Source: Candidatus Altiarchaeota archaeon
Lineage (GTDB): Archaea; Altiarchaeota; Altiarchaeia; IMC4; QMZM01
DNA: 32,163 bases
Direction of reading: 5' to 3'
Assembly: GCA_034659295.1 (NCBI GenBank)
Contig: JAYEGX010000074.1
Span: 1 to 32,163, forward strand
In this document: positions 1 to 32,163 of the stretch, in pieces
Numbering within the stretch: the stretch's first letter is position 1
Layout: every line of letters begins with the position of its first letter
Program-made: the position numbers and the translations under genes
The notes under the pieces: generated by a model
Told to the model about the DNA's origin: nothing
Seen by the model: only the letters and a program-made list of their open reading frames with translations
The model's database searches: none

Positions 1-150
1 CCCCACGGAATACTGGCTTGAAGCCTCCTCGTAGTGTAACGCAGCCAGCTCCCGCATCTTGTCCTCGTCAAAGGCAAAAGAATTAAGACTGCATGCAATC
101 AGTAAAAAAACAACTGCAAAAACAATTTTAGTGTTTCTTTTAGCGCTCAT
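1..150 (-). CDS. 5' part of a secreted or membrane protein running off the window edge (not in the ORF track)
   Basis: Manual translation from ATG at 150: MSAKRNTKIVFAVVFLLIACSLNSFAFDEDKMRELAALHYEEASSQYSVG. Basic n-region, hydrophobic h-region and SFA|F-type cleavage site; frame is open to position 1. Confidence 0.65.
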   Translation of the reverse strand, partial: MSAKRNTKIVFAVVFLLIACSLNSFAFDEDKMRELAALHYEEASSQYSVG

Positions 151-176
151 CTTTAAATTATTTAATTAAAGGGTAT

Positions 177-821
177 TTATTCTTTTCTATGGCTGGAGTC
201 TATGATATCCCACACCCTCACTGCGATCTTTTCTTTTTTGTCCTGTGGAACGAGGACATACTCTCCGTTTTTGTTTAACACCACAACCTCGTTTTTCTTG
301 GAGCCCACGACATTCTTTTTTATATCATTTCCCACCACCAGATCAAGGTTCTCGGCCTTGAGTTTGGTGTATGCAGCCCTCATCAGCTCACCCGGGAGCA
401 GGCCGTACTCTGCCTTGAAGGCTACAACATAAACCATCCTGTATTTCTCTTTGACTATTTGCGTCAGTTTAGGGTTGGGTTTCAGTTTAAGGTTCAGGGT
501 CTTGTTCATGGACTTGATTTTTTTCTCGTGGTAGGCTGGTGTGTAGTCGGCTATGGCCGCCGTCGATATGAGCACATCGAATCCCTCAGCCACATCCTCC
601 AGGGATTTTATTATCAACTCCCTGGCTGTCCTGACCCTTTGTATTGTCGCATTCTCCGGAAGCGATACCTCAGTCCGGGCAGCTACCAGAGTAACTTGAT
701 GCCCTCTCCTCAGGGCTTCCTCCGCCATTGCCCCACCCATCCTGCCAGAGCTCCCGGTTGTAATGTACCTGACAGGGTCTAGGGGCTCCTCTGTCGCCCC
801 TACTGTTATGAGAACCCTCAT
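177..821 (-). CDS. coaB: Phosphopantothenate-cysteine ligase (CoaB domain only)
   Basis: VLITVGATEEPLDPVRYITTGSSGRMG, STAAIADY, KKIKS and VVAFKAE match the C-terminal synthetase half of CoaBC; adjacent to coaD. Confidence 0.9.
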   Translation of the reverse strand: MRVLITVGATEEPLDPVRYITTGSSGRMGGAMAEEALRRGHQVTLVAARTEVSLPENATIQRVRTARELIIKSLEDVAEGFDVLISTAAIADYTPAYHEKKIKSMNKTLNLKLKPNPKLTQIVKEKYRMVYVVAFKAEYGLLPGELMRAAYTKLKAENLDLVVGNDIKKNVVGSKKNEVVVLNKNGEYVLVPQDKKEKIAVRVWDIIDSSHRKE

Positions 822-823
822 TT

Positions 824-1285
824 TTATTCCAGAATCTTCCCGTCAACGTCTATCTCACCGCAGCTTATCCTTTCCCCTGATAGGGGTTTCCGGTCGTCTG
901 CTAAAACTATGGGAATCACAAGGATACTCAGCCTGCTAAGACCTTTCTTGAACCTTATGGCGTTTATTTCCTCAGCCCTCAGAAGCGTTTCCTCGGAAAC
1001 AACAATGCAATCTATCTCGGGGTCTATGGTGGCTATACCATAGGAATCGTCTATCTGTATTATGGTGTATGGCTTCCCATTGCCGTTAATTTCTATGTAT
1101 TCTTTCAGCTGCCCCTCTCTTGTGGAGTATGACTTGGTCTTAAGGACACGGAACCTTGAAGCGAATTCATCGGAGGTTAAGCCGATTACAACAGACCTGC
1201 CGATCTCAAAAGCAGCGCCCAGTATACCCTTATGACCTTTGTGCAACCTGTTAAAGGTGCCACCAACAACAACCTTCCCATACAT
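824..1285 (-). CDS. coaD: Archaeal phosphopantetheine adenylyltransferase
   Basis: VVVGGTFNRLHKGH (HxGH), IVVSEET, AEEINAIR..KGL, and LSGERI (equivalent to ISSTRI). Confidence 0.92.
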   Translation of the reverse strand: MYGKVVVGGTFNRLHKGHKGILGAAFEIGRSVVIGLTSDEFASRFRVLKTKSYSTREGQLKEYIEINGNGKPYTIIQIDDSYGIATIDPEIDCIVVSEETLLRAEEINAIRFKKGLSRLSILVIPIVLADDRKPLSGERISCGEIDVDGKILE

Positions 1286-1382
1286 TTTCCAATCAATAAC
1301 TCATTAAGAATGCATAGGTTATATATATGCCGTAAACGATTATATGGAAGTATATTTAATGGTTAATTTGTAGTATTAATAT
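1286..1382. promoter_or_regulatory. AT-rich divergent intergenic region with TATA-like boxes for coaD and secF
   Basis: GGTTATATATATGC and GTATATTTAATGG lie between divergently transcribed genes; position-based inference only. Confidence 0.35.
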
Positions 1383-2501
1383 ATGTTTGATGACCTTTAC
1401 AGTCAAATGATTAAAAGGGTGTCCCATAAGAGACTCATGGTTCTGCCGGTAGCTATTGCCATTTCAATGTCTTTTCTTATCGCGGTAAACGGTATTCCCC
1501 AAGGCCTTGATTTTGCAGGAGGCAGCTGGGTTGAGGTCACACTGGAGGGGGATGTAGATAGGGGAGTGATAGATGCTATCGAAAATGAACTGAAACAGAG
1601 GGGTGCTGAAAACCTTGATGTCTACGCTGGAGCGGAACTCGGCAGCGACATATATAAAATTACAATAAGCACCACCACCGTAATAGATAAAGATGATACA
1701 AGAGAACTCCTGGAAAGATATTTAGGTGATTTAAGGGAGAATGATGTTGCAGAGATAAAAGTTGAATCAGAACCAAAACCTGATGTAAGGGATAGGATAA
1801 GAAATAGATTAGCGGGCTCTGACATATCATTTGACAAAGATAATTCCACACTCATCATTACTGCAATGGATATCGATGCGGATGAGGTGGGAAGGGCATT
1901 AGACCTGTACATGGAGGGTGCAACAAGCGTTTATCTGAAGGAGAAAAACTACCGGATGGAGAGCATAGGCAAAACCCTTGGAGATAAATTTTGGGAGCAG
2001 GGCATATACGCTGTTTTATTCTCTTATCTGTTGGTTATTGCCGTGATTTTTTTTGTCTTCAGGGAGTTTATTCCGAGTATGGCTATCATTCTGGCTGCAT
2101 CATTCGATGCTGTTTTCGCCCTCGGGGGAATGAGTATTTTCAACCTGTTGCTTGAGCCAGCCACTCTTGTATCTCTTCTGATGTTGATTGGATACTCTGT
2201 GGATTCCGACATCCTTTTAACTACCAGGGTCCTGAAGACATCCAAGGGTACGGTCAATGAGCGGATAGACAGCGCCATGAAAACAGGTCTTACCATGACG
2301 GGAACGACCATGGGGGCTATGTTGATCATATTGCTGGTCACAAACACCTTCATAAAGATACCTGCTTTACCCAACATAGCTATTGTTCTCTTAATGGGTC
2401 TGGTGGCTGATTTGATTAACACCTGGTTTCTGAATGCAAGCATACTAAAATGGTATGTAGAAGAGCGGGGGGGTAAGTTTAACATACTGGGAAAGCGATA
2501 G
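1383..2501 (+). CDS. secF: Protein translocase subunit SecF (archaeal type)
   Basis: GLDFAGG after TM1, IGKTLG before TM2, GYSVDSDILL motif, six-TM pattern; paired with secD. Confidence 0.9.
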   Translation: MFDDLYSQMIKRVSHKRLMVLPVAIAISMSFLIAVNGIPQGLDFAGGSWVEVTLEGDVDRGVIDAIENELKQRGAENLDVYAGAELGSDIYKITISTTTVIDKDDTRELLERYLGDLRENDVAEIKVESEPKPDVRDRIRNRLAGSDISFDKDNSTLIITAMDIDADEVGRALDLYMEGATSVYLKEKNYRMESIGKTLGDKFWEQGIYAVLFSYLLVIAVIFFVFREFIPSMAIILAASFDAVFALGGMSIFNLLLEPATLVSLLMLIGYSVDSDILLTTRVLKTSKGTVNERIDSAMKTGLTMTGTTMGAMLIILLVTNTFIKIPALPNIAIVLLMGLVADLINTWFLNASILKWYVEERGGKFNILGKR

Positions 2502-2502
2502 A

Positions 2503-4110
2503 ATGGATCCTAACAAGATAAGAAATATACTAAAGAGCTGGAGGATAATATTCCTGGTGTTTATAGTAGTGGTATCCCTGCTTTTGGTGATGAACATCAT
2601 CCCGGTAAATAGCGGCAAGGGCATTGGTGTTGGTAACGGCCTGGACTATGGCCTGGATTTTGCCGGAGGCGTACAGATGCAGTTGAAGCTGGAAAGAGAG
2701 GTGGATAAGGATACCATGGAAATCGAGAAGGGAATACTCCTCTCCCGGCTGAATGCAATGGGTTTGAAGGATATATCAGTCAGACCCTGGGGTAACCAGT
2801 ATATACTTGTACAGATATCAGACGCATCACCTACTGAGAGGGAGAGGATTGAGAGGATATTAAAGCAGCCAGCCCGGTTCGAGCAGCTAATTGACGGGGA
2901 ACTGGGCGTTAATGGGGATGAGATTGAAGTAGACTCTGATCCAAGATCCTCAGGAGTATTCGAAGGACAGCAGGGAGGCTATGGATGGAGGGTTGGCGTT
3001 AAAATCACTGGAGAAGGTGCCCACAGATTTGGTAAAGTGGCATTCGGCAAGTACTTCGGCGAAAACAGCCCCATGAACCGGCCTGTTGATTTATTTATCG
3101 ACAGACCCTCTGAATCCGTTATCGTGATGAAGAGTGGGGAGTACCATATACTGGCTAATCTCACATCCAGCGCTGATACCGGCTCCATATACTATGGGGA
3201 CACAGCCCTTCAGATTATGGAAGAGAGATCGAATCTTACTGTTATTCCATGGAGCCTAAACGATAGTCTTTTCCTTCCAGCTGTAATGAACTACAGCAAC
3301 AGATACGACAGGGTTATTATTGCAGGAGATGATTATGAGATACCAGAGAAGGTCAGGGCCGAAATTGAGGAACTGGGTTTTGTAACTGAGAGGAGACCTA
3401 AGGGGAACAATACCTATGAGGGCTGGGTTAAGGAGATTACCGGCTTAATGACATCACCTAGGCTGAACTTTAACACCAGAGGAGAGCCGGTTTATGGTGC
3501 AGTTATCACCGGATGGACCCCTACATTGGAGGATTCCGTCGAGGAATTGAAACAGAATAAGATATGGCTTTCTTCAGGTAATCTACCTGCTAAGGCGGAA
3601 ATTGAGTCGCAGTCAGAGGTTCCAGCATCCCTTGGCGGACAGTTTCTTGAGGGTTCGTTTATTATAGGGGTTATAGCTATTTTGACTGTTGCAGTTATAG
3701 TCTATTTAAGATACAGAAAATTGTTTATTGTCGGACCTCTTATGTTTACCGGCTTAAGTGAGATTATGATAATCCTGGGTCTTGCCTCCGTAATAAACTG
3801 GGAGCTTGATTTAGCTGCGGTTGCGGGAATAATAGCTGCTGTTGGTACTGGAGTGGACGATCAGATTCTTATAACCGACGAGACCCTGAGGAGGGATGAG
3901 AGAAGGAAGATTGTTAGTGTAACGGAGCAGATTAGGAGGGCTTTTTTCATAATATTCACCGCTGCTGCCACAACTATTGCTGTGATGCTGCCTGTTTTTA
4001 CTATACAGGCTTTGCAGGGTTTTGCTTTCACCACCGTTGCAGGAGTGTTGATTGGTGTGTTCATCACAAGAAGGGGTTATGCAAAGATAATTGAGGAATT
4101 AATCAGCTAG
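2503..4110 (+). CDS. secD: Protein translocase subunit SecD (archaeal type)
   Basis: YGLDFAGG, LSSGNLP, WELDLAAVAGIIAAVGTGVDDQILITDE, GFAFTT. Confidence 0.93.
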   Translation: MDPNKIRNILKSWRIIFLVFIVVVSLLLVMNIIPVNSGKGIGVGNGLDYGLDFAGGVQMQLKLEREVDKDTMEIEKGILLSRLNAMGLKDISVRPWGNQYILVQISDASPTERERIERILKQPARFEQLIDGELGVNGDEIEVDSDPRSSGVFEGQQGGYGWRVGVKITGEGAHRFGKVAFGKYFGENSPMNRPVDLFIDRPSESVIVMKSGEYHILANLTSSADTGSIYYGDTALQIMEERSNLTVIPWSLNDSLFLPAVMNYSNRYDRVIIAGDDYEIPEKVRAEIEELGFVTERRPKGNNTYEGWVKEITGLMTSPRLNFNTRGEPVYGAVITGWTPTLEDSVEELKQNKIWLSSGNLPAKAEIESQSEVPASLGGQFLEGSFIIGVIAILTVAVIVYLRYRKLFIVGPLMFTGLSEIMIILGLASVINWELDLAAVAGIIAAVGTGVDDQILITDETLRRDERRKIVSVTEQIRRAFFIIFTAAATTIAVMLPVFTIQALQGFAFTTVAGVLIGVFITRRGYAKIIEELIS

Positions 4111-4202
4111 ATTTGAACAATGTTTTAAAAAGTTAGTATCCTATTTAAAAAGCATAAAAATAATAATTAACTATAATTATTTATCATTACAAATATGCTA
4201 AA

Positions 4203-4508
4203 ATGAATCAGATAGAACACATAAAAAAAGTTGAAGAGAAAGTCGAAGAGAAGATAGAAAAGGCACGAAAGGATGCTGAGAAAAAGGTCAAGGCCGCGAA
4301 AATGGAAAGGAAACACCTCGTCCAGGTCAGAGTAGAAGACGCTGAGAAAAAGGTCAAGGAGATGATAGCAAATGAGAAAAAAAGGGCTGAAAAAGAGGTT
4401 GAATCCCTTAACAAATCAATAGAGGAAGAAATAAGAAGTGTCACAATGAAATCCGATTCCGAGATGGGAAGAACCGTTAAGCTGATAAACGAGAAGTTGA
4501 TGGGGTGA
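4203..4508 (+). CDS. atpH: A-type ATP synthase peripheral stalk subunit H (G-like)
   Basis: 101-aa E/K-rich coiled coil (IKKVEEKVEEKIEKARKDAEKKV) heading the atp operon. Confidence 0.75.
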   Translation: MNQIEHIKKVEEKVEEKIEKARKDAEKKVKAAKMERKHLVQVRVEDAEKKVKEMIANEKKRAEKEVESLNKSIEEEIRSVTMKSDSEMGRTVKLINEKLMG

Positions 4509-5053
4509 AAATGGGTCTGGAAGAGCTCGAGAGCAGAATCATGGAGGATGCGGAGAAACAAATCCGGAAGATAAACGAGGAAGCTAATAGAAAAATAGAG
4601 GATATACGAGAGGAAATCGAAAGGGATGCGAATCAGGAAGCTGAGAAAATCCTCAAGAAAGGCAAGCAGGAGGCGAATCTCACCTACAGGAGGATAATCG
4701 CAGACATCATTATCAAAGGGAAGGATAGGATAGAAAAGAGGGAAAATTCCATCATTGACGATGCATTTGGAAGAGTGCGTAATGCTATACTTGAATCAAG
4801 CGATCCGGAAAAGAGGAAATTCCTGGGAAAGCTCATAGAAAGAGACAGGAATAAGGTACATGAACCCCAGATGATGGTAGATGTGAAATACGCTAACCTC
4901 ATTGAAGAAGCTAAAGCTGGTGATATAGGCGACTTTGGGGTTGTTATCCAAAGCAGGGATGGAAAGATGAGGATAGACAACACCCTCAACAACAGGATTA
5001 ACCGTTTGAAGACGACCCTTAGGCCGGAAATTTCCTCCATGTTGTTCGGTTGA
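4505..5053 (+). CDS. atpE: A-type ATP synthase subunit E
   Basis: MGLEELESRIMEDAEK N-terminal coiled coil; FGVVIQSRDGKMRIDNTLNNRI..LRPEISSMLF C-terminus. Confidence 0.88.
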   Translation: MKMGLEELESRIMEDAEKQIRKINEEANRKIEDIREEIERDANQEAEKILKKGKQEANLTYRRIIADIIIKGKDRIEKRENSIIDDAFGRVRNAILESSDPEKRKFLGKLIERDRNKVHEPQMMVDVKYANLIEEAKAGDIGDFGVVIQSRDGKMRIDNTLNNRINRLKTTLRPEISSMLFG

Positions 5054-5352
5054 CGATGGCGAAACTTTGCATAATAGGTGACAGGCTTACGGTAACAGGC
5101 CTTGAGCTAGCGGGATTGAAGAACATGCAGATAGCGGACCAGAAAACCATAGTGGAGAAGATAAGGGATATGGACGAGGACATGGATGTTATATTAGTGA
5201 CTCAATCCCTTGCCAGGGAAGCGGTAAAGGAAATCAAGGAACTAAGAAGGGATGGTAAGATTGTGGTGGAAATCCCGGATAGAGAGGGTGGTGGTGAGGA
5301 AACAACAAGCATGATAGTTAGGAATGTTATTGGATTCGATTTAGCAAGATAG
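5050..5352 (+). CDS. atpF: A-type ATP synthase subunit F
   Basis: [32 protein letters not shown]. Confidence 0.88.
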
Positions 5353-5366
5353 GTGTATTACATAAA

Positions 5367-7109
5367 ATGGCTAAAATAGTGCGGATTACAGGACCTCTTG
5401 TAGAGGCAGACGGTATGCGAGGCTATCAAATGCACGAGGTCCTGAAGGTAGGTGACGAGAAACTCATAGGTGAGATAATAAAACTGGAAGAGGATGCAGC
5501 ATCCATACAGGTCTACGAGGAAACAGGGGGTGTAAAGCCGGGGGAACCGGTTGAAGGAACTGGAAGAACCCTATCTGTTGAACTGGGACCCGGAATCATT
5601 AAGTCCATCTATGATGGAATACAGAGACCACTGAACCTTATTGAGGAGGTTTCCGGAGACTACATATCGAGGGGGATCTCTGTCACACCAATAGACCGGA
5701 CTAAAAAATGGGCTTTCAATCCCCTGGTAAAGGAGGGGGATAAGCTTGTTGGGGGGGACATAATAGGTGAGGTCAGGGAAACCAAGGTCATGGCCCACAA
5801 AATCATGGTCCCGCCCGGAGTCAACGGCAAGGTAACAAATATTGAAGACGGGAAATTCAATGTCGAAAATACCGTATGCATACTTAAAGACGATAACAAA
5901 GAGCAGAAGCTGGCTATGATGCAGATCTGGCCGGTGAGAAGACCTAGACCGTTTACCGAGAAACTCGACTGTGACGTGCCCCTTATTTCAGGCCAGAGGA
6001 TATTCGACACATTCTTCCCCCTGGCTAAGGGAGGTACTGCAGCAATCCCAGGAGGATTCGGCACAGGCAAGACTGTTTCACAGCACCAGCTCGCTAAATG
6101 GGTTGACGCCGAGATCATAGTCTATGTGGGCTGCGGCGAGAGAGGTAACGAGATGACAGAGGTGCTTGAGGAATTCCCTGAGCTGGAGGACCCGAAGCAT
6201 GACCTACCGCTGATGGAGAGAACAGTGCTTATCGCGAACACATCCAATATGCCGGTTGCAGCAAGGGAAGCATCAGTGTATACTGGTATGACACTCGGTG
6301 AATACTATAGGGATATGGGATACAATGCTGCCCTGATGGCTGACTCCACATCCAGGTGGGCTGAGGCAATGAGGGAAATCTCAGGAAGGCTGGAGGAGAT
6401 GCCAGGCGAAGAAGGTTATCCGGCTTATCTGGCCTCCAGGCTGGCTGAATTCTATGAGCGATCCGGCAGAGTTAAATGCCTTGGAAGTGATAACAGGATA
6501 GGTTCAGTATCAATCATTGGAGCTGTTTCCCCTCCCGGAGGAGACTTCTCGGAGCCGGTAACCCAGAACACATTAAGGGTGACGCAGGTATTCTGGGCTC
6601 TTGACGCGAAACTGGCTGACAGGAGGCATTTCCCGGCGATAAACTGGCTTAGCTCATACTCACTTTACAGCGACATATTAGCCGACTACTTCAACACCGA
6701 GGTGAACGAAAAATGGATGAGAAACAAAATCAAGACCATGACCATACTCCAGAAGGAATCAGAGCTGGAGGAGATAGTGCAGCTGGTAGGTCCAGATGCC
6801 TTACCTGAAAGGGAGAGATTGGTTTTGGATGTTGCCAGGATGCTAAGAGAGGATTTCCTGCAACAGAACGCATTCCATGAGGTGGATACTTTCTGTCCGC
6901 TGGATAAACAGTACAGGATGCTGGAAATAATACTCAGATTCCATGACAAGGCTCTTATATCGCTCGAAGGTGATATGACGCCGGAGAACATATCAAACCT
7001 TGATGTAGTCGACGATATAGCTAAGATGAAATACATTCCCAATGAAACCTTCAAAAAGGAGTTCAAGAAGATAGAAAGGGCTATAGACGAAAGCCTTAGA
7101 GGAGTATAA
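5367..7109 (+). CDS. atpA: A-type ATP synthase catalytic subunit A
   Basis: Walker [44 protein letters not shown]; 580 aa with no intein. Confidence 0.98.
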
Positions 7110-7110
7110 A

Positions 7111-8496
7111 ATGGCGATAAAAGAATACACCAGCGTTGTGGGGGTTGCAGGCCCACTGATGACTGTAGATAACATATCAGGTGTCAGCTACGGGGAGGTT
7201 GTTGAGATAATAACCTCTAAGGGGGAGAAACGCACCGGCCAGGTGCTTGATGCAATGACCGATAAAGTGGTTGTTCAGGTATTCGAGAGCACCTCGGGAC
7301 TGGATACCAAAAACACAAGAGTCAAGTTTCTTGGCGAGACCATGAAGATTCCTGTATCAGAGAATGTTCTGGGTAGAATATTTGACGGGGCCGGCAGACC
7401 CATAGACGGTAAAGGCAATCCCATTCCAGAGGATAGGAGGGATATCGAAGGTGAGCCCATGAACCCGTATGCCAGAGAGTTCCCCAAAGATACTATACAG
7501 ACAGGTATTTCGGCTATAGACGGTATGAACACTCTTGTCAGGGGGCAGAAACTGCCTATTTTCTCAGGCGCAGGATTGCCGCACAATGAACTGGCAGCCC
7601 AGATTGCCCGACAAGTCAGTGTTTCTGGCGAGCAGGAGGATTTCGCCGTGGTTTTCGCTGCTATGGGAATCACAGCAGGAGAGGCATCATTTTTCAAGAA
7701 AGACTTCAAGAGAACAGGTGCCTTGGAGAGAATTGTTTCATTCATTAACCTGGCTGATGACCCAACCATAGAGAGGATTATTACACCAAGAATTGCCTTG
7801 ACCACTGCTGAATTTTTGGCATTCGACAAAAACATGCACGTTCTCGTAATACTAACCGATTTGACAAACTACTGCGAGGCATTGAGGGAGATTTCAGCCG
7901 CTAAAGAGGAGGTCCCGGGAAGGAGAGGATATCCCGGTTACCTTTACACTGACCTATCAACACTATACGAGCGTGCTGGGAGAATAAAAGATAAAAAGGG
8001 CACAATAACCCAGATACCCATTCTCTCCATGCCAGGAGACGATATGACACACCCCATACCAGATCTTACAGGCTATATTACGGAGGGGCAGATAGTATTA
8101 TCCAGGCAGTTGCACAGAAAAGAGGTTTACCCCCCAATTGACGTACTGCCCTGCCTGTCAAGGCTTATGAATCAGGGCATCGGCTCCGGGAAAACCAGGG
8201 AGGATCACTCTGATGTATCAAACCAGATTTATGCAGCATATGCCGAGGGACGTGACCTGAGGGACCTGGTAGCGGTTGTTGGTGAAGAGGCCTTAACGGA
8301 GAGAGATAAGAAATTCCTTGAGTTCGCTGAACGCTTTGAGTCAGAGTTTGTTAACCAGGGCTTAAGCGAGAACAGGACAATCAATGACACCCTTGAGCTT
8401 GGATGGGAGCTCTTATCTGTACTGGATGAAAGAGACCTGAAGAGGGTTGATCCCAAGTATATAAAAAAGTATCACCCGGAGCACCAGGTTTCTTGA
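7111..8496 (+). CDS. atpB: A-type ATP synthase subunit B
   Basis: [48 protein letters not shown]. Confidence 0.98.
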
Positions 8497-8507
8497 AGAA
8501 ATAAAAA

Positions 8508-9176
8508 ATGGCAGACATTATTGAGGGAATCCATCCCACCCGGATGGAACTGCTGGAGATAAACAAGAAGGTAATCCTTGCTGTTAAGGGACACAAGCTC
8601 CTCAAAGAGAAGAGAGATACCCTGATGACTGAATTCCTTGGCGTGATAGAGGAGGCTAAGGGTTTAAGAAGTGAGGTCATAGATTCCATGGAGGAGGCCT
8701 ACAGCAATCTGATAACTGCAGAGGCTGTGATGAGCTCATCTGACGTGCAGTCCATTGCTAACTCCATCCCTGAATCCAAAAAGGTGGATATTACCCTCAG
8801 AAACGTTATGGGCGTGAGGATACCCCAGATGAGCTTGGAATCCGATCAGGAAGCTGCAGCGAGCTGGGAATACCGTACACCATTGTCCACGGCTAAAATA
8901 GATGATTCGGTGGAATCATTTAATGCTGTCTTGGAGAAACTGGTTAAGCTGGTGGAGGTGGAGGAAACCATCCTAAGACTTGGGGAGGAAATCAAGAAAA
9001 CCAAAAGAAGGGTTAATTCACTGGAGCATAGAATGATTCCCCGACTCAAGGCCACCCAGTTCTACATAAACATGCGTCTTGAGGAGATGGAGCGGGAGAC
9101 TTTCTCCAGCCTTAAGGCAGTGAAGAGGAAAAAGGAGAGGGAAAAAAAACAGCATGAAGAAACTTCTCCCTTATAA
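8508..9176 (+). CDS. atpD: A-type ATP synthase subunit D
   Basis: HPTRMELL, GHKLLKEKRD, EIKKTKRRVNSLEH, LEEMERETF. Confidence 0.95.
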   Translation: MADIIEGIHPTRMELLEINKKVILAVKGHKLLKEKRDTLMTEFLGVIEEAKGLRSEVIDSMEEAYSNLITAEAVMSSSDVQSIANSIPESKKVDITLRNVMGVRIPQMSLESDQEAAASWEYRTPLSTAKIDDSVESFNAVLEKLVKLVEVEETILRLGEEIKKTKRRVNSLEHRMIPRLKATQFYINMRLEEMERETFSSLKAVKRKKEREKKQHEETSPL

Positions 9177-9399
9177 GGCAGTCTTATGCCCCTTTTGTGG
9201 GGGTATTCAGGTCACGAAGGGGGAGAAACAGTTCAGGTGCAGACTCTGTGGGAAAACCAGCTCCTTCAGGCACGACAGTAAATGGAATGTTAAACTCAAA
9301 GGATTCCATGCAGAGGAACAGGCCAGGGAATACTGCAAGGAATGGAAGAAGAGTAAGGCAGTGGGAACAGACGGCTTCAAATCCGGTAAAGAAATGTAG
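9154..9399 (+). CDS. Small zinc-ribbon protein (DUF1922/DUF5817-like)
   Basis: CPFCG..CRLCG pair followed by an amphipathic helix (EEQAREYCKEWK); overlaps the atpD stop. Family label is from recall only. Confidence 0.6.
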   Translation: MKKLLPYKAVLCPFCGGIQVTKGEKQFRCRLCGKTSSFRHDSKWNVKLKGFHAEEQAREYCKEWKKSKAVGTDGFKSGKEM

Positions 9400-9401
9400 G
9401 C

Positions 9402-10082
9402 TTACTTCCCTATCCTGGTGCCCGCATATTTCTCACCTGAGATCGCTTCCCCCATGTTCTTGAGGTCTCTGCCATTTAAGAAGATTGTTTTTATGCTAGA
9501 GCGCTTAATTATTTTAACAGCCAGGGGATCTATTAACGCATAGCTTCCAGCATCAACAGGATACTCTCTTATGAGGTCCATCAACTCGTTTGGGGTAATT
9601 TCTTCGATGAGTCTGGCATCAGCGTGTTCAGCTGGATTTTTGTCGAATATGCCGCCCACATCGGTTGCATTAATCAGCAGGTCAGCTCCAACGTATTCTG
9701 CTAGCAAGGCGGAAACACCATCCGTGCTGTGACCCGGGTGAGTGCCCCCCATGACCACAATCTTCCCCCTCTCAAGCTCCTCTCTGGCTTTCTGGAAGAC
9801 AGTTGGGGGCTCAAGGGTAGCCGCATCTCCGATAGCAGCTGAAAGCAGTCTGGCATTCAACCTGGAGGCATCAATCCCTATAAGATCGCATAACGCCTCA
9901 GATGAGTTAAACGCCCGGGCCACGTCAATGTATTTTCTGGCAAGCCGCCCCCCGCCAGAGACAACAGCAACATCATTCCCCGAAGATAAATCAACCAGAA
10001 AGGAAGCCAGCTCCCTGATATATCCAACATCAACCTCCCCCGGAACCAGGATTGATCCCCCTATAGATAAAACAATCCTCAT
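9402..10082 (-). CDS. pyrH: Uridylate kinase (archaeal)
   Basis: VLSIGGS, VVSGGGRLARKYI, MGGTHPGHSTD, DVGGIFDKNP. Confidence 0.95.
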   Translation of the reverse strand: MRIVLSIGGSILVPGEVDVGYIRELASFLVDLSSGNDVAVVSGGGRLARKYIDVARAFNSSEALCDLIGIDASRLNARLLSAAIGDAATLEPPTVFQKAREELERGKIVVMGGTHPGHSTDGVSALLAEYVGADLLINATDVGGIFDKNPAEHADARLIEEITPNELMDLIREYPVDAGSYALIDPLAVKIIKRSSIKTIFLNGRDLKNMGEAISGEKYAGTRIGK

Positions 10083-10118
10083 CTTGTATAATATTTCACC
10101 TGAATACTAAATAAGTAT

Positions 10119-11015
10119 ATGGTGAAAGCCAGCCAGAAACTGGATCTTGTGGTTTTCGGGGACACAGCCATAGACCACTTTTATGAGGTAGTCAAGATAC
10201 CCAAAATCAACGAGGCATCTGATGTTGTCAACTTCCACAGCTTTTATGGGGGGATGGGAGCCAACACCGCAGTGGTAGCTAACTCCCTCGGCCTCGATAC
10301 TGCGCTGGTCTCTGTTATCGGAACGGACGCGGAAGACTACAGGAACTACATGAAAAATCTTGGAATCAAGTTGTACCTTAAGGGTATATTCGGTGAGACC
10401 ACGAAATCAATGTTCTTCAAAAAATCCGGGAAACAGATAAGCTTCTTTTACAAGGGAGTCACTGAAAAACTAAACGAACTCGACTTCGATACAGATATCA
10501 TAGACTCCGCGAAATGCGTCTACCTTGCCAGAACCTACCTGGATTTGCAAAACAGGGTAGCCAGAAAATGCAGGAACAGGTTTCTGTTATACAACCCGGG
10601 TTATGGGGTCTTCAAGTTTGAGCAGATACCTAAAAAATTCAGGCAGATACTCAAGAAATGCGATGTTCTGGTATTAAACCACCATGAATTGGAGTATTTA
10701 GAGAATATCGGCTTCAGGCTGGACTTCAAGCTTGGACCTAGGGTTTTCCTCATAACAGGTGGTAAAAGAGGGGCTAGGGTCTACTTCAAGGGTGCGCAGA
10801 TTAATGTTCCCCCATACAAAAGAAACGCCGTTGACCCATCAGGAGCGGGAGACGCATTCAATGCAGGCTTTCTTGCAGCACACCTTAGAGATTATGATAT
10901 CTACGAATCTGTGAAGATAGCGAACGCTACAGCATCCTTTATCGTGGAGGAATGGGGATGTCAGACTAACCTGCCCTCATGGGAGGATGTTATGAGCAGA
11001 TACAATAAAATCTAA
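10119..11015 (+). CDS. PfkB-family carbohydrate/nucleoside kinase
   Basis: GGMGANTA, LVLNHHE, ITGGKRG, AVDPSGAGDAFNAGF (anion hole). Confidence 0.9.
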   Translation: MVKASQKLDLVVFGDTAIDHFYEVVKIPKINEASDVVNFHSFYGGMGANTAVVANSLGLDTALVSVIGTDAEDYRNYMKNLGIKLYLKGIFGETTKSMFFKKSGKQISFFYKGVTEKLNELDFDTDIIDSAKCVYLARTYLDLQNRVARKCRNRFLLYNPGYGVFKFEQIPKKFRQILKKCDVLVLNHHELEYLENIGFRLDFKLGPRVFLITGGKRGARVYFKGAQINVPPYKRNAVDPSGAGDAFNAGFLAAHLRDYDIYESVKIANATASFIVEEWGCQTNLPSWEDVMSRYNKI

Positions 11016-11019
11016 CCCC

Positions 11020-13935
11020 CTAAGCCTCTTTTTCTTTGCTTTTCAGGCCTTCAAGCTCAACCTCGACATCTATAAGCTTTTTCTCATAATCCTGAACCAG
11101 AGACCTGTATGCTTGCTCATCTATCTCTCTCTTGTGGAACTTAAACCTAGCCCGCATAATTTTCTTGTTGAATTCCTCATTCTTAACTTCCAGAGTATTC
11201 AATCTCTCCCTTTCCTCCGATGATAGTGACGGCTTCAGGCGTTTCCTTTCGGTTTCAACAATCTTTTTCATCTCCTTTTTTTGGTTGGATAACATGGCAA
11301 AGGTCTCTACATCCTCTAACAGCTTTTTATATTCTTCCTTGCTATCACGTTCCTCCATCTGCTTCTTTGCCTGTGAATACCAGGGGGGTAGGGAGGATTC
11401 AACATCCTCAATTACATCAAGGAAGTCATTCATTTCAACACCCCTTCTTAAACCGCCCTCGACAGCCTCCTGCCAGGGGATTTCAGAGGCTCTATTACAT
11501 ATCTCTTGTATATCAGCCGAGGAGTATCCATCAGTTAACTCGGCGAGCATCTCAACATTAATTTTCTCATCGACTGGTATGTCTCGCATATGAACCATGA
11601 AAATCTCAGCCCTCGCCCGCTTATTCGGCCTTGAGACCAGGATTTTTTTAGAGAACCGTCCGGCTCTCTTGATTGAGGGGTCCAGGATCCATGGAAAGTT
11701 GGTGGCCGCTATAACCATCAACATCTTGTTTTTCTTTGAGTTATCTAATTCCTCAAGGAGTATGTCCACTATACGTCTTTCTTTACCGGTGAGCAACAGG
11801 TCTCTTCTCATGGCTAAAGCATCTAGTTCATCAAAGAACAATATCGCTGGAGTGTTCTTGTTAGCTCTCTCAAATATCTCCCTGACATTCTTCTCGGATT
11901 GACCATCCTTGTCAGATATTATATCTGTTATTTTCACATCAAAAAAAGAGGCCTTGCACTCGCCTGCTGCAGCCTGCACTACATAGGTTTTACCACATCC
12001 TGGGGGGCCGTATAGTAGGATTGAACCAGCTTCCTTCCTGAACTCCTTAGCCAGATCCTCCCTCATCAGGGGGTAAACAATATTCTTTTTTATCTCATCC
12101 TTCACGTTCTTTAGATTACCTACATCTGCGAAGGTCAGCTGGGGCTTAACTGCTTCATCAATCCCGCCCCCGTATTTGAGTATATGCTCAGAGAACTTCT
12201 TGAACCATTCTGTCTCACCGCTATCCCTTATCTCTTTCGCAGCAATCTTGAACCAGGGAATCAGGGAAGACTTTTGTTTTTCTATAGCGGCCATAAAATC
12301 CTTTATGGAGATCTCTCTTTTTCCCCCACCATCCAACGCCTCCTGCCAGGGCCTGTCAGCAGCCTGATCGCAGATGACTTTTATGTCAGATGACGAGTAG
12401 GATTCTGTTAACTCCGCCAGTTTCTCGAAATCTATGCCGGAAGATATTGGAAGCTTCTTGGTGTGTAGTTTAAATATCGCTAAACGGGTTTCAAGATCAG
12501 GGGGTGGGATAAATATTTGTTTGGTAAACCTGACAGACCTCCTCAGGGCCGGGTCAATGTTCCAGGGAACGTTTGTGGAGGCCATAACCAGCACATCCTC
12601 TCCCAGACTGTCAACTCCATCCATCTCCATCAGGAACTGGTCTATTTCCATCTTCTCCGCATAGGAGCGGCCCTTAACCCTTCGACCTCCTATCGCGTCT
12701 ATCTCATCAAAGAATATTATCGCAGGAGAGCTTCTCCTAGCCTCCTCAAATACCTCATGAAGGCTTCTGGCGCCCTCCTCCACCCCACGGGATATGATGT
12801 CGCTTATGTTGACGTTAAAAAATACGACACCGCATTCCCCTACCGTCGCCTTAGCTATGTAGGTTTTACCGCATCCTGGAGGGCCATAGAGCAGGATTGC
12901 CCCACCGCCTTTTTTCCCGAACTCCTTGGCCAGCTCCGGCTTGGTCAGGGGATATACTATCGCCTGCCTGATCTCGTTTTTTATGCCCTCTAAATTAGCG
13001 ACATCAGAGAAATTTATGGTCGAAGCCTCCACCGGAACAGCATTCTTAGAACCTATGGCTGTTCCAATAGCTACCGGCTTAAGTGGTTCCCCCCCCATGA
13101 TTGTTGATTTAGGCATGGCGTTCCTGCAAACAGGGAAGTGCATTTTCGGTTCGATCTTCATGTGCTGCTCGCTCTTTTCTCTAACACCCTGCAGATAAGG
13201 CAGTAATGTGATGCCCTCCAGCTCAACCTTTCCGCTGAATAACAGACCAAGAACCTCGCTTATTTTGTCTATGGAGTACTTGATTTTGTCTTTATCATAT
13301 CCTGCGACCGTGATTTTTGTTTCCTTCAGGTGAGCGGATAGATCCCAGCCATCGTCCCTGAAATGTGGGAAATCGTAGTTGAATTTCACCCTCCTTTTCA
13401 CAAGAATCTCCTCATCACCTGAGCTGAATTCCTGCCATAGGGTAGCTAGCATAACCTTTAGGGAGGGTTTGAATGATTTAACCAGGGCAAGCCGCTCTAG
13501 ATCCAAAACAGATTCCATATTAAGCTCATCATGGAATATCCACTCATGTGCCATCAGCTGACCCAGCGTGTTTATTGATTTATTTGGAAGGTCTATTATC
13601 TTCCTCAGTAGGTCGTAGGTGTCCACTCTGACAGATTGGAGCGGGATTTTGGAGGGGAAATGATACATGTCTGCTGTGCTCAGATCAACGTAGAAGTAGT
13701 TGTCCCTGATTTTGTAGATTGTCTCGGTGGCTATCAGGCCTTTTTTCTCTTCCTCCTGGTGGGATATCTTAAGCCTTGCCAGGGGCCTGTAGGCTTTTTT
13801 CAGCTCCACAGCCTCGTGGGTTATCGCTCTCTTAAGAGAGCCTACAGGAGAGTCCTCTAACGCCCCCAGCTCAGCTATCTTCTCGGCTGCTTTTGATATG
13901 GCGAAAGAGCTGGTTTCAACCCTCTTAATTTTCAT
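11020..13935 (-). CDS. Tandem AAA+ ATPase (two classical AAA modules) with unrecognised N-terminal domain and C-terminal coiled coil
   Basis: Two GPPGCGKT Walker A motifs, IIFFDEID and ILFFDELD Walker B motifs, SRH STNVPW..DPALRRSVRF and ATNFPW..DPSIKRAGRF. The ~300-aa N-terminus does not look like the CDC48 N-domain. Confidence 0.9.
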   Translation of the reverse strand: MKIKRVETSSFAISKAAEKIAELGALEDSPVGSLKRAITHEAVELKKAYRPLARLKISHQEEEKKGLIATETIYKIRDNYFYVDLSTADMYHFPSKIPLQSVRVDTYDLLRKIIDLPNKSINTLGQLMAHEWIFHDELNMESVLDLERLALVKSFKPSLKVMLATLWQEFSSGDEEILVKRRVKFNYDFPHFRDDGWDLSAHLKETKITVAGYDKDKIKYSIDKISEVLGLLFSGKVELEGITLLPYLQGVREKSEQHMKIEPKMHFPVCRNAMPKSTIMGGEPLKPVAIGTAIGSKNAVPVEASTINFSDVANLEGIKNEIRQAIVYPLTKPELAKEFGKKGGGAILLYGPPGCGKTYIAKATVGECGVVFFNVNISDIISRGVEEGARSLHEVFEEARRSSPAIIFFDEIDAIGGRRVKGRSYAEKMEIDQFLMEMDGVDSLGEDVLVMASTNVPWNIDPALRRSVRFTKQIFIPPPDLETRLAIFKLHTKKLPISSGIDFEKLAELTESYSSSDIKVICDQAADRPWQEALDGGGKREISIKDFMAAIEKQKSSLIPWFKIAAKEIRDSGETEWFKKFSEHILKYGGGIDEAVKPQLTFADVGNLKNVKDEIKKNIVYPLMREDLAKEFRKEAGSILLYGPPGCGKTYVVQAAAGECKASFFDVKITDIISDKDGQSEKNVREIFERANKNTPAILFFDELDALAMRRDLLLTGKERRIVDILLEELDNSKKNKMLMVIAATNFPWILDPSIKRAGRFSKKILVSRPNKRARAEIFMVHMRDIPVDEKINVEMLAELTDGYSSADIQEICNRASEIPWQEAVEGGLRRGVEMNDFLDVIEDVESSLPPWYSQAKKQMEERDSKEEYKKLLEDVETFAMLSNQKKEMKKIVETERKRLKPSLSSEERERLNTLEVKNEEFNKKIMRARFKFHKREIDEQAYRSLVQDYEKKLIDVEVELEGLKSKEKEA

Positions 13936-14038
13936 TTCATTAGATATTGCCTTTTATACCTTTTATAAACACTTGGTTTTTTAGTCTGGTGCTTCTAAAT
14001 AGAATACAGTAGAGGGAATTAACTTCAGGCAGGTAATT

Positions 14039-14224
14039 ATGGATGAAAAAAATGCGGGTGCGGGTTCTGGAACCAAAACGCTTAAAAAGCCGTCTAGAGA
14101 ATCTAAAGTGAAGGAAGGTAGTGATGAAGCGCTTATGGCGGCCATAGTCTACGCTTTATACGGTACCTACGCATGCTACAAGGGTGAAGATTTCAGGTAC
14201 GTTGCCATAGCGGATATGTTATAA
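14039..14224 (+). CDS. Small hypothetical protein
   Basis: 61 aa; stop overlaps the next ATG (TAATG), consistent with translational coupling; short hydrophobic helix EALMAAIVYALY. Confidence 0.4.
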   Translation: MDEKNAGAGSGTKTLKKPSRESKVKEGSDEALMAAIVYALYGTYACYKGEDFRYVAIADML

Positions 14225-14916
14225 TGGAGGTGGAAAAGATGAAATACAATATTAGGGGAACAACACTGCAGGTGGTGGATATCGAACTAGAGGAGGGTGA
14301 ATCAGTTTACACGGAGGCTGGGGGTATGGCATGGATGTCCCCCAACATAGATATGGAGACCAACACCCGTGGCGGGATTATGAAAGGCCTTGGTAGGATG
14401 TTCGCAGGAGAATCTCTTTTCATGGCAACCTACACATGCAATAAAGGCACTGGATTGATATCTTTCGCCAACGAGTTCCCGGGAAAGGTTATTCCCATGG
14501 AATTGAGGGAGGGGGAGAACATAATAGCCCAGAGAGACGCTTTCATGTGCGCTGAATCAACGGTGGGTATGCAAATGCACTTCAGGAAAAAACTGGGTGC
14601 AGGCCTCTTTGGTGGTGAGGGTTTTATTATGCAAAAATTATCCGGTCCCGGAACTGCATTCATAGAGCTTGCGGGTGAGATAACGAAATACACCCTTAAG
14701 GGAGGGCAGATGCTTAAGGTGGACCCTGGATACATTGGTATGTTTGAACCGGGTGTGGAGTTTGATGTGACCCGGGTTAAGGGAGTCAAGAACATATTCT
14801 TCGGGGGGGAAGGCATGTTCCTGGCTACATTGAAGGGCCCTGGTGATGTGTGGCTGCAGTCCATGCCGTTATCGAACCTCGCCGGGAGACTGGGAAGATA
14901 CCTGCCTAAAGGATAA
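14224..14916 (+). CDS. TIGR00266/AIM24-family protein
   Basis: GESVYTEAGGMAWM, FAGESLF, GLFGGEGFIMQKLSGPG, FFGGEGMFLATLKGPGDVWLQSMP. Confidence 0.92.
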   Translation: MEVEKMKYNIRGTTLQVVDIELEEGESVYTEAGGMAWMSPNIDMETNTRGGIMKGLGRMFAGESLFMATYTCNKGTGLISFANEFPGKVIPMELREGENIIAQRDAFMCAESTVGMQMHFRKKLGAGLFGGEGFIMQKLSGPGTAFIELAGEITKYTLKGGQMLKVDPGYIGMFEPGVEFDVTRVKGVKNIFFGGEGMFLATLKGPGDVWLQSMPLSNLAGRLGRYLPKG

Positions 14917-14918
14917 AT

Positions 14919-15152
14919 ATGGACCTGGTTTACGAACTGGCGGCTATCGCAGCCCTTGCGTTATTTGCCGTCCTTTTTCTTTTATTCTTTATTGGCATAC
15001 TCTCCTCAGTCTTTGGTGTAGCTTGGGGGTTTATGGATTTCCTCCTTGAGCCCATGGCTTCACTGTATTACAGAATATTCGGCAAGAAGGAGGATAATTC
15101 AAGCAGCGATTATTCTATCGACCAGGGGGAGGAGGTTGAAAAGAAAAACTAA
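14919..15152 (+). CDS. Small membrane protein
   Basis: Long hydrophobic N-terminal segment followed by a charged tail; starts 2 bp after the AIM24 stop. Confidence 0.65.
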   Translation: MDLVYELAAIAALALFAVLFLLFFIGILSSVFGVAWGFMDFLLEPMASLYYRIFGKKEDNSSSDYSIDQGEEVEKKN

Positions 15153-15943
15153 AGCTTAACCAGCTCAACTGTTTGTATATCACCCCCCCTGTCCGCTATG
15201 GAGGTTACGATAATGTTCAGCGCCTGGTTCACGGCCAGCTCATCAAGCCCTGTGACATCAATAAACACGTCTGTTGTGGAATTTCTTATCCTAGTGAGCT
15301 CCCCGTTTATTATCGGAGGGAAGGACAGTATATCGTTGTTTTTATCCACTATTATGGGATACCTGCTTAACCCGTTAAGGATCCATGCGTACTCTTGACC
15401 CGTGGGGTGTTTCGTTAGTATTTCTTTTGGAGTCAGTTCCTCGGCCATGCCAAGGGGCTTGAATTTTATGCCATCAGGTTTCACTGCCTTGTAGGTGTAG
15501 GGTCCCTCTATTTCTCTCATGTCGTGCACCCCAATCGCTACCTTCTTCCTGTGTCTGCCGTGTGTTACGTGTAATTTCTCCTGCAGGTTCATAAGGGAGA
15601 TCAGACGCTTCTCGTTGAGTGTCAGGTTACGGATTACTGCCGCAGAGATGACGGGCCGTACCTTATCCACAGAGTTATCTATGTTCAGGGTAACACCTGA
15701 CTCTGTGAGTTCATATTCCGTTAAGCCGGTCTCGTCACCCAAAAAACCGTTGAGCGCTCTTGCGAAACCCTCCACAGATAAAAGATCAGGTCTGTTGGGA
15801 AACACCTCAACCACGATTTTGTCCTGGTCTATGCTCTCCAGATCAACCCCCAGCATGGGAATCTTGTCCCATAAATCCTTCGCGCTGTATTGTTTGACGA
15901 GAAGGGAGCGCAGGTCATCGTAGTCTAATTCTATGGTAGGCAT
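15149..15943 (-). CDS. pheT: Stand-alone N-terminal portion of archaeal PheRS beta subunit (B1 plus B3/4 editing domain)
   Basis: MPTI..EVFPNRPDLLSVEGFARAL, NLQEKLH, RKKVAIGVHD, SFPPIING, FIDVTG. It stops at 264 aa, about half the length of a typical archaeal PheT. Confidence 0.85.
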   Translation of the reverse strand: MPTIELDYDDLRSLLVKQYSAKDLWDKIPMLGVDLESIDQDKIVVEVFPNRPDLLSVEGFARALNGFLGDETGLTEYELTESGVTLNIDNSVDKVRPVISAAVIRNLTLNEKRLISLMNLQEKLHVTHGRHRKKVAIGVHDMREIEGPYTYKAVKPDGIKFKPLGMAEELTPKEILTKHPTGQEYAWILNGLSRYPIIVDKNNDILSFPPIINGELTRIRNSTTDVFIDVTGLDELAVNQALNIIVTSIADRGGDIQTVELVKL

Positions 15944-16084
15944 CTTGGTCTTATATCTTTTACCTTACGAATTTAAATCATAAAACATAGATCAGTGTAT
16001 TAGATGAGTAGGATATAAATGAAGCTTTAAACCTTCTTTACTGAATAGATTATACTCTTTCAGCTTTACAGAGCCCAAAAAAAA

Positions 16085-17605
16085 ATGTTTAGGACCAGTG
16101 TAGAGGACATAAAGATTGCGCTGCATGAGCTTAGCGAGATACTGAGGGCAACATCCTTTGTCTTCTTGGTGCCCATAGTATTCACTCTTCTTTATTTCAG
16201 GTGGGATAACATAACACTTCTCTTTGAGAGGGTTATGGTTTTCCTTGTGCCTTTTATCATAGTTTACCTGTTACACCTGCTTTTTGGGAGGATGCCCTGT
16301 AAATATGAGAAAAAAACCAAGCACATAATGATGGCTGTCTCGATGGGATGGATTCTGATTGCTGCCGTGGGAGCAATCCCCTATTTTTTAAGCGGTACAT
16401 TAGGTCCTCTGGATTCATTTTTTGAATCCATGTCCGGCTGGACTACAACGGGCATGACTATGATAGAATACCCTGAGAACCTTTTGGAGGATAAGAAGGA
16501 TATATTATTTTATAGAAGCTTCACCCAGTGGATTGGCGGGGTCGGCATTATTGTCTTGACCATGATAGTTTTCCTAAGGGAGGGAACGGCTGCTATTGAG
16601 TACTATTCCTCTGAGGTGGGCAGCCTGAAGCTTAAACCCAGCATCAGAAAAACCGTCAAGGAGACATGGAAGATCTATATCCTTTATACGATAGCATGCA
16701 CAATACTCCTTTTTCTTGTGGGGATGGACAACATGGATTTATTCGATGCCCTCAACCATTCCATGACTGCTTTGCCCACGGGGGGTTTCTCCACCCACTC
16801 CGAGAGCATCTATTTTTTCCAGAATCCGTTGGTCGAACTAATCCTCATAGTATTTATGATGGCCGGGGGAATCAGTTTCATAATTCATTACAGGGCATTC
16901 GAGGGTAAGAAAAGCCATATAAGCAGGAACATCGAGTTCAGGTACATGGTGGTATTGGTTTTGGTGACAACAGCAGTATTGTTTATTGTCTTCCTGGCAG
17001 ATGAGGGAGCCCTCAACAGCTTACGTATATCATTGTTCCAGACAGTTTCCATATTAACAACAACAGGTTTCGGGACCGCAGACATAGCCGGCTGGCCGGT
17101 ACCAACACAGACCATCCTGCTCCTTCTGATGCTTATAGGCGGGAGTTATGGTTCAACCGGAAGCGGTGTTAAGATGTTGAGGGCGGTGGTTATTGTTAAG
17201 GCACTTGTTTATTCAATTAAGAGGTTCACCCTGCCCAAAAGCGTTATGTTAAGGCTTACGGTGGGTGATAACACCATCGACTACGATGAGATAACCTACG
17301 TGTTCGCCTTTTTTACCACATACCTGCTCATAACCTTTGTGGGGGCTTTTATTCTGACGGCAGTGGGTTATGGAGGGTATGAGTCTGCATCCGCCTCCCT
17401 CTCAGCCATAAGCAACGTAGGCCCCTGCAGCATACCTCTTTTTATAGTAAACGCTGATGGCAAGACAGTAACCAACGATGGATGGTTCAGGATGCCTGAT
17501 TTGGGTAAAATAACACTCATGCTACTGATGTGGGTTGGCAGGCTGGAAATCTTCCCGGTGCTGGTGCTTTTCACCATATTCTTCAAGAAAAAAAGGAGGA
17601 GATAA
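16085..17605 (+). CDS. trkH: Trk potassium uptake membrane protein
   Basis: Four pore loops: FESMSGWTTTG, ALPTGGF, ILTTTGF, AISNVGP. Also GSTGSGVK and C-terminal WVGRLEI. Confidence 0.93.
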   Translation: MFRTSVEDIKIALHELSEILRATSFVFLVPIVFTLLYFRWDNITLLFERVMVFLVPFIIVYLLHLLFGRMPCKYEKKTKHIMMAVSMGWILIAAVGAIPYFLSGTLGPLDSFFESMSGWTTTGMTMIEYPENLLEDKKDILFYRSFTQWIGGVGIIVLTMIVFLREGTAAIEYYSSEVGSLKLKPSIRKTVKETWKIYILYTIACTILLFLVGMDNMDLFDALNHSMTALPTGGFSTHSESIYFFQNPLVELILIVFMMAGGISFIIHYRAFEGKKSHISRNIEFRYMVVLVLVTTAVLFIVFLADEGALNSLRISLFQTVSILTTTGFGTADIAGWPVPTQTILLLLMLIGGSYGSTGSGVKMLRAVVIVKALVYSIKRFTLPKSVMLRLTVGDNTIDYDEITYVFAFFTTYLLITFVGAFILTAVGYGGYESASASLSAISNVGPCSIPLFIVNADGKTVTNDGWFRMPDLGKITLMLLMWVGRLEIFPVLVLFTIFFKKKRRR

Positions 17606-17611
17606 CCGGTT

Positions 17612-18349
17612 TTAGGGCTCCAGTACCTTAATACCTAAGCCTTCAACAAACTCCAGGGGGTGTATTACCTCACTGTGCCCGGTGGCGCGCATTTTCTTGA
17701 TGACCAGATTCCTGCCTTTTACAGGTCCTGTAAGCTCGTATCTCAGGTTTATAACCCCATCGGTGAGGGATTCGGGTAGGGTATCCATCTCAAAGCTTCT
17801 GACATCGCCAGACTCTGAGATGACAATAGATGTAACTCCCAGCTTCTTTAACTTCGTGAGAAAGGTTTCGGTCAGAATCCTTGAGGCCACCAGCGGATGC
17901 TTTGGATCCGGGATGATTGCATCCACATCCCTGATAGCGGAGTATGCGATGCTAACGTCCTGCCACGGTATTGGATGGAAGGATATGTGCGATAGAGAGT
18001 CTATGACCACCCTATCATACCCTCCTTTTTTGATGTCATTAAGTATCTTGGAGATATCGAATTGTGAGGTATCAACCTCCAGCATCTCCAGGAGTCCCTC
18101 AGCCATTTTAGACCTGAGGTTCCAGCCGAACATCTCCGCCTGATCCAGTAGTTCATTGGCCCCCTGTAGCAGGGAGACGTATATCCCCTTTTGACCCTCC
18201 ATGGCCCCGGTATACAGATACCCCAGGCCGAAAATTGATTTACCAGTACCAGGAGCCCCTGAAACAAGAATGGAATATCCCTTGGGGAAACCACCCCCAA
18301 TTAGTTCATCCAAGCCACTGATCCCTGTTTTTATCCGCTCCATTTCCAT
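17612..18349 (-). CDS. Single-domain KaiC-like/RAD55-family RecA-fold ATPase
   Basis: RIKTGISGLDELIGGGFP, Walker A GAPGTGKS, Walker B VVIDS, DGVI.L, LVIKKMRATGHS. Confidence 0.9.
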   Translation of the reverse strand: MEMERIKTGISGLDELIGGGFPKGYSILVSGAPGTGKSIFGLGYLYTGAMEGQKGIYVSLLQGANELLDQAEMFGWNLRSKMAEGLLEMLEVDTSQFDISKILNDIKKGGYDRVVIDSLSHISFHPIPWQDVSIAYSAIRDVDAIIPDPKHPLVASRILTETFLTKLKKLGVTSIVISESGDVRSFEMDTLPESLTDGVINLRYELTGPVKGRNLVIKKMRATGHSEVIHPLEFVEGLGIKVLEP

Positions 18350-18400
18350 TTTGTCTAGTATTATCTTAGGATTGATAGTGTATTAAATAAAAGGAGATGA

Positions 18401-19609
18401 TTATATAAAATCGGTAATCCTTTTCTGCCTTAATGCCTCGCTCCTTTTGATATAGTCTTTTACGGGGAGCCTGAGTCTTCCGGCAAGGTGCTTTAATGCA
18501 CCATCGAGTGTTTTGAAACAAACTGGTTTTTTCCCAAGCGCTGCTCTGACGTTCTCCCTGACCTCCCAGACACCTACGGGAACTACATACCCTTCAGAGA
18601 TTTCCCGAAACACTATAACACGGGCCTGCCTGCCTATCAGGTGTAGGAACTCGGTTACAGCAAACCTTGATGCATAATAGCCGCCTCCCTGCTTTTCTGC
18701 ATAGGTTGTTCTTCCGGTGAAGGGTTCGTTTTCCTGGATAATCGCCGGTTTTGAGGCGGATAGAGTCCATAGGGTCCTTGGCGCCCATGCCTCGAACTGC
18801 TCGAACTCCCAGCTTCCTGGAATCATAAGTATCTGGAAGTGGTTGTCAAGGTAGGTGTTGGAGTATAGCATGATGTCGTTAATTAAGGGATAAGTTTTTA
18901 TCTCCTTCATCTGTTCCTTGGAGATGATGTCGTCTACTGCCGTAATCGACCACCTTGTCGGAACAAGTCTTCTGTCATCCATGGAGCCTAATGCCCCTGA
19001 AGAAAAAATCTTGGTGAGGTAGTAGACGTCGAATTTGCGGCTGTAGAGGTCAACGAGGGATTCCCCTGCTCCAAGCTCGTCGGAAACAATCCTGTCAACT
19101 TTTTTCGGGATTTTTGGGTTCTCAGCAAGAGATAACCTCTCCAGCATACCTGATGGGCCCATTGGCTGATTAACTGACGAAAAAGATAGGTTGTAGGAGG
19201 GTGTTTTCTTGAACTTGTTTTCCACATAAACCGGTTTTGAAGCCAACGCTATCTCCTGCACCTCCTCAGTGAACGGGTTTTTGTCTTTTACCATGTGCCG
19301 CTTTTTCGACCTCAAAAGAAGGGATCGCATCTCCACTATATCATTCAGTGAGGAGCCGTACCATTTTTTGGGGTTGTCCAGTAAACCCGCCAGCTCATCG
19401 TCTAGGGAGGTCATCGGGCCCACGTAAACATTAGGGTAGCTGTGGTGTCCCACAAAAACAGAGGGTGATTTCCCGTAAACCAGATCAGATAGTTTCTCTT
19501 TTCTGGGCTGCTGGATTCTTATCTTTTGGAGCAGCGGGCAAAAGCTTTCCCCGCACAGAAGCCGTGCTCCTTTACAGATAAGGCAAAGTTCTCTGGAAAG
19601 GGGCTTCAT
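18401..19609 (-). CDS. nreA: Nre-family PCNA-interacting DNA repair protein
   Basis: N-terminal CLICKG..LCG..CP, RRLVPTRWSITAVDD, YVVPVGVWEVRENVR and a C-terminal PIP box QKRITDFI. Confidence 0.92.
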   Translation of the reverse strand: MKPLSRELCLICKGARLLCGESFCPLLQKIRIQQPRKEKLSDLVYGKSPSVFVGHHSYPNVYVGPMTSLDDELAGLLDNPKKWYGSSLNDIVEMRSLLLRSKKRHMVKDKNPFTEEVQEIALASKPVYVENKFKKTPSYNLSFSSVNQPMGPSGMLERLSLAENPKIPKKVDRIVSDELGAGESLVDLYSRKFDVYYLTKIFSSGALGSMDDRRLVPTRWSITAVDDIISKEQMKEIKTYPLINDIMLYSNTYLDNHFQILMIPGSWEFEQFEAWAPRTLWTLSASKPAIIQENEPFTGRTTYAEKQGGGYYASRFAVTEFLHLIGRQARVIVFREISEGYVVPVGVWEVRENVRAALGKKPVCFKTLDGALKHLAGRLRLPVKDYIKRSEALRQKRITDFI

Positions 19610-19611
19610 CT

Positions 19612-20811
19612 TTACAGTTTCTTGATTTCCTTAACCAGTAGGGGTAGTAGAACCGCCGGGTCGGTTACGAGCCCCAGGGCCTGGGTGGTGCCTCTATCCT
19701 GGAGGCGGGTTACTACATAGGGGTTTATGTCTATGGCCACGGTCTTGACCTTTGAGGGGAGCATGTTTCCCACGGCTATGCCGTGCAGCATTGTTGCGTA
19801 GATGATGCACATGTCTATGTCTGCTATGTATTCCCGCATAATGTCTTGTGCCTCCATCACGTTGGTTACGGTATCCGGCAGTGGGCCGTCATCTCTAAGA
19901 GATCCTCCTATCACGTAGGGTATGTTTTTTTTAACGCACTCATAGATTACGCCACCAGTTAATACGCCATCTTCTACCGCCTTCTTTATTCCACCAGCCT
20001 TCCACATCTCGTTGATTGCCATCAGATGGCTTTTGTATCCTTTCCTCAGCACCCTGCCGGTGTTTTTGTCCATCCCCAGTGTTGTGCCATAAAGCTGTTT
20101 CTCGATGTCCATAGTGGCGAACCCGTTGCCTGTGAAAATCGCCTGCACATAGCCCATCCTTATGAGCTCGGCTAAGGCCTCGTCTGCACCGGTATGCGCT
20201 ATTGCAGTACCCACGACGTGGGCTATTTTTTTACCTGAATCCCTTAACTTCTTCATCTCCCGGGCCAGATCCGGTATGTAGGCGTTAATGGGCTTCTCGG
20301 GTGAAACCTGCGAGGACATGAAACCGAAGATGTCTTCTGGTTCCCGGGATCTCTGGGGTGCTTCGACCTTGATGCCGTCCAATCCCACCACAACATTTTC
20401 TCCCTTGGTTACCAGACCCTGCCTCCTGCAAAAAGCCCGACCCCCTTGCACTACTATGACAGCGTCCATCTCCAGATCCTCTACCTGAACCCAGTTTCCG
20501 TTCATGTAAACGTGTGTTGGATGATTTGTTGTGCCATAGAAGTCATCAGGCAATACGGAATCCCCTAGAGCCTTCAGGGTCTTGACTTCTTTTTTTGGTA
20601 GCAGTGCCCCTAGAATCTCCAGCTCATTGAATAATTCCCTGCTGCCTTCAACCTTCATCACACAGTGGCTTTCATCTGTTTTTGTTTTTCCCACGTCAAG
20701 CTGGAGTATCTCGAAGTTTCCTTCCATTTCCATTACGGTATCAAGGACCTTGGGCAGGGTTAGTGAATCGATGATATGCCCCCTCAACTCTATGGTTTCC
20801 GTGTATTTCAT
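19612..20811 (-). CDS. TIGR00300-family protein (LOR/SDH-like; archaeal ornithine cyclodeaminase-type)
   Basis: IELRGHIIDSLTL, PDDFYGTTNHPT, FGFMSSQVSPEKP, GSLRDDGPLPD, MLHGIAVGNMLP, KLQDRG-like end. Confidence 0.88.
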   Translation of the reverse strand: MKYTETIELRGHIIDSLTLPKVLDTVMEMEGNFEILQLDVGKTKTDESHCVMKVEGSRELFNELEILGALLPKKEVKTLKALGDSVLPDDFYGTTNHPTHVYMNGNWVQVEDLEMDAVIVVQGGRAFCRRQGLVTKGENVVVGLDGIKVEAPQRSREPEDIFGFMSSQVSPEKPINAYIPDLAREMKKLRDSGKKIAHVVGTAIAHTGADEALAELIRMGYVQAIFTGNGFATMDIEKQLYGTTLGMDKNTGRVLRKGYKSHLMAINEMWKAGGIKKAVEDGVLTGGVIYECVKKNIPYVIGGSLRDDGPLPDTVTNVMEAQDIMREYIADIDMCIIYATMLHGIAVGNMLPSKVKTVAIDINPYVVTRLQDRGTTQALGLVTDPAVLLPLLVKEIKKL

Positions 20812-20829
20812 TTTTTATCTCCTTCGTTT

Positions 20830-21147
20830 TTAGACATATACCATACCCTCCTTGATATCTTCAGCAACTTCTTTGATTCTTATGCCCTTCACACCTTCAG
20901 GGGTTAGGAGGTCTATTTTTTTATCTAAGAGTTTCTCGATGTAGTCTGCAAAATCTATGAATTTAAGGCCTATCGGTTTTTCAAACTCTATCAGGAGGTC
21001 TATGTCACTGTCTTCCCTCTCGGTTCCTCTTGCAAGAGATCCGAATATGGCTATCTTTTTCACCCCATAGGTGGAGCTTGGATAGGGGAGTTCGTTTCTT
21101 AATACCTCAATCGCTTCATCTTTGCTCATTTTAATTTCGTCTCCCAT
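20830..21147 (-). CDS. Minimal nucleotidyltransferase (MNT), no adjacent HEPN partner
   Basis: YGVKKIAIFGSLARG...SDIDLLIEF (GSx10DxD), LLDKKIDL. Confidence 0.9.
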   Translation of the reverse strand: MGDEIKMSKDEAIEVLRNELPYPSSTYGVKKIAIFGSLARGTEREDSDIDLLIEFEKPIGLKFIDFADYIEKLLDKKIDLLTPEGVKGIRIKEVAEDIKEGMVYV

Positions 21148-21161
21148 ATGAATTTAGTAGT

Positions 21162-22478
21162 CTATTTTAATATTTCAGCTATCACCAGTGCTTTTTTTAC
21201 AACCTCAACCGCATCATATCCCAGTATTCTTATCATGGCTTCTTTTCCTATGCCGCCTGAGTCATATATTACGTCAGGGAACTCTCCCACAGCCTCTATC
21301 GCCTTGTGAGTGCCCCACTCCATGGTTCCCGTGGAGGGAGGCTCTTGTATTCTATCGAATGAGGCGGTTACGTAATGCTCCCGGCAGGCGTCTATTATTT
21401 CGGTGCTGTGTTTGATGTTCAATGCAGCTCTCTTTTCTTTATCGTATTCCATCGCCTTCAGCACCACCCGGGCCATGTGCAACGAGCCCCTGAATTTCAC
21501 CAACCCAGCCGGGACTACTTGTCTTTCTGCCTTAACCAGTCTCCCGCTTAAACCAGCTGTCTCACCCAGCTTCCTGGCTCCGGGTAATGCCATCGCGATA
21601 TTGCAGCCGACCTCCGGGATAAGCCTGTAAGCTTGTGGGTTTGCTGTGAAGTTGTTGATTGCTTGCTCGATATTATCCAGAACCCTGTTTTTCCGTTCAT
21701 CCTCCAGTGTCTCGCTTAGTTTAATGTTCCCCGTGTCCAGTACGTACGAACCCTGTCCAACCTTCAGGTATTTTTCTATTGCGGAATCCATGTATTTCTT
21801 GGCTTCAGCCACGGCCTCCGGAACGCTTTTTTCCCTAGCAAGGGAGGCTGCTATTGCGGCAGAAAAAGCACACCCCGCCCCGTGCAGCTTTATATCTTTT
21901 CTGCCGATCCTGCTTTTGTAGAGGATTATTTCTCCATTATAGCTTAACACGTCCACCGCATCCAGGTGCCCGCCTTTAACTACTGTGTTGCCCAGTTCAT
22001 CTGCTGCCTTCTGCATATCATTTATTGTTTTTATTTTTATGCCGGAGAGTGTTTCTGCCTCATAGATGTTGGGTGTGCTGATTCTTGCAATAGATATCAG
22101 CTTCCTCATCTCGTTTATTGCTTTCTCATCTAGGAGCACATCTCCTGAGGTGGCTACCATGACGGGATCCACCACCAAATTTTTTATGTTGTATTCCCTT
22201 ATTTTTTTCTTGACCAGGTTTATTACTTCCGCGTTAGCTAGCATCCCTGTCTTAGCTGCTTTAACGTGCAGGTCTTGCATTACTGCATCTATTTGTTTCT
22301 CTATCAGGTCCAGTGGCAGAATCAGGTAGTCGCTGACTTTTCGGGTGTTTTGGGCTGTTACTGCGGTGATTGCTGTTGCGCCGTGCACCCTGAAGGAGTT
22401 GAAGGTTTTAAGGTCTTGCTGGATTCCCGCCCCACCTGAGGGGTCGGAGCCTGCGATGGTCAGGGCTGTTAATTCCAT
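21162..22478 (-). CDS. thiDN: Bifunctional HMP/HMP-P kinase - thiamine-phosphate synthase (ThiD-ThiN)
   Basis: ALTIAGSDPSGGAGIQQDLKT, VVDPVMVATSG, HGAGCAFSAA; ThiN part LIPEVGCNIA, HMARVVL, IYDSGGIGKEAMI. Confidence 0.93.
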   Translation of the reverse strand: MELTALTIAGSDPSGGAGIQQDLKTFNSFRVHGATAITAVTAQNTRKVSDYLILPLDLIEKQIDAVMQDLHVKAAKTGMLANAEVINLVKKKIREYNIKNLVVDPVMVATSGDVLLDEKAINEMRKLISIARISTPNIYEAETLSGIKIKTINDMQKAADELGNTVVKGGHLDAVDVLSYNGEIILYKSRIGRKDIKLHGAGCAFSAAIAASLAREKSVPEAVAEAKKYMDSAIEKYLKVGQGSYVLDTGNIKLSETLEDERKNRVLDNIEQAINNFTANPQAYRLIPEVGCNIAMALPGARKLGETAGLSGRLVKAERQVVPAGLVKFRGSLHMARVVLKAMEYDKEKRAALNIKHSTEIIDACREHYVTASFDRIQEPPSTGTMEWGTHKAIEAVGEFPDVIYDSGGIGKEAMIRILGYDAVEVVKKALVIAEILK

Positions 22479-22541
22479 AATTGTATATGGAATCGGGTGT
22501 TGAAAAGAAGGTTTTTTTATCCTCTTGGGCTTTGAAGCCCT

Positions 22542-22561
22542 TGGAACCTGATATTTTCTCC
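22542..22561 (+). repeat. Imperfect 20-bp direct repeat, copy 1
   Basis: TGGAACCTGATATTTTCTCC; 17/20 identical to 23604-23623. Confidence 0.5.
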
Positions 22562-22615
22562 GGGTCTTCCCATTCCCTTAGCTGGGTTTCGCCTTTTTTC
22601 TCTCCAGCCTGTTCC

Positions 22616-23027
22616 TCACTCCAGATGCTTTGATACGTATTTTGCGAATTCTTCGAAGTCGTCTAGTCGGGTTTGGAGGTTGTTGTATAGTTCATCTACG
22701 TCGATTTTTGAGTAGGCGTGGACCAGGATGTTCCTGAATCCTGCTGCTGGGGCGAATTTTTCTGCGAATTCTTCGGGTATTATGTTGTTTTCGCCTAGGA
22801 TTTGTATCACCTCCCTGTAGCTTTCGGGTTTTCCAAGACCTTCTTTGGAGATGATTATTTCGCCGACGTCGAGGATGCATTCCAGGGAGACCTGCATGTA
22901 TCTCTCTGTCGCTGCTTTGAGTGTTTTATTGTCTCGTATGTCTTCTATGGGGGTGTTACTGGTATTCCCTGAGTATTTTCATGTATTCGCTGAGCTGCTC
23001 TAGTTTTGATATTATTTCTTTTTTCAT
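22616..23027 (-). pseudogene. hepT: HEPN/DUF86 toxin (HepT-like) interrupted by an in-frame TAA
   Basis: ATG at 23027 overlaps the antitoxin stop (ATGA). Translation MKKEIISKLEQLSEYMKILREYQ*HPIEDIRDNKTLKAATERYMQVSLE..., with TAA at 22958-22956. The downstream frame keeps GFRNILVHAY (RX4HXY). Confidence 0.85.
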
Positions 23028-23461
23028 GTTAGTCCTCTCTGGATTATCCGGTTTATTGCTTTTCTTGTGTGTTTTTCGTTGTAGTATTTTCTGTCCAGGT
23101 ATTGTGATAGGGTTTTGGCTTCGAACATCACTCTTTTTGTTTCGTGGGTTGAGGTTATTAGTCTCCCGGATTTCAGTGCATTGTATCGTAGGGTGGTTGG
23201 GGCGTTGTTCATTATGATGACGTCTATGTTGTCTGTTCCCATGATCTGGGTTAGGTTGTTTATTAGTTTGAGTTTTATTTCTGTTTTTTTTTCTTTGGTT
23301 AGTGATTCGTCGAGGTAGAAGGCAAAGTCTATGTCGCTGAGTTTTGTTTCTCTTCCTTCGGCTATTGAACCGAATATGTAGGCTGATATAACGCCTTCTG
23401 TGTTGTTGATGCTTTTTTTCAGTTGTTTTTCTCTGGACTGTAGTTTTTCGCTGAGGTTCAT
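23024..23461 (-). CDS. mntA: MntA-type nucleotidyltransferase antitoxin
   Basis: AYIFGSIAEG..SDIDFA, IDVIIMNNAP..LRYNAL; directly upstream of the HEPN gene. Confidence 0.9.
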   Translation of the reverse strand: MNLSEKLQSREKQLKKSINNTEGVISAYIFGSIAEGRETKLSDIDFAFYLDESLTKEKKTEIKLKLINNLTQIMGTDNIDVIIMNNAPTTLRYNALKSGRLITSTHETKRVMFEAKTLSQYLDRKYYNEKHTRKAINRIIQRGLT

Positions 23462-23603
23462 GATGTAATAGATTAGTACTTAGGGATTAAAGAACTTTGT
23501 TTTATTCATCCCCTGCACCTAACCAGAAAGGGAGGTAAGCGCTCATGGTTTCCTCCCTTAAACCCTGTGACCTGGCTATTCCAGCAGCCACCTCCACAGG
23601 GGC

Positions 23604-23623
23604 TGGAATCTGATATCCTCTCC
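23604..23623 (+). repeat. Imperfect 20-bp direct repeat, copy 2
   Basis: TGGAATCTGATATCCTCTCC; the two copies bracket the mntA-hepT module. Confidence 0.5.
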
Positions 23624-23674
23624 CATTATTGTAAAAAGGGCAGGTAGAGGCAGGTCAGTTCATTATGTATTGTT

Positions 23675-23740
23675 GTGAGCGATTAGTGAGCGATTAGTGA
23701 GCGATTAGTGAGCGATTAGTGAGCGATTAGTGAGCGATTA
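23675..23740. repeat. Perfect tandem repeat (GTGAGCGATTA) x6
   Basis: Six exact 11-bp copies read directly from the sequence; stop codons arise in all frames. Confidence 0.97.
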
Positions 23741-23798
23741 ATGGGTACATAAATCCAGGAAATAGGGATATAACATCTGATCTCACTTCAAAAAACAT

Positions 23799-23960
23799 AT
23801 GATATCTGAAATCAACTCCAAGCGTTTTAACGAGATTATGGAATGGTGCAGGGACTGGGATCTCCCGGAACCGGATTCCGAATTCACCGGGACAAGCCTG
23901 ATTGTCACTCTCTGGAAATCCAAACTCATAGGACAGCTTGGGGTTAAATGAACGAGAAAG
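23799..23960 (+). pseudogene. Relic resembling the C-terminal part of an AlbA_2/HATPase_c_4 (RecG-C-like) ATP-binding protein
   Basis: RFNEIMEWCRDWDLPEPDSEFTGTSLIVTLWKSKL, then GLNERE in a shifted frame. Resembles the recalled 'LPEP.FE.....VTL....LGLNERQ' segment of that family. Confidence 0.5.
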
Positions 23961-24104
23961 TTTAAAATCCGTACTATTATGTTATAACACTTTTATAAAA
24001 AGCTTTCTATTAGTATTCTTCAACCTCAGCCAGCAGCTGATTGCAACAGCCTCAAGTCGTGGTCTTGCATTTGCGTCATGTTTTGATGTTGTGTTGTCGG
24101 ATGG

Positions 24105-24493
24105 TTAAATTTTCTGGGCTCGAGACTTCAGGATCTCTTCAAGAACCTCTCCTGGATTTATTTTTTTGTGGGGTTGTACGTTCTCTTCTTCTTGGATGTG
24201 GGTGTGGTGTGGGTATGTATCCAGTTCTGGGGTGGTGGTTTGCGTTATCCCATTCTCTGGATCAGGTTACCTGATGAATTCTGCCAGTGGTATCTGTATT
24301 TTTCCACAACCACGGTGTTCTTTCTAAGCAGTATATACTCAAATAGGTGTAGTTCGGAGCCATCATCTAGTTTTATGATAGCGTTTATGTGGCCTTTATC
24401 CTCGCTTCCAAGAAAGGTTTTAGCCTCGGTTGATGTTGTAAGCAGGGATTCTGAGATGAGCGATACAGTCTGTTGGAGGTATTTTTCAATCAC
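24105..24493 (-). pseudogene. DUF6516/TumE-like toxin broken by two +1 frameshifts
   Basis: The ORF ends ..YRYHWQNSSGNLIQR-MG*. Removing one A (~24253) gives WDNANHH; removing one C (~24231) gives PELDTYPHHTHIQEEENVQPHKKINPGEVLEEILKSRAQKI* ending at 24105. This restores the family's WDNA.HH...PHH.H motif. Confidence 0.8.
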
Positions 24494-24791
24494 TTACAGC
24501 ACCTTGGAGTATCTTATACCTCTGCTCCCGGTCTTTGTGGTATTGTATGTAAGCGAACCATTCGAAGTAGTCTTGTTTGTCACCTAATTTTCCTTTCTCG
24601 AACTCGGAGTAAAATTTTTTAGAGGATTTATCATACTTGGATTCGAATTCCTTCAGTTTTTTCTTGTATCCCTTGGTCATCATCTTGCTCACCCGTAATT
24701 CTCGTTTAATGGCGTCTTTCACTGTTTTAGCCACCATGTTCGGGGGATATTTGGTTTTGAATTTGAGGTTCACAAACTCCATTGCTTCCAC
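24486..24791 (-). CDS. Putative antitoxin (TumA-like) upstream of the DUF6516 gene
   Basis: LKEFESKYDKSSKKFYSEFEKGKLGDKQDYFEW pattern; 8-bp overlap with the toxin GTG start. Confidence 0.7.
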   Translation of the reverse strand: MEAMEFVNLKFKTKYPPNMVAKTVKDAIKRELRVSKMMTKGYKKKLKEFESKYDKSSKKFYSEFEKGKLGDKQDYFEWFAYIQYHKDREQRYKILQGAVSD

Positions 24792-24858
24792 CGGTTGTTG
24801 ATTAGATCACTGGATTAAAAAATCAATGCAACAACCTCACCGAACAAGATATAAGCTC

Positions 24859-25860
24859 TCACATCAGCTTCTTCTCGACGTAGTCCACCAGCTCTTCCTC
24901 GAATCCCTGTGACCTGACCACCGTCTTGAGTTTCTCAGGGTCCTCACCATCCCTAAGCTGTTTCTCTATCCACGTAATCAGCTTCATTCTCTTCCTTTGT
25001 TTCTCTTCAGCCTGTTTATTATCTTCACGTTTTTTGTAGACGAAAAACGCAGTCGCCAGTACAACAGCTGTCGTAAGCAGGTAAAGAAGCAGGTTTCCGT
25101 CAGAGACCGCACCTCCTCCAACCGTGGTCGCTGGGGAAGTTGATGTTGAAGCGACTGTGTCTGGTGTTGTTGTGGATGGGATGAGAGTTGATGTAGTAAT
25201 TGTAGTTGTTTCAGCAATGCAGTCCGGGTCGTCGGTGACTGGGCAGTTGGGGTCGCAGACACCGTCTTCTTTTTTGTCGCAGTAGGCATCAGATGAACCG
25301 CTTTCGCAGTCCATGGGGCATGTTTTATGGTTCTCTTTTGGGTCACATATGCTATTTCCGCATGAAGTCTTTATTTCACCGCCCACACAATCCGGGTCGT
25401 TTTGGTTCAGGCAATAGGGTTCGCATAAACCGTCAGACACACATATTTTTTCAGGTATGTTTATTTCCTGAATTATTTGGTTGTTGTGGTAGAATCTTAT
25501 CCACTCCATGCTCGGATATGATGGTGTTGTCAGCATCCACCTGCTTTCGTTGAGCACTATTTTTTCTACGCCAACGTATGTTATGAACCCAACGGTGAGG
25601 TTTCCGGCATACAATACTTTTTCTTTGGAACATATCTCCACCCGGTATCTGCCTTCTTGGCTGGAGTATAGGTTGGTTTTTCCGTAGCCGGTGGATAATC
25701 CACCTACCTGAACTGAGCCGTTGCGGTAGAATGTTGTGTCAAAGGATAGGGTTCGGTAGTCTGCCGAAGCAGGTAGAGAAAGTATCGCTAGAGCTAGTAG
25801 AAAGACTCTGGCTGAGGTTTTCATGTTTTTACCTGATTTATTGTTTTTTTCTTCCAGCAT
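24859..25860 (-). CDS. Membrane-anchored Cys-rich surface protein
   Basis: Signal peptide (probable start 25824, MKTSARVFLLALAILSLPASA), beta-rich domain, CGNSICDPKENHKTCPMDC and DGVCDPNC..DPDC modules, Thr/Ser linker, one TM followed by YKKR and a cytoplasmic tail. Confidence 0.85.
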   Translation of the reverse strand: MLEEKNNKSGKNMKTSARVFLLALAILSLPASADYRTLSFDTTFYRNGSVQVGGLSTGYGKTNLYSSQEGRYRVEICSKEKVLYAGNLTVGFITYVGVEKIVLNESRWMLTTPSYPSMEWIRFYHNNQIIQEINIPEKICVSDGLCEPYCLNQNDPDCVGGEIKTSCGNSICDPKENHKTCPMDCESGSSDAYCDKKEDGVCDPNCPVTDDPDCIAETTTITTSTLIPSTTTPDTVASTSTSPATTVGGGAVSDGNLLLYLLTTAVVLATAFFVYKKREDNKQAEEKQRKRMKLITWIEKQLRDGEDPEKLKTVVRSQGFEEELVDYVEKKLM

Positions 25861-25869
25861 TTTTCTTCC

Positions 25870-28110
25870 TTAACTGTAGTAGTTACATTCGTCTTGTCTA
25901 TATGATGTATACGGGTCATCGGGGCACCCGTCCAAGTGGGGTTTTAGCGCAAAATCCTTAAGATGACCGTAGGCTGCGGGCCCGAAACAGGAAATGGGAG
26001 TGTAGTATGACATGATGAAGTCTTTTCTAATATCTTCATCTTCTGGTGGAATAACTCCTCCCTCACTTTTGCTGCAGTCAGGGCAGTTAGGATAACTGGG
26101 GCAGGCATCACAGTTTACTCCTCCTCCGTTAACGTGCGCGAAACCTAGAGTGTGTCCTAATTCATGCGTCGGGACCAATAGATCAGAAATTTCCCAGTCT
26201 CTTTTAACAGCCGCTCCTATAGAAGGGATGCCTCCACATTTACCTGTCGAATCATGATCGTTATGTGAGCTTATGGCAAGGAATTTATCATAGATTACTC
26301 CTTTATCACTTAAACATTCGTATGCTTTTTCAATGCAATCATTCAGATCCTTTGCACATTTTTCTGGTCCGCAGTCGCTTGGTTGAAGAATCACCGGAGC
26401 TACTTTTGCTGTACAGATACGGAAAGGAGTCTTGTCTCTGAATTGAGTTATAACATCATTTGCTTTAGAGTTGAATACGCCTGCTTCACTTTCCTCCCAG
26501 CCCACTGGGACTACTGCCAGCTTAAAGTCTCCTCCTGGTTCAGGAGTGCATCGTTTCACACACCCATATGAAACGCTAGCATCATGGTATCCTCCCGCAT
26601 AATCGCATGTGTTTTCATCACTATCTGATGTAGTAGTGGATTGCTCTATCACGTAGATATCTGTACCTACAATAGAACATACAGTATTTTCATACAATCT
26701 TATATCATGAGAAGAAGATTCTAGTTTAATTCCATCACAATGGTTTTTCTTTACAATGTTGTGTGTAACTGCATCTCCCGAAGAACCATGGATAACAATC
26801 CCCTCCCCTTCGTTTTCGTTCACGGTGTTGTCTGTCAATTCGTTAGCATTTGAGGAAGAAGAGATATAAATCCCACTTTTATTGTTTTCATTCACTGTGT
26901 TGTCTGTCAATTTATTACCATTTGAGGAAAAGAAGATCCAAACCCCATATACTTCGTTTTCGTTCACTGTGTTTTTTGTCAACACATTATTGTTTGAGGA
27001 AGAGATAACAATCCCACATTGCTTGTTTTTGTTCACTGTGTTACCTGTCAAAACATTGTTCTCTGAGGTAGAGATAATAATCCCATCCCCCTCGTTTTCG
27101 TTCACGGTGTTGTCTTTTAATACGTTATTGTTTGAGGTGTCACTGAGAAAAACACCTTTCCAAAATTCCTTAATAGTGCAGTCTTGGATGGTATTACCTG
27201 TTCCACCGATCATATATATCCCAGAGTCGCTACCTCTTCCGTCTATGAAATGTCCTCCGCAATCAAAGGTCACACCATCATTCTCCCAGGTAATGCAGAT
27301 CCCCGGGTAGTCTGATATATCGTCCATCAACAATATAGTATCCCCCTCCTTAGCGTTCTTGATCGCTTCGGTGCAGCTCTCGCAGCTGTCGCATGTGAGC
27401 CCGGCAGGACTGCCGTATTCTGCAAGGACGACATTATCTCCCCACTTAAACTTCACACAGTGCGGTCCCGTATCTTCCGGAGGTAGTTTATCGAGGCTGG
27501 TGCATTTCACCGTTTTAGACTTGCCTCCCTCAACAGTTAAACTGAGTTCACCCTCATTGAACTCGACGCAGGAGGTGGTTATCTCCGTGAAATCAGACCC
27601 CGGTGGCTCCGGCTCACATCCCGTGTCTTTGGCTATATAGAACTCCACCAGATGGGTTTCTGCCGTTCCCCCCTTATTTGTTATACTACCTATAAGCCTC
27701 CGGATGCATGAGCCGCCCACAGGACCTCCGCAGCACCCGCAGTCGAAGCCCCGCTCCATGCACCTATATTCATCAAGACTATCAATACCTAGCGGGTCCC
27801 TACAGCAGTAGGTTCCGGTGTCGGCAGTGCAGGTTTTGGCACCGCATGAGCCTTCCACACCAACATCCTCGCATCCGCCACTGCATTTAAAACAGTATCC
27901 CCCAGATATGCTATGACCTCCACAGGTCCCATAATCAAAACCCTTAGCAACACACATATCCCCGTGGCCTGCAGCCTTGCAGGTATACGGCAGACCATCA
28001 CAGGACTCAGCAGGACATCCATCCTCACAAAGCCAACCCCAGGCCTGAGCAGATACCGGATTACTGCCGATAAATAATACCGCAACCATCAACCAAAATG
28101 TTTTTTTCAT
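25870..28110 (-). CDS. Secreted multidomain zinc metalloprotease (Cys-rich / Ig-like / parallel beta-helix / metzincin)
   Basis: Signal peptide ending VSA|QA; about seven ~23-aa N.L..NTV..N...GI beta-helix repeats; HELGHTLGFAH (HExxHxxGxxH) and Met-turn FIMSY. Confidence 0.87.
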   Translation of the reverse strand: MKKTFWLMVAVLFIGSNPVSAQAWGWLCEDGCPAESCDGLPYTCKAAGHGDMCVAKGFDYGTCGGHSISGGYCFKCSGGCEDVGVEGSCGAKTCTADTGTYCCRDPLGIDSLDEYRCMERGFDCGCCGGPVGGSCIRRLIGSITNKGGTAETHLVEFYIAKDTGCEPEPPGSDFTEITTSCVEFNEGELSLTVEGGKSKTVKCTSLDKLPPEDTGPHCVKFKWGDNVVLAEYGSPAGLTCDSCESCTEAIKNAKEGDTILLMDDISDYPGICITWENDGVTFDCGGHFIDGRGSDSGIYMIGGTGNTIQDCTIKEFWKGVFLSDTSNNNVLKDNTVNENEGDGIIISTSENNVLTGNTVNKNKQCGIVISSSNNNVLTKNTVNENEVYGVWIFFSSNGNKLTDNTVNENNKSGIYISSSSNANELTDNTVNENEGEGIVIHGSSGDAVTHNIVKKNHCDGIKLESSSHDIRLYENTVCSIVGTDIYVIEQSTTTSDSDENTCDYAGGYHDASVSYGCVKRCTPEPGGDFKLAVVPVGWEESEAGVFNSKANDVITQFRDKTPFRICTAKVAPVILQPSDCGPEKCAKDLNDCIEKAYECLSDKGVIYDKFLAISSHNDHDSTGKCGGIPSIGAAVKRDWEISDLLVPTHELGHTLGFAHVNGGGVNCDACPSYPNCPDCSKSEGGVIPPEDEDIRKDFIMSYYTPISCFGPAAYGHLKDFALKPHLDGCPDDPYTSYRQDECNYYS

Positions 28111-28151
28111 TCACATACCCTATAATCAATATTAATCATTGAACTTGAATA

Positions 28152-29987
28152 TCATGGCTCCAACCACTCCACCCTGAGATTCATCAGAATGTCACCGCCT
28201 CCAGTGCATTCTCCTTTGCAGCAGTAGCCTGACTCGCAGGTTCCGGAGACTGTGCTGCAGTCCTCGTATGAGCTGCAGGGTTTTTCCATGCATTTACCGC
28301 CCACATCCACGCAGTCAGGTCTGTCACCGATGAGACCCGGCTCCCAGAGCAGGTCAACCAACATAACAGCTACGCCTATGATAATCAACCCCGCGATCAC
28401 GTAAATCAAACACCTCTTGGATTTCTCCTTTGTCTCCACATCATCTGCTAGGATGAACCTGATGCCGCATACGGCGAAAATCAGTGCAGCTAATATGATG
28501 GACGCCAGCGTTATAGCCTTGTATAAGTCCACCACGCCGATGTTGAATCTGCACTTGCTCTTGCAGACCTGCTTGCACCTTGCTACCGCGTCCTCGCTTC
28601 CCTTGAAGTCATTATCCGCTGGGTCACAGAAGGTATCACAGCAATCAACGCAGTCTTCATCTGCTAGCCCGCAGGGTGCCAGCCCCCCGCAGACGCCGCC
28701 ACACTTCGCGAGACAGTTCCCCTCACCTAGGCTAATTTCCTCAATCTCAACAGGACCTTCCTTCGTGTTGCAGGTGCAGGTGCAGGATACGACTTTGTCA
28801 CCATCACCGTCACCATCACCATCTCCGTCACCATCACCGTCTCCGTCACCATCACCATCACCGTCTCCGTCACCATCACCGTCACCATCCCCGTCACCGT
28901 CACCATCCCCGTCACCATCACCGTCTCCGTCACCACCCCCAGAGCAAGCTCCCATACAACAAGAAAAACCTGAATCGCAGACTCCGTCTGCAATTGGCTT
29001 GCAATCAGTATATTCGCTGCAGTCTTGTTCCATGCACTTACCGCCAACTTTATCACAGGCATCCGAATCACCTAAATGCTTATTTAGAAAACCAAGAAGA
29101 GCAACCATATCTTTATTATTAGGCACACCCTTATAATCTGTTTCAAAAAACCAGCCGAAATTATGATCATAGCCTGTTGTCTCCCTATATTCAAAATACA
29201 CGCCCGCACCCTCAAGCTTATCACGTAATTCCCTGCTCTGCTGTATGGGAACCACATAATCCCCCTTATCATGTATTATAAAAAAGGGGGGATCACCACC
29301 ATCAACATAAGTCACAGCACTATACTTCAATGCCTTCTGATTGCAAGGAGGGTTAGACTCATCGGGCTTACAACCCAAAAGCATATCCAAAAGATTATCA
29401 TGTTCAGGAGGCATACCCTGACCATAGCAACCCCAATAAATACAATCCCAGCAACCCAACCGATAATCCCTACAATACAGAGACAGGGAAAATAGATTCG
29501 ACAAACCAGACATATCAACAACCGCATCAACCGAACCACTGCCCTCAGTCGTCCCATAAAAAGAAGACAGATGAGCTCCCGCCGAACCCCCGATAACAGC
29601 AAACTCCTTAGTATAACCATATTTCTCATATTGCTCTGGACGCTTAAGCCATCTCACAGCGCTGCTAACATCCTCAGTCGGCGCAGGAAACTCCTCCTTA
29701 AGCCGGTAATTAATCGAAGCATAAGCAAAAGAAAAACCATAAGGATTAAGCTCCGGATCATTAAGAAAACCACTATAGTAAGCCCAATGATCTGACTTAT
29801 CCCCACTGATAAAACCACCTCCATGAATGAAAATAACAAGCGGCTTAGGATCCCCCTCAGGAATAGAAAGATCAAGCTTCTGATATCTATCACTCCCATA
29901 CGGCAAATCCTTATGCACAACGGCAGCATCCACAGAATTAACAACCAGCAACAAAACCAAAACAAACACAAACCTCCAATCAACCAT
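28152..29987 (-). CDS. Secreted alpha/beta-hydrolase (HSL-like esterase) fused to Cys-rich modules, a (GD)23 spacer and a TrbC/VirB2-like pilin hairpin
   Basis: Probable start 29987 (MVDWRFVFVLVLLLVVNSVDA); HGGGF, GGSAG, HDKGD and GYDH triad motifs; two TMs separated by ADDVETKEKSKR. Confidence 0.85.
   Translation of the reverse strand: MVDWRFVFVLVLLLVVNSVDAAVVHKDLPYGSDRYQKLDLSIPEGDPKPLVIFIHGGGFISGDKSDHWAYYSGFLNDPELNPYGFSFAYASINYRLKEEFPAPTEDVSSAVRWLKRPEQYEKYGYTKEFAVIGGSAGAHLSSFYGTTEGSGSVDAVVDMSGLSNLFSLSLYCRDYRLGCWDCIYWGCYGQGMPPEHDNLLDMLLGCKPDESNPPCNQKALKYSAVTYVDGGDPPFFIIHDKGDYVVPIQQSRELRDKLEGAGVYFEYRETTGYDHNFGWFFETDYKGVPNNKDMVALLGFLNKHLGDSDACDKVGGKCMEQDCSEYTDCKPIADGVCDSGFSCCMGACSGGGDGDGDGDGDGDGDGDGDGDGDGDGDGDGDGDGDGDGDGDGDGDGDKVVSCTCTCNTKEGPVEIEEISLGEGNCLAKCGGVCGGLAPCGLADEDCVDCCDTFCDPADNDFKGSEDAVARCKQVCKSKCRFNIGVVDLYKAITLASIILAALIFAVCGIRFILADDVETKEKSKRCLIYVIAGLIIIGVAVMLVDLLWEPGLIGDRPDCVDVGGKCMEKPCSSYEDCSTVSGTCESGYCCKGECTGGGDILMNLRVEWLEP
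28797..28934 (-). repeat. Coding low-complexity repeat (Gly-Asp)23
   Basis: 138 nt = 46 codons, with mixed GGT/GGA/GGG and GAT/GAC codons. Confidence 0.95.
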
Positions 29988-30094
29988 CTTTTCTTTTCTC
30001 TCCCACATACACGACACCCCACCGTAACATTATTAATATCTTAGGTTATATATCTGTCCCTGTGATTCCATCACCTTTCTGCGTGCATGTTTCT

Positions 30095-32161
30095 TCAGGG
30101 GCAGGCTACCTCCCTCTGGCCGCTCCACCTGTCCACGTAATCGCATATTGTGTTCCCGGAGGCGTCGTTGAGTTTCACGTGGATAATGGGTCCAGTGCAC
30201 AAAAGCTCATAGAGGGAGTAGGTGCCTATGCCCACCTCCTTGCTCCACTCCATCTCGCATACGAGATAGTCGGCGGTCGATATAATCAACTCTATCACCC
30301 AATAGCATACCATGGCTCCGGCTGCAATAACAATCAAGGCAGGAAGATTCATGGTACAAATCGCCGCCAGTGTTGCAAGCAGGAAGGGCAGTATAAACGC
30401 CAACGTCACCACCAAACCCCCAATGTGCATGTAAAATCCTATCTTCGTAAGGTAGATGTCTCTATTCTCGTATCCTGATGCTATGAGTCTATTCCCTGCC
30501 TCCATAAAGAGTATGCCCAATACAAGCCCGGCTATTGAACCGTATCTGGCGTATTTACTCCGCCCGATATCCCTCAGTTGTTTAATCTCCTCACCCCTCA
30601 CCTTACGCCCATACCCCGAGTAATCGCTGTCATGCTGCCTGTCCAGCTTATCCGCGATCTCCATGTTCTTCTCTATTGCCTCAACCCACCTCCCCTCTGA
30701 CTCCACTATCTCCTTAGTTACCTCCAGCTTACCTGTATCAACAAGGTCCTTGTATTTAGTAGCTGCCTCCCCTCCCTCAGACATGACCTCAATGTAGTCG
30801 TCATAGGATACTCTGTTAAGCTTTTCAAGAAGTTCGGTGAAATGAGTTATCCTGTTTCTCGCAACCTCCTCAGCTGACATGCCCATATAGTCTATAATCT
30901 CCGGAGCCATTCTCAGCTCCCGGATATAATCTCTTGTAGCCTCTATTATCGACCTGACATTTGCTTTATCTTCTGGGGTGATTAGGATACTGTCACCGTC
31001 TAACTCACGCAACATATCCTTCATTTTATCATCCAGTTCCACAATCAGATGCACATCCACTTTCTTGAGATAATACTGTTTCTCAAGCTCTCCGATAATC
31101 TCTTTGTTGATTCTTTCATAGTATTCCACGCGACGGTTTATGACCTTTACCTTATGCTGTACCCCGAGCAGTGAAACAAATTCCGTGATTTTAGCTCTGA
31201 TCAGAGGTAGATAGTGGTCGTAGGTTCCTTTCATGTTATCCGGGTGATTTATGTATTCCGTGATTATGTCCGACGTCATTTTATGATCGTTCATTAGATT
31301 GGCTGCTTGAGCCAGCCTCTTACATGCCTTACCGTATTCTCCCCGTCCCGCATAAAATTCAGCTCCAAGCGACCCGTCGATGATCTCCCCCAGCCCGGTC
31401 CCCATAACCTCCGGCGTGATCTTCAGTTCCCCGAACTGGTCTTGTATATCAGCTAACAGAGCAGAGGGTCCGATAAAAATGTTTTTGGTCATGAGTATGC
31501 GATTCCGCGCACCCAACCTCTCAACAATCTCCCTGAATGTGCCGTCAAACATCAGTTTATCAGGATAAATATCTCTCCCAGCAAACAATGTATCCCTAAG
31601 CTCAAATAATCTGATTGTCACCATATTCAGGATACTCTCCCGCATATTCCGCGGTAAATCCTCTGAAAAGATAACGAAATAATCAAGGTCACTGATGACG
31701 CGATTGAAGTTTATTGACGCCTTCTCCCCCTCCAGCGTGTACCCGTAGGATGTACTCCCGCCGTATACTATAGAAAACTCTCCCTTGAAGCTTGGATCCT
31801 CCGCCTTGAGTTCCGCTAGTATGTCGTTCACAATCCCCTCCGTTGCCTCAATTAGGTTACCTCTTAATTCCCCGTCGATTACCACATCAAGGCTTTCTTT
31901 TGTGAGAGGCTCCGAGGTCCTGTAGCAGCCGCCGCCAGTGCACATCGATGTAACACCCGGCACCGCAATCCGCCGCTGGAATTCACAGAATTTATTCACG
32001 GTCTCCAGGAGGAGACGATTAGCTTCCTCCGCAGGAAGCGCAAGCATTTCCTTAAGTAGGGGGCCGTTTTTTATGAGGTCGGTCTCAAGGGAATCCGCGA
32101 TAAACTTTTTTTCGTCATCAGTGAACTCCCCCAGGTTATTCCTAATTGCCTCAAGCGCGCC
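30095..32161 (-). CDS. Large protein (5'-truncated by the window) with a Pol-beta-like nucleotidyltransferase motif, a helical region and three C-terminal hydrophobic helices
   Basis: The frame stays open from 32047 to the window edge (GALEAIRNNLGEF...GPLLKE|MLALP). IVYGGS...SDLDYFVIF motif; hydrophobic SIAGLVLGILF, IGGLVVTLAFILPFLLATLAAI and LPALIVIAAGAMVCYWVIELII; four-Cys tail. Confidence 0.8.
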   Translation of the reverse strand, partial: GALEAIRNNLGEFTDDEKKFIADSLETDLIKNGPLLKEMLALPAEEANRLLLETVNKFCEFQRRIAVPGVTSMCTGGGCYRTSEPLTKESLDVVIDGELRGNLIEATEGIVNDILAELKAEDPSFKGEFSIVYGGSTSYGYTLEGEKASINFNRVISDLDYFVIFSEDLPRNMRESILNMVTIRLFELRDTLFAGRDIYPDKLMFDGTFREIVERLGARNRILMTKNIFIGPSALLADIQDQFGELKITPEVMGTGLGEIIDGSLGAEFYAGRGEYGKACKRLAQAANLMNDHKMTSDIITEYINHPDNMKGTYDHYLPLIRAKITEFVSLLGVQHKVKVINRRVEYYERINKEIIGELEKQYYLKKVDVHLIVELDDKMKDMLRELDGDSILITPEDKANVRSIIEATRDYIRELRMAPEIIDYMGMSAEEVARNRITHFTELLEKLNRVSYDDYIEVMSEGGEAATKYKDLVDTGKLEVTKEIVESEGRWVEAIEKNMEIADKLDRQHDSDYSGYGRKVRGEEIKQLRDIGRSKYARYGSIAGLVLGILFMEAGNRLIASGYENRDIYLTKIGFYMHIGGLVVTLAFILPFLLATLAAICTMNLPALIVIAAGAMVCYWVIELIISTADYLVCEMEWSKEVGIGTYSLYELLCTGPIIHVKLNDASGNTICDYVDRWSGQREVACP

Positions 32162-32163
32162 CT

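Follow-up and report, generated by a model that had tools for sequence, protein, structure and literature searches.

By the prevailing view, AAA unfoldases need aromatic pore-loop residues arranged as a staircase, and an aromatic-hydrophobic-Gly pore loop 1 is a typical, not strictly defining, trait of the classical AAA clade. The D1 ring of eukaryotic Cdc48/p97 (K-L/M-A-G) is nevertheless catalytically competent without a pore aromatic. The sections of Esaki 2017 (PMC5511170) cited here report that yeast Cdc48 has lost the D1 aromatic and that restoring it is lethal via forced degradation with the 20S proteasome, and argue that the loss limits threading and degradation. According to the cited sections of PMC6917787, a peptide bound in the acidic pore of Abo1/ATAD2 points to the basic tail of H3. 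Pore loop 1 of Abo1 retains Trp345, and the protein has a degenerate second ring and bromodomains.

Here we describe P0001, which is encoded in the window (the whole stretch of 32,163 nucleotides that was analysed, from a Candidatus Altiarchaeota archaeon). P0001 is shown to be a classical-clade AAA ATPase whose family is restricted to one order of uncultured Altiarchaeota, and to consist of a family-specific N-domain, two catalytically intact AAA modules and a helical tail with a conserved hairpin (Table 1). Its D1 ring (R-G-V-E) lacks a pore aromatic as that of Cdc48 does, but in Cdc48 only one ring has lost it, whereas in the P0001 family it is missing from all rings of every member examined. 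The family represents a natural experiment on what AAA rings are capable of without paddles. Compared with ATAD2/Abo1/Yta7 as described in the cited sections of PMC6917787, P0001 would be similar in its classical tandem AAA modules and in having a negative pore acting on the basic tail of a client without unfolding the client for degradation, and it differs in the Abo1 features listed above; this is a 'works like' comparison by analogy only, not one of sequence kinship. The literature searched contained no description of the P0001 family, as judged by title or abstract, and the source names of its members are generic only (e.g. 'AAA family ATPase').

Anatomy of P0001 and its relation to described AAA ATPases

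In Pfam, P0001 contains two PF00004 AAA modules (250 bits, in two stretches) and two AAA_lid_3 domains. The N-terminus, MKI.RV, matches that of the homologues in the alignment.

Table 1. Positions in the window of the P0001 gene and of the features assigned to it
Feature	Position	Strand	Residues and remarks
CDS P0001	11020..13935	-	971 aa + stop
TATA-like TTTATAAAA, putative archaeal promoter of P0001	13961..13969	-	26-34 nt 5' of the ATG, in the divergent intergenic region; read from sequence
N-domain	13036..13935	-	1-300; alpha/beta, very long strands 41-65, 71-84 and 236-254
Winged-helix subdomain (predicted), inserted in the N-domain	13369..13614	-	108-189
D1 AAA module (alpha/beta + lid)	12271..13035	-	301-555; PF00004 at 347-477
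D1 Walker A GPPGCGKT	12862..12885	-	351-358
D1 pore loop 1 S-R-G-V-E-E	12775..12792	-	382-387; Gly in the aromatic slot, then Val
D1 post-lid extension and inter-module linker, SSLIPWF...SGE...GGGID	12151..12270	-	556-595; conserved in the family consensus, modelled helices 558-572 and 579-588
D2 AAA module	11401..12150	-	596-845; from Pfam, TIGR01243 and p97 alignment
D2 Walker A GPPGCGKT	11986..12009	-	643-650
D2 pore loop 1 S-D-K-D-G-Q	11899..11916	-	674-679; Lys and Asp at the positions of p97 D2 Trp and Phe
D2 post-lid extension SSLPPWY...	11329..11400	-	846-869; repeat of the D1 extension
C-terminal helical tail	11023..11328	-	three long modelled helices, 870-900, 906-934 and 940-970
Terminal helical hairpin ...KFHKREIDEQAYRSLVQDYEKKLIDVEVEL...	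11023..11220	-	helix, KREID turn (935-939 in the model), helix

The closest resemblance is to CDC48/VAT/p97, with which P0001 shares two classical AAA modules in tandem, each with its lid; p97 is the best sequence match in the PDB (E 6e-101), and P0001 retains both the Walker A motif GPPGCGKT of p97 D2 and the G-E/Q-S-E that follows its pore loop. P0001 is nevertheless not a CDC48: it reaches 402.2 bits against the TIGR01243 cut-off of 802.65, lacks a pore aromatic in either ring as well as an HbYX end, carries an added helical tail and belongs to a family with one to three modules. Moreover, a true CDC48 coexists in the same genome, as a 747-aa ORF on contig C78 scoring 1087 bits with the same model. 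The single-module families also score below their cut-offs, at 378 bits against 500 for PAN (TIGR01242) and 347 against 650 for CdvC/Vps4 (NF041006); PAN and Vps4/CdvC share classical AAA modules with P0001, which has neither a coiled-coil-OB nor an MIT N-domain. With regard to defence proteins, PADLOC returned IetA and TRIP13 matches to the AAA modules, those of IetA being confined to them. IetA/IteA (NF042959) matches at 219 bits, below its 510-bit cut-off, and no protease gene, as the partner IetS would be, adjoins P0001; these PADLOC and NCBIfam matches are generic AAA similarity.

Both modules had been read as keeping Walker A/B and arginine fingers in the first-pass annotation, and this holds across the family. 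The Walker B motifs of P0001 are FFDEID (D410 and E411) in D1 and FFDELD (D702 and E703) in D2, and in the second region of homology sensor-1 is N455 and N746, and the arginines that include the arginine fingers are R465, R466 and R469 in D1 and R757 and R760 in D2; Walker A, Walker B, sensor-1 and the arginines are the same in all 49 aligned two-module members.

Origin of the two AAA modules

An internal duplication, as opposed to CDC48 descent, had been suggested from the single sequence, and treating D1 and D2 separately in a phylogeny gave the same answer. In a tree with CDC48, PAN and two Asgard proteins as comparators, all 62 family modules, from forms with one, two and three AAA modules alike, fell into one clade (SH-aLRT 100) that adjoins the CDC48-D2 modules and is separate from the CDC48-D1 clade, with PAN outside. 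Constraining family D1 to group with CDC48 D1 cost 120.9 lnL and was rejected in the AU test (p-AU 1.7e-6; 40 rows out of the full set of 86, LG+G4), and the D1 of P0001 is hence not orthologous to CDC48 D1. The two modules of P0001 are 45% identical to each other, compared with 33-40% for either against any CDC48 module, and it is the CDC48 D2 part of the TIGR01243 model (positions 443-687) that aligns to residues 300-544. The tree, the AU test and the pairwise identities show internal duplication, not CDC48 descent, and both modules go back to one CDC48-D2-like module that was duplicated in tandem.

The matching segments PWQEA...SSLIPWF (residues 529-562) and PWQEA...SSLPPWY (residues 820-853), on which the earlier proposal had leaned, belong to the lid of each repeat unit and the stretch that follows it. 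Their presence in two copies is confirmed and fits a duplication, but does not prove it on its own. Family members with one, two or three AAA modules indicate that ring number shifts by repeated tandem duplication, which bears on the origin of type II AAA proteins (CDC48, NSF). We hold the anatomy and evolutionary history described here to be almost certainly correct.

Pore loops and terminal domains

The pore-loop-1 regions of P0001 read DIISRGVEEG (residues 379-388) and DIISDKDGQS (residues 671-680). In a HMMER alignment to human p97, S-R-G-V-E of D1 lies against S-K-L-A-G of p97 D1 and S-D-K-D-G of D2 against T-M-W-F-G of p97 D2, so that the aromatic slots are occupied by Gly and Lys, respectively; it is from this alignment that we infer the pore geometry of P0001. 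To survey the family, pore-loop residues were read off at a constant distance from Walker A, gaps not being modelled, in 109 stored proteins that have the N-domain and Walker A. An aromatic residue at the canonical slot was found in none of the 203 modules (0/108 D1 and 0/95 D2/D3), and the next position was aromatic in 11 of 108 D1 modules, all Phe, and in 4 of 95 D2/D3 modules. At this second position D1 has Val in 21, Ile in 11 and Phe in 11 of the 108 modules. The D2/D3 modules were rich in acidic residues, Glu occupying the canonical slot in 58 and the following position in 47 of the 95, and the family has Glu/Asp in D2 where all comparators carry hydrophobic residues. By contrast, the loops read KYYG and KWVG in the CDC48 of the same genome and KYIG/KYLG in related PANs. 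These counts confirm that the predicted loss of the pore aromatic, noted at first in P0001 only, is family-wide and not peculiar to one sequence. Among the near relatives P0001-P0007 the D2 pore triplets differ (DKD, GME, SKE, SEE, GTE, EKE), and such variability could reflect relaxed constraint instead of a selected acidic channel.

Outside the AAA modules the analysis defines two uncharacterised parts, an N-domain with a winged helix and a C-terminal hairpin. The N-domain (residues 1-300), called unrecognised at the outset, has no Pfam family at E<=0.01, and thus no match to the double-psi barrel and beta-clam of CDC48 (CDC48_N/CDC48_2; PF02359, PF02933) or to MIT, no sequence relative in the PDB and no usable match in the ESM Atlas, and its AF2 model (pLDDT 89.1, pTM 0.85) gave nothing at E<=0.001 with Foldseek against the PDB. 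At the sequence level it is therefore not a CDC48 N-domain. A wide VIA-align search returned winged-helix proteins only, at residues 108-189, and barely probed the N-domain outside that part; according to the model, a winged helix lies within the N-domain at these residues. Its net charge has a median of -2 (range -9 to +4, 32 sequences), and since it is not basic, protein binding would fit better than DNA binding.

The N-domain has 124 matches in 1.84 billion representative proteins and occurs also alone, or fused to Mrr-type nuclease or PAP2 domains. In 66 of the 124 representatives, 100 aa or more precede it at the N-terminus, and Mrr_cat scored above its cut-off in all 20 scanned full-length proteins of this kind, in the truncated P0192 and in four ORFs from loci. 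Both these fusion partners and the alpha-beta-beta-beta...alpha-beta order of the N-domain raised the idea that it is itself a PD-(D/E)xK fold related to Mrr_cat. This was rejected at the sequence level, as hhalign against 52 Mrr_cat segments gave a probability of 0.2%.

The tail had been described as a coiled coil with a SHOCT-like KREIDEQAY end. The tail is indeed helical, with three modelled helices and a terminal hairpin, KREIDEQAY at residues 935-943 and a strict hairpin pattern in 65 of 90 family tails of at least 60 aa, most of the others showing the hairpin by eye. SHOCT membership does not: the last 76 or 160 residues gave no match to PF09851 in Pfam at E<=10, although the turn motif G/R-E-I-D/S-E...aromatic in a helix-turn-helix presumably resembles the SHOCT pattern. 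Homology to the CdvA-like coiled coil PF18822 was also rejected, as the tail scored 17.2, 16.9 and 14.5 bits in three trials (cut-off 30) and at E<=1 this family matched 10 of 14 control genomes as well. When the hairpin was looked for beyond the genome, with residues 880-971 searched against shorter proteins, 102 candidates were scored, none at E<=0.01. The terminal hairpin module was found at five other places in the same genome. A co-fold pairing residues 880-971 with the C11 membrane protein's cytoplasmic tail scored 0.39 (best of three controls 0.01). In the calibration for this value, 51 of 78 solved complexes attained the mark, as did 2 of 108 mismatched pairs, but scores of 0.60 or under comprised only 5 of the 78 solved complexes and all four passing mismatches (of 180). 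The hairpin co-fold runs, in which no alignments were used, shared at least 92% of contacts, with a partner pLDDT of at least 73. The models lend weak support to a pairing of the P0001 tail with that of the C11 membrane protein. Both co-folded tails are coiled coils, which are prone to pairing in models.

Mode of action and genomic setting

On the basis of its sequence features, P0001 probably works as a stacked hexamer that remodels its clients with no aromatic grip on them, possibly by charge. Judging from its relatives and family membership, it would assemble into a two-tier hexameric ring that hydrolyses ATP in both tiers, and the ring of N-domains would most likely recruit a client or an adaptor. 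Since every module lacks the pore-loop-1 aromatic and the D2 channel would be lined by Asp/Glu, the usual aromatic-paddle pull on the substrate is improbable. In the mechanism that we prefer, engagement would instead be low-grip and charge-assisted, with D1 touching a client segment through Arg/Lys together with Val/Ile/Phe and the acidic D2 channel favouring basic segments. A specific partner would thereby be remodelled locally or released, not processively unfolded for degradation, and the C-terminal hairpin would probably pair with like hairpins elsewhere, one of them membrane-anchored, and thereby position the ring. We hold this mechanism tentatively, at somewhat below even confidence.

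The same residues could be read as those of a conventional threading unfoldase, in which the aliphatic residue or Phe at the second D1 position and backbone contacts would grip, D2 would provide the power and loss of the aromatics would tune the force. All motor residues are intact, the second D1 position is Val, Ile or Phe in 43 of 108 modules, the p97 D1 ring likewise lacks an aromatic (K-L-A-G) and, in substrate-bound structures, the D1 pore loops of Cdc48 make contact with the substrate; ordinary though weak threading by P0001 is thus possible, given the likeness of that D1 residue to the Leu-Ala of the p97 D1 ring. We nevertheless consider this reading rather unlikely, because the other ring of p97/CDC48 keeps Trp-Phe/Trp-Val while none of the 203 family modules is aromatic, because D2 has Glu/Asp where every comparator is hydrophobic and because related motors lose their unfolding activity when the pore aromatics are mutated. 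A remodeller directed at nucleic acid or chromatin and binding DNA through the winged helix, for which the winged-helix subdomain, the paralogues fused to a nuclease fold and the precedent of an acidic Abo1 pore acting on a basic chromatin protein (PMC6917787, cited sections) can be adduced, appears improbable: the winged helix is acidic to neutral, an acidic pore would repel nucleic acid and the one histone gene found in the genome, a 73-aa frame, has no tail. Furthermore, the classical AAA clade acts on proteins. A histone tail was also considered as the basic client and set aside, as the sole histone gene found is tail-less. No basic client was identified for the proposed acidic D2 channel.

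How the gene is distributed bears on two further readings. Of the order's 49 genomes, 47 carry the N-domain, among them all 13 that are at least 90% complete, and the AAA family gene lies 3' of the N-half of a split pheT in 33 of 46 genomes. As judged by this presence and by the kept pheT adjacency, the behaviour of the family is that of a core gene and not of an accessory gene. The split pheT itself was discarded as a linked trait, since pheT is split in families f7 and f8 as well, both of which lack the AAA family, and the gene adjacency alone stands. That P0001 belongs to a defence or conflict system, its N-domain being a sensor shared with nuclease-type effectors, would be in keeping with the fusions to Mrr_cat restriction-endonuclease-fold domains and with the PADLOC matches. 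We judge it very improbable, for those matches are generic, the gene is near-universal in the order with usually one to few copies and housekeeping synteny, unlike patchy defence islands, and no nuclease or protease partner gene was found within the window.

The least probable of the readings considered is that P0001 is the ATPase that caps the 20S proteasome in this order in place of PAN. Of the 49 genomes of the order, 46 have 20S subunits, and PAN-like ORFs (about 400 aa, 436-485 bits) were found only in five genomes of families f7/f8, all of them lacking the N-domain; the 48 genomes of f1-f6, the present one included, yielded none. However, P0001 ends in a long charged helical hairpin (...SKEKEA) instead of an HbYX-type end, the CDC48 of the same genome, which ends in Tyr-Tyr-Arg (...YYR; related PANs ...LYV or ...MYA), can serve as cap, family f9 (eight genomes) lacks both PAN and the P0001 family, and a cap unfoldase minus its pore aromatics would be ineffective. 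With 20S and CDC48 present and no PAN found in f1-f6, P0001 adds to what is known of proteostasis in the Altiarchaeales.

Returning to the low-grip, charge-assisted remodeller, a broader version of it may be envisaged, namely a lineage-wide class of AAA motor with no aromatic paddles in any ring, acidic-channel engagement, one to three rings and the hairpin as an 'address tag'; we regard this extension as doubtful. Severing enzymes act with basic pores on acidic tubulin tails, and an acidic channel would be the charge mirror image of these. The shared hairpin that would act as 'address tag' is also carried by membrane and envelope-type proteins.

Catalytic residues and pore loops of P0001

P0001, the 971-aa double AAA ATPase encoded in the window, carries two PF00004 AAA domains, each with an AAA_lid_3, according to Pfam, and all the motifs quoted from it in the first-pass annotation were found where they had been placed. 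Walker A, Walker B, sensor-1 and the arginines of the first and second modules (D1 and D2) are unchanged in 49/49 aligned two-module members of the family (the N-domain AAA ATPases of one Altiarchaeota order), in agreement with the earlier claim that both modules keep Walker A/B and arginine fingers. With these catalytic residues invariant, both rings look catalytically competent as judged by sequence.

Human p97 is the top PDB match of P0001 (HMMER, E 6e-101). In this alignment S-R-G-V-E of D1 is paired with S-K-L-A-G of p97-D1, and S-D-K-D-G of D2 with T-M-W-F-G of p97-D2, and the aromatic slots are therefore occupied by Gly (D1) and Lys (D2). Among 109 proteins with an N-domain and a Walker A motif, read at a constant distance from Walker A with gaps unmodelled, an aromatic residue was found at the pore-loop aromatic position in 0/108 D1 and 0/95 D2/D3 modules (0/203 altogether), which confirms the earlier observation on P0001 and extends it to the family. 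The following position is aromatic in 11 of the 108 D1 modules (all Phe) and in 4 of the 95 D2/D3 modules. The usual D1 loop reads [KR]-G-[VIF]-[ED] and the usual D2 loop x-E-E-G, with Glu at slot one in 58/95 and at slot two in 47/95. In contrast to P0001, the canonical CDC48 of the source genome (contig C78, 747 aa, 1087 bits) has aromatic pore loops, KYYG and KWVG, and ends in ...YYR; related PANs have KYIG or KYLG. The C-terminal end of P0001, ...SKEKEA, is without the hydrophobic-Tyr-X motif.

When scored as a known type, P0001 stayed well below the NCBIfam cut-offs for CDC48 (402 bits vs 802.65), PAN (378 vs 500), FtsH (357 vs 600) and CdvC (347 vs 650). PAN-like ORFs (~400 aa, 436–485 bits, all below the cut-off of 500) were detected in just 5 of the phylum's 61 genomes, belonging to two families without the N-domain (f7 and f8). 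No PAN-like gene was found in families f1–f6, which have CDC48 and 20S proteasome genes, and neither PAN nor the N-domain AAA family was found in the 8 genomes of f9. The 20S subunits are present in 46/49 genomes of the order.

Origin and distribution of the family

The first-pass annotation had suggested an internal duplication rather than descent from CDC48. D1 and D2 of P0001 share 45% identity over 259 residues (249 bits), compared with 33–40% identity (143–180 bits) between either module and any CDC48 module, and the PWQEA...SSL.PW[FY] segments make up the lid of the repeat together with the extension that follows it. An 89-module AAA tree (IQ-TREE quick search, LG+C20 PMSF) was built from 18 of ~60 two-module, 6 of ~17 three-module and 8 of ~25 one-module members, with 9 CDC48 proteins (that of the source genome included) and 2 Asgard three-module proteins as comparators and 4 of the 5 fetched PANs as outgroup. 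All 62 family modules formed a single clade (SH-aLRT 100, stem 0.94), placed among CDC48-D2-type modules and separate from the CDC48-D1 clade (SH-aLRT 99). Descent from CDC48, expressed as a grouping of family D1 with CDC48 D1, was rejected by the AU test (delta lnL 120.9, p-AU 1.7e-6; 40-row subset, LG+G4), this grouping having been named after the first tree was seen. Internal duplication of the P0001 modules is thus supported. Every single-module form groups with D1 modules, and the third modules appear in the tree as D2 duplicates that arose at least twice.

Other multi-module AAA proteins among the search matches were P0092, P0101–P0103, P0109, P0114 and P0116; one group of these consists of Asgard-type three-module proteins with ordinary aromatic pore loops, and another of 1619–1636-aa proteins in which the Walker A motif occurs 3–5 times and most loops are non-aromatic (SPLPG, SPYSG).

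Full-length relatives of P0001, 38–91% identical, came from a word-indexed search of 5.8 billion proteins; wherever their organism is named it is Altiarchaeota or Altiarchaeales, bar one 'uncultured archaeon' record. Members share an N-domain of ~300–350 aa followed by one, two or three AAA modules, giving total lengths of ~650–680, ~930–990 and 1178–1270 aa, respectively. Within the order, 47 of 49 genomes have the N-domain, those lacking it being 77% and 74% complete, and it is present in 13/13 genomes at least 90% complete; it was found in 0/12 genomes of the class's two other families. The P0001 family is a new, lineage-restricted variant inside the classical AAA clade, and a literature search found no published account of it.

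N-domain, C-terminal hairpin and possible mode of action

The N-domain of P0001 (residues 1–300), previously described as unrecognised, remained so: no Pfam family was found at E<=0.01, the family profile found no sequence relative in the PDB (lowest E 0.052), and an AlphaFold2 model (69 aligned sequences; pLDDT 89.1, pTM 0.85) matched nothing in the PDB at E<=0.001 by Foldseek. Because its winged helix (residues 108–189) is acidic to neutral (median net charge -2 in 32 homologues), the sequence weakly favours protein binding over DNA binding.

A search of 1.84 billion representative proteins with a profile built from 32 N-domains retrieved only 124 at E<=0.001. The domain is joined to AAA modules in 21 of these, carries only an N-terminal extension (100 aa or more) in 56, has both such an extension and a C-terminal one of at least 120 aa in 10, has a C-terminal extension without an N-terminal one in 3, and is alone or a fragment in 34. 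Mrr_cat scored above its cut-off in 20/20 scanned full-length N-extended proteins, in the truncated P0192 and in 4 ORFs from the loci. PAP2, a membrane phosphatase domain, was matched in 12 of the 13 C-terminally extended representatives, the remaining one (P0198) giving a sub-cut-off ArsP_1 match. One genome carries a separate 280-aa gene for the N-domain alone, which overlaps the beginning of its AAA gene.

Mrr_cat + N-domain genes also occur as tandem pairs (~380–406 aa and 458–466 aa) with a conserved neighbour of ~570–600 aa, read by eye as acetolactate synthase; at locus L048 (G048) an acetolactate-synthase-like gene precedes a 391-aa N-domain frame and then a single-AAA member. Versions of ~580–607 aa with a C-terminal PAP2 are found elsewhere (P0159, P0173 and others). 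At 5 of 15 loci (L049, L050, L060, L046 and L047) genes for DUF2085 membrane proteins are found close to N-domain genes, of both AAA and Mrr type, and DUF5518-like small membrane proteins adjoin N-domain genes at 3.

In the full-length P0001 model (pLDDT 79.3, pTM 0.52) the tail forms three long helices, the final two (906–934 and 940–970) being separated by the K-R-E-I-D turn. The suggestion of a SHOCT-like end did not hold, as Pfam gave no SHOCT match to the tail at E<=10; CdvA coiled-coil matches were sub-threshold only and were seen in control genomes too. Most members, whether of the one-, two- or three-module form, have the consensus K[YF]xxGEI[DS]ExxF....DYEKxLIExE. The strict hairpin pattern occurs in 65 of the 90 family tails of at least 60 aa, the other 25 being mostly variant spellings by eye, and a DUF835-type tail replaces the hairpin in three members. 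The hairpin module recurs at five further places in the source genome (E 7e-10 to 7e-6), three of them small ORFs. Co-folding of the AAA tail with the tail of the 248-aa membrane protein scored 0.39, where the best of 3 controls scored 0.01; the mark is reached by 51/78 solved complexes and 2/108 mismatched pairs, and at 0.60 or under it takes in only 5/78 solved complexes but every one of the 4 mismatches that passed (of 180). At least 92% of contacts were common to the runs, with a partner pLDDT of at least 73. The models weakly suggest that the two tails may pair.

In P0001 both ATPase modules are intact and neither has a pore aromatic; the D2 loop is acidic, the N-domain is distinct and the hairpin is shared with other proteins. 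A mechanism without threading, as proposed earlier, is a reasonable inference from such a sequence. P0001 would assemble as a two-tier hexamer, with the N-domain ring binding a client or adaptor, the channel engaging the client with low and partly electrostatic grip instead of processive unfolding, and the hairpin positioning the complex. As precedents, PMC5511170 describes a Cdc48 D1 ring that lost its aromatic, restoration of which is lethal owing to forced degradation with the 20S proteasome, and PMC6917787 an acidic pore in Abo1/ATAD2 that acts on a basic histone tail, with Trp retained. Several points run counter to low-grip engagement: Val, Ile or Phe is retained at the second D1 slot, D2 residues differ among close relatives, a variation that could be drift, and the sole histone found in the source genome, a candidate basic client, is tail-less.

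Genomic neighbourhood

The neighbours of the P0001 gene in the window are housekeeping genes (SecDF, A-type ATP synthase, UMP-kinase-like, PfkB, TrkH and Nre), in an order partly kept in other genomes, and PADLOC gave only generic AAA matches. Its position between the PfkB kinase gene, which is convergent, and a small ORF that is divergent makes it likely that the P0001 gene is transcribed by itself. Split pheT is an Altiarchaeales hallmark according to Bird et al. 2016 (PMC4975002), and the window carries its N-terminal half. The short form (frames of ~264–320 aa) is found in families f1–f8 and the full-length form (538–632 aa) in f9, G009 being an exception with a 553-aa frame. The pheT half and the AAA gene are both present in 46 genomes. 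In 33 of them the pheT half is upstream, in the same orientation and no more than 5 kb away, with a gap of at most 100 bp in 6 of these, and the two are on separate contigs in 11 of the remaining 13. They are possibly co-transcribed. Because split pheT is also found in families without the AAA family, we read the adjacency as conserved core-gene order, not proof of common function. The 61-aa ORF near P0001 looks like an internally deleted remnant.

Features of the window and of related loci
Feature	Position	Strand	Remarks
81-aa zinc-ribbon ORF	9154-9399	plus	overlaps end of A-ATPase subunit D gene; weak Zn-ribbon Pfam matches only
P0001 ORF	11020-13935	minus	971 codons
TATA-like TTTATAAAA	26-34 nt upstream of P0001 ATG		
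61-aa ORF	14039-14224	plus	its two ends match those of 116-148-aa DUF4870 membrane proteins at same position in related genomes
Split pheT, N-terminal half	15149-15943	minus	264-aa PheRS beta fragment, B1 and B3_4 domains only
139-aa ORF	24168-24587	plus	no Pfam family at E<=0.01; beside NosD/beta-helix protein
333-aa ORF	24859-25860	minus	as preceding ORF
746-aa NosD/beta-helix protein	25870-28110		
621-aa protein	28152-30017	minus	BD-FAE/esterase matches; C-terminal T4SS_pilin (PF18895) match
650-aa ORF	30095-32047	minus	no Pfam family at E<=0.01; beside NosD/beta-helix protein
Hairpin on cytoplasmic tail	L004 1060-1800		source-genome contig C11; 248-aa membrane-anchored protein, CarboxypepD_reg-like domain outside
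Hairpin amid CARDB/NPCBM-type beta-sandwich domains	L005 29-2026		source-genome contig C38; protein of at least 674 aa
Mrr_cat + N-domain tandem pair	L046 2004-4521		genome G039
Mrr_cat + N-domain tandem pair	L047 3349-5962		genome G050
Mrr_cat + N-domain tandem pair	L051 4190-6786		genome G038

Follow-up and report, generated by a model that had tools for sequence, protein, structure and literature searches.

A free-standing PheRS-beta editing half in an altiarchaeal genome: another member of the Altiarchaeales split pheT

Introduction

Does an archaeal gene that codes for the proofreading half of the PheRS beta subunit, and stops where the B3/4 editing domain ends, represent an editing protein in its own right or one part of a divided pheT? 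The question is raised by an open reading frame, here called pheT-N, in the window that we analysed, a 32,163-nt stretch of a Candidatus Altiarchaeota contig. A sequence-only reading had left two possibilities, an archaeal trans-editing deacylase or half of a split pheT. The closest named loci all come from Candidatus Altiarchaeales/Altiarchaeota, which places the organism there, and the best named-locus match of pheT-N, at 86% identity, belongs to the Altiarchaeales MAG ex4484_2.

A split pheT has been described in this lineage before. Bird et al. 2016 (Front Microbiol 7:1221, PMC4975002) reported pheT as two proteins encoded at non-adjacent loci, a synapomorphy of Altiarchaeales, with the split just before B5, in mid-contig, supported by reads and reproduced with three assemblers. 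The same study (PMC4975002) reported a split dph2 alongside the split pheT and cited other split synthetases; it could not determine the distances between the halves. The case that we describe agrees with theirs in lineage, break, non-adjacent loci and split dph2 and shows no essential difference from it. The split was thus already published in 2016, and the window holds another member, real but not new. A literature search found no later paper on the biochemistry of the Altiarchaeales pheT split. To the published description we add the distribution over 61 genomes, the existence of a fused-gene order and the spacing of the halves, together with conserved neighbours (trkH and aRF1), selection measurements and the conservation of editing residues.

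Results

An intact front half of PheRS beta

The features of the window that bear on pheT-N are as follows.

15149..15943, (-) strand: pheT-N, coding for the N-terminal half of a PheRS beta subunit that is split; ATG start, 264 aa and a stop codon
15737..15943, (-) strand: B1 domain, about aa 1-69 (Pfam PF18262 PhetRS_B1, residues 1-69, 29.6 bits)
15152..15721, (-) strand: B3/4 editing domain, about aa 75-264 (Pfam PF03483 B3_4), holding the editing-site equivalents Q121/E122, R132, S207, N213 and T231
15971..15977, (-) strand: TTTAAAT, TATA-box-like, 28-34 nt upstream of the pheT-N ATG; read from the sequence, and at consensus level a candidate promoter of its own
15139..15148, (-) strand: T-run TTTTTCTTTT directly after the pheT-N TAG stop; read from the sequence, a putative archaeal-type terminator
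14919..15152, (+) strand: convergent 77-aa small hydrophobic ORF with a 4-nt overlap at the pheT-N stop; listed for context, no PheRS component
16085..17605, (+) strand: trkH, divergent upstream neighbour of pheT-N (Pfam TrkH, 1.2e-61); context

Real and intact, the ORF at 15149-15943 codes for the proofreading front half of PheRS beta. Its product, whose C-terminal end as read from the ORF is quoted as ...GGDIQTVELVKL and as ...ADRGGDIQTVELVKL, each followed by the stop, matches NCBIfam TIGR00471 (pheT_arch) over model positions 1-264 of 551 with 326 bits, exceeding the cut-off, and residues 1-262 align with PDB 2cxi at E 5.6e-53. An AlphaFold2 model built from an alignment of 36 homologues (pLDDT 91.7) superposes on 2cxi_A with a TMq of 0.91 (Foldseek) and on human PheRS-beta with a TMq of 0.89. 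The N-terminal B1 and B3/4 editing module of a TIGR00471-type beta subunit is therefore present, and the QEKLH, PPIIN and FIDVTG segments, which had been singled out as retained, are all three found. The start, the stop and the pheT_arch, Pfam and 2cxi matches likewise bear out the earlier description of an intact 264-aa frame ending with the B3/4 domain. The 2cxi structure, a fragment of Pyrococcus horikoshii PheRS-beta, shares the B1 + B3/4 fold with pheT-N at 38% identity and with conserved editing residues; it is, however, an engineered piece of a fused 550-aa subunit and includes B5, whereas pheT-N is a natural truncation before B5. B5 and the catalytic-like module are absent from the pheT-N polypeptide and are coded by a separate gene on another contig, C41.

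Past the pheT-N stop come the T-run, the convergent 77-aa ORF and then a strong AIM24 gene, an arrangement that leaves no room for a continuation of pheT, and when the whole genome was searched with the pheT_arch model, no match to the C-terminal part of pheT fell within the window. The earlier claim that the frame has no downstream continuation thus held. Two congeners carry the same arrangement, with the convergent ORF at 86% and 66% amino acid identity. This ORF (14919-15152(+)), which lies directly after the AIM24 gene and has no Pfam match, is probably a real small membrane protein.

On the other side, pheT-N has a divergent trkH-family neighbour in 29 Altiarchaeota loci; no fused-pheT locus has one (tblastn over the loci). 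The closest relatives have two tandem trkH paralogues upstream of pheT-N (L023:1-2933, L024:13-2939), one of them ~45% and the other 78-95% identical to the trkH of the window (16085-17605). The window keeps only the 78-95%-identical copy, the other having apparently been lost here or gained in the relatives.

The complementary half lies elsewhere in the genome

Searched against the whole genome, the pheT_arch model gives exactly two matches, pheT-N on the contig of the window (C74, to model position 265) and a second gene that takes up the model at position 267.

C41:1311-2159, (-) strand: pheT-C, 282 aa; TIGR00471 positions 267-550, 259 bits

pheT-C comprises B5 (residues 17-83) and the catalytic-like module (CLM, residues 90-274). 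It has a PAP2-family membrane gene on one side and, on the other, the gene for aRF1 (with NIKS and GGQ motifs), which follows pheT-C directly on the same strand after a 28-nt gap (C41:189-2159(-)). This order of pheT-C and aRF1 is kept in all three split lineages examined, which are distant from one another (the own genome on C41, L109 and L111), and is not seen at fused pheT. C14 carries pheS, the gene for the alpha subunit (TIGR00468, 376.9 bits).

No full-length archaeal pheT and no bacterial-type pheT that could serve as a hidden full-length copy was found in the own genome, which is 69% complete, or in near-complete relatives; relatives at 90-97% completeness give the same picture. Thirteen relatives at least 90% complete, among them a closed single-contig genome, hold no full-length gene of either type. 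The genome search proposed to tell a paralogous editor from a split gene therefore came down on the side of the split gene, since it found a C-terminal-only pheT on C41 and no full-length one. As to the initial pair of alternatives, half of a split pheT stands, on the complementary pheT-C and the lack of a full-length pheT, and a paralogous trans-editor beside a complete PheRS does not.

The split is widespread in the phylum and a fused order exists

Across named loci, the pheT-N homologue measures 263-272 aa in every Altiarchaeota match and 535-577 aa in all other archaea. A public protein collection contains 506 short homologues (length window 145-462 aa); nearly all of the 120 short homologues listed are ~264 aa long, and the named ones are all of Altiarchaeota lineage. 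Within the order of the window, the two pheT pieces lie at separate places in 41 of 41 relatives (7 families, 23 genera) and are fused in none, so that a full-length pheT in close relatives, which would have spoken against the sequence-only reading, was not encountered. Both halves were found in 53 of the 61 species genomes of the phylum, including one single-contig genome; these 53 comprise the order of the window and a second order with four genomes.

The pheT split is not universal in Altiarchaeota as now circumscribed. A third order, with 8 species genomes (G053-G060), carries a fused pheT of 537-538 aa that covers model positions 1-551; examples are L105:1267-2880, L106:5492-7108 and L107:5150-6766. 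The genomes of this order are recent MAGs, among them JBFYKJ01 'Ca. Altiarchaeota PPR_0003'.

The spacing of the halves varies. They lie on different contigs in the own genome (C74 and C41), and are 14.8 kb apart in the congener G003, 355 kb apart in the single-contig genome G026 and 450 kb apart in G033. In G003 both halves share one contig (G003:C2:17943-35522), with window-like segments between them, inverted and reshuffled, and a comparison of G003, the window and C41 shows that within the genus the order of genes near the halves is fluid. The 14.8-kb spacing in G003:C2 was at first suspected to be linked to the size of C41, but this proved to be coincidence; relative to the window, G003 is rearranged. 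The question of which half moved found no answer in the fused-gene order or in the outgroups, where neither trkH nor aRF1 flanks the fused pheT.

The break falls in the linker before B5

Aligned with fused homologues across the junction, the end of the N-half and the start of the C-half both fall within the short linker between B3/4 and B5. [quoted passage not shown] Both halves come with a start and a stop of their own and, by eye, with a TATA-like box ~30 nt upstream. From these signals and the conserved neighbour of each half, we infer that each is transcribed and translated on its own.

Two ways of joining the halves were considered. A split intein was rejected, the junction having no extra segments of ~100 aa and ~35 aa. 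Joining at the RNA level, by pairing of the two mRNA ends, found no support: the longest complementary stretch was 8 nt, no better than in shuffled sequences.

Selection and the editing site

Pairwise dN/dS for unsaturated pairs is 0.09-0.19 in the N-half and 0.15-0.26 in the C-half. The check across relatives that had been suggested for the fragment thus reveals purifying selection on both pheT halves. B1, for which we know of no editing role, is retained in all N-half copies.

In an alignment of 34 distinct split N-halves, the equivalents of P. horikoshii Q126, E127, R137, S211, N217 and T236 are invariant. Except for N217, we take these to be the editing-site residues of the P. horikoshii enzyme (Q126, E127, R137, S211 and T236), with a numbering that reportedly goes back to Sasaki et al. 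2006. The remaining position, N213 in our protein, is the equivalent of P. horikoshii Asn217, for which an editing-site role has been described (PMC3275996).

Relative timing of the pheT and dph2 splits

The own genome also has a split dph2 (PF01866), with positions 1-59 at C80:2235-2414(-) and positions 62-294 at C49:1793-2458(+). This split is common to all three orders, including the one with a fused pheT, which marks that order as a true relative and makes the pheT fission younger than the dph2 fission. In a gene tree of the N-part, the fused and split sequences of Altiarchaeota form one clade (SH-aLRT 88), within which the three orders make a trichotomy. The main split order has a short stem (0.061), which speaks for vertical descent; the tree shows neither a burst in rate following the fission nor signs of a horizontal origin. 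A single pheT fission is compatible with these sequence data, which do not prove it. Our scan narrows the timing of the fission to after the divergence of the fused-gene order, and the pheT fission thereby gains in sharpness as a phylogenetic marker within Altiarchaeota.

Discussion

pheT-N is one half of a pheT divided by a fission that is fixed in Altiarchaeales and that separated the B1 and B3/4 editing module from B5 and the catalytic-like module. We consider it probable that each half is expressed alone and that the products reassemble with alpha to edit Tyr-tRNA(Phe). Under this model, beta-N and beta-C would reassociate non-covalently with alpha, which pheS on C14 encodes, to give an (alpha, beta-N, beta-C)2 enzyme, and beta-N would hydrolyse Tyr-tRNA(Phe) in cis, as a fused editing domain does. 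That pheT-N is functional is favoured by its low dN/dS, its invariant editing residues and the lack of a rate burst.

The step from a functional half to a reassembled enzyme that edits in cis is one that we regard as likely, and comparison of the N-halves argues for it in three ways: B1 is universally retained, evolutionary rates are unchanged, and no tRNA-binding part has been added. Against reassembly, the halves lie up to 450 kb apart and are not co-transcribed, so that equal amounts of the two are not guaranteed.

The same separation gives some credit to a different reading, in which beta-N is a freely diffusing Tyr-tRNA(Phe) deacylase that edits in trans and alpha + beta-C form a core synthetase devoid of editing. 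The two halves are not linked and differ in their conserved neighbours, the editing site of pheT-N is intact, and the fold is able to work by itself, as the stand-alone B3/B4 protein CtdA demonstrates. We nevertheless think such an arrangement unlikely. The B1 domain is kept in every N-half copy, the fission was followed by neither rate acceleration nor remodelling, and beta-N has acquired no tRNA-binding parts. The authors who described CtdA argue, moreover, that PheRS B3/4 domains depend on the holoenzyme for tRNA recognition, and CtdA itself is only a remote structural match to pheT-N. Were trans-editing nevertheless true, pheT-N would be the first case in nature of an archaeal-type PheRS editing module at work in trans, and a living intermediate for the origin of stand-alone B3/B4 deacylases such as CtdA.

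CtdA is a stand-alone B3/B4-type deacylase of canavanyl-tRNA(Arg), and the earlier statement that free-standing B3/4 trans-editors occur in bacteria is correct in that CtdA is one. It resembles pheT-N in being a free-standing protein with a B3/4 editing fold. It differs in being a single domain of bacterial type that acts on tRNA(Arg) and coexists with a complete PheRS, whereas pheT-N retains B1 and supplies the only PheRS editing module that the organism has, no full-length pheT having been found. Structure comparison reflects this distance: in the Foldseek search with the pheT-N model, CtdA (9mkl) ranks 35th with a TMq of 0.42, against 0.91 for 2cxi.

A paralogous free-standing editing protein beside a full-length pheT elsewhere in the genome is very improbable. 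A genome 69% complete could hide such a gene, but the C-terminal-only pheT on C41 exactly complements pheT-N, and no full-length pheT, archaeal or bacterial, turned up in the 13 relatives at least 90% complete; we regard this alternative as largely refuted and effectively excluded. Still less probable, to the point of being negligible, is that pheT-N results from misassembly or a frameshift, or is a piece of a pseudogene in decay. Nothing was found in favour of any of these: 53 genomes, each assembled independently, share the same end point of the ORF, which excludes assembly error, pheT-N is under strong purifying selection, a conserved convergent gene lies past its stop, and Bird et al. had read support with three assemblers (PMC4975002).

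What remains of value in this locus is a natural experiment, an editing module of the archaeal/eukaryal PheRS type that exists as a separate polypeptide. Among established naturally split synthetases are the LeuRS of Aquifex aeolicus and the AlaRS of Nanoarchaeum equitans, in which inter-domain fission has likewise left one synthetase as two separately encoded polypeptides. Those splits concern other enzymes in other lineages and one species each, whereas the split of pheT has become fixed in two orders.

Besides the true pheS on C14, the genome holds a second, weak pheS-like match in a 485-aa open frame (C89:3512-3979(-), 79.9 bits), perhaps from a further class II synthetase related to PheRS-alpha or SepRS.

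Follow-up and report, generated by a model that had tools for sequence, protein, structure and literature searches.

Four consecutive genes (g1 to g4) at the end of the window are read, with a probability of about 55%, as the distal half of a lineage-restricted surface-protein cluster of at least seven genes, in which hydrolases are displayed in a modular way on pilin-type anchors. The window is the whole stretch of DNA that was analysed (32,163 nucleotides). It is one entire contig (C74), so that g4 is truncated. Judged by its sequence, the cluster appears to be an as yet undescribed set of tools that acts on polymers around the cell or on neighbouring cells. From synteny, its conserved core is a Cys-rich pilin-hairpin protein of the pilA type, a small bitopic membrane protein and the giant g4; its variable cargo region is g3 (preamble and hairpin module, with an interchangeable extracellular enzyme) and g2 plus g1. 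An earlier note had proposed a modular pilin-associated enzyme display system. Conserved linkage, cargo swapping and g1-type partners agree with that reading; its NTase remains a candidate, no ATPase was found within the cluster, and the four genes do not form a single uniform unit.

Layout and composition of the cluster

Gene calling on the window gave g1, g2, g3 and g4 as consecutive ORFs, all on the minus strand (Table 1). The intergenic gaps are 9, 41 and 77 bp, in agreement with the gaps of about 10-110 bp first described; the last one is 107 bp if g3 starts, as is likely, at the ATG at 29987 (about 611 aa) rather than at 30017. Contig C30 joins the end of C74 and provides the missing half of g4 and two more upstream genes. 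Aligned with the G012 orthologue, the fragments of g4 cover its residues 1-674 and 684-1371. The order is: pilin-cargo gene (pilA), small membrane protein, giant (about 1435 aa), esterase-pilin (g3), protease (g2), partner (g1). The pilA and small genes overlap by 11 nt, and the small and giant genes by 8 nt; from this arrangement the three are predicted to be translationally coupled. No ATPase, VirB6-like or other machine gene was found in the cluster (loci read, 7-9 genes each), and PADLOC defence models gave no match for g1, g2, g3, the giant, the small protein or pilA.

All four products had been called Cys-rich. Against the 832 ORFs of at least 200 aa of the same genome (median Cys content, 1.1%), this applies to g2 and g3 (6.3% each, 98th percentile) and to g1 (3.9%, 95th percentile), not to g4 (1.5%, 64th percentile).

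Table 1. Features of the cluster and its surroundings, sorted by position. Positions are those of the window unless another contig is named.
Feature	Position	Strand	Description
Toxin-antitoxin remnants	22612-24791	minus	Adjoin g1
HepT	22616-23030	minus	Broken: stop at codon 24 and frameshift
MNT	23024-23461	minus	Intact
Genome-specific segment	23540-27340	.	Versus closest relatives G012 and L051 (blastn breakpoints)
TumE-like pair	24245-24791	minus	101-aa ORF and truncated TumE-like ORF
g1	24859-25860	minus	ORF, 333 aa; type-I membrane protein, signal peptide
g1 tail	24862-25035	minus	Cytoplasmic, 'GEDPEKLK'
g1 TM	25036-25092	minus	
g1 ectodomain	25441-25761	minus	Beta-rich, about 105 aa
g2	25870-28110	minus	ORF, 746 aa; signal peptide, secreted, no membrane anchor
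g2 metzincin domain	25873-26640	minus	C-terminal
g2 zinc motif	26134-26166	minus	HELGHTLGFAH, residues 649-659
g2 beta-helix	26671-27306	minus	NosD-type; profile match NosD/beta-helix
g2 N-domain	27340-28044	minus	Cys-rich and Ig-like; kept in G012, L051 and G014
g3	28152-30017	minus	ORF, 621 aa; in order, signal peptide, serine esterase of the carbohydrate type, first Cys knot, (GD)23 spacer, Cys-rich preamble, VirB2-type hairpin, C-terminal Cys knot
g3 C-terminal knot	28191-28313	minus	8 Cys; 58% identical to the first knot
g3 hairpin	28347-28526	minus	VirB2/TrbC-type pilin; two hydrophobic helices, loop ADDVETKEKSKR
g3 preamble	28527-28796	minus	Cys-rich, CTCTC...CxxCC...CxxxCxxxC
g3 spacer	28797-28934	minus	(GD)23, flexible; only 3 repeats in closest relatives
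g3 first knot	28938-29063	minus	58% identical to the C-terminal knot
g3 BD-FAE domain	29214-29873	minus	Alpha/beta-hydrolase; HGGG at residue 65, GGSAG at 143
g4	30095-32163 (ORF, 30095-32161)	minus	C-terminal part (688 aa) of the giant, a membrane protein with about 1435 aa in full; ORF open at contig end
g4 beta domain	30098-30256	minus	C-terminal, small; four conserved Cys
g4 membrane region	30257-30520	minus	Amphipathic helix (one acidic residue conserved), followed by two helices of strong hydrophobicity
g4 module	31262-31996	minus	245 aa (residues 56-300); alpha/beta part, then helical part; 'NTase-like' candidate
g4 module DLD	31682-31690	minus	Nearly invariant
g4 module GS	31754-31759	minus	Invariant
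g4 N-terminal part	C30, 2841-5056		738 aa; about 9 aa missing between the two contigs
g1 paralogue	C55, 65759-66535		E 1e-36

Enzymes, anchors and a putative partner protein

The serine esterase described in g3 is, by profile match (BD-FAE, PF20434, 116 bits), Ser-Asp-His triad and oxyanion HGGG, an intact carbohydrate esterase of the acetyl-xylan type. Solved enzymes to which it aligns are the acetyl-xylan esterase 6xyc (E 3.5e-15), where Ser, Asp and His each have their counterpart, 6tkx (E about 4e-15) and 6mly (GH43-CE). The pilin-like hairpin noted in one of the genes is also found in g3: residues 498-557 match T4SS_pilin (PF18895) with 36-39.9 bits (cut-off, 26.6). Hydropathy gives helices at 501-519 and 536-554 around the loop, in addition to the N-terminal signal peptide, and the hairpin was aligned with 14 others of the same genome. 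TrbC (PF04956; cut-off, 27.9) scores 17 bits in g3 and 27.3 bits in the G014 orthologue; precomputed TrbC/VirB2 matches are also found in hairpins of L049. In the cargo-bearing subfamily, the preamble always lies before the hairpin. With esterase, two Cys knots and spacer appended, g3 (611-621 aa) exceeds the size of small pilins (mature, about 70-140 aa). To our knowledge, no pilin known to polymerise resembles a hairpin bearing 400-900 aa of cargo; the g3-type hairpin may therefore be an anchor only.

The zinc protease of g2 is of the metzincin type. A Met-turn-like IMSYY lies about 40 residues beyond the zinc motif and resembles, at the motif level only, the serralysin/astacin type; adamalysin 4j4m is matched with E 5e-4. 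Among curated peptidase families none exceeds its cut-off: the best is Reprolysin_5 (19.4 bits; cut-off, 27), and M43, M10 and M66 score lower.

Gene order and co-variation point to g1 as the putative partner of g2. G012 and L051 lack g1 as well as the metzincin part of g2; in G008 (contig C59) both are present, next to each other. Seven or eight dyads in which a hydrolase gene precedes a g1-like gene were found, six of them with a detectable protease domain; the ectodomain of the g1 type itself is found only beside metzincins. Order-wide, about 8 of the 22 tail-bearing genes of the g1 family lie at most 10 kb from a pilin-hairpin match (chance, at most about 10%; hand count). This recurrence beside proteases and inside pilin clusters fits the immunity-like small genes that had been suggested. 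Serralysin-type systems (AprA/AprI, Inh) consist of a secreted metzincin, with a Met-turn S-x-M-S-Y, and an adjacent dedicated inhibitor. Likewise, g2 is a zinc metzincin with the Met-turn-like IMSYY, the next gene encodes an exported beta-rich ectodomain, and the protease part and g1 are gained or lost together. Unlike these inhibitors, g1 is membrane-tethered, has three DPDC-type Cys modules and a Ser/Thr linker between ectodomain and TM, and carries a cytoplasmic tail; it shows no sequence similarity to solved proteins or known inhibitors, and its family also occurs beside papain-like proteases. Binding or inhibition of g2 by g1 is putative.

The giant has no Pfam or PDB match in profile searches. 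Its family is known only from this archaeal lineage; out of 1.84 billion representative proteins, just 7 genuine clusters belong to it. Its 245-aa module (1-4 copies per homologue) had been taken for an NTase. GS is invariant and DxD nearly invariant in 13 diverged copies, and the AF2 model has a pLDDT of 85 and a pTM of 0.81. The spacing from GS to DxD is 21 residues versus 9-13 in the NTase signature hG[GS] x9-13 Dh[DE]h, and the model places a beta-hairpin where an NTase of the pol-beta type usually has a helix. No Pfam/NCBIfam match to known NTases was found, and none in the PDB profile search. In Foldseek nothing reaches E 0.001; the weak matches with an NTase fold are MNT 7ae2_B (E 0.58; TM 0.27/0.40), OAS1 (E 1.1), ANT(4') (E 3.0) and CutA (E 4.4). 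Of the three catalytic domains first assigned, the esterase and the zinc protease are thus upheld and the NTase remains a candidate; both enzymatic assignments in g4 (GNAT-like, NTase-like) are below threshold.

A Lys/Arg-rich stretch precedes the membrane region of g4; this region is unrelated to the pilin hairpin (hhalign probability, 0.7%). The C-terminal beta domain is presumed to be extracellular. The Cys-rich ends of the giant are probably outside the cell and its Cys-poor middle of about 1000 aa, made of the GNAT-like and GS...DxD modules, inside. The predicted topology of g4 is ambiguous; at about residue 190, several of the homologues have a weakly marked hydrophobic segment. The small protein upstream is bitopic (TM at 32-50, ectodomain of about 155 aa). 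This topology would fit a VirB8/PrgL-like N-in component, whose ectodomain is NTF2-like; the PDB profile search gave no match.

In the display on pilin-type anchors favoured here, all products of the cluster would be exported via Sec signal peptides. The hairpin would insert with both ends outside, so that the enzyme and the Cys knot, stabilised by disulfides, face outward. The ectodomain of g1 would bind g2, and g1 may be either a membrane-tethered inhibitor guarding the producer or a dock. Substrates of the enzymes, for deacetylation or cleavage, would be polysaccharides and proteins, either in the matrix around the cell or on its neighbours, and the giant may couple the cluster to the cytoplasm.

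Synteny and exchange of cargo

The order pilA, small, giant is found in G012, G013, G014, G025, G026, L046, L049/L052 and L051. The giant always lies after the small-protein gene, and pilin-hairpin genes lie beside it in at least five of seven lineages, so that homologues are linked rather than scattered; in lineage P0003 (L047, L048), small and giant have no adjacent pilin gene. Cargo swapping, as predicted, is seen at the syntenic position after the giant, with sharp DNA breakpoints. The gene at this position encodes a BD-FAE esterase in G000 (this genome), G012 and L051, DUF5060 with an apiosidase-like glycosidase and Flg_new_2 in G013, and a Cys-rich domain in G014; in L049, two successive pilins are encoded, the first bare and the second with an M64-like domain. 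PF18895 or a g3-type module is kept in every swap. DNA homology between G000 and G013 ends at 30060 and returns only at 28836-28339. The genome-specific segment holds the beta-helix and protease part of g2, g1 and the TumE-like pair, where G012 and L051 have 372 bp. The four genes do not form a single uniform unit: g4 belongs to the conserved core, g3 is a swappable slot, and the C-terminal part of g2 and g1 form a genome-specific cassette.

The closest relatives have no g1 orthologue at this position, g2 varies in length between strains, and a toxin-antitoxin patch adjoins; its decay, already noted, is evident from the broken HepT and from a TumE-like ORF that spans only half its profile. These observations would suit four chance neighbours in a variable island, a reading without co-function that is already disfavoured and highly improbable given the conserved order, the overlapping starts, the module-level replacement of cargo at a fixed slot and the finding that the protease domain and g1 occur together or are missing together, in a dyad that recurs elsewhere.

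It is rather unlikely that the cluster encodes ordinary nutrient-scavenging exoenzymes, with the hairpin as a plain two-helix anchor, polymers digested for uptake, the giant and the small protein as unrelated neighbours, and clustering due to a variable region that genes for secreted proteins have in common. The enzymes that serve as cargo (esterase of the acetyl-xylan type, apiosidase-like glycosidase, proteases of the papain-like and metzincin types) are typical of polymer breakdown, no machine gene is present, the C-terminal part of g2 and g1 are strain-specific, and the neighbouring MNT/HepT block looks recently exchanged (93.8% identity versus 82-84% in the flanks). Against this, the overlapping pilA, small and giant genes stay together across genera at merely 25-45% protein identity, and the slot after the giant always encodes a hairpin protein in genus g1 (a taxon label, not gene g1) and L049. 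Scavenging also leaves unexplained why the anchor is of the pilin type and expanded to 27 copies in the genome (PF18895 matches, 17 over the cut-off), some of them strung into poly-pilin ORFs.

The cluster is bounded by pyrG in G014 and G011 and by housekeeping genes in L052, and lies near thiD, an ArgZ-like gene and nre in several lineages, i.e. at a fixed chromosomal site. In genus g10 the triad adjoins aglB/STT3 (N-glycosylation enzyme). The fixed site and this neighbour, together with Ser/Thr-rich linkers that suggest glycosylated surface proteins and the GNAT-like and GS...DxD modules of the giant, are compatible with self-directed maintenance of the envelope: own surface layers, matrix or appendages would be remodelled (acetylated glycans trimmed, surface proteins processed), g1-like partners would restrain the proteases, and the giant would modify from the cytoplasmic side. 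Such maintenance is improbable; fast cargo swapping and strain-specific cassettes better fit outward-directed or niche-specific roles than housekeeping. In addition, the giant is missing from most genera (present in 2 of the 10 genera of family f1 and in 7 of the 49 genomes of the order). Gene absences are weak evidence throughout, as most of the compared assemblies are fragmented MAGs.

Pilin machinery and comparison with known systems

The upstream contig and the syntenic loci, where pilin-hairpin genes and VirB4 or TadA ATPases had been expected, contain more of the former and neither of the latter. VirB3, VirB4 and VirB6 genes were found neither in the cluster nor in syntenic loci. Contig C41, which holds the canonical 141-aa pilin of the genome, gave matches to pilin (52 bits), PrgI (28.6 bits) and a VirB4-like ATPase (P-loop_TraG, 78.7 bits). 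This module could extract hairpins into a pilus; pilus display is putative, as are roles in predation, defence or biofilm. In L049/L052 the cluster of the giant is contiguous with genes for M64-like pilin, poly-pilin and PKD-pilin, which in G000 sit in the C55 locus. There, a murein amidase and a lytic transglycosylase are followed by a g1 paralogue.

These loci, and hairpins that exceed the PF18895 cut-off or approach that of TrbC/VirB2, argue for an enzyme-armed pilus: VirB2-type hairpins (g3, pilA, paralogues) would be pulled from the membrane by a PrgI/VirB4 machine and built into or onto a filament, esterase, glycosidase and protease on this contact organelle would attack neighbours, and the g1 family would confer self-immunity. 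The pilins of known conjugative pili have both termini on the outside, so that outward cargo is possible in principle. We know of no VirB2-type pilin with a cargo of hundreds of residues, and it is doubtful whether such subunits could pack in a helical filament. The cluster has no machine gene, the Pfam hairpin matches on C55 are sub-threshold only, and any target of attack is hypothetical; an armed pilus is thus unlikely. Equally doubtful is its extension to a conjugative-pilin fold serving as a universal plug-in, in which hydrolases would be recombined onto preamble and hairpin and loaded onto the filament by the PrgI/VirB4 machine to breach or digest neighbours, the g1 family would be cognate protease inhibitors, and the giant would be a membrane platform whose cytoplasmic GNAT-like/NTase-like modules modify or gate subunits.

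Among known systems, several T4SS-derived ones come close to display on pilin-type anchors. Two archaeal systems for DNA import, Ced and Ted, have VirB2-like pili and were reportedly described by Beltran et al. in 2023. As far as they are treated in PMC12102498, they share with the present system an archaeal host, a chromosomal location, T4SS descent, a VirB2-type pilin and a VirB4-like ATPase. Unlike here, Ced and Ted pilins are small and cargo-free, the ATPase is encoded in the locus itself along with membrane proteins of the CedA/TedA type, and the function is DNA import; g4, the small protein and g1 showed no apparent homology to Ced or Ted proteins. The chromosomal T4SS of Patescibacteria (CPR) have VirB2-like pilins defined by PF18895, in arrays of 2-11 divergent genes (tandem or interspersed with non-pilin genes), together with a PrgI/VirB3-like protein and a monoderm-type VirB4 (MPF-FATA); they are mostly without relaxase, and their function is not settled, host interaction being suspected (Quinonero-Coronel et al. 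2025, PMC12102498). The PF18895 pilins, PrgI, VirB4-like ATPase and chromosomal location are common to both. The present system differs in its archaeal host, in hairpins with a disulfide-rich preamble and large enzymes, in poly-pilin ORFs, and in a cluster with an orphan giant and small partner and no VirB4; no enzyme-pilin fusions are described in PMC12102498. The multidomain VirB1-like hydrolases with which monoderm conjugation systems act on the cell wall (PrgK of pCF10, TraG of pIP501) are also membrane-anchored, outward-facing and encoded with T4SS components. They cut the donor's own peptidoglycan, have an ordinary TM anchor and lie inside a T4SS operon. Here the anchor is a pilin fold, esterase, glycosidase and protease activities are predicted for the cargo, and murein is not expected in this archaeon.

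Pfam searches of the cluster proteins gave no cohesin or dockerin domains. As in cellulosomes (cohesin-dockerin), swappable extracellular carbohydrate-active enzymes and proteases are combined in a modular way on surface anchor modules; unlike in cellulosomes, the enzyme is attached by being fused directly with a membrane hairpin, or a separate type-I partner would be involved.

Extent and conserved linkage of the cluster

The window is the entire contig C74 of a MAG of 1.27 Mb (106 contigs, 69% complete). Its four consecutive minus-strand genes at 24859-32163 (g1 to g4) are closely spaced, as the earlier note had stated, with gaps of 9, 41 and 77 bp; the last gap is 107 bp if the later start of g3 is used (ATG at 29987, likely going by orthologues). 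A T6 run is found about 40 nt after g1. All four products had been described as Cys-rich. This applies to g2 and g3 (6.3% each, 98th percentile) and to g1 (3.9%, 95th percentile), not to g4 (1.5%, unremarkable), the genome median being 1.1% (832 ORFs, each at least 200 aa long).

g4 is the C-terminal part of a giant protein. It aligns to residues 684-1371 of a full-length orthologue (1371 aa) in the genome G012, and a terminal open frame of 738 aa on another contig of the source genome, C30, aligns to residues 1-674. Because both fragments align consecutively to this orthologue, C30 is placed next to the right-hand end of C74, and about 9 codons are lacking in between; no exact nucleotide overlap was found between C30 and C74, and the join is a protein alignment to orthologues with a gap of about 9 aa. 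Upstream of the giant gene are found a gene for a small bitopic membrane protein (small) and one for a Cys-rich pilin-hairpin protein (pilA), with overlaps of 11 nt (pilA/small) and 8 nt (small/giant). More pilin-hairpin genes had been expected upstream and are present on C30 (pilA and the tail of another pilin-cargo gene). The ATPases expected with them are not: none is encoded on C30, and pyrG bounds the cluster in G014 and G011. No paralogue of g4, small or g2 was detected elsewhere in the source genome, and no PADLOC defence model matched g1, g2, g3, giant, small or pilA.

Location of the genes and features discussed. Positions on C74 are those of the window. Contigs belong to the source genome unless prefixed.
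Feature	Contig	Positions	Strand	Size and remarks
g1	C74	24859-25860	-	333 aa
g2	C74	25870-28110	-	746 aa
g3	C74	28152-30017	-	621 aa
(GD) spacer of g3	C74	28797-28934		
g4	C74	30095-32161	-	688 aa, open at window end
Small membrane protein	C30			207 aa
pilA-type protein	C30			562 aa; Cys-rich preamble, PF18895 hairpin, large Cys-rich C-terminal domain
Tail of one more pilin-cargo gene	C30			
Conserved neighbourhood	C74	16085-22478		also read in L047, L048 and L051
MNT/HepT block	C74	22612-23540		
Pilin, PrgI-family protein and VirB4-like ATPase in a row	C41	7546-11249		
Putative poly-pilin frame	C75	6540-10403	-	runs off contig
Putative poly-pilin frame	C106	1-1774	-	runs off contig
Protease and g1-like dyads, L057	G008:C59	14625-21783		back to back
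Protease and g1-like dyads, L058	G008:C297	15120-20895		back to back

The putative unit extends beyond the four genes, and pilA, small and giant form its fixed core. Of the order's 49 genomes, 7 carry the giant gene; they belong to two genera. small directly precedes it wherever the upstream side is readable (genomes G012, G013, G014, G025 and G026; loci L046, L047/48, L049/50 and L051), and a pilA-type hairpin gene precedes small in all readable loci except those of the P0003 lineage (L047, L048), where thiD is found instead. Homologues of the core are thus linked in a conserved order rather than scattered. In a different genus (L049/L052), a contiguous cluster encodes, in order, a g1-like protein, pilA, small, giant, a pilin, a pilin with an M64-like domain, a g1-like protein, a poly-pilin and a PKD-pilin, followed by housekeeping genes. 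This single cluster merges what the source genome splits between the C30+C74 locus and a locus on contig C55. Among 1.84 billion representative proteins, the g4 family comprises 7 real clusters; P0005 (3733 aa) and P0007 (2415 aa), with 21-24 matched stretches, are repeat proteins matching one short stretch of g4 and were judged spurious. With g4, the g3 module and the protease domain of g2 as queries, word-based searches for homologues recovered nothing beyond the query itself or one close relative. A PDB sequence search for a VirB8-like relative of small was empty. In a sister genus (L038, G026:C1; L039, G025:C41), aglB/STT3, the N-glycosylation oligosaccharyltransferase, directly follows the pilA-small-giant triad, and the small protein carries an N-terminal cytoplasmic 'GEDPE' motif, the same as the C-terminal one of g1.

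The neighbouring genes thiD/thiN, an ArgZ-like gene (399 aa), nre, a KaiC-like ATPase gene and trkH are common to all giant-bearing lineages, so the cluster occupies a fixed chromosomal site and does not lie on an obvious mobile element. The adjoining toxin-antitoxin patch is decaying, as previously described: HepT has been inactivated, with both a frameshift and a stop at codon 24, and a TumE-like ORF covers only half its profile; MNT is intact. The MNT/HepT block is 93.8% identical to that of G012/L051 and its flanks 82-84%, which suggests a recent exchange of this block.

Pilin-hairpin proteins and their cargo

The serine esterase and the pilin-like hairpin reported earlier for the locus are both found in g3. 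The order of its parts is signal peptide, BD-FAE domain, 8-Cys knot, (GD)23 spacer, preamble (the Cys-rich stretch before the hairpin), hairpin and a second knot, 58% identical to the first. The BD-FAE alpha/beta-hydrolase domain (116 bits) aligns to solved acetyl-xylan/carbohydrate esterases (6xyc and 6tkx, at E about 4e-15) as well as to 6mly, a GH43-CE enzyme. The nucleophile in GGSAG and the Asp and His have their counterparts in the solved esterases, and HGGG is present. The two-helix hairpin matches Pfam T4SS_pilin (PF18895) with 36-38 bits for a cut-off of 26.6.

Cargo swapping, which the earlier note had proposed to look for, is seen in the gene that follows giant at syntenic loci. Its preamble and hairpin are retained (identity to g3: G012, 82%; G013, 66%; G011, 56%; G014, 40%) and its N-terminal part differs: the source genome, G012 and L051 have a BD-FAE esterase, G013 has DUF5060 and an apiosidase-like glycosidase together with a collagen-binding-like domain and InlB-type repeats, and in G014 the domain contains 12% Cys. 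DNA homology between the source genome and G013 runs from 32163 to 30060 (85%) and is then lost until 28836-28339 (80%); the swapped cassette therefore extends from the gene start to the preamble. The predicted VirB2-type fold is shown to serve as a recombinable enzyme carrier in this archaeal cluster, with breakpoints visible between strains. The (GD) spacer, with 23 repeats here and 3 in the closest relatives (G012 and L051), may be a recombination-prone or length-variable linker. The modular pilin-associated enzyme display proposed in the earlier note is supported as regards conserved linkage and cargo swapping; its four-gene extent does not, the unit being longer, built on a fixed core and devoid of an ATPase.

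Protease, putative membrane partner and giant protein

g2 carries a signal peptide and lacks TM segments. Its N-domain is Cys-rich and Ig-like; next comes a beta-helix of NosD type (about 100 bits), and the C-terminal protease-type domain contains HELGHTLGFAH, with IMSYY downstream. This domain matches snake-venom adamalysins in the PDB (4j4m, E 5e-4) and is below the Pfam cut-off (Reprolysin_5, 19.4 vs 27). It is a putative divergent metzincin with motif-level support, and the zinc protease assignment made previously is kept at that level.

g1 starts with a signal peptide. Its beta-rich ectodomain (about 105 aa) is succeeded by three 'DG.C.P.C....DPDC' modules and a Ser/Thr-rich linker; a single TM helix then leads into a cytoplasmic tail of 58 aa (WIEKQLRDGEDPEKLK...). 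Family searches gave no match to g1, and a PDB sequence search for a known inhibitor related to its ectodomain was empty. Collinearity with G012 and L051 ends at 27340 and resumes at 23540 (372 bp in these relatives vs 3.8 kb here); their g2 is an N-domain with a short beta-helix (381 aa), and both the protease domain and g1 are absent. In the whole order, the metzincin domain clearly recurs only in G008, where a 588-aa HExxH protein on contig C59 is followed by a 225-aa gene, the only clear match of the order to the g1 ectodomain (32%).

Such dyads, a hydrolase gene followed by a g1-like gene, recur elsewhere. Two further ones on G008:C59 consist of a papain-family protease (107 and 119 bits) and a g1-like type-I protein; on G008:C297, a 489-aa protein (PKD, Reprolysin-like) precedes a 352-aa gene; on C55, a 1296-aa protein (Amidase_3, 211 bits; SLT, 61 bits; faint M64 match) precedes a 258-aa g1 paralogue (E 1e-36); in L049, a 755-aa protein (hairpin and M64-like domain) precedes a 265-aa gene. 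Metzincins are accompanied by the g1-type ectodomain and M64-like domains by a different type; where the protease is papain-like, the partner shares only the DPDC and TM part. Since the partner ectodomain tracks the protease class, the g1 family shows the pattern expected of a specific binder. By analogy with serralysin/AprI-type pairs, a protease and its inhibitor, g1 could be a tethered inhibitor of g2; alternatively, it could be a dock for this anchor-less enzyme. For about 8 of the 22 g1-family genes with a tail, a hairpin match is no more than 10 kb away (hand count; chance expectation at most about 10%), a lower bound because many contigs are short. In the cluster, enzymes would be retained at the surface in two ways, by direct fusion to a hairpin of pilin type and through a separate partner from the g1 family. 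Among the proteases of the back-to-back dyads of L057 and L058, two are papain-like (family C1) and two metzincin-like; this repetition suggests that a protease-partner system is general in the archaeal family.

Pfam, NCBIfam and PDB sequence searches gave no match to g4. A 245-aa module (residues 56-300 of the window part) occurs in 1-4 copies per homologue; over 13 copies down to 21% identity, GS is invariant and DxD nearly so. Its AF2 model from the family alignment is confident (pLDDT 85, pTM 0.81) and has no Foldseek match at E 0.001 or better. The weak matches include NTase-fold proteins (MNT 7ae2_B, E 0.58; OAS1; ANT(4'); CutA). Because these matches are weak and the spacing from GS to DxD is 21 residues and not 9-13, the NTase claimed earlier is unproven and is considered a possible but rather doubtful reading. 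For the whole g4 fragment (AF2, pLDDT 63), Foldseek returned helical-bundle noise only. In the N-terminal half of giant, GNAT is matched below threshold at the same place in two orthologues that are 45% identical (15.9 and 13.9 bits vs 20.7). A VirB5-like nature of g4 is not supported (best PDB match TrwJ, E 0.34, Foldseek without support); TrwJ (7o3v_A), the VirB5 of plasmid R388, matches the helical part of the module (31262-31996), not significantly. The C-terminal membrane helices of g4 were rejected as a diverged pilin hairpin (hhalign probability 0.7%).

Conserved Cys of giant are clustered in the first ~230 residues (8) and in the last ~60 (4); the middle (~1000 aa) contains less than 1% Cys, with a Lys/Arg-rich stretch before the C-terminal helices. 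Because Cys are concentrated at the ends and exported domains of this genome are all Cys-rich, a predicted topology is favoured in which both ends are ecto-domains and the middle is cytoplasmic; the TM near residue 190 that it needs is weak in several homologues.

Relation to T4SS-type systems

VirB2-type pilins are known as the small proteins from which conjugation and effector pili are built. Their arrays in ultra-small bacteria (CPR) are essential for the epibiotic lifestyle and poorly understood. The cluster is best filed with T4SS-pilin-derived surface systems. PF18895 is matched in 27 places of the source genome, 17 of them above cut-off. On C41, the gene for a canonical pilin (141 aa, 52 bits) precedes those for a PrgI-family protein (28.6 bits) and a VirB4-like ATPase (765 aa; P-loop_TraG 78.7, AAA_10 59.9, DUF87 43.4 bits), the only T4SS-type motor with AAA_10 found in this genome. 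A T4SS-type machine is thus present, outside the cluster. A chromosomal machine of this type has been described for Patescibacteria (PMC12102498). In the literature on Altiarchaeota/DPANN with T4SS or pilins, no such enzyme-pilin fusions were found in archaea, and no description of the arrangement was found.

Three concrete, testable hypotheses are provided by the cluster: that the esterase is anchored by its hairpin, that the protease has a membrane partner of its own, and that the orphan giant membrane protein is linked to the pilin genes. Should the hairpins enter a filament, they would offer a new route for enzyme delivery at a distance and a handle on the dealings of uncultured archaea with their neighbours. 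If they are only anchors, the principle of surface display would still be new, and its modular parts might be of use in engineering.

Hairpin searches of the C55 proteins against Pfam gave sub-threshold matches only. Two single open frames look like poly-pilin 'polyproteins': that of C106 has 5-6 hairpins and then a (TTTTGTV)n tail, and in that of C75 an N-domain rich in Cys and a (GD)n spacer precede at least 10 tandem VirB2-type hairpins. The knot and GD cassette of g3 also heads the C75 gene (63% identity).

Follow-up and report, generated by a model that had tools for sequence, protein, structure and literature searches.

A probable surface-tethered carbohydrate esterase of Altiarchaeota with a putative VirB2-type pilin homologue as its membrane anchor

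VirB2-type pilins are known, to our knowledge, solely as small structural subunits; both of their termini face outwards, and VirB2/TraA propilins undergo processing. Among the systems described so far, the VirB2-like pilins (PF18895 / PF04956) and pilin gene arrays of Patescibacteria (PMC12102498; review PMC12857230) are those to which the archaeal locus reported here can best be compared. The two have in common hydrophobic helices paired around a short charged loop, and both belong to the family by HMM; in each, a genome encodes numerous divergent paralogues and a monoderm-type VirB3/VirB4 set, and a relaxase or coupling protein is not evident. The Patescibacteria pilins are small and stand-alone, whereas in the archaeal protein ~480 residues (a 450-residue load plus a stalk) precede the hairpin and 60 lie behind it; no enzyme-pilin fusion is described in either of the two papers. 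Another point of comparison is PrgK of pCF10, a membrane-anchored cell-wall hydrolase of monoderm conjugation cited in PMC12102498. To the extent that it is presented there, PrgK is likewise a surface-tethered enzyme linked to a monoderm-type T4SS, but the anchor of such hydrolases is a conventional N-terminal transmembrane segment and their target is murein, whereas the archaeal protein has a pilin hairpin and an esterase. In a literature search, no publication was found that describes VirB2-type pilins with cargo, pilin-enzyme fusions, or Altiarchaeota with VirB4.

The gene is located in a window of 32,163 nucleotides, i.e., the whole stretch of DNA that was analysed, belonging to a Candidatus Altiarchaeota archaeon. 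Its features and those of its neighbours are as follows:

28152..29987, reverse strand: whole gene, 611 aa plus stop; 72% identical overall to the orthologue P0002
29922..29987, reverse strand: predicted Sec-type signal peptide, aa 1-22; hydrophobic window residues 1-8+19, then VDA before a further A (by eye from the sequence)
29064..29921, reverse strand: BD-FAE-type alpha/beta-hydrolase esterase, aa 23-308 (Pfam BD-FAE)
29814-29825, reverse strand: HGGG oxyanion motif, aa 55-58 (from the sequence)
29583-29585, reverse strand: predicted catalytic Ser135, in GGSAG (from the sequence)
29259-29261, reverse strand: predicted catalytic Asp243 (from the sequence)
29163-29165, reverse strand: predicted catalytic His275 (from the sequence)
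28935..29063, reverse strand: first 8-Cys module, aa 309-351 (sequence reading)
28797..28934, reverse strand: (GD)23 acidic linker, aa 352-397, an imperfect DNA repeat (sequence reading)
28545..28796, reverse strand: conserved 14-Cys stalk domain, aa 398-481, common to C16, C30, the C55 969-aa protein and 484 database clusters
28344..28544, reverse strand: hairpin matching VirB2-type pilins, aa 482-548 (PF18895 36-40 bits, cut-off 26.6)
within the hairpin, reverse strand: helix 1, ~aa 489-514, and helix 2, aa 526-548 (hydropathy)
28413-28445, reverse strand: hairpin loop DDVETKEKSKR, aa 515-525, joining the two hydrophobic helices
28194..28313, reverse strand: second 8-Cys module, aa 559-598, beyond helix 2; 88% conserved in the orthologue
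30095..32161, reverse strand: upstream partner, the C-terminal 688 aa of a ~1423-aa membrane protein whose front half is on contig C30
25870..28110, reverse strand: downstream neighbour, a 746-aa Cys-rich secreted NosD/beta-helix protein with a HELGHTLGFAH motif

Translation from the ATG at 29987 yields the 611-aa protein, while a longer ORF (28152..30017, reverse strand) begins at an alternative GTG at 30017; the residues of the predicted signal peptide are MVDWRFVFVLVLLLVVNSVDA, followed by A. The gene is genuine, since its enzyme domain matches Pfam BD-FAE with an E of 1.7e-33 and orthologues of like architecture and synteny are encoded by Ca. Altiarchaeales archaeon ex4484_2 and on an ENA metagenome contig. 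The relatives were assembled from hydrothermal-sediment samples of the Guaymas type. A misassembly or a chimeric ORF is ruled out by the identical architecture and synteny in independent assemblies. The layout proposed in the first-pass annotation (signal peptide, triad hydrolase, Cys module, (GD)23, Cys-rich domain, two transmembrane helices with a loop between them, second Cys module) has been borne out residue by residue. The upstream partner has no Pfam match, and L021, L023 and L022 have the same gene ahead of their anchor gene; 41 nt separate the esterase gene from the NosD/beta-helix gene downstream of it, and the relatives likewise have a NosD gene at this place.

The 8-Cys motif occurs in just two copies in the whole genome, both within this protein. 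The (GD)23 linker is disordered in the AF2 model, and the one other (GD)n>=8 of the genome is likewise located directly ahead of pilin hairpins. A Pfam TrAA12 match at residues 347-402 covers just the GD repeat and was discarded as an artefact, as were the NCBIfam MSCRAMM matches, which also derive from this repeat. The NCBIfam Sdr/Clf models align to the repeat as well, and the staphylococcal Sdr/Clf serine-aspartate stalks share with it a long acidic dipeptide repeat between a functional head and a cell anchor; however, GD replaces SD and the archaeal protein has no LPXTG sortase signal, so that the resemblance appears to be an analogy of design only, with no homology. The 14-Cys stalk is modelled (AF2, pLDDT >90) as a beta-hairpin, two short helices and the beginning of a long helix. 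The stalk and hairpin together give, again with pLDDT >90, a small head, a 49-residue helix (68-116 of the model) and a 32-residue helix (120-151).

The hairpin appears to be homologous to VirB2-type (T4SS) pilins. Both hydropathy and the AF2 model reveal a helix-loop-helix with a short charged loop, and residues 488-547 match PF18895 (T4SS_pilin) with 36.0 bits against a cut-off of 26.6 (39.9 bits in the genome scan). The first-pass annotation had named this family and TrbC (PF04956) as the profiles to compare; the former passes, but the latter stays below its cut-off (15 bits vs 27.9). The genome's own small pilin, a 141-aa protein encoded on C41, exceeds the cut-offs of PF18895 (52 bits) and of TrbC (40.6 bits), and the hairpin is 35% identical to it (E 1e-7). 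Moreover, the loop fits the family pattern G-x-[KR]-[WF]-I-x-S-x-x-P-E-x-R-x-x-A-K, Cys507 and Cys526 stand either side of it, and in the orthologue conservation reaches 100% in the loop and 91% in helix 2, against 61% in the enzyme. The protein departs from the small size of such pilins (about 70-150 aa after leader removal). When the stalk-hairpin model was compared with the PDB in Foldseek, no solved pilin was returned (best E 1.5), and a 23-sequence hairpin profile searched against PDB sequences retrieved no VirB2, TraA or CedA chain, giving chance matches to GPCRs and designed proteins; searches of this kind cope poorly with short helical hairpins, and the two weigh neither for nor against a pilin structure. 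Since solved pilin structures were not matched, the pilin link is one of sequence profiles alone. Thus, of the earlier proposal of a minor pilin or a pilin-derived anchor, the pilin homology has been confirmed at the level of PF18895 and of the identity to the C41 pilin, and the structural counterpart was not retrieved.

The cognate ATPase for which the first-pass annotation had suggested a search is encoded in the genome: a VirB4-like ATPase is located on C41 at 8952-11249 (CD1110 family, E 7e-82; VirB4_CagE, E 2.7e-38), where it and a PrgI/VirB3-like gene adjoin the 141-aa small pilin. By HMM, then, both things whose absence was to speak against a pilin, a profile match and an assembly ATPase, are present. 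The locus of the 611-aa gene is not adjacent to the VirB3/VirB4 genes. In the organism's own genome, which is 69% complete, no VirD4-type coupling protein (TraG-D_C) and no Pfam TrbL/VirB6 was retrieved above cut-off, nor any VirB6 or VirB5 by HMM. A VirB4 orthologue was found in 45 out of 49 genomes of the Altiarchaeota order and hairpins in 48 out of 49, with both missing from the 12 genomes outside it, and a small pilin gene lies <=2 kb from VirB4 in at least 19 genomes; in genus g5 (G020, G021) the hairpins are few and VirB4 is lacking. The co-distribution of hairpins and VirB4 follows a single clade and hence is not independent evidence.

The word-indexed homologue search with residues 398-611 gave just one orthologue, and an exhaustive search with a stalk-plus-hairpin profile was needed to reveal the family, which comprises 484 protein clusters. 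Among 109 single-module proteins within the top matches (a few of them near-identical cluster members), the cargo is C-terminal in 39, N-terminal in 30, on both sides in 12 and missing in 28; it includes SLT, M23, M64, HH_signal, PKD and beta-helix domains. The search for other hairpin proteins with different cargo, also suggested at first pass, was successful within the same genome (C16, C30 and the C55 969-aa protein), which also has ORFs with 5-10 fused hairpins. In the sister species (L022/G017), the anchor is 76-78% identical and its loop entirely so, the upstream gene and the locus are the same, and a glycoside-hydrolase-like array (DUF5060, Apiosidase-like and Flg_new_2) takes the place of the esterase, which is present in 2 of the order's 49 genomes. 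Stalk and hairpin are thus a self-contained, reusable module across one Altiarchaeota order, occurring alone, in the form of bare pilin-like proteins, or with cargo at either end, such as murein hydrolases, glycoside-hydrolase-like domains, adhesin-like PKD and beta-helix domains or, in the present case, an esterase, and the family of carriers with interchangeable cargo represents a case of modular exchange.

The fate of the hairpin can be read in more than one way. It is possible, although we regard it as doubtful, that the product is a true enzyme-bearing pilin, i.e., that VirB4 takes the hairpin out of the membrane for joint polymerisation with bare pilins, the esterase on its acidic tethers decorating the filament or reaching a target cell. 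The stalk common to bare and cargo-bearing proteins, the outward termini of VirB2-type pilins, the stronger conservation of loop and helix 2 than of the enzyme, and the co-occurrence of hairpin and VirB4 are in agreement with this reading. However, the locus is unlinked to VirB4, VirB6/VirB5 were not found by HMM, no bare stalk-plus-hairpin gene was found in the incomplete genome, and the cargo would impose a steric load, a 450-residue N-terminal extension being far beyond that of any polymerising VirB2 pilin known to us.

Concerning the enzyme, BD-FAE (PF20434) scores 116.4 bits against a cut-off of 26.8 and is covered over profile positions 2-215 of 215. His55, Gly56, Gly57 and Ser135 are invariant among 29 homologues and His275 nearly so; Asp243 and Gly58 are kept in P0002, and Asp243 is aligned with the Asp of 6xyc. 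The Ser135/Asp243/His275 triad is intact. The AF2 model of the domain (pLDDT ~90) matches the fold of 6xyc, 6tkx, 6mly and 4zrs with E 1e-15 to 1e-18 in Foldseek (6xyc, E 9e-18, TM 0.72 normalised to target; 6tkx, E 2e-17). With the characterised BD-FAE esterase it shares the Pfam family, the alpha/beta-hydrolase fold, the Ser-Asp-His triad and the HGG oxyanion motif; it differs in its sequence (~25% identity) and in a cap insertion with six Cys, and the BD-FAE relative is a soluble protein from a polysaccharide utilization locus, whereas the Altiarchaeota esterase is predicted to be membrane-tethered.

The enzyme had at first been described as lipolytic, and a lipase or phospholipase acting on the membranes of other cells is an alternative that we consider unlikely. 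It might find some support in partial matches to Abhydrolase_3 and hormone-sensitive-lipase-like models and in the name of the top Foldseek match, 6nkf, a lipase. Nevertheless, BD-FAE is far ahead of Abhydrolase_3 (116 vs 44 bits, the latter covering only profile positions 1-85 of 210), every NCBIfam lipase equivalog remains far under its cut-off (LipP1 and HaHSL with 35-41 bits vs 320-350), and the sister species fills the same anchor slot with a glycoside-hydrolase-like domain; no full-length match above cut-off to the hormone-sensitive-lipase family (Abhydrolase_3, NCBIfam HSL equivalogs) was retrieved. The best PDB sequence matches are acetyl xylan and carbohydrate esterases, and the closest relatives in both sequence and fold are BD-FAE (6xyc/6tkx), GH43-CE (6mly) and the feruloyl esterase 4zrs. 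The lipolytic assignment is therefore doubtful, because the nearest characterised relatives are acetyl/feruloyl xylan esterases. These relatives, distant as they are (about 25-34% identity), point to an acetylated or feruloylated polysaccharide, environmental or of a neighbouring cell, as the putative substrate, and the glycoside-hydrolase-like domain in the corresponding slot of the sister species points in the same direction.

It seems rather improbable that the cargo is an oversized leader, a cut between linker and stalk freeing the esterase and leaving a mature pilin, with the poly-hairpins cut alike. VirB2/TraA propilins are indeed processed, the same genome has the fused-hairpin ORFs, and the disordered linker of the AF2 model would be accessible; however, the inter-hairpin linkers showed no conserved motif for cleavage, in many family members the cargo follows helix 2, a position for which processing of the leader type is irrelevant, and the second Cys module would stay attached. 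Finally, that the hairpin is a generic two-helix anchor unrelated to pilins, with a Pfam match due to hydrophobic composition, is disfavoured and very improbable: solved pilins gave no structural match and 11 of 14 control genomes contain weak PF18895 matches (E<=1), but the curated cut-off is exceeded in just 1 of these 14, the conservation extends beyond the hydrophobic helices to the polar loop motif, the hairpin is 35% identical to the pilin beside VirB3/VirB4, and 80 out of 81 family members match PF18895 (26 match TrbC at E<=1e-3).

The reading that we favour is that the product is probably a surface-tethered carbohydrate esterase with a VirB2-type pilin homologue as its membrane anchor. 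The Sec signal peptide would carry the N-terminus out of the cell, where the whole stretch from the esterase through the first Cys module and the (GD)23 linker to the disulfide-rich stalk would fold; helix 1 would then run inward across the membrane, the charged loop would stay cytoplasmic, and helix 2 would run outward again. Both ends are thus predicted to be outside, as the first reading of the sequence had it: the near-duplicate disulfide modules flanking the hairpin require the chain between them to cross the membrane an even number of times, and since helix 2 would cross back out, the second Cys module would likewise be outside. The esterase was probably acquired recently, in one genus, at the slot that holds the glycoside-hydrolase-like domain in the sister species. 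The VirB4 machine may handle the hairpin; that it also draws the protein out of the membrane and builds it into a filament as a minor subunit with an enzyme we regard as doubtful, and the contact-dependent action proposed at first pass is likewise tentative. It might also be speculated, with some reserve, that in one Altiarchaeota order VirB3/VirB4 and pilins were turned into a display system, in which stalked pilin units are swappable carriers of enzymes or adhesin-like domains, taken out of the membrane and either built into a filament or delivered by it. In this way the cell would bring a changeable repertoire of enzymes that cut polymers, in the present case the esterase on its (GD)23 tether, to substrates or to cells nearby.

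The stalk-plus-hairpin profile provides a searchable definition of the family, and the orthologous slot holding either an esterase or a glycoside-hydrolase-like domain is a natural experiment in which anchor and enzyme evolve as separate modules. If the favoured interpretation is true, a pilin unit carrying interchangeable enzymes would be a new route for bringing catalysts onto the cell surface or a filament, and it would offer a handle on how the uncultured, small-genome Altiarchaeota deal with polymers or with other cells.

The open frame at 28152-30017 (-) of the window has 621 codons and starts with GTG; counted from the ATG at 29987, the protein has 611 aa and a signal peptide of textbook form. 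Every element listed for it in the first-pass annotation was recovered by independent sequence parsing:

aa 1-22, signal peptide
aa 23-308, alpha/beta-hydrolase
aa 309-351, first 8-Cys module
aa 352-397, (GD)23
aa 398-481, 14-Cys domain (stalk)
aa about 489-514, hydrophobic helix 1
aa 515-525, loop DDVETKEKSKR
aa 526-548, hydrophobic helix 2
aa 559-598, second 8-Cys module, similar to the first

The gene and its neighbours lie on the same strand, with gaps of 77, 41 and 9 nt. The acidic linker is disordered and has an analogue in the SD-repeat stalks of surface proteins of staphylococci, with which NCBIfam aligned it. The DNA coding for it is an imperfect repeat (81-89% matches), which rules out a fresh slippage artefact as its origin. 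The tether is an element of the design, since the genome has just one more (GD)n>=8 tract, the (GD)18 of contig C75, and this too stands directly before hairpins. Linker length varies between the near-identical assemblies L021 and L023.

The hydrolase matches Pfam BD-FAE with 116 bits over the entire profile; Abhydrolase_3 is matched over its first 85 positions only. The closest solved structures by sequence are the acetyl xylan/carbohydrate esterases 6xyc and 6tkx and the GH43-CE 6mly, and Foldseek with the AF2 model of residues 23-308 (pLDDT about 90) retrieved 6nkf, 6xyc, 6tkx, 6mly and the feruloyl esterase 4zrs (E 1e-15 to 1e-18). Among 29 homologues, H55-G56-G57 and S135 never vary and H275 hardly does; D243, which aligns with an Asp of 6xyc, and G58 are kept in the orthologue P0002. 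Characterised BD-FAE enzymes are feruloyl and acetyl xylan esterases (PMC8165983). Against the NCBIfam lipase equivalogs, the protein reaches a tenth of the cut-off scores. Taken together, the Pfam, PDB-sequence, Foldseek and NCBIfam results make esterase a solid prediction and carbohydrate esterase its best-supported class; of the "lipolytic" enzyme originally proposed, the esterase part stands, whereas lipolytic is the weaker reading, since BD-FAE/carbohydrate esterases match best and the lipase equivalogs fall far under their cut-offs.

As for the hairpin, the T4SS_pilin profile (PF18895) matches residues 488-547 with 36 bits (cut-off 26.6); TrbC (PF04956), the other profile suggested for this comparison, gives only 15 bits. 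A six-frame scan of the same genome (1.27 Mb in 106 contigs, 69% complete) returned 27 PF18895 matches, 17 of them over the cut-off, a level reached in just one of 14 control genomes. The aligned hairpins have in common the polar loop pattern G-x-[KR]-[WF]-I-x-S-x-x-P-E-x-R-x-x-A-K, which the esterase-pilin fits with conservative changes, so that the match reflects more than hydrophobicity. The top-scoring hairpin of the genome is a 141-aa protein passing both profiles (PF18895 52 bits, TrbC 40.6 bits), with which the hairpin under study shares 35% identity over 60 residues (E 1e-7). It is the first gene of the following set:

C41:7546-11249 (+), minimal T4SS gene set: 141-aa pilin, then 292-aa PrgI/VirB3-like protein, then 765-aa VirB4-like ATPase

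VirB4 models match the 292-aa protein as well, with their N-terminal part (a split VirB4), and the ATPase matches the CD1110 family (E 7e-82; VirB4_CagE E 2.7e-38). An SPFH/Band-7 protein comes after VirB4 on this contig. HMM scans of the 69% complete genome gave no match to TraG-D_C (coupling protein) or Pfam TrbL/VirB6. Judged by HMM, both a pilin match and a cognate ATPase, the two points on which the idea of an enzyme-bearing pilin had been made to depend, are thus present.

A search of the genome for the same hairpin with different cargo had also been suggested, and such proteins were found. The 14-Cys domain is common to the esterase-pilin and to proteins of contigs C16 (512 aa, cargo N-terminal) and C30 (562 aa, cargo C-terminal); with the 969-aa PKD protein of C55, four proteins of the genome carry the full module of stalk and hairpin. 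AF2 modelling from 41 family sequences (pLDDT >90 over residues 1-150) yielded a 49-residue helix capped by a beta-hairpin and two short helices, then a turn and a 32-residue return helix; the 49-residue helix is modelled as a straight continuation into the membrane. A stalk-hairpin profile of 156 positions, scored against 1.84 billion representatives, retrieved 484 proteins at E<=1e-3, of which 140 had E<=1e-10. Among the top matches and a few near-identical cluster members, 109 proteins have a single full module, with cargo C-terminal (39), N-terminal (30), on both sides (12) or absent (28), and another 48 have 2 to 10 or more hairpins in a chain, with up to 18 matched stretches within 1775 aa. 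PF18895 was found in 80 and TrbC in 26 of the 81 single-module proteins scanned, whose recognisable cargo includes SLT (4), PKD (3), beta-helix/NosD (2), M23, M64, a Hedgehog-type peptidase and crystallin; BD-FAE occurs once only. Two chains of the genome itself are the following:

C75:6540-10403 (-), frame running off the contig, >=1287 aa: Cys-rich head domains in several copies, (GD)18 and ten PF18895 hairpins (about 20 membrane spans)
C106:1-1774 (-): signal peptide, 5-6 hairpins and a tail of TTTTGTV repeats

In a 5.8-billion-protein index only P0002 (overall identity 72%) is closely homologous to the fusion; it is also present in Candidatus Altiarchaeales archaeon ex4484_2; close homologues of the anchor module are found in ex4484_2, ex4484_96 and Ca. 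Altiarchaeota CSMAG_1619. Relatives share the order hairpin protein, 206-aa protein, about-1423-aa membrane protein, esterase-pilin, NosD protein, ThiDN, ArgZ-like, Nre, KaiC and TrkH. Contig C30 abuts the window end and carries the front half of the 1423-aa gene as well as one more hairpin protein. The window also encodes an A-type ATPase operon, archaeal Nre, ThiDN, a Cdc48-type AAA protein and SecDF. Features of this region are:

30095-32161 (-) of the window plus C30:2841-5056, about-1423-aa membrane protein on two contigs, no Pfam match; its gene is directly upstream of the variable-cargo anchor gene in each of the relatives' loci L021, L023 and L022
25870-28110 (-), secreted protein of 746 aa, rich in Cys, with NosD/beta-helix repeats and, C-terminally, the metzincin-like motif HELGHTLGFAH; the ex4484_2 gene at this position has 381 aa only, without that end
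20830-21147 (-) and 23024-23461 (-), MNT-type nucleotidyltransferase genes adjoining the locus
L021:11207-12051 and 13852-14497, MNT-type genes paired with HepT-like genes (HEPN/MNT toxin-antitoxin-like pairs)

In L022, which matches genome G017 of a third species, the slot right after the 1423-aa gene is occupied by a protein of >1050 aa, whose stalk and hairpin are 76-78% identical to those of the esterase-pilin, with an identical loop; its cargo consists of DUF5060, an Apiosidase-like catalytic domain, Collagen_bind_2 and two Flg_new_2 repeats. In two more congeners, frames of 327 and 414 aa encode the anchor, with 60% and 43% identity, respectively. Since the esterase domain is present in only 2/49 genomes of the order and its nearest relatives are otherwise bacterial (about 30-34% identity), we infer a recent acquisition and a fusion to an anchor already present. 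Between the two esterase-bearing species, identity is 61% for the esterase, 80-82% for stalk and helix 1, 100% for the loop, 91% for helix 2 and 96% for VirB4, so that the surface cargo is fast-evolving and the anchor held. The esterase divergence from G016/L023 is unusually fast for a VirB4 at 96%, and the catalytic residues are kept.

The distribution of the machine was followed in 61 genomes of the phylum, i.e., 49 of this order and 12 of other orders. PF18895 hairpins occur in 48/49 genomes of the order (2-30 per genome) and a VirB4 orthologue (55-96% identity) in 45/49, both being found in 0/12 genomes of other orders. None of the 61 has VirB4 without hairpins; three have hairpins without VirB4, including genus g5 (only 2-6 hairpins there). 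Coordinate comparison places a small pilin gene <=2 kb from VirB4 in at least 19 genomes. VirB4 frames of about 1550 aa are seen in G043 and G045. A chromosomal, vertically inherited VirB2-VirB3-VirB4 set fits these data; since the pattern follows a single clade, the co-distribution does not count as independent evidence that the two are functionally linked.

The protein is a secreted esterase with, behind an acidic linker, a conserved stalk rich in disulfides and a hairpin homologous to pilins. Near-duplicate Cys modules stand on either side of the hairpin, which requires an even number of spans between them; the predicted topology is N-out, loop-in, C-out. VirB2-type pilins in the membrane pool have this same topology. 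Cys507 (28467-28469) and Cys526 (28410-28412) flank the predicted cytoplasmic loop at the inner end of each helix and are invariant among the closest paralogues (C16, C30, L021); they would be reduced in the membrane state and might pair once the hairpin leaves the membrane. In the minimal view, which we consider probable, the hairpin would be a pilin-derived membrane anchor on which a glycan esterase is displayed. Somewhat unlikely, although compatible with the stalk shared by bare and cargo-bearing proteins and with the extreme loop conservation, is that VirB4 extracts the hairpin and co-assembles it with bare pilins into an enzyme-decorated filament. Cleavage of the cargo off the pilin is improbable.

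The nearest described counterparts are found in Patescibacteria, whose VirB2-like pilin arrays (PMC12102498; PMC12857230) consist of small separate genes; these papers mention no enzyme fusions. A literature search found no paper linking Altiarchaeota to VirB4. What the present analysis adds is a new class of cargo, a definition of the stalk-hairpin module, a swap of cargo between orthologues and an order-wide co-distribution with VirB4.
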